A model generated the notes under the pieces. That model did no database searches and had not been told where the DNA came from. It was given only the letters and a program-made list of their open reading frames with translations. A DNA stretch of 64,000 bases from a virus (Duplodnaviria > Caudoviricetes), in the IMG/VR virus record IMGVR_UViG_3300020465_001196; one strand, written 5' to 3'. The position numbers were made by a program, and so were the translations under genes. This document shows, one piece after another, positions 1 to 64,000 of this stretch. Position 1 is the stretch's first letter, and every line of letters begins with the position of its first letter.

Positions 1-127
1 TTCATTCTTTTTCTTTGCCCGTTGTTTTAATACTTTTGTACAAATAATTATACAACTATTTGTAGGATAAAAGCAATAGTTAAATCACTTTTAACAGGAA
101 AAATCTGTTAAAAAATACAACTGCCGG

Positions 128-1399
128 TTATTGTTGTAACCAACGTTCTATTTTATATGATAAGTTAGCAGAGTTTGATCCGTGGCTATTTGCCCACTTC
201 CATCTTAAACTTCCACTGCTTATATCTGCCGCAAAGGACACAGCTGATGTGTCGTCAGTTTCAACGTGATTATCGCTGATTGTTGCCGCAGAACCATCTG
301 TGGCAATCAAAATTGTTCCTACTCTAAATTCATTATTATATTTCAAACTATAATCAATTTTGTATACGTTTGCTTCTGATGTTTTGTAACTTAAAACTGT
401 TCCGTTGCTATTTGCCGCTAGTGTTTCAGTTCTCATAAATGAAACATATTGATTAGTTTGATATTGTGGATAACTTGCTTCAGTATAAATTTGTATATTG
501 TTTGCTACACGAGATACTTGGCCTCTTGTTTTATTAATAAATCTTGTTACGTTATATGCTTGTTGTGGCGTATCTAAATCAATTTTTAAATCAGAGTCAA
601 TACTAATTGTTCTTACTGGAGAATGTATTGCTGAATTTTCTCCTAAGAAACTATATGTTGTTGGAACGTTAATTGTATTAATACAGTCATTTGTATTTGC
701 TGTTTCTAATGCAGTTTTTTCAGCATTGGTTACAAACTGTACAAAACCAGTTCCTGTTGTAGCATCAATCCATACTTGATTGTTTGCTAAATCATTTGCT
801 TGCCATTTGTTATAACTTGCTATTGATGTATCAGTTAATTCCCAACTTGCTCTTTTTCTTGTATGTTCAGTTGCCTGTGCTTCTGTCCATTTAACTACAC
901 AAATTTTTGATCCTGCTTCTGGAGCCGTTACAAAATTAATTTGATAGTTACCACCTGGTTGTACTAAATTATATTCGTCGTGTGCTAACGTTGTTGGGTT
1001 ACCATTTGTATATTTTGTTACTACAAGATCTGATGATGTTAAACCTCCAGATGCTTTTGGATGTCCTGTTGGTAAAGAAACGTTTGCTGAACTTAATGCA
1101 TAAGAATTTACTTTAGTTCCGTCACCTGTAAATGTTTGTGTACCTGTTAAATTAAAAAATAATAAACCACTTTGGTTTGGTGACGTACCTTTTATAGTTA
1201 ATAAGTCATCACTAACAAGTTTTTGTGCATTTAAAAAAGGTGTAACTTGTACATCTGAATTTAATAAGTCCTGTGTACCAGCACCTATGTAAACTTCTCT
1301 CGTATCTGTTGCTAAACCAATTTCGCCATCAGCTAAAGGCTGAGGTAAATCTGCTCTTAAACCACGTCTATTTTTAATTCTAGTATATGTTGTTGCCAC
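128..1399 (-). CDS. Probable virion structural protein (tail/baseplate-associated)
   Basis: The N-terminus RIKNRRG..ADLP..LADGEIGLATDTREVYIG resembles starts of phage tail-fibre/baseplate proteins. The protein is Thr/Ser/Asn-rich. It has a GTG start with a GGAG SD and a TAAATA box at 1421-1426. Confidence 0.55.
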   Translation of the reverse strand: MATTYTRIKNRRGLRADLPQPLADGEIGLATDTREVYIGAGTQDLLNSDVQVTPFLNAQKLVSDDLLTIKGTSPNQSGLLFFNLTGTQTFTGDGTKVNSYALSSANVSLPTGHPKASGGLTSSDLVVTKYTNGNPTTLAHDEYNLVQPGGNYQINFVTAPEAGSKICVVKWTEAQATEHTRKRASWELTDTSIASYNKWQANDLANNQVWIDATTGTGFVQFVTNAEKTALETANTNDCINTINVPTTYSFLGENSAIHSPVRTISIDSDLKIDLDTPQQAYNVTRFINKTRGQVSRVANNIQIYTEASYPQYQTNQYVSFMRTETLAANSNGTVLSYKTSEANVYKIDYSLKYNNEFRVGTILIATDGSAATISDNHVETDDTSAVSFAADISSGSLRWKWANSHGSNSANLSYKIERWLQQ

Positions 1400-1419
1400 G
1401 TTAGTACTCCAATATAATA

Positions 1420-2121
1420 CTATTTATTCATTTTGTAATAAGTTTCAACCTTATCAAGCCACTCATTTGTAAATGATTTAAATTCTTCACCCTCTACAAC
1501 AAATTGCTGGTACTGATTATCGTGTGTAACCATAAAAATAACGCCTTTTTGTATGTTTGTGCCATATACTTCATTATGTGCTAATGCATAAGCCGCCGCC
1601 TGCATAAAATAATCATGAATCCACTCTTTTTTCTTAAATTTACGAGCAGTTTTAAAGTCCCCAATTGCCGGTTCACCTTCATGCACACATATTAAGTCTG
1701 CTGTACCACCATAAAGCCCTGGAAATACTAAAGGTGTTTCAATACCCCAAACTTCGTTAACATTTTGAAGTCCATCTTCAATTACAGTATCACTTAATAT
1801 TTTTGCTTGTACATATACTTGATTGGTGCCGGATGGGCGTTCTACACCTTCAATATAACACTCAAGATGTTTATGCATAATTGTACCTAAGTTAGCTGAC
1901 TCTGTAACTATACGTTGTGCTTCTGCGGCCCCTACTCGTTTTTTCCAAGCATTTAGAGCCGTCATATCTTTGGTTTTAGAAAGTATTGATGTTACTGACG
2001 GAACAGGATCTCCGTTAGCATTTACATAATATCGTTGCCCATCCAAATTTTTTCTTTTGAATTCTTCGTATTTAAATTTATTAATCAATAAAGATTTTGT
2101 TGGTGTTGCTATTTCATTCAT
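1420..2121 (-). CDS. PD-(D/E)XK exonuclease (Cas4/RecB-like phage exonuclease)
   Basis: Motifs PSVTSIL, GTIMH, GTADL, DFKT, and Q..AYA..HNE.YG. Confidence 0.85.
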   Translation of the reverse strand: MNEIATPTKSLLINKFKYEEFKRKNLDGQRYYVNANGDPVPSVTSILSKTKDMTALNAWKKRVGAAEAQRIVTESANLGTIMHKHLECYIEGVERPSGTNQVYVQAKILSDTVIEDGLQNVNEVWGIETPLVFPGLYGGTADLICVHEGEPAIGDFKTARKFKKKEWIHDYFMQAAAYALAHNEVYGTNIQKGVIFMVTHDNQYQQFVVEGEEFKSFTNEWLDKVETYYKMNK

Positions 2122-2127
2122 TATATA

Positions 2128-2156
2128 AGTATAACAATTTTTTTATTTAAAGTCAA
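2128..2156 (-). promoter_or_regulatory. Sigma70-type early promoter
   Basis: TTGACT-N17-TATACT on the minus strand, 6 nt upstream of the ATG at 2121. Confidence 0.75.
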
Positions 2157-2157
2157 T

Positions 2158-2484
2158 TTATTTTATGCCAGACTTGGCCGCCTTAGATGCTAATTTAGAA
2201 ACTGTATTAGCCGTGTTATCTTGTTTATTAAATGTTGCGTCATTAGATGGAGTATCTAATTTTATTTCAGTTGAGTTTGCTGATTTTATTTTTCCATTTG
2301 ATGACAAATGTTTTATTAATGCATCTGTGCTTAATGCGTGGCCTAATGATTTTAGTTCACTTGTAAATCCAATTGTATCAATAGTATCAATATCATTAGC
2401 CATCATTGTAACAATAATTTCATTTATGTCAGAGTCTAACTTACTGACATATTTTGCTTGACCTAAAACTTCTTGGATTTTCAT
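2158..2484 (-). CDS. Hypothetical protein, possible internal head protein
   Basis: Clean ORF in a late gene run. N-terminus is MKIQEVL. Confidence 0.6.
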   Translation of the reverse strand: MKIQEVLGQAKYVSKLDSDINEIIVTMMANDIDTIDTIGFTSELKSLGHALSTDALIKHLSSNGKIKSANSTEIKLDTPSNDATFNKQDNTANTVSKLASKAAKSGIK

Positions 2485-2488
2485 TTGG

Positions 2489-3376
2489 TTAAGCCTTTTT
2501 GGCTCTACCTAGTGGCTCTTCTTCAGGACCGCTTGCCGCATCGTCGGCGCCAGTTAAATCATCTGTTGGTTCAAGTTCTACAGGTTCTTCAATGTCAGTA
2601 CCCATATCACCTAAATCAGAATCTGTTGCTGACATATCTGATGTTGCAGGAGCTTCGCCTGTTAATTTTAATACTTCGTTATTAACTGCTTCTTTAGAAG
2701 CTTTGATTGATGAAAGTAAAGTATCTAATTGTGAAGCAACTGCTGTATTAAATGATGCCGCTGACTCACCGCCAAACTGATAAGACATTTGGTCAACTAT
2801 TGCACCAAGCTCATCATTTTGTAATTTACCTAAATCTTCAATCATGTTTTGTAATTCGTCAACAATACTTTTTGCCGCAATTACTATTTCTGCTTTTTCA
2901 ACTTCTTGTTCTAAAAGTTGTTTAATTTCTACAAATTTTTCTTCCACTTTATCACCACCTTGTTTTTTAGCAATGGCTTTTTGTAAGCCTGCTGGTAATT
3001 TCTTTTGTTTGTCAGTTAATTCTTCGTTCTTTTTTTCTTCTTTATCTTTAACTGCTTTTTTCATTGGCTCTTTTTTATCACCATCTTTATCCATATCTAA
3101 AAAATCTGGTTTTGCTTTTGCTTCTTGTGTTTGAATCATATTTTCAACAGCTTCTTTTAATAATAAAGCCTGTACATATTTTGGATTTGAATTGTACGTA
3201 TTAAAAGGTAGAGTTGCTTCTAATTCTGCAATTTTTGTCTTTAATGATTTTTTAACATCATATAACTTTTTGATGTCTTGTGTGTCATACACTTTAAAAC
3301 CATACATGGTTTCTAAAGCTTCACTAATTTTAGCTACTTTGTCTTTTGCTGGTCTATTAAATTCTGATATGTTCAT
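2489..3376 (-). CDS. Hypothetical acidic/coiled-coil protein, likely prohead-associated
   Basis: Has an SD and an upstream TATAAATA. Contains PDFLDMDKDGDKKEPMKKA, an acidic tail, and a basic GRAKKA end. Confidence 0.65.
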   Translation of the reverse strand: MNISEFNRPAKDKVAKISEALETMYGFKVYDTQDIKKLYDVKKSLKTKIAELEATLPFNTYNSNPKYVQALLLKEAVENMIQTQEAKAKPDFLDMDKDGDKKEPMKKAVKDKEEKKNEELTDKQKKLPAGLQKAIAKKQGGDKVEEKFVEIKQLLEQEVEKAEIVIAAKSIVDELQNMIEDLGKLQNDELGAIVDQMSYQFGGESAASFNTAVASQLDTLLSSIKASKEAVNNEVLKLTGEAPATSDMSATDSDLGDMGTDIEEPVELEPTDDLTGADDAASGPEEEPLGRAKKA

Positions 3377-3419
3377 AATGTTTCTACCTTACTAACTATA
3401 TTTATACTTTTCTTTATTT

Positions 3420-4148
3420 TTAAGCCGTATTTTTTTTGAATAATTCAATAATTTTAGCCTTATATTCTAGGGCAAAATCACGATTTTTTTCAAATTCCTC
3501 TGTATTTTTTAATTGTCTTGCGTTATTACCTTCTTTTACAGCATCATAATAACGTCTTTTATATTGTGTAGCCTTATCTGAAAATATAGTATAATCTGAA
3601 TATATTTCATGTAATTCTACCATTCTTGGGTCTGTGCTTATTACATTATCATTTAGATACTTCACTAAACAAAACGCCATTTCGTATAGTTTTACGTCAA
3701 GTACTATATCTTTGTTATCTTTTAATCTAATAACATCGTAACTTTGACGTTTACCTGTGTAATTAATTTTAATTAAATACCCACCTATTTTAATACCTTG
3801 TGCTGTTCTAGTTGTTTGTAATGCTGTTTTAAAGTTAATTCTATTATCTAGTCCAACTTCTACTACTTCTTTTAGCACTGATTTATCTAGTTTATCTAAC
3901 TGATTTATAAGTTTTTTAATTGCATCTAGTTTTGGTTTTTTAGGTTTTGACACCTTTTGTTTAGCTTCTTTTATAACTCTTTCCCAAGCACTAAAAAAGT
4001 CTGATGCTATTGGATTGTCACCAGTCCATTTATCAAGTACTCTGTAGAAGTGTAAATGTGATTCTAAGTCACGAACAGTCATGCCTTCAGTTCTTTCACG
4101 AACTATTTCTAACTGCTCAAATCTATGTTTTCTTCTTTGTCTAAACAT
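3420..4148 (-). CDS. Hypothetical protein
   Basis: 242-aa ORF with genome-typical codon use. No family recognised. Confidence 0.6.
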   Translation of the reverse strand: MFRQRRKHRFEQLEIVRERTEGMTVRDLESHLHFYRVLDKWTGDNPIASDFFSAWERVIKEAKQKVSKPKKPKLDAIKKLINQLDKLDKSVLKEVVEVGLDNRINFKTALQTTRTAQGIKIGGYLIKINYTGKRQSYDVIRLKDNKDIVLDVKLYEMAFCLVKYLNDNVISTDPRMVELHEIYSDYTIFSDKATQYKRRYYDAVKEGNNARQLKNTEEFEKNRDFALEYKAKIIELFKKNTA

Positions 4149-4162
4149 TATAGTATATTATA

Positions 4163-4603
4163 CTACTTTTTTTTATTTTTTGCAACAATATCTGCAAATT
4201 GTACAATTTCAGCAGATTTATCAGCTATTTTATTAATAGCATCTTTAGTTTCATCATCAACTGCTGGTTCTGATTTTTCTTCAGGTTCTGTATTTGTATC
4301 ACCCATTCTATTACCAGCTGACGGATTATTTCCAGTTTTAGTTGCTCCTTTGCTACTATATTCCCCAAGTAATTTTTTAGTAACATCGTCTAATTGTGCA
4401 TACCCAACATCTAATAATATTTTTTTAGCACTTTCTGGATCTTCTTCATCAACTGCTTTTGCTAAATTCATATAGTCTTTAAGTCCTAGAGGCTCTGTAA
4501 GTGATTTAACTACACTTGTAGGCATATGAACTAACTTACTAATTTGATCAGTAAAATCTTTAGATTTTGTTAAACCGTTTATAATATCGTCTTTTAAGCT
4601 CAT
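4163..4603 (-). CDS. Hypothetical protein (start revised to ATG 4603)
   Basis: TAAATA-N5-ATG at 4603 removes the overlap with the upstream radical SAM gene. Confidence 0.6.
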   Translation of the reverse strand: MSLKDDIINGLTKSKDFTDQISKLVHMPTSVVKSLTEPLGLKDYMNLAKAVDEEDPESAKKILLDVGYAQLDDVTKKLLGEYSSKGATKTGNNPSAGNRMGDTNTEPEEKSEPAVDDETKDAINKIADKSAEIVQFADIVAKNKKK

Positions 4604-4607
4604 ATAA

Positions 4608-5765
4608 TTATTTATCATACATATTCTTATCAAATATATAATCCTTTTCGTATACATTTTCTTCTGGTTTAGTAAAAAACTGTCTTTCTACTTCTCTAAT
4701 ACTTCCACCTTTTCTACATTTTAACGCACATTTTGGAACTACATCATCAGTAGAAAAATTAGACCCATTTGAATTAAATGTCCCTGGCAACACTTTATTA
4801 TAATATTCATGCCCTAATATTTCTTCCCAAGAATAATTTAAAATACTATTCCAACCAACTCCATATTTTTTATCTAATTTTCTAATTTTTTCAAATGATA
4901 AAAATTCATATTTGTTAGCATCTTTTCCTATAATTTGAGGATTTCCTTGACCATTATAAAGATCTCCAAAATAACAACACGGCCAAAGTCTTCCATCAAA
5001 TCCTAAATATAACTTTCTGTCATGATAATATAAACATTTTATATCTACTAATTTTTGTACCGCTTCATCATTAAGTTCAAATTCTGTTTCTTTAACTTGA
5101 CTGTGTTGATATTCTTTAGATGTTTGTTTTATTTCAATTTCTTTTTTAACTACTTTTCCATTTTCTTTAACTTTAGCAACTGACTTATAACCTTCATGTG
5201 TATTTCTACTATTTCTTCTAACATTAAAATCAAAATTTAAACGTTCAGCTTCTAGTCTTGCGGCTTCAATTTCATGCTCATTGTGATCAAATGCAATGTA
5301 TTCCCAATTTCCCCATCCGCCACCATCTGCGTATGCTTTCATGTTTCTTAAAATTATATCAAAATTTGTATTAACTCTATATAAATGATTTGTTTCTCTA
5401 TGACCGTCTACACTAAAAGTAACCTTAACTCCAAGCTGTGCTAACTTTTTCCAAAACTCTGGTTTTTGTACTCCACCATTTGTGTCGATTGATACTCTTA
5501 ATGGTTTTGTTGAATTGATATATTCTATTATAGGAATTAAATTTTTATGCATTATAGCATCACCAAACACACCACAAAATTCAATACTTTTTTTATGTAA
5601 GGCTTCTGCTGGAACTCTTGCAATAAAATCTTCTACTGTTAAGTCTGCTACTGTTAATTGTGGATTTGTTTCACCATTTAATGTTCTTGAACATCCAGAA
5701 CATCTGGCATTACAATTTGATGTGATTTCAATTTCAATTCTATCGTAAGTATTGTATATTGTCAT
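4608..5765 (-). CDS. Radical SAM protein with C-terminal Twitch/SPASM-like Cys motif (copy 1)
   Basis: CNARCSGC (CxxxCxxC), FCGVFGD, TNGG, FSVDG, and a distal C..WPCC..CALKC. Confidence 0.9.
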   Translation of the reverse strand: MTIYNTYDRIEIEITSNCNARCSGCSRTLNGETNPQLTVADLTVEDFIARVPAEALHKKSIEFCGVFGDAIMHKNLIPIIEYINSTKPLRVSIDTNGGVQKPEFWKKLAQLGVKVTFSVDGHRETNHLYRVNTNFDIILRNMKAYADGGGWGNWEYIAFDHNEHEIEAARLEAERLNFDFNVRRNSRNTHEGYKSVAKVKENGKVVKKEIEIKQTSKEYQHSQVKETEFELNDEAVQKLVDIKCLYYHDRKLYLGFDGRLWPCCYFGDLYNGQGNPQIIGKDANKYEFLSFEKIRKLDKKYGVGWNSILNYSWEEILGHEYYNKVLPGTFNSNGSNFSTDDVVPKCALKCRKGGSIREVERQFFTKPEENVYEKDYIFDKNMYDK

Positions 5766-5776
5766 GACGTAATTAT

Positions 5777-6067
5777 TTAACGTCTAAGTGCCTTGTTCAT
5801 TTTTGCAACACGTCTAGACGCTGGATTAAACCTTTTTGTTCTTAATGCTTTTCTTACAATTCTTTGACCCATTCGTGCTCTTGTTTTTTTAAGAGTAAAT
5901 CTTTTTTTAATATCCAAAGGTGCACCGCATACACTAGGATTAGAAACAATACGTCCTTTTTTTCTACCAAAAGTACATCTGTATTTTTTAACTACCTTTG
6001 TACCTTTACGTCCAAATATCAAACGTGCTTCATCTATATCTTGACTATATACTTCTGCTATTTGCAT
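5777..6067 (-). CDS. Small basic protein, paralog of 53865-54251 (start revised to 6067)
   Basis: Starts MQIAEV, is very K/R-rich, and has the motif RC..G.KKGRIV..P..C.APL. Confidence 0.65.
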   Translation of the reverse strand: MQIAEVYSQDIDEARLIFGRKGTKVVKKYRCTFGRKKGRIVSNPSVCGAPLDIKKRFTLKKTRARMGQRIVRKALRTKRFNPASRRVAKMNKALRR

Positions 6068-6068
6068 A

Positions 6069-6332
6069 TTAACCTGCCCTATACACAATTGTAAACAATG
6101 TTGTCAACAATGTAATAAACAATGTACCCATTGACCAAATAATAATTCTTTCAATTTTAGTAAATTGTCTTTCTGTATTTTCTTCCATTCTATCCATACG
6201 TATATCTACTTTATCAAAACGTTTTTGAATTTCAGTATGACGTTCATGAGAAACAACAACATGAGTTTCTAAATTATTAGCTTCTGCTCCAAATTGTCCT
6301 TCAGTAATTACTTTTGGTTGATTCTTTTCCAT
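6069..6332 (-). CDS. Small coiled-coil protein with C-terminal transmembrane helix
   Basis: Heptad-like charged segment followed by IIIWSMGTLFITLLTTLFTIVY. Confidence 0.65.
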   Translation of the reverse strand: MEKNQPKVITEGQFGAEANNLETHVVVSHERHTEIQKRFDKVDIRMDRMEENTERQFTKIERIIIWSMGTLFITLLTTLFTIVYRAG

Positions 6333-6333
6333 A

Positions 6334-6738
6334 TTATAATGTCTCCGATTGTGTAAATTCTAAATTTTTAGAACCTGTTGTAGCAACTGCACCACCATTT
6401 AAAATTATACCATCAAATTGATCAATTAGTGCTTGTACTGAATTTCCATTTCTTGCAAATACATCTGGGTGTTCAACTGCAAATTTAAATATCCAACCTG
6501 CACCAGTTAATGATGGAGCACCGTTGGCATTTAAATCGCTAACTCCTACAGGATCATTTGAAATAATTACCTGAGAAAAACCTGCAATTAATTGTACCAT
6601 TGCGTCTAAATCTTTTTGTGTAGCATCAGTATAATCACCAGTCATAGTTATATCTGTTTTAGTATATAAAGTATAAAACTGTAAGTTATTACTAATAAAC
6701 TCTCCACCTCTAGCGGCACCATTAATTCGTACTGTCAT
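6334..6738 (-). CDS. Probable virion structural protein
   Basis: 134-aa Gly/Thr/Asn-rich ORF tightly coupled within the late gene run. Confidence 0.5.
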   Translation of the reverse strand: MTVRINGAARGGEFISNNLQFYTLYTKTDITMTGDYTDATQKDLDAMVQLIAGFSQVIISNDPVGVSDLNANGAPSLTGAGWIFKFAVEHPDVFARNGNSVQALIDQFDGIILNGGAVATTGSKNLEFTQSETL

Positions 6739-8732
6739 TATTTTTTGCCTCTGTCTGAAAAATTAAATTTTTTATCTGCGTAACTTGGTGTTCCACCTCT
6801 ACCAAGTTTGTAACCTAAATATGCACCTGCCAATGCCGCACCAACTGCCATTGCTTTTGATGTTTTAACTTTATCGCCATCAACGAAATCTCGTTCACGT
6901 GCCAGTTTTTGAACATATGATGTTAATGATGACTTAGGTGCATTTGCTCTAAAGTATGTTAGTAAACTAGAAACTAATGTTCTTTTTTCTCTTGTTTTTA
7001 AATTTTCCCAATCACCAGCTAAACGTTTCATAGAACGTAATTTACTATTTGAAATATATAAAGCACCTTGCAATCTCATTAGCATACGTTGTTCAGTGTT
7101 TGTATTTGCATTAGATGAAGCAATATGACTTAAAAATTCTCTAAATGGCATTATATCACTTTTTAATCTATCTACTAAAATTTTGCTGTTTCTTTCATCA
7201 GCAAATTGTATAATTGAACCTTTACCAAATAATGCGTGTAACATTACATATAAATCTGTACCGTTTGATCTAAAATAATCAAAGTTTCTATAACTTAAGG
7301 TTCTACCTGCATAAGTGCTTGCCACTGATGTGTATTTTGATTCTCTGTTCATTACTTGTAAAGCAATACAATGAGCAAAAATTAAATCAGCAAGTTCACG
7401 TGCTGAATACTTTGATACTCCATGTCTTGACTTAAACATTCTTGCTTCTGTAAGCAAACTATCAACAAAGTCTAGTTCTATACCTTCTTTTTTCATAAAA
7501 TTTTTCCTACTAAAATCTAATCTATCCACAACTTTTATTGCATTTCCTATATGGTCAACTGCAACAAATCCTTCTGGATCTCTTACTTTTAATTCATCTC
7601 CATTTTGTTCAAAACTATCAATTGCTTTAATATTTGATAATTTTCTGTATAATATGTCTTTTACACTACCTAATTTTAGCCAAATAGAGTAAAAAGCTAA
7701 CATATTATTCTTATTAGTATTTAAGTAATTTAAGCCAATTTGTAGGGCATTTAAACGGCGTTGTCCAGCAATACCATCACGTCCTGTTTTTAATTGTGCT
7801 ATTTTATCTTCTGCTCTTTTTTTGTAATCTTCAACAAATTGATTAAAAAACAATTCTGGATTTTGCTGTATAGAATTCTGTTTTATATTGTTATTCATAT
7901 TAGCCGCAATGTTTATTTTTAAATCATTACCTGCTTCTGACCCATCTAAGAACTCAAATGCATTTCCTACATTACCTAAATCTTTTTCTATATTAGCAAT
8001 AGCAGAATTAACTGCCGCTGATTCTTGTGCCGTCATAGTTGCCATACCAGAATAATCTTTTATGTATGCATCATCAAACCAAACATCTGCTGTAGGTGTT
8101 AAGTCTGATAAATCAATTCTAAATGATGCTGTCATATTTTCTAAACTATCGCCTTCATATGATGTATGAAAAACAATACCAACTTTTGCTCTATTAATTC
8201 TTTGTCCTATTTCTGAATTAGTAGGTACTGCATATATAATTTCGTTTGGTTGAAAAGTTGTATACGTTTCACCTTCATATGCTTTTTGTTGCAAATCACC
8301 ATCTGTAAACATTAAATCACCTTGTAGTACTCCTTTAATGTTTAACTTTTCTAAATGCTTAAATGCTAATCTTAATTTGCCACGTAAACCACTTTTATCT
8401 ATAGTTTCACCTTTTTGCATTGTATCTGCATGATTTACAGATATGTCTTTCATAGACTTATTTAATTTTGCATCTTTGTTAAAGACACCTTTTGTGCCAA
8501 TAAAAAACTTTCCATCTTTAGGATCTGTACCACAAATGATTGCAGGAGAACCATCCCACTTTGTAGTGATATTGAGCTTCTTCGAAGAATGCCCTTTTAC
8601 TATTTTTGCTAAACCTTTTAAAAAACCAATGGCTTGTACGGCGCCTTTTTTTCCACTAAAAAGACTTAAATCTTCTAAATGTGTTAAATGCGTATTAATA
8701 TTTTCATCAAGTTTAATGTCATTAATTTTCAT
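6738..8732 (-). CDS. KxDG-motif ligase-like nucleotidyltransferase (DUF6267-like) with extra C-terminal domain (start revised to 8732)
   Basis: THLTHLED, KWDGSPA, LQGDLMF, IVFHT and EGFV..K match the order of the covalent nucleotidyltransferase motifs I, III, IIIa, IV and V. Confidence 0.7.
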   Translation of the reverse strand: MKINDIKLDENINTHLTHLEDLSLFSGKKGAVQAIGFLKGLAKIVKGHSSKKLNITTKWDGSPAIICGTDPKDGKFFIGTKGVFNKDAKLNKSMKDISVNHADTMQKGETIDKSGLRGKLRLAFKHLEKLNIKGVLQGDLMFTDGDLQQKAYEGETYTTFQPNEIIYAVPTNSEIGQRINRAKVGIVFHTSYEGDSLENMTASFRIDLSDLTPTADVWFDDAYIKDYSGMATMTAQESAAVNSAIANIEKDLGNVGNAFEFLDGSEAGNDLKINIAANMNNNIKQNSIQQNPELFFNQFVEDYKKRAEDKIAQLKTGRDGIAGQRRLNALQIGLNYLNTNKNNMLAFYSIWLKLGSVKDILYRKLSNIKAIDSFEQNGDELKVRDPEGFVAVDHIGNAIKVVDRLDFSRKNFMKKEGIELDFVDSLLTEARMFKSRHGVSKYSARELADLIFAHCIALQVMNRESKYTSVASTYAGRTLSYRNFDYFRSNGTDLYVMLHALFGKGSIIQFADERNSKILVDRLKSDIMPFREFLSHIASSNANTNTEQRMLMRLQGALYISNSKLRSMKRLAGDWENLKTREKRTLVSSLLTYFRANAPKSSLTSYVQKLARERDFVDGDKVKTSKAMAVGAALAGAYLGYKLGRGGTPSYADKKFNFSDRGKK

Positions 8733-8982
8733 TTTTATTCTGTAAGACCCTTCTAATACCACGTTCAAACTTCGCAGGGTCACCGCTTTTAATACTATTA
8801 ACTAAACGTCTAGTTAATTCACCAGCAGTTTCTTGATCATATGATTCATGAAGCATATCTATAAGATTTATTGCTGAAGAAATAACGTGCCCGGCTCTTG
8901 ATTCAATCAGAGACTCTTTATGTGTTTGAGGTATAACTTGGCTTATTTCTTCAAGTATAGATCTAGTATTTCTTTTACTCAC
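8722..8982 (-). CDS. Hypothetical protein
   Basis: GTG start with an AGGAG SD and an upstream TAAATA box. Confidence 0.65.
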   Translation of the reverse strand: MSKRNTRSILEEISQVIPQTHKESLIESRAGHVISSAINLIDMLHESYDQETAGELTRRLVNSIKSGDPAKFERGIRRVLQNKNEN

Positions 8983-9044
8983 AATTAGGTCTCCTAAATT
9001 TTATACTATTATTTATTATAAAAAGAAGCCTATATAAGTGTGTA

Positions 9045-10475
9045 TTATAATTCTTCGGTGTCATCTAATGCTGTTCTCCTAGTTTTTAGCATACTACGTA
9101 GGTTTGCTACTTGTTCTACTTGCTGAACCACCTGTGCACCTTGATTTTCAGCTGGTTTTGGCTTAATTGTACTTGTTCTTTTCTTAATAGTACTTGCCAT
9201 ATTTGACGTTGTCATATTATCATCTTCAGCCATTTGTTCTTCAGTTAAATCTGTAATTCTTAAGGTATCTATATTAAATGCCAAGTTGATTTTAGTTCCA
9301 ACTCCGCCACTAGATCTTGTTTTCATTAATTGGATCATATATCTACCACGTTCACGCATAGCTCTGCTTGTTTGAATACCAATTACGTTATCTGCTGTTT
9401 GTACTTTACTTAAACCACCAGCAATATGCGAGTGATCAAATTCTGTAGATTCTACACTTGCCCTATTTAACTGTGATGCTGTTGCTAATACTATTTGATG
9501 TTCTACTGCTAAATTACGCAACTCTTCTGATACATATTTGTCTTTAATAAACAAATCACTTGGAGATACTCTTTTACTAATTGGCATCAACAAATCTAAA
9601 TAATCAACACAAATACAATCTGGTTTAGTACCTGTTTGTACTTCATATTCTTTTAAGTAACTACGTAAATCATTTACTGTTGCACCACTACTCATATATT
9701 TTAATTGGAACTTACCAGACTTTTGTCCTTGCATTCTAACCATTAAATCAATGTCATCAATTTTCTTAAATATTTCATTTGTTGCTACACCAGTTGACAT
9801 ACTATCAACTCTCATAGAACTTAATTCTTCACTTAATTCAAATGTAAAATAAATTATGTTCATTCCAACGTTTGCCCAATTCAGTGCAACATTTTGTAAG
9901 AATAAACTTTTACCTGCACCTGACTGTCCTGCAAAAATATTTAATTCGCCTTTGTTAAATCCACCATATAGTTTTTGATCTAATGCAGACCATCCTGTAC
10001 TTACTGTACCATTATTATCTTTAAGTGATAACAATCTTGCTTTTGGATCAACAAAATAATCTGTACCTAAATCTTTTGTAAGTCCAATTCTTACTGCGTG
10101 TTTAATTTTATCTTCTACTTGTCCATAATCACCTTTTTCTAATAAATCAGCTGATGATATAATTGCGTGTTCTAATGCTTTGTGTCTACAAAAAGTTTCA
10201 AACTCATCAAAAAACCAATTCTTATGTTGTTCATCTATTTCAACTTTTTTAAGTTCAACACTACAAGTTGCTTTTATTTGGTCTATTGTTGGAAGTGCAT
10301 TGTATTCTTCTGAATGCTCTAACATAAATTTAATTACGTTTGATAGTTTATGTGAAAAGTATTTTGGTTTGACTATATTTTTAACTCTTACAAATAACTC
10401 AGGATCTGTTGCACAAAACTCAATAAAAAGTTTTTGTAATTCTTCGTTATAATCTTTATAGTCAGTTACAGCCAT
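9045..10475 (-). CDS. gp41: DnaB-like replicative helicase (T4 gp41-like)
   Basis: Walker A AGQSGAGKS, CVDYLDL, TASQLNR, and QLMKTR. Confidence 0.93.
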   Translation of the reverse strand: MAVTDYKDYNEELQKLFIEFCATDPELFVRVKNIVKPKYFSHKLSNVIKFMLEHSEEYNALPTIDQIKATCSVELKKVEIDEQHKNWFFDEFETFCRHKALEHAIISSADLLEKGDYGQVEDKIKHAVRIGLTKDLGTDYFVDPKARLLSLKDNNGTVSTGWSALDQKLYGGFNKGELNIFAGQSGAGKSLFLQNVALNWANVGMNIIYFTFELSEELSSMRVDSMSTGVATNEIFKKIDDIDLMVRMQGQKSGKFQLKYMSSGATVNDLRSYLKEYEVQTGTKPDCICVDYLDLLMPISKRVSPSDLFIKDKYVSEELRNLAVEHQIVLATASQLNRASVESTEFDHSHIAGGLSKVQTADNVIGIQTSRAMRERGRYMIQLMKTRSSGGVGTKINLAFNIDTLRITDLTEEQMAEDDNMTTSNMASTIKKRTSTIKPKPAENQGAQVVQQVEQVANLRSMLKTRRTALDDTEEL

Positions 10476-10476
10476 T

Positions 10477-10641
10477 TTACCACTGTCCTTTTTTTAATTG
10501 CTCTTTTGTAACTCTATATGGAATTTTTTCAATTACTCCGCCTTTTGCATAAAATTTCTTCCACATATTTTTCTTTGTTTCTTCTTTTGCTTTTATATCA
10601 TCTGGCAAATCAGCAGTATAATCTCTTTTTATTTCTTTCAT
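10477..10641 (-). CDS. Small hypothetical protein (54 aa), not in the ORF track
   Basis: Manual translation MKEIKRDYTADLPDDIKAKEETKKNMWKKFYAKGGVIEKIPYRVTKEQLKKGQW. It fills the thyX-helicase gap. Confidence 0.65.
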   Translation of the reverse strand: MKEIKRDYTADLPDDIKAKEETKKNMWKKFYAKGGVIEKIPYRVTKEQLKKGQW

Positions 10642-10650
10642 AATTATATA

Positions 10651-11283
10651 TTACACACCTTCCTGTTGTTTTACAAGTCTTAAATATTTCCAACTATATG
10701 GAAATTCTTCATTACATAGTTGATCAATAGAATCTGCTATTGTTCTTGTTTCTTCTTGAGTATCTTCAGCACACCTTAATTCACATACTCTAGCAAATGC
10801 GTACAATGTTCCACTCCAATACCACTCTGTCATCATATTTTGTGGCAATACCATTCTTGCTAACTCGGGTGCAATTCCTTTGGCCAGCATATCATTGTAT
10901 GTTGTATTAGCATTTTTTATTGTATTAGCGATATCATATTCGATTGTTTCACTACTACTGCCTTGTTTTTTATCTTCAGCTCGTAATCTCCAACTTTTAG
11001 GCATATAGTATTCTGGTTCATAATCAACATAACGTCTACTAATTTCATTCCAACTTAAACCTACTTGGTGCTTTACTAACTGTCTAGCAACAAATATAGG
11101 TGCTTTAATTCTAAATTGTAAACTACAATGTGCAAATGGTGACCAATGATTGTGCTTTGCTAAAAATGAAATTAATTTTTCATCTGATGCTCCAAACACA
11201 TCTTTGCTTTTTCCAAAACTTACTCTTGCGGCATTCACCACAGTTAGGTCTGAACCCATTTTATCAATTAGTTGTACTTCCAT
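10651..11283 (-). CDS. thyX: Flavin-dependent thymidylate synthase
   Basis: VVNAARVSF, HWSPF, RQLVKHQ..SWNEISRRY, and PE.ARM.LPQ. Confidence 0.95.
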   Translation of the reverse strand: MEVQLIDKMGSDLTVVNAARVSFGKSKDVFGASDEKLISFLAKHNHWSPFAHCSLQFRIKAPIFVARQLVKHQVGLSWNEISRRYVDYEPEYYMPKSWRLRAEDKKQGSSSETIEYDIANTIKNANTTYNDMLAKGIAPELARMVLPQNMMTEWYWSGTLYAFARVCELRCAEDTQEETRTIADSIDQLCNEEFPYSWKYLRLVKQQEGV

Positions 11284-11456
11284 TATACGTCTACTCCAAC
11301 TCCAAATAATTTTAACATTTCTAATATAGTTCTATTTTCATATACCATTTCAAACAATTCTGTTACTGTAACTTGTAACTCTATAATTTGATATGCTAGA
11401 TAAAGATTTGATAAACCTAATACTAATAAAAAAATAATTAGTAATGTTTGGTTCAT
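11283..11456 (-). CDS. Small membrane protein (57 aa), not in the ORF track
   Basis: Manual translation MNQTLLIIFLLVLGLSNLYLAYQIIELQVTVTELFEMVYENRTILEMLKLFGVGVDV. Its TAATG overlaps the thyX start. Confidence 0.6.
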   Translation of the reverse strand: MNQTLLIIFLLVLGLSNLYLAYQIIELQVTVTELFEMVYENRTILEMLKLFGVGVDV

Positions 11457-11464
11457 AAAATCCT

Positions 11465-12076
11465 TTAATAAGTTTTAACAATTTTATCTGCTATACCGTA
11501 TCTTACTGCCTCTTTAGCACTTAACCATCTATCTTCAGGTGGTAGTAAAATATCTCTAACTTTCTTTTCATTTAAACCAGTACATTTCATATAATGATTA
11601 AGCATTCTTTCTGTACTTAATTCAAATTCTCTAACTCTTGCAAATAGTTCGTGTTCCTTACCACCTGATCCCCAACTGTATTGGTGTGATAGTATTGATG
11701 TATTTGGTGTAAGAACTCTACGACCTTTTGTACCTGCCATAAATGTTAATAGTCCACATGATGCAATCATACCAAGCCCTACAGTTTTTACAGGAATAGC
11801 AGATCCTTTCATTGTGTCAATTAATGCAAATGCTGAATGTACTTGCCCACCAGGTGAATTAATCACTAATGTTAACTGGTTTGGTCTTTGTGAGTTTGGC
11901 ATTAAATTTTTTTCAATAATTGTATTAATAACCGGTGTCGTTGTTTTTGCATCAAACCCGTCAGCAAAATACATAATACCTGCTTCCCACATCATCATAC
12001 CTGGTGCAAGTGGTTGTCCGGCAGGTCCTGGTCCTTTTGCTTTATCGTCTTTTTTCTTTCTATCTAAATCAGCCAT
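11465..12076 (-). CDS. clpP: ClpP-family serine protease
   Basis: INSPGG, ASCG (catalytic Ser), HQ (His) and DRWLSA (Asp). Confidence 0.9.
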   Translation of the reverse strand: MADLDRKKKDDKAKGPGPAGQPLAPGMMMWEAGIMYFADGFDAKTTTPVINTIIEKNLMPNSQRPNQLTLVINSPGGQVHSAFALIDTMKGSAIPVKTVGLGMIASCGLLTFMAGTKGRRVLTPNTSILSHQYSWGSGGKEHELFARVREFELSTERMLNHYMKCTGLNEKKVRDILLPPEDRWLSAKEAVRYGIADKIVKTY

Positions 12077-12089
12077 TATTATTTTTCTC

Positions 12090-13079
12090 CTATGCGATCT
12101 TTCTTAGTACGTTAATTTTTACTTTATTATTTACTCTGTTTTCAATGATGCTTTTTATAGTAAATAATTGGCCATAACTTTTAACAGCGTCAGCACAATC
12201 TTTTATACTTTCATGCCATGGTGGAAAACTTACTGCCCATCCATTTTCAACTGCTTGATCAATTAGTGTTGTACCTGCTCTATCTCTATCAGGACAAACT
12301 ATAATTTCACCTTCAAATTCATTTATAATATCTATTTGTTGTTGATTAAGTTTATTATGTAGTACTGCTAATCCATCTATACTTAATGCATCAAGCACAC
12401 CTTCTACAACAATTAAATATTTTCTTTTTTTACTTAACACATCTAAATTGTACATATAATTTGGTTGTGAGTTTGTAAAATATTTTGGCTTATCTGGATT
12501 ATTATCAATTATTCTTGATGTATAACCAACTGTGTTTCCATTGTAATAAAATGGTACAATAAACCTTCTATTTAAATCTAAATACGTATCATTACACCAA
12601 TAAAAATCATTATAATGATCAAGTCCCCTATCAATAATATGTTTGTATACCCAAACAGCATCATCTGGTGGATTATCATTTTTAATAATTTCAACTAACG
12701 GTTTAGAACCTTTTGGTAGTTGTACTTCGCGCCAACTAATTTTTGGTTTTGGTTTTTCTATTTCGTCTTTAAAATTTTCTTTTTCTCGTATTGCTAACAA
12801 CTGAAGTTTTTTAACTTCACTGTCTGGAAGACCAATGCCTCTCAAAAGACCTACTAACTTTTTACCAAATAATCTTCCTGGCTTATAGCTCGTACTAAAG
12901 CCACAATTAAAACAATGATATACCATTCCTTCAATAAATCTAAATCCACCTCTTGAACGTGTGTCTGGCCTTGCTTGGCCATTTGTTATACACATTGGAC
13001 AATTTACTGTTGTCCATCCACTTGGTGTCTTTTTTCTTTTACCACTTAAATGTGTTAGTATTGTATTTTGAAGATTCAT
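12090..13079 (-). CDS. gp61: DNA primase (T4 gp61-like, Zn finger + TOPRIM)
   Basis: CPMC..HCFNC zinc-binding domain, VEGVLDALS, and PDRD TOPRIM motifs. Confidence 0.9.
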   Translation of the reverse strand: MNLQNTILTHLSGKRKKTPSGWTTVNCPMCITNGQARPDTRSRGGFRFIEGMVYHCFNCGFSTSYKPGRLFGKKLVGLLRGIGLPDSEVKKLQLLAIREKENFKDEIEKPKPKISWREVQLPKGSKPLVEIIKNDNPPDDAVWVYKHIIDRGLDHYNDFYWCNDTYLDLNRRFIVPFYYNGNTVGYTSRIIDNNPDKPKYFTNSQPNYMYNLDVLSKKRKYLIVVEGVLDALSIDGLAVLHNKLNQQQIDIINEFEGEIIVCPDRDRAGTTLIDQAVENGWAVSFPPWHESIKDCADAVKSYGQLFTIKSIIENRVNNKVKINVLRKIA

Positions 13080-13085
13080 GCTTAT

Positions 13086-13114
13086 ATATTATAACAAAAC
13101 TAACAAAAAGTCAA
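13086..13114 (-). promoter_or_regulatory. Sigma70-type promoter
   Basis: TTGACT-N17-TAATAT, 6 nt upstream of the primase ATG. Confidence 0.6.
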
Positions 13115-14263
13115 TTAGATTGTGAAAGTATTATTACCAGCTTTTACATCACCTAGGCCACCAACATCAAGTTTAAATCTATTTTGACCTTCACCTGACA
13201 TAGCCTTGCCCATTTCTTTGCAAATTTCATATGGTGTTACTTTGTAATTTTCAGCATATTTTAATATTTTTAATGTTCTTGGATGTATAGTAGTTATTAA
13301 TTGGAATGATTCTGATTCATCTCTTGACTTTAATATTGTTCCTGCAGAACGAAATACTCCACCAACGTTGGCCAAACTATCAGGTATATATAATATATTT
13401 TTTTTAGTTAATTCTTCTACTGTTCTATCAGGATCAACTAAATCAATTTGATTATTTGCCGCTCCACAAATAATTTTACAATTCATATCTTTTACCATAC
13501 TTAATTTTATATCATTACCTAATGCACATGGAGAATATATATCAAGTTCTTCTTTGTGTAAATTATATGTTGGTACTACTTTAAACTTCCATTTACTAAA
13601 ATCTCTAAATTGTTTTATTTTTAATGGATCTATTTCAGAAAAAACTAATTCTGCTTTTTCTTCATTTAAATAATTTGCTAATTGAAAACCTACTTTACCT
13701 AATCCTTTAATACCAATCTTCAAACCTTCTAAAGAATCTGAACCAAATTTATGTTCTGCCGCGGCTTTCATTGCATGGTAAACACCATATGCTGTACACG
13801 AACTACCAACATCTGGATCTGAATATGTTGCTGTGTAATCAGTAAAGTTTCTTAAATTTTGTAGCATAGTATAATCAAAGCCAACATCTAATCCTGCATA
13901 GTAATCACCTTTAAGATAATTAATTGCTTCGCCAAGCCAGCCTATAATACGTTTTGGTTCTACTCCTAAATTACCTGTTTCTCTATGTAGTACACCTTCA
14001 ATAACTGCTTTGCCGCCGCCAAGTTGAATTCCTGCTACAGCACATTTTTCAGTCATTGCTTTTGATAAATTTAAAACATCACGTATTGGTGTTTTTGGAT
14101 CACGATATTTCCAAAATCTTACTCCACCAAAAGCCGGACCAACTTTAGTTGAATGAACAGCAATATAGCAACTAAAATTATCATCTGAATTTGTCGCGTG
14201 AATAATTCTTTCGAAATCATTTCTTTGGATTTCTTCAATTTTTAAAACTGGTCTTGAAACCAT
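13115..14263 (-). CDS. Glu/Leu/Phe/Val dehydrogenase (leucine dehydrogenase-like)
   Basis: GPAFGGVRF, MTEK, GGGKAV, GLGKVG (Rossmann), PCALG, GAANNQ, and YIPD.LAN.GG. Confidence 0.9.
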   Translation of the reverse strand: MVSRPVLKIEEIQRNDFERIIHATNSDDNFSCYIAVHSTKVGPAFGGVRFWKYRDPKTPIRDVLNLSKAMTEKCAVAGIQLGGGKAVIEGVLHRETGNLGVEPKRIIGWLGEAINYLKGDYYAGLDVGFDYTMLQNLRNFTDYTATYSDPDVGSSCTAYGVYHAMKAAAEHKFGSDSLEGLKIGIKGLGKVGFQLANYLNEEKAELVFSEIDPLKIKQFRDFSKWKFKVVPTYNLHKEELDIYSPCALGNDIKLSMVKDMNCKIICGAANNQIDLVDPDRTVEELTKKNILYIPDSLANVGGVFRSAGTILKSRDESESFQLITTIHPRTLKILKYAENYKVTPYEICKEMGKAMSGEGQNRFKLDVGGLGDVKAGNNTFTI

Positions 14264-14265
14264 TA

Positions 14266-15057
14266 CTAATTCCTTAATAATACTTTAGTAAATGTTCCTG
14301 AGTTAGATGGATCTGGATCATATGCTGTTCTAACCCATTTTGCTTGACTTATAAATCTATAAGGTGCTAATGAATCTGAAGATGTTAATGATACTTCAGT
14401 TGTACCACTTGTTAATGGTATATCAAACCAATCATTATTATCATTACTCGCTGTATCTGTTAAACAACCTTGCATTTTAAACTTACCAACAAATGATGAT
14501 GTATAAACTGCAATAGTATGATTGCTTGAAGTTAAATTACGTTCAGATGCACCTGCTACTGCATTTGAATAATACCAAGTTCCATCATTAGTTCCTGGAT
14601 TCCATTCCATAGTCAAAGTTTCTGCTGGGTTTGGCATAACACCTTCAATAATTTCAACTGTTCCAACTGCGGCACGATTTAAATCTGTAAACACAATTTG
14701 TTGCTCACTATTATTATTTGTAGTGTATAAACTGTAATTATATAAGCCATCTGCTATATTATATAAATCAGCACTTGTTAAACTTAATGACGCTTGTCCT
14801 TTTGTTGCACTTGTTATTGTTAATGGTCTTGAAATTGACGTTTCTTTACTATTACTATCAATAATATTAATTGTTACAGTCATATTAGTTAAATCAACAG
14901 GAGCTCTATCGCTGTCTTTTAATTCAAACTTTACTGTATTATCAATACCTTGATACAATTTTATAGTTTTATCATACATAGTTACATTACCTTGATTTGC
15001 ACTTGTATTTACTATCACTGTGTGGGTATTATTATACACATATACACTTATTGACAT
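14266..15057 (-). CDS. Probable virion structural protein (BppU N-terminal-like domain)
   Basis: LYQGIDNTVKFELKDSD..PVDLT..ATKG...L.LT..DL.....G.Y.Y is typical of baseplate Ig-like domains. It has an upstream SD and a TAAATA box. Confidence 0.55.
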   Translation of the reverse strand: MSISVYVYNNTHTVIVNTSANQGNVTMYDKTIKLYQGIDNTVKFELKDSDRAPVDLTNMTVTINIIDSNSKETSISRPLTITSATKGQASLSLTSADLYNIADGLYNYSLYTTNNNSEQQIVFTDLNRAAVGTVEIIEGVMPNPAETLTMEWNPGTNDGTWYYSNAVAGASERNLTSSNHTIAVYTSSFVGKFKMQGCLTDTASNDNNDWFDIPLTSGTTEVSLTSSDSLAPYRFISQAKWVRTAYDPDPSNSGTFTKVLLRN

Positions 15058-15126
15058 ATTACAAATCTTCCCTCAAATTATATGTATATTTATGTTGCTA
15101 AATAGAATTAAAGCAAGTATAATAGA

Positions 15127-15501
15127 GTGATGGATTACAACGAACTTACAGACAAATTTCCCTTTTTATCATGTATAAAACATGGTACTACTGAATATGT
15201 TGGTATTATGCAAAATCAAGATGATTTTGTAACCAGTATGTATGTATATGATATTATAGATAATGAAGATCAAAAACGTGAATTTTTACGTTTAGGCGAT
15301 ACATGGTGGTGGGAATCAAATAGAGTAATACCTATCAATATATTTTTAGCAGGTGATTTTAGTAAGTTTCAAAATTGTTTAAAAACCTTTACGACAAAAG
15401 ATGTAAAATTAGTATTTGGTCCAGTTACTAGTTTAAACAATATTATTAGGAAACGTATTAAAAGACGTCAAATTCAATTAGTTAAAAAGACTGATAATTA
15501 A
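15127..15501 (+). CDS. Hypothetical protein
   Basis: Divergent ORF with a TAAATA box at 15099-15104 and a basic C-terminus. Confidence 0.6.
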   Translation: MMDYNELTDKFPFLSCIKHGTTEYVGIMQNQDDFVTSMYVYDIIDNEDQKREFLRLGDTWWWESNRVIPINIFLAGDFSKFQNCLKTFTTKDVKLVFGPVTSLNNIIRKRIKRRQIQLVKKTDN

Positions 15502-16079
15502 ACAATAAGATTAGATAGTACATTTAATTGTACACATATTGCCAAAGCATAACCTACAGCATGACTTTTCTTAAAATAATAAGAATCATCTGTTGGTTTT
15601 TTCCAAACATTTTCGTTAATATTATTCCAACTTTCATTAAGTAAATGCCTTTTTGCTGGACGTATAATTGCCAATACTGCCGCTAATTCTTCAACTGATT
15701 TTGGCTTTAGTTTATTAATAATATCAAAATGATTATGTATATGAAACAATTGTTCTACTATTTCTTTATGTTTTAACAAACTCCAATCAGGTTCTTGATC
15801 AATTAACTCTTGCAAATGTTTTTCATTTTTAACTTTATCATATACACCAACATTAAGAATATCTAATTTAAAATAACCTCTATCTTCTGCTTCTTTATAA
15901 TCTATATTTGCAGAATTAGTAAACGGATGTGTTGGTATGTCTGTAAAGTAAACACCAGTATTATGTTTTTTAATTTCACCATTTTGTATAATACTAGCAG
16001 GTGTATGTTTTAATTTTTCTAATAAAACATCTCTGTCTTTTACATCAATATCAATATCTGTTTTTGCTATGTTTACCAT
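15498..16079 (-). CDS. Minimal DNA polymerase III alpha (DnaE)-like protein
   Basis: TDIDID, GYFKLDIL and FKKSHAVGYA correspond to the DnaE PDIDID, KxDFL and FNKSH..AYA motifs. Confidence 0.7.
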   Translation of the reverse strand: MVNIAKTDIDIDVKDRDVLLEKLKHTPASIIQNGEIKKHNTGVYFTDIPTHPFTNSANIDYKEAEDRGYFKLDILNVGVYDKVKNEKHLQELIDQEPDWSLLKHKEIVEQLFHIHNHFDIINKLKPKSVEELAAVLAIIRPAKRHLLNESWNNINENVWKKPTDDSYYFKKSHAVGYALAICVQLNVLSNLIV

Positions 16080-16492
16080 TGATTATGTTTTGGATCTTTC
16101 TGTTGTTTGGCTTTTTCATCGTCATTATCAATAGGTAAGTCTAATTGAAAACTGTCTGATGAAAGTGTTCCATGTCCTACACTACCCATTGTACCATCAT
16201 CATTTGTAAATGAATATGATACTCCAGGAGCCCAATTATCTAAATCATCTGTATCAAGATCTAAGCCTGTTCCTCTTGTTGCATTTTTAACTAATCTCAT
16301 TCTGTGATCTATTTCTTCCCATGTTTTTGACAAGTTGGTTGCTTCAGCTTGTTTTTTTATTACTTTATCTTTATGAACTAAATGAACTAATGTATTAAGT
16401 TCTTCCCATTTTTCTTTTACTGCTTGGTTATCACTTTCTTGTGCAATGTTTGCCACTATCTCTGGCGTTCCGTGTAGTTTTTCATCTGTCAT
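16073..16492 (-). CDS. Hypothetical protein
   Basis: Coupled by an ATGA overlap to the upstream gene. Acidic C-terminal half. Confidence 0.55.
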   Translation of the reverse strand: MTDEKLHGTPEIVANIAQESDNQAVKEKWEELNTLVHLVHKDKVIKKQAEATNLSKTWEEIDHRMRLVKNATRGTGLDLDTDDLDNWAPGVSYSFTNDDGTMGSVGHGTLSSDSFQLDLPIDNDDEKAKQQKDPKHNQW

Positions 16493-17163
16493 ATGCCTGC
16501 CTTTTCTAATACATTTTCTACAAACCTAACATCTTGACTTGCCATTTGAAATTTTGCAGTCCAAAAGTCTGGATCAATGTATTCATTTACTAATGCAACT
16601 TGCTCTGCATTAAGTGATTGTAATAGTTTAACACCACTTTTGGAATTATACAAGATCCAAGGTGAAATTTTTCCACATCTAATACAATGTACTGCTCTAT
16701 TTGGTGTTATATGTTCTAAAAATAAATGAAATGGTTTTCCAGTTTCATCTTCCCAACGTTTCATTATTAATATTCCACGTTCTATTGCGTTTCTGGCCTC
16801 TTCTTTTCTACTATGTACTTTTACATAAGTTTCATATACTGAATCCAAATGCCATTTATCAATATTAACTGTATTTTTTATCAAATAATTTACATAATCA
16901 GTTGGATCAATAACATTTACGTCAACAAGATACCTTCCAAATTTTGTAAATGCTGTATAATAACGACTTTTTGCAAAATCATCATACGTTCTTTCATTTA
17001 CTGCCTGTGTCATTGTCTGTTTATAAAAATGTTGATAGGCTCTAAATGCTAATTGCACAAATCTTTCATCTTTTTGTTGGTATCTTCTTTTTGGTTCACA
17101 CATATGAACTGCCAATGTTGATTCTCTTGTGAATTTTGCATTACAATACTTGCATTCAAACAT
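16489..17163 (-). CDS. Hypothetical protein with N-terminal zinc finger
   Basis: CKYC..F.RE..L..HMC zinc-finger pattern, located in the replication gene run. Confidence 0.65.
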   Translation of the reverse strand: MFECKYCNAKFTRESTLAVHMCEPKRRYQQKDERFVQLAFRAYQHFYKQTMTQAVNERTYDDFAKSRYYTAFTKFGRYLVDVNVIDPTDYVNYLIKNTVNIDKWHLDSVYETYVKVHSRKEEARNAIERGILIMKRWEDETGKPFHLFLEHITPNRAVHCIRCGKISPWILYNSKSGVKLLQSLNAEQVALVNEYIDPDFWTAKFQMASQDVRFVENVLEKAGI

Positions 17164-17642
17164 TATTTTTTACCAAGCTCTTTAATTTCTTTATCTGTCC
17201 AACCTTGTTGCTGTGCTAATTTTTTTAAACTTGTTGTATCATTAACTAATTTTAACACTTCAATTTCATCACGTTTTGCTATTGGGTAGCATTCTGTTAA
17301 TAATCTATCTATTGCAGTTTTTTTACCTTTGCCTTTTGGTGCTTTTACCCATGGATGAAACATTTTCTTTTTAATACCTACTAATGATAACAACTTCCAA
17401 AATAACATTGAATCACCTTCATGCTTTTGTGTTAATCCAAATTGTTTATTAGCAAAATCATTTACAGCCAAAATATAATGTTCTTTAAATGCTTTTTGTC
17501 CTTGCACATTACTTGCAAATCTCATTGCTGTATATGGTGAAAAAGTTTTCTTTTCTTCACTATCTAAAGTTCCATACCACTTAGAATTAGCCATATCAAT
17601 GTTATATAACATTTGATTTAGGTTAATTTTCTTATCTGACAT
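17163..17642 (-). CDS. Possible clamp-loader small subunit (gp62-like; start revised to 17642)
   Basis: F.PY...RF.S...N..N.....HPW....K pattern resembles the small clamp-loader subunits of T4-like phages. TAATG overlap with the upstream gene. Confidence 0.5.
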   Translation of the reverse strand: MSDKKINLNQMLYNIDMANSKWYGTLDSEEKKTFSPYTAMRFASNVQGQKAFKEHYILAVNDFANKQFGLTQKHEGDSMLFWKLLSLVGIKKKMFHPWVKAPKGKGKKTAIDRLLTECYPIAKRDEIEVLKLVNDTTSLKKLAQQQGWTDKEIKELGKK

Positions 17643-18142
17643 TATAGCAAGTCTCCTACTTGAATTTGATCTGGTATTTGGTTTAATTCTTTTGCAAAAA
17701 ATACGCAACTTGGCTTATTTCCTGCTTTTACTGGCATTGTTAATACGTGACCATTCTTAAGTTTTGGAAAATACCATTTTACTTCTTGAAATACATTTAC
17801 TATTTTAACTTCTTTAAACTCGTGTGTATAGCCTGAAAATGGATTATGTACAAATGCTTCAAATCCTCTATCATTTAAACTTGTAAGTGGAACCATTTCA
17901 CAAATACCAAGCTCTTTTTCACCAACCATTATACTCCAATCCATTGGCATTTCAATTTGTTGTCCACCAATATCAAGAATTACTGCTGGTGCGTTAAATG
18001 ATTCTAAAAATATTAATGGAATATAAAAATAATCTAATGCTTTTGGATTTGTACAATCTAAAACACAGTATTGTAAGTCATCAACTTCATTTGGTACTGC
18101 ATTTAAATCATATGTTACGTTTTCAACTGTTAATATGTTCAT
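17642..18142 (-). CDS. Hypothetical protein, possibly a degenerate Hint-fold
   Basis: ATGA overlap with uvsW. Beta-strand pattern resembles Hint blocks B/F but lacks TxxH and HN. Confidence 0.55.
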   Translation of the reverse strand: MNILTVENVTYDLNAVPNEVDDLQYCVLDCTNPKALDYFYIPLIFLESFNAPAVILDIGGQQIEMPMDWSIMVGEKELGICEMVPLTSLNDRGFEAFVHNPFSGYTHEFKEVKIVNVFQEVKWYFPKLKNGHVLTMPVKAGNKPSCVFFAKELNQIPDQIQVGDLL

Positions 18143-28100: not shown

Positions 28101-28349
28101 TTAATGAATATTAAAAATATCATCTACAGGATTGAATTCAACTTGTTTATAATTTCCTGAATGTGCTAAAAATACTTCAGAAATTACAGCATCAATATTA
28201 TCATGCCAATGATTTAAAAATTTATGAGCTTTTCTAAATTCAGGTGGGATATCATCAAACTGCCACATGAATAGTTGTATGATGTTTTCATAATCTGGCA
28301 TCCAATAATATATTTTGAGCGTAGTTACTCTTTCAGGAAACAGTATCAT
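28101..28349 (-). CDS. Usg-like family protein
   Basis: TT..IYY.MPDY..I.Q.F.WQ..D..PEF...HKFL..W...I.A.I..V..AH matches the alphaproteobacterial Usg pattern. Confidence 0.75.
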   Translation of the reverse strand: MILFPERVTTLKIYYWMPDYENIIQLFMWQFDDIPPEFRKAHKFLNHWHDNIDAVISEVFLAHSGNYKQVEFNPVDDIFNIH

Positions 28350-28366
28350 AAAAATATTTAACTGTT

Positions 28367-28735
28367 TTATGAAATTAGTAATACAATTAGATAATATGTT
28401 AAGTAATGACCTGCTTGATCAATTGAAGATAAAAACCAATATCCTTTACTCGGTGCAACTATACCTAAACGTTTTTGTGTTGATGATTTACAAAAATCAA
28501 TATGCCAATGTGCTAGATAATCTACTATACCAAAAAAGAATGCCATTGGCCATGGAATAAAAAAACATAAAACAAAAAAAGTACCAATGCCATGTTCAGC
28601 ATAATGAAACTGTGCCGACAATGAAAGGTAATTTGATTTTCTTGTTTTAAAATGAATTAAACTTTGTAAGTAAAGATCAATAATACAATGTTTGAAAAGT
28701 AAAAAAAGAAAAATTGTGGCTCCTAGTGTAGCCAT
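28367..28735 (-). CDS. DUF3307-like membrane protein
   Basis: KH...DL.LQ, H...H, HWHID and DQAGH within hydrophobic helices. Confidence 0.7.
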   Translation of the reverse strand: MATLGATIFLFLLFKHCIIDLYLQSLIHFKTRKSNYLSLSAQFHYAEHGIGTFFVLCFFIPWPMAFFFGIVDYLAHWHIDFCKSSTQKRLGIVAPSKGYWFLSSIDQAGHYLTYYLIVLLIS

Positions 28736-28740
28736 AACAA

Positions 28741-29058
28741 TTATTCCGCTTTAAACTTTGTATACTCGCCTTGTAGCTCTGTAGCTTTCGCTTCAACTAC
28801 ATCTTCATCAATTGGATTATCACCTGATCTTGCAGGAACAAATCTTAACTTGCGTTGTGCTTTTTTAGATGGAGTTACAATATCAGTGTCAATAACTCTT
28901 GCATCTGAATGTTGCATTTCTGCTTCAGCTTCTTCATCTGTTGCTTCTTCATCTGTTGCTTCAACTGAGTTAGTTGGCATAATGATTAGCGTAGGCTTAA
29001 TACCAGCTAGTGTTAATAATCTTGATAAACCGTTATCTTCATTAATTTTGTCTGACAT
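28741..29058 (-). CDS. Small acidic hypothetical protein
   Basis: LSRLLTLAGI near the N-terminus, an EATDE tandem, and TAATG coupling. Confidence 0.6.
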   Translation of the reverse strand: MSDKINEDNGLSRLLTLAGIKPTLIIMPTNSVEATDEEATDEEAEAEMQHSDARVIDTDIVTPSKKAQRKLRFVPARSGDNPIDEDVVEAKATELQGEYTKFKAE

Positions 29059-29654
29059 TATTTTTTCCCTTTCGCAATGTAACTTGTAAGTTTAACTTTA
29101 GGTTTATCTGTTTCTTTGCTTTCAGTTAAACCTGTTACAACTTCAACGTTTGCACGTTCTTTACTTGCTTTTTCTAATTTAGCTAGAAAACTTTTTTTAG
29201 ACTCTTCGCTGTGTACCACATCTTTAATATCTGCTTCTTCTTTCTTATCATATGGTTGTCCCATAACTGGTGCATAATCTTCTGGTTTAGCTTTTGCTTT
29301 AGCAATTTCTCTTTCTTGTTCTTGATACAAAGGATCGCTATCTGATTGTACAACTACTGACTCATATGGTAAACCCATATAGTCTGATAAATGTCTTGAT
29401 ACTGTTTGGTATGACACAGGCATACTTGTTGTTACTTCAACAATTGTAACTTCTGTATTAGTTATGTTTGCTGGAAAATCTAGTGGATGTTCTTGCATAA
29501 TAGTTTTTTTAGGTGACGACATTTTTACAACATTGTATTTTGACAATGCTTGTTCCATTGCACTTAAATGGTCATCTTCTAGCACACCAGCTATTTTTAC
29601 TTTAAAAGTGTACTCTTTTACTGCTTCTGCAAGATAGTCTTTAAACGTTTTCAT
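29058..29654 (-). CDS. Probable internal head protein
   Basis: N-terminus MKTFKDYLAE resembles the T4 capsid-targeting sequence. Confidence 0.6.
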   Translation of the reverse strand: MKTFKDYLAEAVKEYTFKVKIAGVLEDDHLSAMEQALSKYNVVKMSSPKKTIMQEHPLDFPANITNTEVTIVEVTTSMPVSYQTVSRHLSDYMGLPYESVVVQSDSDPLYQEQEREIAKAKAKPEDYAPVMGQPYDKKEEADIKDVVHSEESKKSFLAKLEKASKERANVEVVTGLTESKETDKPKVKLTSYIAKGKK

Positions 29655-29673
29655 AATATAATATCCTATAGTT

Positions 29674-30294
29674 TTATTTATCTTTTTTATCGTTATCCGT
29701 ATTATCTTGAACTTTGTCTATAATTTGCTTTAAAAGTTGGTTTCTTTCACCAACAATATAGCCCTCTCCTTCAACAATATCTGCTGAATTTGAGTCATTT
29801 CCAGTCATTTGATCAATACGTTGTTTCTTTAACTGTAGCTCAACCATACGCAATTTTTTCTCTAATTTTGCATTTTTGGCTTCTACAGCATTTTTAAGCA
29901 TACTAGAAGCAACTTCAAATAATTTACCAGAATGACGTACTTCTACATTCATACCTAAATCCATTAAATCTTTATATGATTTCATTGCTTCTTGTGAATA
30001 TGTGTCCATATCTATATCTTCTGAATCTAAACCTGTTACTTGTGGTAATGCTCTATCAATTTTTTCTGCTGTTGATAGTGCTTTTATGATAGACTGTGGA
30101 TTGCTTTTGCTACTCTCTCCGCTTTCGCTTTCGCTTTGCTCACTAACTTCCTGCTGAACTTCTTCCTGTCCACTTTCAATTTTCTTTTCTTCTGCTTCGC
30201 TGATAGTTTTTTGCTCATTGGCTTTCTCCTTGGCTTTTTCAATTACCTCTTCCATTGGCGGTAAATCAAACTCTTTTTCTAATTTTTTTGTCAT
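29674..30294 (-). CDS. Possible terminase small subunit (gp16-like)
   Basis: Helical core (..KLFEVASSML..A..AK) followed by a coiled coil, near the large terminase. Weak similarity judged by eye. Confidence 0.4.
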   Translation of the reverse strand: MTKKLEKEFDLPPMEEVIEKAKEKANEQKTISEAEEKKIESGQEEVQQEVSEQSESESGESSKSNPQSIIKALSTAEKIDRALPQVTGLDSEDIDMDTYSQEAMKSYKDLMDLGMNVEVRHSGKLFEVASSMLKNAVEAKNAKLEKKLRMVELQLKKQRIDQMTGNDSNSADIVEGEGYIVGERNQLLKQIIDKVQDNTDNDKKDK

Positions 30295-30325
30295 TTATAT
30301 ATCACCTATTAACTACGTATATTAT

Positions 30326-30763
30326 TTATCTACCTTTTGGCTTCATTTTATATATAGAATCTTCATTTAATATACGGAAACGTATTCCTTTACGTTTACT
30401 CCATTCTCCAGCCGCTTTCCATTTAGCTCTGTTTAACACAATGGTAGCTCTATCTCTTGCAGTTTTGGCCGCTTCTTGAATCGTTTGTGCTCTTGGTTTT
30501 ACTTCTATTAGTTCACTAAAACGTCTACCTTTTCTATTAAGATATGTTACTAAAAAGTCTGGAATATACACCGTATACTTTCCAGTAAATGGATTACGAT
30601 AAGGAATTTTTAATGGTTCACTAGACCATGCAATTATATTAGGATGTTCATCACAGAACTTCATAAAAGAAAATTCCCATCCTGATCTATACATTGGAGT
30701 TTTTGTTCCAACATATTTACTTGGATTTTTTAATGTATAATAACCTTTTTGAAACCTTGGCAT
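30326..30763 (-). CDS. gp4: Head completion nuclease (T4 gp4-like, TnsA-like fold)
   Basis: YRSGWE, WSSE, Y.PDF, IEVKP, and N.AKW.AA. Confidence 0.9.
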   Translation of the reverse strand: MPRFQKGYYTLKNPSKYVGTKTPMYRSGWEFSFMKFCDEHPNIIAWSSEPLKIPYRNPFTGKYTVYIPDFLVTYLNRKGRRFSELIEVKPRAQTIQEAAKTARDRATIVLNRAKWKAAGEWSKRKGIRFRILNEDSIYKMKPKGR

Positions 30764-30844
30764 AACATTACTATTTAACCATTAACCCCTACTGTATCCT
30801 GCTTAAAATAGGATTAAAGACTATAAATTAAGCAATTTAATCAT

Positions 30845-32140
30845 TTATTTCTTTTGAGCCCAGAATTGTTTATCAACTGGAACATCTTTAGGAGTAGTTT
30901 GCTGTGCTCTCGAAAGAATATGTCCTTCTGGATCACTTCCAGCTTTTTCAATATCACTAGTATTAAAATTTGCACAACTATGAGTGCAAAAAGTTAAATT
31001 ATATCTATCTTTATTTGGCCTTAAAAGATAATCTAACTTTTTATATACTGATGACGACATAACCTCTTTAATTGTATTTGTTGCTGACACTCTAATTTTC
31101 TTTTCCCAATCTTTACCTAATTTTGATACCCAATCAGTTAAGTAATATTGTTGTTCATAATCTCTTTGTAAATAAAATTTTTTTTGAGATACAACTGATG
31201 TTCCAAATTGTTCTAAAAATTTATTCATATCACTACTCCAACAACATGGCCAAACAGTCCCATCGCTCATAACTTGTAGAGACTTAGATATTTGCCAAGG
31301 ACAAGAGTGTATTTTTCCTGTTGCTGTATTTTCTAGTTCACTAACATAATTTTTTAAACTAGATTCAGTACTCATTACTTTTTCATGAGTTTTGTCTATT
31401 TTAGTATTTTTATGTTTAGACACTTCTTTAGACTTTTCTTTATCTTTTAATGTTCCTTTTTTAGTTCGTGATGTAGATTCAGAAATAATTCTGTTTACAG
31501 TATCATTGCTACCACCATATGGTTGAGCTATTTCTAATCTATCAAATTTATAATCAAAAGCCATTTGCCTTGCTTCATCTTGTTGATCCTTATTATAATC
31601 AAAATCTAACATTCTCCAACCATGTTTATAAGGAGCAACTTCTTTTATCATTTTAAATCTTTTTTCAATTATACTCCATGATGCTCCACGTCTATATGTG
31701 TCGCACTTTTCTCTTAATCCATCTACGCCAACAACTAATTCTACTGTTGGAAGTTTTATTAATTTTAAAAATGTATCATCACTTCCACCACATAAATTTG
31801 TGTGTAAAGTTATCTTAACATTTGGTAATAGTTTTATTATTGTTGTTACTATATCATATAATTTTGGATGAGAAAAACAATCACCAATATCGCCATCAAA
31901 CTTAATACGTTTTAAATTTTTTAAATCTTTAAATATTGGTTCAATTAATTCTAATGGAATATGTTGTTGATGATCTAAAACTATTTGTTTTGGTAACAAT
32001 GTTTTAGCATCTGTCCTAGAACATGACACACATCGAAAGTTACAATAACTCGTTGGTTCAAATTGAATTAGTTTTACTTCTTCTGGGTCTATATAATATT
32101 CTGTCTCGGAAGTTAATGATATCCATTCTTTTGCTAACAT
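30845..32140 (-). CDS. Radical SAM protein with Twitch/SPASM-like Cys motif (copy 2)
   Basis: CNFRCVSC, GDIGD, HTN, VGVDG, and C..WPCC..CTHSC. Confidence 0.9.
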   Translation of the reverse strand: MLAKEWISLTSETEYYIDPEEVKLIQFEPTSYCNFRCVSCSRTDAKTLLPKQIVLDHQQHIPLELIEPIFKDLKNLKRIKFDGDIGDCFSHPKLYDIVTTIIKLLPNVKITLHTNLCGGSDDTFLKLIKLPTVELVVGVDGLREKCDTYRRGASWSIIEKRFKMIKEVAPYKHGWRMLDFDYNKDQQDEARQMAFDYKFDRLEIAQPYGGSNDTVNRIISESTSRTKKGTLKDKEKSKEVSKHKNTKIDKTHEKVMSTESSLKNYVSELENTATGKIHSCPWQISKSLQVMSDGTVWPCCWSSDMNKFLEQFGTSVVSQKKFYLQRDYEQQYYLTDWVSKLGKDWEKKIRVSATNTIKEVMSSSVYKKLDYLLRPNKDRYNLTFCTHSCANFNTSDIEKAGSDPEGHILSRAQQTTPKDVPVDKQFWAQKK

Positions 32141-32158
32141 AACAATATTTATTATGTG

Positions 32159-32602
32159 CTAATATGCTATCATTCTTGAAATATGATTTGGTACTTGTGA
32201 AGTTGTTGTATCAATTGTTCCTATTTGACTTGTAATAGGTCTATAATGATTTAATAATGTATTTCCTAAATTTGTAAATTTAATTGGATCACTTGTACTT
32301 TCAAATAGTTGATCAATAGTTAGATTTAAAGTTTTAATTGAATCAATAACTAATAATGTATATGCTTTTGCTAATTGTTCTGATTCAACTTCTTTTTGAA
32401 ATATTCCATATATGTAATCATATTTTGCAGGACTAACTTGTCTTTGTTCACCGCCATAAGTGTTTAATATTTTAGTAGTTAAATCTTGTACTGACAATGT
32501 GTTTTCTGAATTAGTTAGTTGATTCATTAAATTACCAAACAATGAAGTAACTTTGGTTTCACCGCCAGTTCTTGCAATCATTTGTGTACTATCTTGTGCC
32601 AT
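32159..32602 (-). CDS. Hypothetical protein (tail/baseplate region)
   Basis: Coupled to the upstream tube-like gene. Confidence 0.6.
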   Translation of the reverse strand: MAQDSTQMIARTGGETKVTSLFGNLMNQLTNSENTLSVQDLTTKILNTYGGEQRQVSPAKYDYIYGIFQKEVESEQLAKAYTLLVIDSIKTLNLTIDQLFESTSDPIKFTNLGNTLLNHYRPITSQIGTIDTTTSQVPNHISRMIAY

Positions 32603-32606
32603 TATA

Positions 32607-34337
32607 TTATCCTGTTCTTATTGCGTTTCCGTTGCTGTCTTTTACTATTCTACCTTTTGAATCTTTTAATGTTCCTTTTTTAGGTTTAACATAGTTTGCA
32701 GAATCTGGATTATATTTTCCACCACTGTTTGGCCAATTAGAAAACATACTACCTGTTGACGTTGAACTTGTACCAAAACTTGATCCAACACTTTTAGCAC
32801 CGTTATATACTTTACTTGTAATAGCATTTATTCCATCAGTAATTGGTGTACCGCCCATAATACTTCCAAAGATAGATGAACCACCTTTTGTATTAATAGC
32901 ACCAACATCACCTCTTGCATCGTTACCGGCTAAAAAACTTCCTGAGCCAGCCGATGAAGCACTTAAACTATCTTGTATGCCTGTTTCACCTGTCATTTTT
33001 GTCATATACGAATCATCTTTTAATGAACCTTCACCATCATTAGTTACACTACTAAAATCTTCTGTTGCTGGTGTTTCTGGCATCTCTGCAGTTTCAAATA
33101 ATTCATTAAGATCAACATTACTATCTTTAATTTCATCAAATGGATGATTGTATGTTTCATATAAAACTGTTTCATATGCAAACTGCATACCCATTTCAAT
33201 TGGTCCACTTGACTCATATGTAAAATTATCATGATCCATTGCTGTAACTTTTGGATTTACATATCTTATTAAAGTAAATTTTTTACCATGTATTAAATAT
33301 AAATCTAAACTTTTAATTACACCGTCTTTTTGATCATAACCATGAGCAATGTCAACACCATAGTTACTATCTTTTATCCATTGGTCACTTCCAGATACTA
33401 TTGTTCTTTGATATGGAGCGGCAATAGATTCAACATTACCAATACCTTGATATTGCCAACTTTTATTTCTGCCATCTTTCACATGATGTTCATACAAGTA
33501 CTTCCAAAGGTTCATTGCGGCACTATTCATAGTGTCATAAAATCTTACATTAATTGGATCATACTCTACACGTCTATATACGTTTCTTTTTCTATTATAT
33601 TGATTAAGTACATCCATTGCCATAGTTACTTTTGGACCATCAATTGATTTAATATTCCATATTAAACTTTTTTTCAAATCTCCAATAACTTTATTTCTTG
33701 AAATTCTTTCACCTTCTTTGTATGCATCTGATGATGTATCATTCATTGCAAACCCGGCATCTGCACCGTTATATTGATCTGGTGCCATGTTTCTTTCTAC
33801 TTGAGCATCAATTTGATTTTCAAAAACTTGATTAAATGCATCATCAGAATGAAATCTAAATGTTGCAACGTATTGAAACTTTTGTCTAGGTAACCCAGAC
33901 ATAAATGCTGTTGGTGTTGCTTTTAATGAATAGTTTTCTTGAGCTCTTGATGGACCTCTTAATGTAGGATCAACTTCGTCTGCTACTGCTCTACCTTCGC
34001 CTGGTGTTTTATCACCTTGACCTTGTACAGCACCATCAGTTGCTTCTCCTTCAGCATTTTCACCAAGTGACGCAATTGCGTCCTCGTTTTGCTGTTCCAT
34101 TGTTTTTGCTAAAGATTCATCGCCGCCTGCTCTTACGGCATTAATTTCTGCTTCAGTGAATACAGATTGATTTGTATCCATTGAAGAAAAATATTTTTTC
34201 TGTTCTGGAGTTAATATGTCAGCACCTGAGGTTGAATTGTTTTTTGATACTTTAGCGGCATCAGACGAGCCAGTTTTAATTAAATTACCACTACTGTCTC
34301 TTATTGGTTTACCACTACTATCAACTACGTTACCCAT
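32607..34337 (-). CDS. Tail tube-like baseplate/tube initiator protein
   Basis: The central region (LNQYNRKR.V...EYDPI.V.FYDT; M.FAYE) is tube-fold-like. It lies directly downstream of gp19. Confidence 0.6.
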   Translation of the reverse strand: MGNVVDSSGKPIRDSSGNLIKTGSSDAAKVSKNNSTSGADILTPEQKKYFSSMDTNQSVFTEAEINAVRAGGDESLAKTMEQQNEDAIASLGENAEGEATDGAVQGQGDKTPGEGRAVADEVDPTLRGPSRAQENYSLKATPTAFMSGLPRQKFQYVATFRFHSDDAFNQVFENQIDAQVERNMAPDQYNGADAGFAMNDTSSDAYKEGERISRNKVIGDLKKSLIWNIKSIDGPKVTMAMDVLNQYNRKRNVYRRVEYDPINVRFYDTMNSAAMNLWKYLYEHHVKDGRNKSWQYQGIGNVESIAAPYQRTIVSGSDQWIKDSNYGVDIAHGYDQKDGVIKSLDLYLIHGKKFTLIRYVNPKVTAMDHDNFTYESSGPIEMGMQFAYETVLYETYNHPFDEIKDSNVDLNELFETAEMPETPATEDFSSVTNDGEGSLKDDSYMTKMTGETGIQDSLSASSAGSGSFLAGNDARGDVGAINTKGGSSIFGSIMGGTPITDGINAITSKVYNGAKSVGSSFGTSSTSTGSMFSNWPNSGGKYNPDSANYVKPKKGTLKDSKGRIVKDSNGNAIRTG

Positions 34338-34339
34338 AA

Positions 34340-34429
34340 TTAAACCCCTTGCTCTAAATGAACAAAGGAAGCTGACGAATTACTGTTGATAGTACTCGTA
34401 GCTTCCATTGTTTGACATATCTCTGCCAT
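34340..34429 (-). CDS. Candidate 29-aa leader ORF containing a long hairpin
   Basis: AGGAGAG SD, then MAEICQTMEATSTINSNSSASFVHLEQGV. The stop is 2 nt before the next ATG. Confidence 0.35.
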   Translation of the reverse strand: MAEICQTMEATSTINSNSSASFVHLEQGV

Positions 34430-34459
34430 GTGACTCTCCTCTATACAAAAGTTAAACTA

Positions 34460-35059
34460 TTAAAGATTTGTCTGTCCAGGGAATGATAGTGGGAATTGTG
34501 GGAATATCTCACTTCCACCAGCACCTTTATGGATAGCATTGTCATATCTCATAGTCATAATAACTTGTACAGGTTCAGATACTGCGTAATCGCCATCTGA
34601 GTAGTCAACGTTTTGTAAGAAACAACCTTCTAAATCCCATTGCTCTAGTTCAGCATCATTAGTACCATCTAAAATCTCAACTTTAGAAGTAAACTTGTAT
34701 TGACCGCCACTAACTGGACCAGTTTGTTCAAAGTGATTCATTTGCTTTTGAACTTGCTGACCAACTAATCTTGAAATACTGTTGTTGATGTCATCCCTAA
34801 TTGTAATAGTGATTGGTTCCCAAGTGTGTTTACCCATTAGGTATGCTACTGAGTTATACACGTGGATAGGCACTTCTTCATGTGTTACTTTTGGTCTTGT
34901 AATGTTCATTACCTGTTGAGTTAAATCAATAGGATTAGCACCAAGGTTACCAAAGCCTGTAAAACGTACTCTAAAACGATATTTAAGTTTAGGTTGTAAA
35001 ATACCACCTCTACCTGTAGCACCGTCTATTGGAACGCCAAATTTATTTAATGTAGCCAT
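34460..35059 (-). CDS. gp19: Tail tube protein (gp19-like)
   Basis: L.PKLKYRFRV.F, RP.V, GKHTWEPITITIRDD, and L.GCFL. Adjacent to the sheath gene. Confidence 0.85.
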   Translation of the reverse strand: MATLNKFGVPIDGATGRGGILQPKLKYRFRVRFTGFGNLGANPIDLTQQVMNITRPKVTHEEVPIHVYNSVAYLMGKHTWEPITITIRDDINNSISRLVGQQVQKQMNHFEQTGPVSGGQYKFTSKVEILDGTNDAELEQWDLEGCFLQNVDYSDGDYAVSEPVQVIMTMRYDNAIHKGAGGSEIFPQFPLSFPGQTNL

Positions 35060-35145
35060 TGTAATCTCTCCTTACAAACTAAATTGTATTACAAGTATTT
35101 ATGCGATTATAGAAAAATTTGTGAAAAAGTTTGGCTTTAAAGGGT

Positions 35146-35182
35146 AAAAAAAAGGCTACTATATCTCTATAGTAGCCTTTTT
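35146..35182. terminator. Bidirectional intrinsic terminator after the sheath gene
   Basis: Perfect 10-bp stem GGCTACTATA/TATAGTAGCC with a 4-nt loop, flanked by an A-run and a T-run. Confidence 0.85.
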
Positions 35183-35198
35183 ATGTGTATTTTAACTA

Positions 35199-38195
35199 TT
35201 AACTGTAGCTTAAAGATTCACCTGTGTTCTTTATTCTAACCGGAATGTATATAAATTCAGCCGCTTTTGCTGGTTGAATTGCTACATCTACCCACAATTG
35301 ATTTGCATCAATACGTGTTGCTGTGTTGTTAGTATCATCACAAACAACTAAGAAGTCATATAATGCTCTCTTAGAAGATAAGTCAGATAAGAATCTTTCA
35401 AAAGTATCAGTTACTTGATCTCTTGTCATTCTGTCATTTAATTCAAACAAGAATGGTTTAGCCAATGCATCAAATTGATATCTTAAGTAACAAATTAATC
35501 TTGCTACGTTAACTCTATCTAATGCTGAAGCTGTGTTATGTAATGTTTTTTGACCAAACACTACTAAACCTCTATTTGGCATATAAGCAATTGGATTAAC
35601 TTTTGCTGTGTATAGTGAGTCTCTTGATCCTGAGCTTAATACAACTGAATTATATTCACCTGTGCTTGAATCAATGTAACCAACTGATGTTGCATTTGAT
35701 ACTGTACCTCTTTGATAACCTGCTGGAGCAAACCATTGGTATGCCGCTTGGTCATTGTAAGCGATAGTTCTTAATGCAATATGCGAAGCTGGAACAACAA
35801 CGTTGTTACCACCTAAGTCAGTTGTTAGTGCTGATGGATAGTAAACAGCTGAATATGTTGATGCTGATACTAAACCGTCTTCACCGTTTTCAGTTGCGTT
35901 AGCTGAGTTAGACATCCAGTTAGATACTTCTGATGCTGATTTTAATCTAAACGGAGCGTCAAGAATAATAAATGCTGTTTCTTTTTTCGCTGTGTTTAGT
36001 GCAATCGCTTCATCATAAGTTTCTGGATAACCAGGACAAGCAATCAAGTTAAAGTTTCTTGATTCTGCTCTAATTTCATCATTTGAGCTAAATGCACTTT
36101 GAAGTGATGTTACTACAACTTTTCTTTGTGCTTTTCTACCCATGTATGCTGAGCCATCTGCTTTCATTCCTGATGCGTTAACCCAAGTTGCTCCCATTGC
36201 CGTACCGTTAGGTGCAGTATAGGCGCTGTGATATTTTTTAACATTGTAACCACTAATTCTAGTGTTGAACAATAACATACCACTTGGATAAGCCGCTGGA
36301 TCTGGTCTATCAGCATCAAAAGATGCGTATGCTGAACCCCAACCCACTGCCGCGTCTGTTGTACCAGCTGGATTACCAACTGCGTCTGCAAAAACAATAC
36401 CTGATGCTGAAGATTGATCAGTGTTATCTACTAATACGTATTTCGTACCATTGTGCTTGTAAATTTTTGGATATGCTTCTAATTCATTTGAATCAATCCA
36501 AATATCACCTGATGCCAACGCTGTGCCATCTGCCGCCTTAGTAGGCTCTGTAGATACCATTTGCAAGTCCTTGATGCCGCCAGAAGCAACTGAACCTGTT
36601 GTAAATGCATTCTTACTGTTCGCGTATGCGTGCCATTTCATTGTACCACCGTCATTTACAGCAACATAAATGTCCGCTGAAATGTTAGTGTCGTACCAAT
36701 GTGTGCCATCTGTAGCCGTTTGTGTTGGCGCTGATGCACTTGCTTCATATGATAAATTTGCCCATAAAGACGTCATGTACCATGAAGTTGCACCTGATGA
36801 CATATTGTCTGTAAAGCCTAAGTTAGCAGTAGTTGTTGCCGCTTTGTTAGAACCTGATGCTGAAGAATCTTCAACCCAAATTGCTTTACCGTTTGTTCTA
36901 GTTAATCTTAAAAATTGTTTACTTCCTGTAGAGTTATCAATAGATGCAACTACTTTTAATCCTGCCAATGTAGCATTATTATTAATGCCTGCTACTATTT
37001 CTGCAAGAGTAACTCTTGTACCTGCCGAACCCGCTGTTGCGATTTCAACTTCAGTTCCACAAATTTTCACTTTAACGTGTGTGTCAGTACCAGCTAATGT
37101 ATAATCATTAGTTGTACCTGCGAAGTCTTTAGTACCAGTTGTTACTGTTGAAGTACCTGTTGCTCTTTTTCTAATTGTCCATTGTATCTCTGGAGTAGTA
37201 TTGTTTGCTTTTTGTGATAATGCTGTTGAACCAATATCTGTTTTATCCCAGTTTTGGTCGTCTTCATCATCAAAAAGTGTGAATAAACTTCCTGCCGCTG
37301 TTGTTGAACCAATTGCGTTATCATCATCTGAGTGTAGTGGTGATGATAATGTTGACCAAGTTGATGTTGAACCTGTCCAATATTTAACAACAATGTTTGC
37401 TCCTGAACCAACCGCTGTTGATTTTAACCAAACTGAACCTGCCGCTCCAGCCGTAGGTGCGTCACCTGTGCCTGGTTGGATGTGAGTAGAAACTGCACCT
37501 GTTTTTGCTGATGCCCAATCTCCTCCTGGATCAGTTGATGTTGAACCAATTTGATACCAAACACCGCTAATTTTTTCAAATGCTCTAGCTGGTGTAGTTG
37601 AAGCTACAACAACGTAATCGCCGTTTGCTCCGTATGTTGCTTTTGGATAACCATCTGTGCCAACATTTGATGTTGCTGATGCACTTGGTGTATCTAATAA
37701 TACTGCTGGTGTAATTTTAGACCAACTAGTGTTGTTAGCACCTGCTGATTTGTACATACCCCAATCAGTTGAAGTTATATCTAACCAATATGTACCGTCT
37801 GCTGGGTTAGATGTTGGTACTGATGTTGAACCTGTAAGTCCTGCTAGATCAACTCCAGCTCTTACTACGTAGGCTCTGTTTGCAATACCTAAGTAACTGT
37901 ATGCGGCTAATAAGCCGTATTCATTTCTTTCATCACCTGGTAGCATTGTAGCCCCAGCTGAATAAAAATTCGGTGTACCAAAGGTAGATATCAATTCTCT
38001 TTGTGAACCAATTAAATATGGTTTTCCAACGTTTGCTGTTGTAGTACCTGCCGCTGTGCCATTTGTAGTACTTGGATCTGCTTTATCTTGTGCAGTCGCA
38101 ACTACAAATAGAGGGATAGTACCTGTTCCAGCACCGGCGTAAAACGATTCATCGGTTACAGAAACTGATATACCTGGTGAAACTAAATCTGGCAT
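35199..38195 (-). CDS. gp18: Tail sheath protein with large inserted domains
   Basis: MPDLVSPG.SV.V.DES.Y, FG.P, YYP, WFAPAG..RG, R.NV.RL, and P.KAAEFIYIP. Confidence 0.95.
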   Translation of the reverse strand: MPDLVSPGISVSVTDESFYAGAGTGTIPLFVVATAQDKADPSTTNGTAAGTTTANVGKPYLIGSQRELISTFGTPNFYSAGATMLPGDERNEYGLLAAYSYLGIANRAYVVRAGVDLAGLTGSTSVPTSNPADGTYWLDITSTDWGMYKSAGANNTSWSKITPAVLLDTPSASATSNVGTDGYPKATYGANGDYVVVASTTPARAFEKISGVWYQIGSTSTDPGGDWASAKTGAVSTHIQPGTGDAPTAGAAGSVWLKSTAVGSGANIVVKYWTGSTSTWSTLSSPLHSDDDNAIGSTTAAGSLFTLFDDEDDQNWDKTDIGSTALSQKANNTTPEIQWTIRKRATGTSTVTTGTKDFAGTTNDYTLAGTDTHVKVKICGTEVEIATAGSAGTRVTLAEIVAGINNNATLAGLKVVASIDNSTGSKQFLRLTRTNGKAIWVEDSSASGSNKAATTTANLGFTDNMSSGATSWYMTSLWANLSYEASASAPTQTATDGTHWYDTNISADIYVAVNDGGTMKWHAYANSKNAFTTGSVASGGIKDLQMVSTEPTKAADGTALASGDIWIDSNELEAYPKIYKHNGTKYVLVDNTDQSSASGIVFADAVGNPAGTTDAAVGWGSAYASFDADRPDPAAYPSGMLLFNTRISGYNVKKYHSAYTAPNGTAMGATWVNASGMKADGSAYMGRKAQRKVVVTSLQSAFSSNDEIRAESRNFNLIACPGYPETYDEAIALNTAKKETAFIILDAPFRLKSASEVSNWMSNSANATENGEDGLVSASTYSAVYYPSALTTDLGGNNVVVPASHIALRTIAYNDQAAYQWFAPAGYQRGTVSNATSVGYIDSSTGEYNSVVLSSGSRDSLYTAKVNPIAYMPNRGLVVFGQKTLHNTASALDRVNVARLICYLRYQFDALAKPFLFELNDRMTRDQVTDTFERFLSDLSSKRALYDFLVVCDDTNNTATRIDANQLWVDVAIQPAKAAEFIYIPVRIKNTGESLSYS

Positions 38196-38332
38196 AATAA
38201 TCTCTCCTTAAATTCTTTTCAATATAGTATTGAATTGCCTGTATTCTATATACAATATTTATGTGATGATGGCCTAAAACCGCTGGTTTATACACCAATA
38301 AAATTCCCTTTAAAAGGGCAGTAAATACATAT

Positions 38333-38689
38333 ATGACAGATAATAGACCATTATGTAGTAAGTGTAAGTCTAAACCAGCCGCCTTTAACTATAAAAAAGG
38401 CGATAAGACGTATTATAGAAAAATGTGCGACAAGTGTATACGTTTAGGTAAAGGTAAAGGCATTGGTGGAACTTCTTCTTGGCAGGCTAGTGGTTATAAG
38501 AAAAAAATTATATGTGAAAAATGTGGCTTTCACGCCAAGCATACAGCACAATTAGATGTATATCATTTAGATGGTGATTTACGTAATAGTAATTGGAATA
38601 ACTTAAAAACTATATGTGCTAACTGTCAACGTATTATGTCAATAGAACAATTTAAATGGCGCCAAGGTGATTTAATGCCAGACAATTAA
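38333..38689 (+). CDS. HNH-family/Zn-finger protein
   Basis: CxxC pairs plus HLDGD..N...NL..ICANC. TAAATA-N5-ATG. Confidence 0.75.
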   Translation: MTDNRPLCSKCKSKPAAFNYKKGDKTYYRKMCDKCIRLGKGKGIGGTSSWQASGYKKKIICEKCGFHAKHTAQLDVYHLDGDLRNSNWNNLKTICANCQRIMSIEQFKWRQGDLMPDN

Positions 38690-39354
38690 AATTGTGTGGC
38701 TTGTTTTTGTCTTTTTGCACCAGTAACATTTTTTAATACTTTCATTACACTACTTACTTTGTCATGCAATTGCTCTAATGTACCATCATTAGTTACTATA
38801 AAATCTACAGGTGCACCTGTATGGTCCCATTCAGATTTGTGTACACCAATATCAGCCAATTGCTGTTCTGCAAAATCATCGCCTTGTTGAGCTTCTTCTG
38901 CCAATGTTGTCCAATGTGGATCTGGACCACGTTTTACACGTATTGTAAATCCACCTAAGTTTTTAATAAATTGTATTTCGTTTCTAAATCTACAATCAGT
39001 AACAATAGTTAATTTTTTACCACCTGATATGTATCTATTTTCTAAACTGTTTAACCAAATTTCATGATGGAAATGCTCTCTAAATAGCTCTGTACCTACT
39101 ATTTGTAGTGCTAGTCTTGGTGTAAAATTTTTAATATTTAATTTAGATTGCCACCATTGATCTACACACTCTCTAAAGTGTCTACTATGATCAGTATCGC
39201 CTTCAAGTGTTTTTCTAGGCCAATTAAATATTTGTGCCGTTGCATCTTTTAATGGTGCCGCAAATGAATCCGGATTAAAATTATGTGTTTCTGTTAGTAT
39301 ATTAGCAACTGTATTTTTACCACTACCTATCCAACCTACTAATCCAACAATCAT
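38686..39354 (-). CDS. gp1: Deoxynucleoside monophosphate kinase (T4 gp1-like)
   Basis: G..GSGKNT, SFA.PLKD, R..LQ.VGTE.FR, D.RF.NE, and H.SE. Confidence 0.9.
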   Translation of the reverse strand: MIVGLVGWIGSGKNTVANILTETHNFNPDSFAAPLKDATAQIFNWPRKTLEGDTDHSRHFRECVDQWWQSKLNIKNFTPRLALQIVGTELFREHFHHEIWLNSLENRYISGGKKLTIVTDCRFRNEIQFIKNLGGFTIRVKRGPDPHWTTLAEEAQQGDDFAEQQLADIGVHKSEWDHTGAPVDFIVTNDGTLEQLHDKVSSVMKVLKNVTGAKRQKQATQF

Positions 39355-39355
39355 T

Positions 39356-39616
39356 TTACCACCTTAATTTTAACTGTGTTGCAATGTCTTCACCTTTAAC
39401 TTTTACAGTTAATTCATCACAACCTGCATCTTCCCAAAGCCAATCTTTTTCATACTTGTAACCAAGCATACCCATATAATTTGCAACTCTGGCTACTGCA
39501 TCAACTTCTCTGTAGTTGGCATTAAGAGCTCCGCCTTCGACACTGGTCCCTGTTGACTGCCCTATGTATTCATCTCTTTTGGAAATTTTATCTATATCTA
39601 AAGTAACTTCAATCAT
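39356..39616 (-). CDS. Hypothetical protein
   Basis: Short ORF under its own sigma70-type promoter, upstream of the kinase. Confidence 0.6.
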   Translation of the reverse strand: MIEVTLDIDKISKRDEYIGQSTGTSVEGGALNANYREVDAVARVANYMGMLGYKYEKDWLWEDAGCDELTVKVKGEDIATQLKLRW

Positions 39617-39622
39617 GTTACT

Positions 39623-39651
39623 ATAGTATCATATTATAATGGATTTGTCAA
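39623..39651 (-). promoter_or_regulatory. Sigma70-type promoter
   Basis: TTGACA-N17-TACTAT, 6 nt upstream of ATG 39616. Confidence 0.65.
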
Positions 39652-39657
39652 TTGGAA

Positions 39658-40407
39658 TTATCCAATTAAAAATGTAATAGGATCGCCACCATCTGAATAT
39701 TTCTGAATTTCATCTTCTAATCTATCCATTGTAGCCTGTGCTTCTGCTTTTAAATCAGCACCATTTAACGTAACACCACCTTGTGCACCAGGTAATGACC
39801 CAAACTTACTTCTGGCCTCACCCAACATCATTTTACATTGTGCAAGTGCATAATCACGTAACCATGGCTTTGCATATGGATCTTTAAGTAAAGTTTCATC
39901 TGTTCTAACCATATAAACTTGTAGTAATAATGTTTCTGAATGTCTTGGCCTTCTTACAATTGTTAATTTTTTAGTAACAGTATCCCAAGTAAAATTAATT
40001 TTATTACCAAACAATCTACCTACAGTTTCTTGGTATTGACTAAATGCTTCCCAAGTAGTTAATCCACCAATTCTACCTGCTTGTAAAAAATACAAGTTAG
40101 TATATGCTAGTTCAAATGGGTCAACATCAATACCTGATTGATTATCAGATCCTAAAGCACGTCTAAATGTTTCTCTAACTTCTATTACTTCGTTTGGTAG
40201 TGTATACTCATTGATGTCTTCAATCATAGATAAAAATAGTGTAGACTCTTCATTTGCATTTGACGATCTTTGTCTAAATCTGTCTACTGCTAGATCTACT
40301 GCTGTTTCATAGTGTTTTGGATCAAGTTCAACGTCAACCATTCCATCACCCAAAATATTACGAATTTCATCGATAACTTTTGATCTGTTACTTTTGTCTT
40401 TAGCCAT
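39658..40407 (-). CDS. gp13: Neck protein (gp13-like)
   Basis: LG...VDVELD, W..DY.LA..K..LG.ARSKF..LPG..GGV.LNG. Confidence 0.85.
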   Translation of the reverse strand: MAKDKSNRSKVIDEIRNILGDGMVDVELDPKHYETAVDLAVDRFRQRSSNANEESTLFLSMIEDINEYTLPNEVIEVRETFRRALGSDNQSGIDVDPFELAYTNLYFLQAGRIGGLTTWEAFSQYQETVGRLFGNKINFTWDTVTKKLTIVRRPRHSETLLLQVYMVRTDETLLKDPYAKPWLRDYALAQCKMMLGEARSKFGSLPGAQGGVTLNGADLKAEAQATMDRLEDEIQKYSDGGDPITFLIG

Positions 40408-40437
40408 TTTATATATCCTATATATGTATTTATTGTT

Positions 40438-41388
40438 TTAGTTAAAAACACGGACCAGTATAGTTTCGCTATTTAAACGTCCTGTAAGCTTCACATCTGT
40501 TGCTTTAATCGAATTAAGTGTGTTTTTAAATGCTTGTATACCACCTGTATGCACACGTTCTAACACTTCAAGTGGCTTACGAAGTGTTTTTTGTATTGAT
40601 GTATCTGTATCATAATTAATTATAGATGTACCTTTTAACGTTAATCCATGGTGTTTATGTGTTGCTTCATATATTCCTAATTTTCTAGTTTTACTATTGT
40701 ACACTACTAATCCATGGGCTCCTATTATCTCTACTGGGCTAATTGACGTTAGTTTTACATCATCATCTTTTAATTTATATTTTACTTTTTTAGCTAATTT
40801 TTCTTTTGATGGTGGTTTATATTTTCTTGGCTTTCGTGATTTTAATTTATTAATTTTCCATATTTCACAATCTTTAACAACTCTCTCCCACCAAGCAATA
40901 TGTGTTTGCATTTCTTTTTTAGTATATGAGTCAAAACTTTCTACATAATCTTCTTGTAATTCTGTACGTTCATTTCTTGGTATTTCCCTATATTCTAACC
41001 CTTTACGTTCTTCATCTAATACAACATTAATATCTTCTATAATCATTTTCATAAAAGCACCAGGAATATCATTTACAGCAAAATAATCATATGCTTTAAA
41101 CTTTTTTGGATTACCATTATCTGCCCATACTTTTTCAAATTCATCATGAATATCACCCATTATAACAAAAAATCGTGTACGCATACGATCTTGTATTGAT
41201 GGCTTTTTAGGTTTTTCTTCAACTGGTTCTGCTTCTTTAACAACTTGTACTTCTTCTTGTTTTGGCTCTTCTTTTACTTCTATTTTAGCTTCAACAGATT
41301 TAGATTCAGCTTTATCGCTATTACTTTGTCGCTTTAAAAACTCAGGAATGTCTAATAAGTCTTGATTTGTCAATTTTTTCTTCTCCAT
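40438..41388 (-). CDS. Hypothetical protein
   Basis: 316-aa ORF with a basic C-terminal half, under a sigma70-type promoter. Confidence 0.65.
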   Translation of the reverse strand: MEKKKLTNQDLLDIPEFLKRQSNSDKAESKSVEAKIEVKEEPKQEEVQVVKEAEPVEEKPKKPSIQDRMRTRFFVIMGDIHDEFEKVWADNGNPKKFKAYDYFAVNDIPGAFMKMIIEDINVVLDEERKGLEYREIPRNERTELQEDYVESFDSYTKKEMQTHIAWWERVVKDCEIWKINKLKSRKPRKYKPPSKEKLAKKVKYKLKDDDVKLTSISPVEIIGAHGLVVYNSKTRKLGIYEATHKHHGLTLKGTSIINYDTDTSIQKTLRKPLEVLERVHTGGIQAFKNTLNSIKATDVKLTGRLNSETILVRVFN

Positions 41389-41405
41389 ACAGCTATATAT
41401 ACACG

Positions 41406-41433
41406 ATTATACATAATTAGCTTGTTTTGTCAA
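41406..41433 (-). promoter_or_regulatory. Sigma70-type promoter
   Basis: TTGACA-N16-TATAAT. Confidence 0.65.
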
Positions 41434-41482
41434 CCAACTATAGTTTTTAAACAAATAAATACTAATGTAAAAGGATACTAAT

Positions 41483-43318
41483 ATGCCACGAATCAGCTTA
41501 TGGAAACCAGAAAAAGGTAATGATTATAAAATGATAGATCGTGTGATCCGCGAGCATTTTAACGCGGGTGGCACTGGAGTTTTTGTGCATAAGTATCTTG
41601 GTCCTCATGCCCAAGCATCTACTACTGATGCTACACAACCAGATAATTCTGTTGTTAGACCAACTAACATACAAGACTTATTATTTTTAGAAAATAGAGA
41701 TCGTAAATATGATACTGACGTATATGATATGCGTGGAGTATATCAAGTCGCTGATTCAGAGTTTGATTTAACACAATTTGGTGCATTTTTATCTAATGAT
41801 ACAATCTTTTTAACTTTCCATCTAAATGATATGGTAAACATATTAGGTAGAAAGTTAATGAGTGGTGATGTAATTGAATTACCACACCAACGTGAAGACA
41901 TGATGCTTGACATGGCACGTTTAGAATTTACAACTAAACCAGCTAAAAAATTTAGAAAAGGCGAAACAATAACTGGAGCATCAAGTGGTGCAACTGCAAC
42001 TGTAGTAAACTTTAATCAAGATGCTAAAGTTTTAAGAATGGTTACTGATGGTGTGTTTATTGCAGGTGAAACTGTAACTGGTAGTAAAAGTACTGCATCC
42101 GGCGAAGTAGCAAAATTTTATCCAGAAGGTCCTATGGCAATGAACAGATACTATGTTATCGAAGATGCCGCTAGAGGATCAGAAGGTTATTCACCAACTT
42201 GGTTCCCACATATTTGGAGAGTTAAATGTACTCCAATTACAGACAGTCAAGAATTTTCAGATATACTTGGTACTGGTGAAAATAAAGATGATCTTAAAAA
42301 TTTAATTTCAACTTATCAATCAGAAATTGATATTTCTGAAGCAATCGTAAATCAAGCACAAACAGATGTACCTAAAAAAGGAGTTGAAAATAGTCACTTA
42401 TATATTAACAAAGCTGATCAATATATTCCAGGAAAAGTTTATGCACATTGGCAAACAAACCAAGCATCGATTAAATTATATCAATCAACAGATACAAATT
42501 GGCAAACATTTGATTACCTTGTAAGTTCAACTAAACCAACAACAGGTGTTTCAAATGGAACACTTTGGTTAGATACAGCAAATACAAATTGGGGTTTGTA
42601 TGTTGGTAATGGAACTACTTGGTCTAGTCAAGCAGTTTCTCATGTTGATAACGCAAACATAGATGGACAAACAAAAGCACCTATTTCATCATATGCACCT
42701 ACAAACAATTATGCTGTTGTAAGTATTGATGGTGCTGTTGGTTCAACATATTACAAAAAAGTTTCAAATGGTTCATGGGTTAAAATTGCAACTGATTCAA
42801 CTACAACAACATTACTTGGTGTTGATGTTGCTATTAATTCTTCGCAACCTTCAACTAATACAAATGGAAAAATTTGGTTACAACCAAATACAACAGGTGG
42901 ATTAAAATTTGCATTTAAACAATATAGTGCAACTATAGATGATTGGGAAACTGTCGATATTGCTTTACATTCAAGTAGAGATTCGGCTAATGATGCATTT
43001 GGTTTTGCTAATAAAATTGGTATCCATGCAGGAGATGGTACTCCGCCAAATGGTATTGCAATAGCACATACTGGTTCAAGTTTTCCTAATTCATTAAATG
43101 ATGGTGATTATGTTTTAAGAACAGATTATAATCCAAATAGATTATTTAAAAAAGTAGGTAATAGATTTATTAAAATAGAAGATGATATGCGTGGAACGTA
43201 CTCTGCGGCTAACAGAATATTAAATACATTTGTTGAAAATGCAAATTCAAATAGCGATAATGCTGACGGCAAAGAACAACAAGGATTAAGTAAGGCAGTT
43301 AAGCCTAAAACGGATTAA
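41483..43318 (+). CDS. gp14: Neck protein (gp14-like) with inserted and appended domains
   Basis: QDLLFLENRDRKYD, DFDL.QFG.F, GDVIELPH, and W.PHIWRVK. Located directly before gp15. Confidence 0.75.
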   Translation: MPRISLWKPEKGNDYKMIDRVIREHFNAGGTGVFVHKYLGPHAQASTTDATQPDNSVVRPTNIQDLLFLENRDRKYDTDVYDMRGVYQVADSEFDLTQFGAFLSNDTIFLTFHLNDMVNILGRKLMSGDVIELPHQREDMMLDMARLEFTTKPAKKFRKGETITGASSGATATVVNFNQDAKVLRMVTDGVFIAGETVTGSKSTASGEVAKFYPEGPMAMNRYYVIEDAARGSEGYSPTWFPHIWRVKCTPITDSQEFSDILGTGENKDDLKNLISTYQSEIDISEAIVNQAQTDVPKKGVENSHLYINKADQYIPGKVYAHWQTNQASIKLYQSTDTNWQTFDYLVSSTKPTTGVSNGTLWLDTANTNWGLYVGNGTTWSSQAVSHVDNANIDGQTKAPISSYAPTNNYAVVSIDGAVGSTYYKKVSNGSWVKIATDSTTTTLLGVDVAINSSQPSTNTNGKIWLQPNTTGGLKFAFKQYSATIDDWETVDIALHSSRDSANDAFGFANKIGIHAGDGTPPNGIAIAHTGSSFPNSLNDGDYVLRTDYNPNRLFKKVGNRFIKIEDDMRGTYSAANRILNTFVENANSNSDNADGKEQQGLSKAVKPKTD

Positions 43319-43323
43319 ATGAT

Positions 43324-44697
43324 ATGGCACAATTTTGGTATGATCAACAAATAAGAAGATACTTGTTACAGTTTGTACGTATCTTTAACGGTTTTCAAGT
43401 TAAAAGCGGTCAAAAAAATGCAGGTGGTACTTCATCTGAAGTATATAAAACAGTACCAATGCGTTATGCAGATATGTCTAGACTAGTTGCACACGTATTA
43501 CGTGGTAATACTGAAAACGCAATTAATTCAACACCATTTATGACTTGTCATATTGCTAACTTAAACGTTGCGAGAGAACGTAGACATGATCCAAAATTAG
43601 TTTCAGCACAACAAGTTCAAGAAAGAAAATATGATTCTATGAACGATCAGTATACAGCAGAATTAGGTAACACATATACCGTAGAACGTTATATGCCTGT
43701 TCCATATGATTTAACAATTAATGTTGACGTTTGGTGCTCAAACACAGAACAAAAATTACAACTATTAGAACAAGTATTAACATTGTTTAATCCTACAGTT
43801 GAATTACAAGCAAATACAAATCCTTTAGATTGGACAAATATAACAGTTGTAGAATTAATTGATATACAATGGTCATCAAGATCAGTTCCGCAAGGTGTTG
43901 ATACACAATTAGATATTGCTACACTAATATTCCAAGTTCCAATTTGGATTAATCCTCCAGCAAAAGTTAAAAAGCAAACTATTATAAACCAAATTATAAA
44001 CAGAATTCACTTAGATGAATCAATGGACGATTTAGTTTATGATAAAAATATGGCAGACTTTTTTGATCAATTTGGTACACTTGAAGAAATTGTTATTACT
44101 CCACAAGATGCACAAATTAGTGTACAAGGTAATACTGTTAGTTTATTAAGTAGTACAGGTGTAAATGAAAACTATGCATGGAAAGAATTTTTTGAACAAT
44201 ATGGGGAATTCCAAGCTGGTACTAGTAAACTTAAATTAAGAAGATCATCAGATATAGAAGATTCTACACAAGACATTGTTGGTACTATTGCATATAATCC
44301 AACTAATGATAATCAATTAATTTTTACAATTGATTCAGCAACATTGCCAACTAATACGCAAACTGCTGTACTAAAAATTATTGATCCTGCAAAAAATCAT
44401 CCAGGAGATGGTACATTGGCTAACCAAGCCACTGGACAACGTTACTTACTTGTAAATGATATTCCAGGTGGTACTGCAAACTGGGGTACTATTAGTGCTT
44501 CAGCAAATGACATTATTCAATTTAATGGTACACAATGGGAAGTTAGTTTAGACGTTAGTGTAAATGGTTCAACAGTACAATATGTTACAAATACAGCAAC
44601 AGGTTACCAATATAAATGGACTGGTACTGAATGGATTGACACATATCAAGGCCAATATAAACCTGGTTATTGGATATTAAATTTAACTGGTATTTAA
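43324..44697 (+). CDS. gp15: Tail terminator/sheath stabiliser (gp15-like)
   Basis: F.YD.QIRRY..QF...F, VP..Y, PVPY.L......W...Q..EQ.L..FNP. Confidence 0.8.
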   Translation: MAQFWYDQQIRRYLLQFVRIFNGFQVKSGQKNAGGTSSEVYKTVPMRYADMSRLVAHVLRGNTENAINSTPFMTCHIANLNVARERRHDPKLVSAQQVQERKYDSMNDQYTAELGNTYTVERYMPVPYDLTINVDVWCSNTEQKLQLLEQVLTLFNPTVELQANTNPLDWTNITVVELIDIQWSSRSVPQGVDTQLDIATLIFQVPIWINPPAKVKKQTIINQIINRIHLDESMDDLVYDKNMADFFDQFGTLEEIVITPQDAQISVQGNTVSLLSSTGVNENYAWKEFFEQYGEFQAGTSKLKLRRSSDIEDSTQDIVGTIAYNPTNDNQLIFTIDSATLPTNTQTAVLKIIDPAKNHPGDGTLANQATGQRYLLVNDIPGGTANWGTISASANDIIQFNGTQWEVSLDVSVNGSTVQYVTNTATGYQYKWTGTEWIDTYQGQYKPGYWILNLTGI

Positions 44698-44715
44698 TCT
44701 ACTATAAATACTTTT

Positions 44716-45138
44716 ATGTATGACGCAGTAGGTGCCACTTTTTTAGCACAAGACACAAAAAGAATAATATTTAATTTGCGATCTAATTCAGTTAGCCATT
44801 CTGGCAAATGGAGTTTTTGGGGAGGCAAATTAGAATCTGGTGAGACTCCTATTCAAGCTCTTATGAGAGAAATAAACGAAGAAGTTGGCTTTGTTCCAGA
44901 AATATTAAAAATACAACCATTAGACGTATTTTTAAGTGAGGACAAAAAATTTATGTATCATACTTTTGTTATAATTACACCAAATGAATTTAAACCAAAA
45001 ATAAATCACGAATCAAAAGCATATAAATGGTGTGATATTAGCAAGTTTCCTAAACCTTTACATCAAGGTGCTCGTAGAACATTAACAGATAAAAACAACT
45101 TAAAAAAACTTGAATTAATAGTAAATAGTAGTAGTTAG
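44716..45138 (+). CDS. Nudix hydrolase
   Basis: Nudix box GGKLESGETPIQALMREINEEVG. Confidence 0.9.
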   Translation: MYDAVGATFLAQDTKRIIFNLRSNSVSHSGKWSFWGGKLESGETPIQALMREINEEVGFVPEILKIQPLDVFLSEDKKFMYHTFVIITPNEFKPKINHESKAYKWCDISKFPKPLHQGARRTLTDKNNLKKLELIVNSSS

Positions 45139-45149
45139 AAACTATTATT

Positions 45150-46283
45150 ATGAAAATTGATCCGTATGAATTAAAGTCAGTTATGGTTGGTGTTACTGCA
45201 AGATGTAATGCTATGTGTCCAGGGTGTCCTAGAAATATCAATGGAGCATTGGTTAATCATGATATGATTGGTACTTCTGAACATTGGGATATGCCTCTTG
45301 GTTTGTTTGAAAAATTCTTTACTTCAGAACTTGTAAATTCATTAGACTGGATAGAAATGTGTGGTAGCTTTGGTGACCCGTGTATGCATCCTAAATTTTT
45401 AGAAATAATGCAATACTTAAAAAATACCCACAAAGGAAATAAAAAATTTTACGTAACAATATCAACAAATGGCTCAATGCAAACTGAAAATTTTTGGAAA
45501 ACTCTTGGTGAAATGCATTGTGATAAATTTGGTGTAGAAATTTTATTTTGTTTAGATGGTGACAATCAAGATAGTCATGTTAAGTACAGGCGTTTAACAA
45601 ACTTTGATACTATATTAGAAAATGCTAAAACATTTATAAATGCAGGTGGTTTAGCAGTTTGGCAGGCAATTGAATTTGACCATAATGAACATGAAATAGA
45701 AAATGCTCGTACAATGTCAAAAGAACTTGGATTTCATCGCTTCACAATACAATCAGGACAAGGTCGATTAACTGGATATTTAGAACATGAGTTAAAAGGT
45801 AAGCCTCATGATTACGGTTCAAAAACTAAAAAACAAAATGAAGAAAATATATCATATGATACTAAACCAAGTTATCAAAAAATGAAAAAAGAAATTGAAA
45901 AATACACTGATAAAAAAGTTGACAATATGCAATGGCAAGAAGTAAAACAAGTACTAACACATATTCCTGTTGAATGCCAATGGGAAAAAGAAAGTTCTAT
46001 ATTATTTGAATTTGATGGAAGTATTTGGAGATGCTGTTATCATGGAACATTAAAAAATAAAAATCAATGGAAGAAAAATGTTATAGGAAGATATGGAGAA
46101 AATTGGAACAATATTCAAAATCACAATTTAAAAGATATTTTAGAACATGAATTTTTCACAACTTATTTAGACGAATCTTTTACAAACCCAGATGGCCCTT
46201 TTAAAAGGTTAACCTCTTGTACAGAAGCTTGTGGAGTTCATTTGAACTTCTTGCAGAAACATCTACCTAAAAAACATAACTAA
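45150..46283 (+). CDS. Radical SAM protein with Twitch/SPASM-like Cys motif (copy 3)
   Basis: CNAMCPGC, CGSFGDP, STNGS, FCLDG, and C..WRCC..CTEAC. Confidence 0.9.
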   Translation: MKIDPYELKSVMVGVTARCNAMCPGCPRNINGALVNHDMIGTSEHWDMPLGLFEKFFTSELVNSLDWIEMCGSFGDPCMHPKFLEIMQYLKNTHKGNKKFYVTISTNGSMQTENFWKTLGEMHCDKFGVEILFCLDGDNQDSHVKYRRLTNFDTILENAKTFINAGGLAVWQAIEFDHNEHEIENARTMSKELGFHRFTIQSGQGRLTGYLEHELKGKPHDYGSKTKKQNEENISYDTKPSYQKMKKEIEKYTDKKVDNMQWQEVKQVLTHIPVECQWEKESSILFEFDGSIWRCCYHGTLKNKNQWKKNVIGRYGENWNNIQNHNLKDILEHEFFTTYLDESFTNPDGPFKRLTSCTEACGVHLNFLQKHLPKKHN

Positions 46284-46331
46284 ATTAAACCAAAAATACC
46301 AATAAATAGAATAAAAGATCGGAGAACTACA

Positions 46332-47003
46332 TTGTCACGTATTATAAATTTTGACCAGGCTAGATTAGCTCATGCATTTGAACAGTTTGAGAAAGACTAT
46401 GCTATAACTGATTATATATTAGAAAATATTATCCCACATTTTCATTTTCAAAGTGATATCGATGACCTATTAGATTCCTATCCTGATAGCGATCGTGAAC
46501 GTTATTACGAAACTTTACAGAAAATAAAAGAAGCTGTTAAAACAATGACAAGTGATCAAAATTTAGAATTACGATATGCATTAGAAGATGAATACTTTAA
46601 ACTATTACAAAAATTAGAAACTTGTGATCCACAATGGAAAATACCATCAGTACTAATAAAATATAGAAAAAATATAAATCCTATTAGAGCATTAAAATAT
46701 GAAATACAAGAAATAATGGCTATGTATGAAGTTAATGATGAATACTATATTTGGCTTGTTAAACAATTTCATAATAAAGAAAAAATTAATGAAATAATAT
46801 TTGCTATTAAAAATGATATGGTAAAATTAAAAGAGTTACAAAAGAAATACTTACGTTCTAAAGAAAAACATTCTTATTTTGTATTACCAATGAGTTATTA
46901 TCACTGCAAAGAAATGGAAACTGATATGCTTTCATGGATTAAAACATTTCAAGAGTTTCTAAAATGGGGTAGTGAAGACGATCTTAAAAATCGTTATCTT
47001 TAA
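46332..47003 (+). CDS. Hypothetical helical protein
   Basis: TTG start with a GGAG SD and an upstream TAAATA box. Confidence 0.6.
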   Translation: MSRIINFDQARLAHAFEQFEKDYAITDYILENIIPHFHFQSDIDDLLDSYPDSDRERYYETLQKIKEAVKTMTSDQNLELRYALEDEYFKLLQKLETCDPQWKIPSVLIKYRKNINPIRALKYEIQEIMAMYEVNDEYYIWLVKQFHNKEKINEIIFAIKNDMVKLKELQKKYLRSKEKHSYFVLPMSYYHCKEMETDMLSWIKTFQEFLKWGSEDDLKNRYL

Positions 47004-49384
47004 ACAACAATATTAATTACTTTAACACCAGCATCATTACTATCTTCTAATGATTTACCAACTATACACCAAGCCGGTGGATTTGCACTTTCTGGTGCAA
47101 GTGCTGTTGCTGTACCACTTCTTGCATTTGTTACAAGTACGTCACCTTTTTTAACTGTTCCTTCTACTTTACAAGGAACTTTACCACGCAATGCAACTGC
47201 TACACCTTCTGCATCTTTGTTCATTAAGTATGCTGGATTACTTGATACAACCCCTGCTACTCTATGATCAGCTAATACTGTTGTTGTAGTAACTTCGTGT
47301 TCTCCACCAAATACTAAAACTGTACCTGGCTCATAACTTGAATCTGGTTTGTATATCTCTGCCAAGTCAGCATATTGGGCCGCTGTTGCTGTTAGTGTTG
47401 CTATATTGGCTCGTATGTTTGCCATGTCAGTTAAAGTTATAGCACCAGTTTCTGCACCAGTTGCCGCTGTATAACCAAATGTAAATTTGTCTTCTGATTC
47501 ATCCCAAATCATTGCAACGTTATCACCTTTTGGTCCTGATTCATCAGCACTACCACGCCACATAACGATACCAATATCATTAGTATTATTAGTTGGATCA
47601 GAATCCCATTTGTTTAATGAAATTAATTGATCTTCAACTGTCATGTTTTGTACGTCTAATGTTGTTGCTGTTCCTGTAACAGTTAAATCTCCGTTAACAA
47701 TAACTGTTCTTCCTGTTGCTGGAGTAATATTAATATCTGTTGCACCTACTGACGTAATTGCATTTCCATTAACATCTAAATCTCCGCCAAGTTGTGGTGT
47801 TGTGTCATCTACAACTTCTGTAATAACATCTAAACCAGATGTCCAAACAAATGAAGTTGAACTATGATCATATTTTAAAAGTTTTCCATCATCTGTTGCA
47901 CCAACTGTACCAACATCTGTTAATGATGTTAAATTAATATTACTTGCTACTGTGTTTGGATCAACGTCTACCCATGCACTACCATTGTATCTTAAAACTT
48001 TACCTGTTGATGCAGATGTTATTGTTACATCTGAACTATCAGCAATTGTTGGAAAAGCATTAATCCAAGCACTACCATTCCATTTCAAATAATGGCCTGA
48101 TGCTTTTCCTGAAATAGTTGTATCTGCTAATTCATCAACTGTATCAATTAAGTTAGCTCTAAATTCTGTTGCTGAAAAATCAATATCAGTTAAACCAATT
48201 GATGTAATTGTTCCTGATTGTGATTTCATTACAATTTGATAATCAACTACACCATTATTACCCATCGATGATTCATCACCAATTGTAAATGTAAATACGT
48301 TGCTACCATAACCAGATGTTTCACCTTCGTAAATTGTTCCAGGAGATCCAGCACCACCAAACGTAGAAGCATAACCAGATGACAATGCATCTCCTTGTAC
48401 TGCTTTTACTACAGCAAATTTATTTGCTGAAAGACTTGGATTTACTGTACCAATATCAACTGTAAATGTTATTTGTACTTTTGAACTAGAATTTACTCCA
48501 GTTAAATTTTTAGTTGCTACTACACCATTTGCGGCGTATGTTGTTGCTAATGAATTAATTGTTTTTGATGCAACTTTTGTAATTGAATAATTTGCTACTG
48601 CAACTGCTGGTGCTCTCCATATAAATGAAGTTGATGAATGATCATATACTAATGATTTGTTATCATCACTTGCTGAAACTGTTGCTACATTTGATAATGC
48701 TGTTAAACTTGCCGCGGCAATACGTGCATCTGCTCTTGCATTTGTAAAGTAAAGATTACTTGAACCTTCTGTTAACGTATCTGTATTTGAGTGTCCAGGA
48801 TCTCCTGGTACCCAAGCACTACCACTCCATTTTAAAGTTTTATTTGTTGCTAAACCTGTTGTGTCTACATCTGATAATGTATTAATACTTGCCGCCGCTA
48901 TTCTGGCATCAGCTCTTGCATTTGTATAATATAAGTTTGAACCTTCTGATAAATCTGCTGTTGATTTTGCACTAAAGCCTGCATTTACTCTTGCATCTGC
49001 TCTTGTATCTGTAAAATATAAATTTGTTTGTTCTGGAACATCTGCTGTTGATACTTGGTTAGCACCTGTACCAAAATCAATGTGTGTATCGTTTACTGAA
49101 TCTGCCGCTAAACTAATTGTACCTGAAATTGTACCTGTTGTTGTTATGTTTTTATTGCCTAGATCCCATCCACTTGTTTTATAAACAAAACTTGCAACGT
49201 TAGATCCACCTGATTCAATAACTATTCCTGATCCACTTGCGTCAAGATTTCCGCCTTTGTTTAAAACAATTCTGTTATCTTTAATATCTGTATCTGTTGA
49301 TGTCGTTGATATCTGTGATCCGGATACTTTTAAATTACCCGTTACAACTAAATCATCTGCTTTAATTACTGCTTGATCGGCCAT
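47000..49384 (-). CDS. Tail fibre/spike protein with internal repeats and a C-terminal chaperone/peptidase-like domain
   Basis: Three NLYFTxxRADAR repeats, L..L.DV and W.GSAW repeats, and a C-terminal ADLAE.Y..D..YEPGTV..GVVS.NPAYLMN..VAL.G.VPCKV. Confidence 0.75.
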   Translation of the reverse strand: MADQAVIKADDLVVTGNLKVSGSQISTTSTDTDIKDNRIVLNKGGNLDASGSGIVIESGGSNVASFVYKTSGWDLGNKNITTTGTISGTISLAADSVNDTHIDFGTGANQVSTADVPEQTNLYFTDTRADARVNAGFSAKSTADLSEGSNLYYTNARADARIAAASINTLSDVDTTGLATNKTLKWSGSAWVPGDPGHSNTDTLTEGSSNLYFTNARADARIAAASLTALSNVATVSASDDNKSLVYDHSSTSFIWRAPAVAVANYSITKVASKTINSLATTYAANGVVATKNLTGVNSSSKVQITFTVDIGTVNPSLSANKFAVVKAVQGDALSSGYASTFGGAGSPGTIYEGETSGYGSNVFTFTIGDESSMGNNGVVDYQIVMKSQSGTITSIGLTDIDFSATEFRANLIDTVDELADTTISGKASGHYLKWNGSAWINAFPTIADSSDVTITSASTGKVLRYNGSAWVDVDPNTVASNINLTSLTDVGTVGATDDGKLLKYDHSSTSFVWTSGLDVITEVVDDTTPQLGGDLDVNGNAITSVGATDINITPATGRTVIVNGDLTVTGTATTLDVQNMTVEDQLISLNKWDSDPTNNTNDIGIVMWRGSADESGPKGDNVAMIWDESEDKFTFGYTAATGAETGAITLTDMANIRANIATLTATAAQYADLAEIYKPDSSYEPGTVLVFGGEHEVTTTTVLADHRVAGVVSSNPAYLMNKDAEGVAVALRGKVPCKVEGTVKKGDVLVTNARSGTATALAPESANPPAWCIVGKSLEDSNDAGVKVINIVV

Positions 49385-49454
49385 TGTATAATCTCTCTTT
49401 TACTATAGTTATTTAGCAGTTTTGGCCAAAATGTATTATATGCTGTTATAAAAG

Positions 49455-49484
49455 AAAAACCCCCGAGTTGCCCCAGGGGTTTTT
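49455..49484 (-). terminator. Intrinsic terminator after the major capsid gene
   Basis: GC-rich stem with a GCAA loop followed by a T-run. There is an A-run on the other side. Confidence 0.85.
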
Positions 49485-49515
49485 AATATTTTTATTAGAC
49501 TTTTGCGTAAATGAC

Positions 49516-50694
49516 TTACACAAATGCCGCGTTAGCAATCGCAATATTTGATAGGTAGTCTGCTGAATTACCAAGTGATGACGCTGTGTTTGTTAACTCA
49601 ACGTAACCGTATCTTGTCATGAAGCTTACTACTGGCTCAAATGTTGACGGATCAACAATAACGCCTGAAGACATAAGTGGGATGTATGGGCAATAGAAAG
49701 CCGCCGCATCTACTTCACCTGCACCTTTGTAACCAATTAAAACTGGTGATGAAGCTGAAAGATATGAGTTAACATATACTCTCATCGCACCGTTTAATGT
49801 ACCTACAAATTTAGTGTTAGTTGGAGCTTCAAACGTACCTTCAGTTGTTCTTGCGAACGCTGAAGTTGTAGCTGATTGTAAAATTGTCAAAGCTTCTGGA
49901 GAAACAACAGCCCAGTTAGCCGCGCCTCTTCTAGTTCTTTGAGCAATTAAGTTTGCTTGTTGGTTGATTAATACAGCCAACACCGCGTGTCTGTCACCTA
50001 CATAGTGAGGTGTACCAGTGAATGAACCGTTCATATCGAACGTTGCACCCGCTGTACCAGATAAAGATGTTAAAGAAGCTAAAACTTCTTGGTCGATCTC
50101 AGCCGTAATTTCTTGTGCTAATGCCGCCATTACTTCTGCTTCTACATCTAAACCATGCATTGCTGATGCGTCTTGTGCCGCTTCAAATGTCCAACGTGCA
50201 GATAGCTTTCTTGTTTTAGCTTCTACAGTTTGTTTTAAGATTTGAATTGACATTTTGTTACCAGCTTCACCCTCTAAAGATGAAGTTGATGCACCCGCAA
50301 CTGGTGACGCCGTTGACGCACCTGGGTTTGAAGAGTATGATCTTGCGATTTCAAAAGGTGAAAGTGCTTCAGAACCTGCTGTTACACCGTCTTTTGAATC
50401 TGCGTATCTAACTCTCATAGTGTGAATTTGACCTACTGGACCAGTCATTGGTTGTACACCAACGATTTCGTTAGCGATTACAGTTGGCATCACACGTCTA
50501 ATTATTGGAAGAATTACTTTGTTTAAAGCCGCAACGTTACCGGCACCTGTAGCACCAGTTGTAGCCGCCTCAGCCAAGTAAGTCTTAGTATTCTCAAGAA
50601 CAGTCTCCATTGATTTTGCTCTTTGGCCTGATAGGCCTTCCATCAATGCAGTTTTAGTATCTGTCCATTTTTCTGTGATTACTTTATCAGTCAT
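49516..50694 (-). CDS. gp23: Major capsid protein (gp23-like)
   Basis: IVGVQPMTGP.G, VEAKTRKL.A.WT.E.AQD...HGLD.E.E, EI..EI.QE, and YCPYIPL. Confidence 0.97.
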   Translation of the reverse strand: MTDKVITEKWTDTKTALMEGLSGQRAKSMETVLENTKTYLAEAATTGATGAGNVAALNKVILPIIRRVMPTVIANEIVGVQPMTGPVGQIHTMRVRYADSKDGVTAGSEALSPFEIARSYSSNPGASTASPVAGASTSSLEGEAGNKMSIQILKQTVEAKTRKLSARWTFEAAQDASAMHGLDVEAEVMAALAQEITAEIDQEVLASLTSLSGTAGATFDMNGSFTGTPHYVGDRHAVLAVLINQQANLIAQRTRRGAANWAVVSPEALTILQSATTSAFARTTEGTFEAPTNTKFVGTLNGAMRVYVNSYLSASSPVLIGYKGAGEVDAAAFYCPYIPLMSSGVIVDPSTFEPVVSFMTRYGYVELTNTASSLGNSADYLSNIAIANAAFV

Positions 50695-50695
50695 T

Positions 50696-51799
50696 TTAAT
50701 TAACTCCTAGACCTGCTAGTTTTTTAAGTTCAACAATCTCACCAGATTCTGAACTTGTTTCAGAAGGTGTTTCTCTATTACCAGTTACCTCTGTTACTGA
50801 TTCAGTAACAATTGTTTTAGTTGATTCTGCTGGAGCAGATTCATTTAAAACTGCTGGTAAGTATTTGTTAAACTGCTTTTTTAAATCGCTTGTTTGTACA
50901 GATTCAAGCAATTCATTCATTACTCGACGTTTGTCTTTAGATAAAGATGACGTTAACTCAACTAGAGTTTTTTCACGTACATTTTTATCTTCAGCAATTC
51001 TTAATTTAGTTTGAACTGCTTCGATTTCTGCGTCTTTTTCTTTTAGTTTAGATTCTGCATCAGTAGTGTTCACTGTTACAGCTTCTAATTCTTTTTGAAG
51101 TTTTCTAACCTCTGTACCTTCGGCTAGATGAGAAGACATATACTCGCCTGCGAATGCCTCAAAAACTCTTCTACCAAAATTGTTCTCTTTTGCAACTTTG
51201 ATATCATCTTTAAGTTGTGATAATTCGCTAGTAAGTGATTTTTCAACTGCTTTCTCAACAACACCAGCCGCTTTAGTAACAAAACGTTGTTTAGCGTCAG
51301 AGATAAGTTTTTTACCTTCTGATACTAATTTAACTTTTTGTTCTACAACTGCTTTTTTGTCGTTTTCAAATTCAGTTAACTCTTTTGCTAATTGTTTAAC
51401 AACGAAGTTTTCCAATTTAGCAAAATTGCTTTGCAAATCTTTCTTATCTGCGTGTAGTTCTTTTACTTCTTTAGCTAATTGTTCAGCAACAAAAGTGTCT
51501 ACTAAACCTAAATGTTTATCAACATTAGTTTTGTAAGCAACTCTTTCTGCCGCCAATGCGTCTTTGTCAGCCTTAAATTCTTCCATTTCTGAAACAAGTC
51601 TGTCAGTTAGCATTTTGTCCATAGCTTCAACGATTTGGCCCTTGTCACTTTCGTAACGTTGAGCAAATTCATCGCGAAGTTCAGCTGTGATCTCTTCTCT
51701 GGCTTCGTCTAATTTCGATTTCCAAGTTTCTTGTATTTGATTTTTCAGTTCTTCCGAAATTCCATCTTGTTCAAGAATGCCTGTAAAAATATCTGCCAT
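50696..51799 (-). CDS. gp22: Prohead scaffold protein (gp22-like)
   Basis: Long coiled coil located between the protease and capsid genes. GR.VFEAFA.E and a C-terminal LKKLAGL. Confidence 0.8.
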   Translation of the reverse strand: MADIFTGILEQDGISEELKNQIQETWKSKLDEAREEITAELRDEFAQRYESDKGQIVEAMDKMLTDRLVSEMEEFKADKDALAAERVAYKTNVDKHLGLVDTFVAEQLAKEVKELHADKKDLQSNFAKLENFVVKQLAKELTEFENDKKAVVEQKVKLVSEGKKLISDAKQRFVTKAAGVVEKAVEKSLTSELSQLKDDIKVAKENNFGRRVFEAFAGEYMSSHLAEGTEVRKLQKELEAVTVNTTDAESKLKEKDAEIEAVQTKLRIAEDKNVREKTLVELTSSLSKDKRRVMNELLESVQTSDLKKQFNKYLPAVLNESAPAESTKTIVTESVTEVTGNRETPSETSSESGEIVELKKLAGLGVN

Positions 51800-51810
51800 G
51801 AGTAGTTCTC

Positions 51811-52440
51811 CTATAACTTCAGCTCTTTTATTAATTTCGTCATCTCTTCTTTAAGATAACGTTCAGCCCTACGATCATAAACTGAATCAGCACCAAGACC
51901 ATAAATTCGTCTGCCGCCTCTCATGTTCATAAGACCTTCGTATATTGCTTTCGGATAAGCATCCGGAGCCGATGGCTGAGCTACAATATCTACAGTAACG
52001 ATTTCAAAATCAGCAACTTGTCCTGATTCGTTTACGTTTCCTGTACCTCTTGAGCTTACACCTAATTTCGCTCCACTTTCCAAAAGTGTTTTAACAATGT
52101 TCCCCATTGGGGTTGGTAAAATTTTAAGTTTACCAATTCCATTCGGACCGTCCATCCACATACTTTCAATCATATGTGATACACGATCCAAATTTACTGT
52201 TAATTCTTCAGGATGATCGGCTTCACCAAGAACTGACAAACCACCTTTAAGTCTTTCATCAATTGAGTTTACTGCCTTTTGAATTTCATCTAAAGGATAA
52301 ACTCTTTGATTTTGGTTTTTCACTCCGCCTTGGATAAAAACACCTTTCATGTATAAGTTTTTCTTGTCACCTTCGCCTTCATTAATAATTTGAATGCCGG
52401 CTTGGTCAAAAGTTAAACTTTCTAGTAACGGTTTTACCAT
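51811..52440 (-). CDS. gp21: Prohead protease (gp21-like)
   Basis: G.FIQ..VKN.N.RVYP, GE.DHP, VSH, and GVSSRG.G. Confidence 0.95.
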   Translation of the reverse strand: MVKPLLESLTFDQAGIQIINEGEGDKKNLYMKGVFIQGGVKNQNQRVYPLDEIQKAVNSIDERLKGGLSVLGEADHPEELTVNLDRVSHMIESMWMDGPNGIGKLKILPTPMGNIVKTLLESGAKLGVSSRGTGNVNESGQVADFEIVTVDIVAQPSAPDAYPKAIYEGLMNMRGGRRIYGLGADSVYDRRAERYLKEEMTKLIKELKL

Positions 52441-52480
52441 ATTGACGATCTCCTAATCTCTTTTACTTCTAGTATTCAAC

Positions 52481-53407
52481 CTATGCACTTGCTTTTGGTT
52501 TTGGTGCAGGTGCTAATTTAGCCTTCTCCTGTTTTGGACTGTCTGGATTGTCCTTAACAGCAGGTGCTTTTGAACCTGATTCTTCGCCACCTTGAGCAAT
52601 GTTACCAGCGTCGCCGCCCATATCATTTTTTGATGCAACTGGTGATTTAGTACTATCTGAACCATCTGAATGGCTAACTGCCACTTTTGATAATTCAGTT
52701 GCTTCTTCTAAATCTTCTGCGTCTTTTGAATCTTCTTCAGAGGCTTCAGTAGCAATTTCGTCTGCAACTTCAACTGATTCTTCTGGTGCAATTGCAATTG
52801 GCATTTCTGCTTCTGCATCACCTTCTAAATCATCTGCCGCTTCTTCTGAATCGCCATCTTCGTCACTCATCATTTTTTCAAATTCTGCTTTAAGATCTTC
52901 TAAAGCATCTTCTAAGTCGTCAACTCTGTCTTCTACTTCTTCTTCTGAATCAGCTGGTGCTTCTGCATCGTCAGATGCTTCGTCATCACCTTCTTCATTA
53001 GTTTCTTCATGCTCAATTTCTTCAGCACTAGTATCAGCTTCGTCTTTAACTGTATTAATTAAATCTTCTTCAGAATCACCTGTACCAGCTACTGTTTCTT
53101 CAACTTCAGTTTCAGCATCAGCTTCTTTAGTTTCTTCAACAGCTTCTTCGTCTTTTGCTTCTGTTTCAGTAACTTCTTCGTCTTTTGCTTCTTCTTTAGT
53201 TTCTTCTACAGCTTCTTCTTTTGATTCATCTGTAGCTTCAGTAGTAAGATCTTCTTCAATCTCATCAGTCTGGTTGTCGATTAATTCTTCATGAATTTTT
53301 CTAGCTTTCTCAACAATTACATCATGTAAAAGCTCTTGAGCTTTATCAGATTCATTGTTTACTAGATATTCTAGAACTTGTTCTAGCTTTGATCTCGTTG
53401 TAGACAT
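52481..53407 (-). CDS. Highly acidic prohead core protein
   Basis: Glu/Asp-rich low complexity, directly upstream of gp21 with an AGGAGA SD. Confidence 0.7.
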   Translation of the reverse strand: MSTTRSKLEQVLEYLVNNESDKAQELLHDVIVEKARKIHEELIDNQTDEIEEDLTTEATDESKEEAVEETKEEAKDEEVTETEAKDEEAVEETKEADAETEVEETVAGTGDSEEDLINTVKDEADTSAEEIEHEETNEEGDDEASDDAEAPADSEEEVEDRVDDLEDALEDLKAEFEKMMSDEDGDSEEAADDLEGDAEAEMPIAIAPEESVEVADEIATEASEEDSKDAEDLEEATELSKVAVSHSDGSDSTKSPVASKNDMGGDAGNIAQGGEESGSKAPAVKDNPDSPKQEKAKLAPAPKPKASA

Positions 53408-53563
53408 ATCATATCTCCTAAATCTTATTCACGTGAATATATTTAGACACGTATTTCGTGTCGACTATAACTTATATTTAACATAATTATAGGAAAATAT
53501 AGAAAAAGGAGCCTATTTTGAGCCGTTTTTGAGTCCGTTTTTAATTAAAACGCACTTTTTGGC

Positions 53564-53764
53564 TTATTGTACTGGCTGTGCGTACATTGTGGCTACAAAT
53601 TCTTTGTTTTTTTCAATGTCAGCTTTACGCATTTCACGTACTTTACGCAATTTGTTTAAATGCTGTAAAGTTAATTTAGTTTTACGACTATCAGTAATTT
53701 CTGCTTGATGAAACTGATCATCTTCTGGAAAATAGGTTTCTTTAATAATTTCTTTGTAACGCAT
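53564..53764 (-). CDS. Small hypothetical protein
   Basis: Starts MRYKEIIKE. TAAATA-N5-ATG. Confidence 0.7.
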   Translation of the reverse strand: MRYKEIIKETYFPEDDQFHQAEITDSRKTKLTLQHLNKLRKVREMRKADIEKNKEFVATMYAQPVQ

Positions 53765-53766
53765 AA

Positions 53767-53877
53767 TAATATTTACCTTCTCTTACTACAGTCATCACAT
53801 CTGCAATTTTCACAGTTGCAATTTTCACATTTACATTTACAATTTTTGCAAGCCATATTAATATTTACCTTCTCTTA
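53767..53877. repeat. Perfect 19-bp direct repeats flanking the Cys-rich mini-gene
   Basis: TAATATTTACCTTCTCTTA at 53767-53785 and 53859-53877. Confidence 0.9.
53773..53856 (-). CDS. 27-aa cysteine-rich peptide (metallothionein-like or RiPP-precursor-like), not in the ORF track
   Basis: Manual translation MACKNCKCKCENCNCENCRCDDCSKRR (9 Cys). TAAATA-N5-ATG. Confidence 0.7.
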   Translation of the reverse strand: MACKNCKCKCENCNCENCRCDDCSKRR

Positions 53878-54251
53878 AGACTTTTTCTTGCTCTACCACG
53901 TAATTTCTTTAATGACGTATTCATTTTTTTAGTACGTATAGAAGCTGGACTATACTTTTTAGTATATGACGATTTAGCACCTTGTATACTACCTTTAGCT
54001 CTACGTGTACCTTTCATTCTGTTACTTTGCTGTACATTTAATGGTGCATTACACGTTTCTGGTTTAGCAACAATACGTCCTTTACGTGGGCCTGATGGAC
54101 AACGAAACTTTCTAGTTAGTTTTCCTTTTTTAGATCCTGATCCAAATTTACCTGGTGATCTTCCAAATATCTGAAATGCTCCAGTTGGCTTTGCTTCACT
54201 AACTGATTCAAAACAATATAGTTCTGTATTGCTAATTTCGTAAATCTTCAT
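53865..54251 (-). CDS. Small basic protein, paralog of 5777-6067
   Basis: Starts MKIYEI, has RC..G.RKGRIV..P..C.APL, and a K/R-rich tail. Confidence 0.7.
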   Translation of the reverse strand: MKIYEISNTELYCFESVSEAKPTGAFQIFGRSPGKFGSGSKKGKLTRKFRCPSGPRKGRIVAKPETCNAPLNVQQSNRMKGTRRAKGSIQGAKSSYTKKYSPASIRTKKMNTSLKKLRGRARKSLKRR

Positions 54252-54299
54252 AATAGTATACCTTCATTATTATTTATAATAATAATGTGTGTGTTAATA

Positions 54300-56021
54300 T
54301 TATGCTTGATCTGTTGGATTTGGTTCACCGCCACCTATTGGTGGAGTTTCTCCAGTTGCCTCTGGTGCATCTACGTCTGCATCTGCGGCTGGTTCTGTCA
54401 TTGGCATTGGTGCCGCACCCACATCACTTAAACCACCTAAGCCACCACCCATATCATCACCTTGTGCTGTTGGTCCTGCCGTTTGAGCATTTTCTTCTGC
54501 CCATAGTTTTTCGTTTTGATAAATTTCTGATTCATCAAGACCAAGATAACGTTTCATTGCAAAACGTTTAGACATAAATGGAATACCTTGTAATTGTGTA
54601 AAGATACTTGTTTGTTGATTATCAATTTCAATCTGTCTGTATTTGCCAAAGTTTTGTGGCTCATTAAATTGTAACTCAAACGATCCTGAATCAATTTCAA
54701 TACCTCTATGTTTTAAGAACATTTTAAATTCTCTATCAATAGTTGGTTGTATCATTGATTGTAAACGTTTGATATATTTTGTAAATCTAAATTCTTGTAT
54801 ATATGCTGTACCTACTCTACCATCAGTAAATGCTGAACCTGGATCTTCTGGTGTTGATGGCAAATAACTTGATGGAATTCTTAAACCTTTCATCAATTTA
54901 TTATTAAAGTATTTTAAATCATCAATTTCACCTAAGTTTTGACCACCTGGTAATGTTTCAACTTTTGATCCTCTACCTTCAGCCGTTTGTGCAAAGAAAT
55001 AATCTTCAATCATTGATAATGGATTATAAGCGGCATCCATTACATTTGCACCGCCACCTGTTTTATTTGGAATACGTTTTTGGTGTATTTCGTTTTTAAC
55101 TCTTTCAATAAATGCCATTGCTTTATTTGTTGGCATATTACCTACGTCAATATAAAATACTCTACGTTCAGGTGCTCTTTGTACTCTGTAAATAATAATT
55201 GCGTCTTCTAATAATTCTTTTTGTTTGTATACTTTAAATATACTTTCTAATACTGATGTACCAAAAGGCCAAAATCTATCCATGCCTTCTGATAATGAAA
55301 TGTGTGCAATATGCGAAGCATCAACTGGTGTTGTTTTTACTTCTTGTGTAAACCTACCACCTGTTGCTGTACTAATTGCTGTTGTTACTCCTTGGTATTT
55401 TGCATCTGTGGCAAAAGGCATACTACCACCTTGGAAAGCAATTGGTGCCGACATTTTATATTGACTCATTGTTGTTAAGTTTAAATTTTGTAAATTTAAA
55501 TCTAAATCTCTAATAAAGTATGCTTCTGGTTTTTTACCTTTACCTTCGTTAACAATAATTTTATCAATTTTACTTTGATCAACCCAAAGTAACTTATATG
55601 TTTCTGGATCTCTTACAAATACTTGATCTCCATACTTAATAGTATTTCTAAATAATTTAAAACATCTTTTGTCCCAATCATTTACATTTGACCATTGTTT
55701 AATTGCTTGGTTTAAAATTTCTGTTTCTGTATCTGTTGGTTTATCTTTATAAAATATTTTAAATGGAGCACCTGTTTTTGGATCTACTTGAGTAGCAAAT
55801 TCTGAAATAGTATCTAATGAAGCATTAATTTCAGTATCTAAATCCATTTGATCATATTGATAATAACGTTCAATACGATTTGGCTGTCCTGCATATACTT
55901 CTGGTAACCATGTGCTATATTTTGAATTCGTAGAACTTCCGCCTGGTGTTCCAGCATTACCAATTACTGACTGTTGCCCTAATTTTGTGCTATATTCTGT
56001 AAAGTGTTTTTTCCAACTCAT
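54300..56021 (-). CDS. gp20: Portal protein (gp20-like)
   Basis: IYRVQRAPERRVFYIDVGNMP, EDYFF, GSKVETLPGGQNLGEIDDLKYF, and E.RF.KY..RLQ. Confidence 0.97.
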   Translation of the reverse strand: MSWKKHFTEYSTKLGQQSVIGNAGTPGGSSTNSKYSTWLPEVYAGQPNRIERYYQYDQMDLDTEINASLDTISEFATQVDPKTGAPFKIFYKDKPTDTETEILNQAIKQWSNVNDWDKRCFKLFRNTIKYGDQVFVRDPETYKLLWVDQSKIDKIIVNEGKGKKPEAYFIRDLDLNLQNLNLTTMSQYKMSAPIAFQGGSMPFATDAKYQGVTTAISTATGGRFTQEVKTTPVDASHIAHISLSEGMDRFWPFGTSVLESIFKVYKQKELLEDAIIIYRVQRAPERRVFYIDVGNMPTNKAMAFIERVKNEIHQKRIPNKTGGGANVMDAAYNPLSMIEDYFFAQTAEGRGSKVETLPGGQNLGEIDDLKYFNNKLMKGLRIPSSYLPSTPEDPGSAFTDGRVGTAYIQEFRFTKYIKRLQSMIQPTIDREFKMFLKHRGIEIDSGSFELQFNEPQNFGKYRQIEIDNQQTSIFTQLQGIPFMSKRFAMKRYLGLDESEIYQNEKLWAEENAQTAGPTAQGDDMGGGLGGLSDVGAAPMPMTEPAADADVDAPEATGETPPIGGGEPNPTDQA

Positions 56022-56092
56022 TGTTTGTACGTACCTTTATAAGAGTATTTATTAAAATTATATAGTATTTTAATAAAATAAGCAACCATTAA

Positions 56093-64000: not shown

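Follow-up and report, generated by a model that had tools for sequence, protein, structure and literature searches.

Metallothionein domains with nine cysteines bind three metal ions if these are divalent and about six if they are Cu(I), and M(II)3Cys9 clusters are found in the beta domain of the vertebrate protein and in both domains of its crustacean counterpart. The Neurospora crassa-type Cu(I) metallothionein of fungi, a eukaryotic protein, has about 25 residues and 7 cysteines, and SmtA has about 56 residues, histidine ligands and a zinc-finger-like fold. Cysteine-rich cores are also typical substrates of radical SAM enzymes, and the precursors of the SCIFF/ranthipeptide type possess a leader and an adjacent maturase. 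PeSLs consist of an early promoter and a stem-loop; they were reportedly described by Arbiol, Comeau and Krisch in 2010 as mobile promoter-bearing cassettes of T4-type phages. Metallothioneins have been named among candidate viral auxiliary genes in a 2026 preprint, by annotation only (PMC13317609), and our full-text literature searches returned no description of a metallothionein-like peptide in a phage. A paper on a thioredoxin-metallothionein was set aside as not relevant to the peptide considered here, its domain being of the SmtA type (PMC13578184). Marine cyanobacteria, which are the hosts of the T4-like phages found below to carry a diverged copy of our gene, have bmtA (PMC9337993).

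Here we show that a gene for a nine-cysteine peptide, located in a 64,000-nucleotide stretch of viral DNA (the window), is a mobile cassette that is absent from the closest relatives of the phage carrying it and shared with T4-like cyanophages. The window has a G+C content of 32.5% and recurs across marine metagenomes of many studies. Its portal protein is 55% identical to the portals of PA5oct-type and Atu_ph07-type jumbo phages, and a 92%-identical portal is encoded on a complete viral genome of 328 kb with terminal repeats (G001, the genome of L001), from which psbA is absent. Judged by the portal identity, the 328-kb relative and the recurrence in marine metagenomes, the window is part of a marine jumbo phage.

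The original prediction had placed the peptide in a head gene cluster, and PHROG profiles identify a T4-type head module in which the order is portal, 128-aa gene, nine-cysteine ORF, 66-aa gene, 308-aa gene, protease, 367-aa gene and major head protein, with all neighbours of the ORF on the same strand:

49516-50694, minus strand: major head protein gene, by PHROG profile
51811-52440, minus strand: head maturation protease gene, by PHROG profile
53564..53764, minus strand: conserved head-module gene encoding 66 aa (phrog_13986)
53773..53856, minus strand: nine-cysteine ORF of 27 codons, by translation, with ATG at 53856 and TAA at 53775-53773
53865..54251, minus strand: gene for a very basic protein of 128 aa, belonging to no PHROG or Pfam family
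54300..56021, minus strand: portal protein gene, the anchor of the head module (phrog_213 at 1.4e-111)

The window is tightly packed, and the ORF together with two 8-nt spacers makes up the whole 100-nt gap between the 128-aa and 66-aa genes. The 128-aa protein is rich in Lys, Arg and Gly and may be an internal head or DNA-binding protein. Its gene is confined to the closest relatives (L001, L002 and L203-L211), where it occurs with or without the nine-cysteine ORF behind it.

Translation of 53773..53856 on the minus strand yields MACKNCKCKCENCNCENCRCDDCSKRR, a peptide of 27 aa and 3.16 kDa in which 9 of the 27 residues (33%) are Cys, at positions 3, 6, 8, 10, 13, 15, 18, 20 and 23. Successive cysteines are spaced by 2 or 3 only, and Phe, Trp, Tyr and His do not occur in the window peptide, the diverged cyanophage form having one Tyr. 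The plus-strand translation of the same interval is meaningless. The original prediction had thus read the coordinates, the ATG-to-TAA frame and the 27-residue, nine-cysteine sequence exactly, the strand being minus, and the internal repeat it reported is real: the core of the peptide corresponds to four 15-nt units (C-x-x-C-x), the second and third of which are identical at 13 of 15 positions, which suggests growth by tandem duplication.

In 80 related loci of these AT-rich genomes, Cys-rich mini-ORFs fell on the antisense strand 131 times and on the sense strand 3 times; the nine-cysteine ORF is on the sense strand, intergenic and conserved in other contigs. Since such ORFs are rare on the sense strand, and since this one fills its slot exactly and recurs in other contigs, a chance origin is unlikely. 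Nor does the region point to an RNA element, as its predicted fold is no better than that of shuffled sequence (z +0.73). Contigs from marine RNA libraries, which may contain DNA, cover the ORF, one of them bridging it and the 128-aa gene, and one further contig from such libraries, with the same caveat, carries the cyanophage form. Because the libraries can hold DNA, these contigs lend weak support to transcription of the ORF, and their depths and uncovered parts give no basis for ranking expression or for showing its absence.

Among contigs carrying the 128-aa gene, the nine-cysteine ORF is present in the window, in L081 and L082 (the L211 and L204 contigs, respectively) and in the metagenome contig L245, and absent from L001, L002, L203 and L205-L209. 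L245 was the one further copy found in a single metagenome scan, the other matches being unrelated. A C-terminal pattern search found no new copy, and a pattern that fixed the Cys skeleton alone was swamped by poly-TGT/TGC runs. In 50,697 records of cultured phages, neither a blastn search with the 1-kb region nor a tblastn search with the peptide gave a match, the low-complexity filter in such searches being capable of hiding the peptide.

Alignment with the empty-site relatives resolves the ORF as a clean insertion of 92 nt; L001 and L002 have just 8 nt, with the same junction, between the 128-aa gene and the 66-aa gene behind it. Two copies of a repeat bound the insertion, and a patch of lowered identity surrounds it when the window is compared with L203:

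53854..53876, minus strand: upstream junction repeat copy of 23 nt, AAGAGAAGGTAAATATTAATATG, by repeat match and empty-site alignment, containing the end of the 128-aa gene (its last codons and TAA), the TAAATA box, N5 and the start codon (ATG) of the nine-cysteine ORF
53762..53784, minus strand: downstream junction repeat copy, 22/23 identical, on the same basis, containing the end of the nine-cysteine ORF (its KRR codons and TAA), the TAAATA box, N5 and the start codon (ATG) of the 66-aa gene
53453..53950, no strand assigned: recombination patch relative to L203, by sliding identity, with 87-91% identity and a 92-nt indel

The window contains just two copies of the 17-nt word AGAGAAGGTAAATATTA, spaced by 92 nt, where 0.02 such matches would be expected by chance. 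Given a clean insertion at the same junction, the ATG of the nine-cysteine ORF occupies the position that the start codon of the 66-aa gene holds in the empty site, and the sequence upstream of it is identical to that preceding the 66-aa gene in empty-site genomes. Identity between L203 and the window is at least 99% over 1.8 kb to one side of the patch and over 1.2 kb to the other. The patch itself, of about 0.5 kb, takes in the end of the 128-aa gene, the nine-cysteine ORF, the 66-aa gene and its trailing spacer; the nine-cysteine gene therefore segregates by recombination within a population of near-identical phages. A separate feature of this patch is a 12-nt unit, TTTTGAGTCCGT, repeated 2.3 times at 53516-53542 of the window, in the 156-nt spacer behind the 66-aa gene.

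In most relatives the portal gene is directly followed by the 66-aa gene, the order that we regard as ancestral. The portal/66-aa junction is also an insertion hot spot more generally, at which single genes differ between lineages. Its occupants in L003, L004/L005, L013/L019/L033, L028, L054 and L058 include, by eye, cold-shock-like, 223-aa and 187-aa proteins, and also, among these relatives, a 326-aa PLP-enzyme-like protein.

The TAAATA-N5-ATG arrangement that the original prediction had pointed out is common to the nine-cysteine ORF and the next gene. Of 69 gene starts in the window, 8 have a TAAATA that begins exactly 11 nt upstream of the ATG (25839, 28071, 28349, 32140, 38333, 44716, 53764 and 53856), these two genes included, which makes the junction a recurrent expression signal of the window phage. 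We take it to resemble the late promoters of T4-type phages, and TAAATA at -11 may mark promoters of a late-type class whose mRNAs have a very short leader or none. At other genes of the window, (T)ATAAATA lies 25-30 nt upstream and a Shine-Dalgarno-like site comes after it. The 92-nt cassette brings its own copy of the stop/TAAATA-N5-ATG junction and so uses the start signals that drive the 66-aa gene in insert-free relatives; the peptide would probably be translated late in infection.

A diverged form of the peptide, MACKNCKCECENCNCDYCRCDDCGETRD, comprises 28 aa with nine Cys at the same positions. It was reached via the loose end of an RNA-library contig, which led to L287 and then to L289, L293 and L295. 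Contigs with this form hold a family B DNA polymerase, a DsbA-type regulator, a peroxiredoxin and a GMP-reductase-like gene, and the gene downstream of the copy matches Synechococcus and Prochlorococcus myophages; by gene content, they are fragments of T4-like cyanophages. The copy is flanked by an 85-aa gene upstream, whose third-position changes mark it as a real gene on the same strand, and a 303-aa gene downstream, both unrelated to the flanking genes of the window. Apart from the junction TAAATATTAAyATG, preceded by AAGAGA, the jumbo-phage and cyanophage contexts have no homology, and this junction is likely to be the site of exchange. Transfer between the two lineages accompanies presence and absence at one site and repeated boundaries, and the occurrence in unrelated genomes completes the picture of a mobile cassette. 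A larger, two-gene unit of exchange was considered and rejected, the 128-aa and 85-aa genes that precede the two forms being not detectably related. Separately, a 521-nt contig, L311, has a cyanophage-type copy with N12I and C18W behind the same TAAATATTAAT junction. What precedes this copy looks, by eye, like the last part of a class II ribonucleotide reductase gene and the first part of a pdxA-like gene; a third context, a decaying copy and a chimeric assembly are all possible.

The cyanophage slot was surveyed in 80 loci holding the 85-aa gene, the stop codon of which is embedded in the same (A)TAAATA junction. The nine-cysteine gene stands behind it in 4 of the 80 loci, and proteins of 52-57 aa with CxxC motifs in 9. 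In L316 and L317, where the 85-aa gene shares 91% identity with its L287 counterpart, a different peptide has exactly the same 5' and 3' junctions, and the remaining loci are empty (for example, L319):

L316:1468-1575: gene for a 35-aa peptide with 12 Cys and two His, in the same slot as the cyanophage nine-cysteine gene

That a different Cys-rich peptide can hold this slot argues that selection keeps a trait and not a particular sequence. It also bears on a view of the peptide as a zinc-knuckle-like mini-protein that binds a partner (in head assembly, as a packaged virion component, or as a host target) and is not a metal buffer. Such a role would suit the place of the window gene in the prohead cluster, with a basic protein encoded on one side and a conserved head gene on the other. 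It would also suit the setting of the cyanophage copy: the gene that comes after this copy has relatives with a virion-protein annotation in one cultured phage, and the 52-57-aa CxxC proteins occur in the same slot. We nevertheless regard partner binding as unlikely, given that the neighbours differ entirely between the two lineages, that near-identical phages do without the gene, that the charge and all non-Cys residues vary freely, and that an unrelated-looking 12-Cys peptide can take its place.

Comparison of the window with L287 over codons 2-24 gives 10 nucleotide differences, 6 synonymous and 4 non-synonymous, at about 9 synonymous and 63 non-synonymous sites (pN/pS 0.10; Fisher p 1e-4 for the synonymous excess). 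When the same number and kind of changes were placed at random in 200,000 trials, 2.3% kept all nine Cys and an open frame. The cyanophage copies differ from one another by 3 synonymous and 0 non-synonymous changes and in the stop codon, which changes from TAA to TAG. The variants in L081, L082 and public runs affect residues 9, 16, 21 and 24 or the third positions of the codons for Cys 3 and Cys 13, with no Cys altered. The window and L082 share 95% identity over the ORF, against 86-88% over the flanking genes. On the strength of the synonymous excess and the retention of all nine Cys, the ORF is, as read from these comparisons, a protein-coding gene under purifying selection, a signal that comes from few sites; conservation that preserves the frame, to which the original coding claim was tied, is there. 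Net charge changes from +3 in the window form to -3 in the cyanophage form while the Cys positions stay identical, so that what is conserved is the thiol skeleton and not the charge.

These figures weigh on the idea that the cassette is a passenger, spreading by recombination at the junctions and encoding a peptide that brings little or no benefit or is not translated at all. Patchy distribution among near-identical genomes is what such an element would show; direct repeats make its gain and loss easy, and a core of short tandem units is expected of a young gene. The excess of synonymous change and the nine Cys retained across two lineages speak against a passenger, however, as do an ORF more conserved than the genes flanking it and the start signals of an essential neighbour, and we consider this account quite improbable.

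The original prediction had also offered the peptide as a possible substrate of radical SAM enzymes, of which the window encodes three:

4608-5765: radical SAM gene
30845-32140: radical SAM gene with a SPASM domain
45150-46283: radical SAM gene

One of these would, on that proposal, turn the peptide into a product of the ranthipeptide/sactipeptide type, and the presence of three such genes, the second with a SPASM domain, is in its favour. The nearest of them is 7.5 kb from the ORF, however, and the SPASM gene 21.6 kb, so that the candidate maturases lie 7.5-48 kb away. The peptide has no leader, as the Cys run begins at residue 3, and a stop codon lies 8 nt upstream of the ATG; the original remark that no leader is obvious was accurate. 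Co-occurrence fails as well: G001 encodes six or more radical SAM paralogues, whose identity to the three in the window is only 23-40%, and has no CKCKC motif and no such peptide, the near-identical L203 is without the peptide, and five other contigs of 20-72 kb with related Cys genes have no radical SAM gene. With neither leader, nor adjacent maturase, nor co-occurrence, the substrate proposal does not hold up, and we give it very little credence. Radical SAM genes form a large, fast-evolving family in this jumbo phage clade. In an unrelated context, L231 holds at about 3260 (plus strand) a 77-codon frame whose N-terminal half is leader-like and whose Cys-rich C-terminal core ends in NCKCKCNNCNC; this frame resembles a precursor of the RiPP type.

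The reading that we prefer, and on which our confidence is evenly poised, is that of a mobile metallothionein-like micro-protein that would form a metal-thiolate cluster. The peptide shows the sequence traits of metallothioneins: a mass below 10 kDa, a high Cys content in CxC and CxxC motifs, and few or no aromatic residues or His. The metallothionein proposal made originally therefore stands as regards size, 33% Cys, spacing, the lack of aromatics and His and a Cys skeleton under selection, and finds no counterpart among catalogued families. Pfam and NCBIfam gave zero matches for the nine-cysteine peptides, even at E 10, and no PDB chain matches the peptide or profile A2, built from seven members. 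Against 1.84 billion protein representatives, the same profile found one match, a miscalled 70-aa ORF on L311 that includes the copy of the gene there; the peptide is missing from protein databases because it falls below the length cut-off of gene finders. No metal-homeostasis genes were found near the Cys gene in the jumbo-phage or the cyanophage context. The replacement of a Cys by Trp in the L311 copy (C18W) tells against a metal cluster, and nine thiols could equally serve another role. If the metallothionein-like reading is right, the nine thiolates would fold around metal ions in the host cytoplasm into a cluster of metallothionein type, with a predicted load, by analogy with nine-Cys metallothionein domains, of about three ions of Zn/Cd(II) or of four to six Cu(I), and late in infection the peptide would serve as a small buffer for metal (or for thiol/redox balance).

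Motif relatives occur on other viral contigs, as nine-Cys peptides of 23 aa (L290, L294) and peptides of 16-20 aa (L292), and look-alikes occur in some bacterial genomes (L297, L299, L300) and as C-terminal tails of ferredoxins in two MAGs. Their homology is a lead and not a result, because the pattern used for retrieval forces nine residues. In the small sample of bacterial look-alikes (L297, L299 and L300), no metal-sensor or efflux genes were found beside them. The ferredoxins are single-cluster 4Fe-4S proteins (Fer4_13) at L298:3748-4017 and L305:2623-2898, both on the minus strand, in MAGs assigned to Bacilli and Tenericutes. Their Cys-rich tail is identical to the cyanophage form at 15 of 20 positions and is a possible cellular relative or source; a search with this tail among shorter proteins gave no match.

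What appears to be new here is a metallothionein-like peptide in the form of a phage-borne cassette. The locus provides a clean natural example of the exchange of a single-gene cassette between a jumbo phage and T4-like cyanophages via a stop/promoter/start junction. Should the peptide bind metal, it would be a phage-encoded metallothionein of about half the bacterial size in abundant marine phages. More tentatively, and with some doubt on our part, unrelated ocean phages may exchange tiny late-promoter cassettes, overlooked by gene callers, of alternative Cys-cluster peptides at fixed hot spots, as metallothioneins that would re-tune the economy of trace metals (Zn/Cu/Cd) or of thiols in the infected cell. 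If true, these cassettes would be auxiliary genes of a new class and would matter for metal cycling in the sea.

Set beside the systems described at the outset, the cassette resembles PeSLs in its mobility: both are single small genes bounded by repeated regulatory junctions and shuffled by recombination there, whereas the junction here is of the late type, stop/TAAATA-N5-ATG, and has no stem-loop. SCIFF/ranthipeptide precursors are likewise short Cys-rich peptides in genomes with radical SAM-SPASM enzymes, but the phage peptide has neither their leader nor their adjacent maturase. With SmtA/BmtA (PF02069) it would share the character of a cytoplasmic Cys-rich metal buffer of the prokaryote world, at about half the size and with no Pfam match even at E 10. 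The Neurospora crassa-type metallothionein is, like the candidate described here, a single small cluster-forming peptide that constitutes a whole metallothionein of comparable size; it has 7 rather than nine Cys in another spacing, and homology was not detected. The nine-Cys metallothionein domains are alike in having nine Cys in about 30 residues, in CxC and CxxC motifs, with Lys, Asn and Glu between them and no aromatics or His, whereas the phage peptide, which has no detectable sequence relationship to them, is a free-standing unit of 27 aa.
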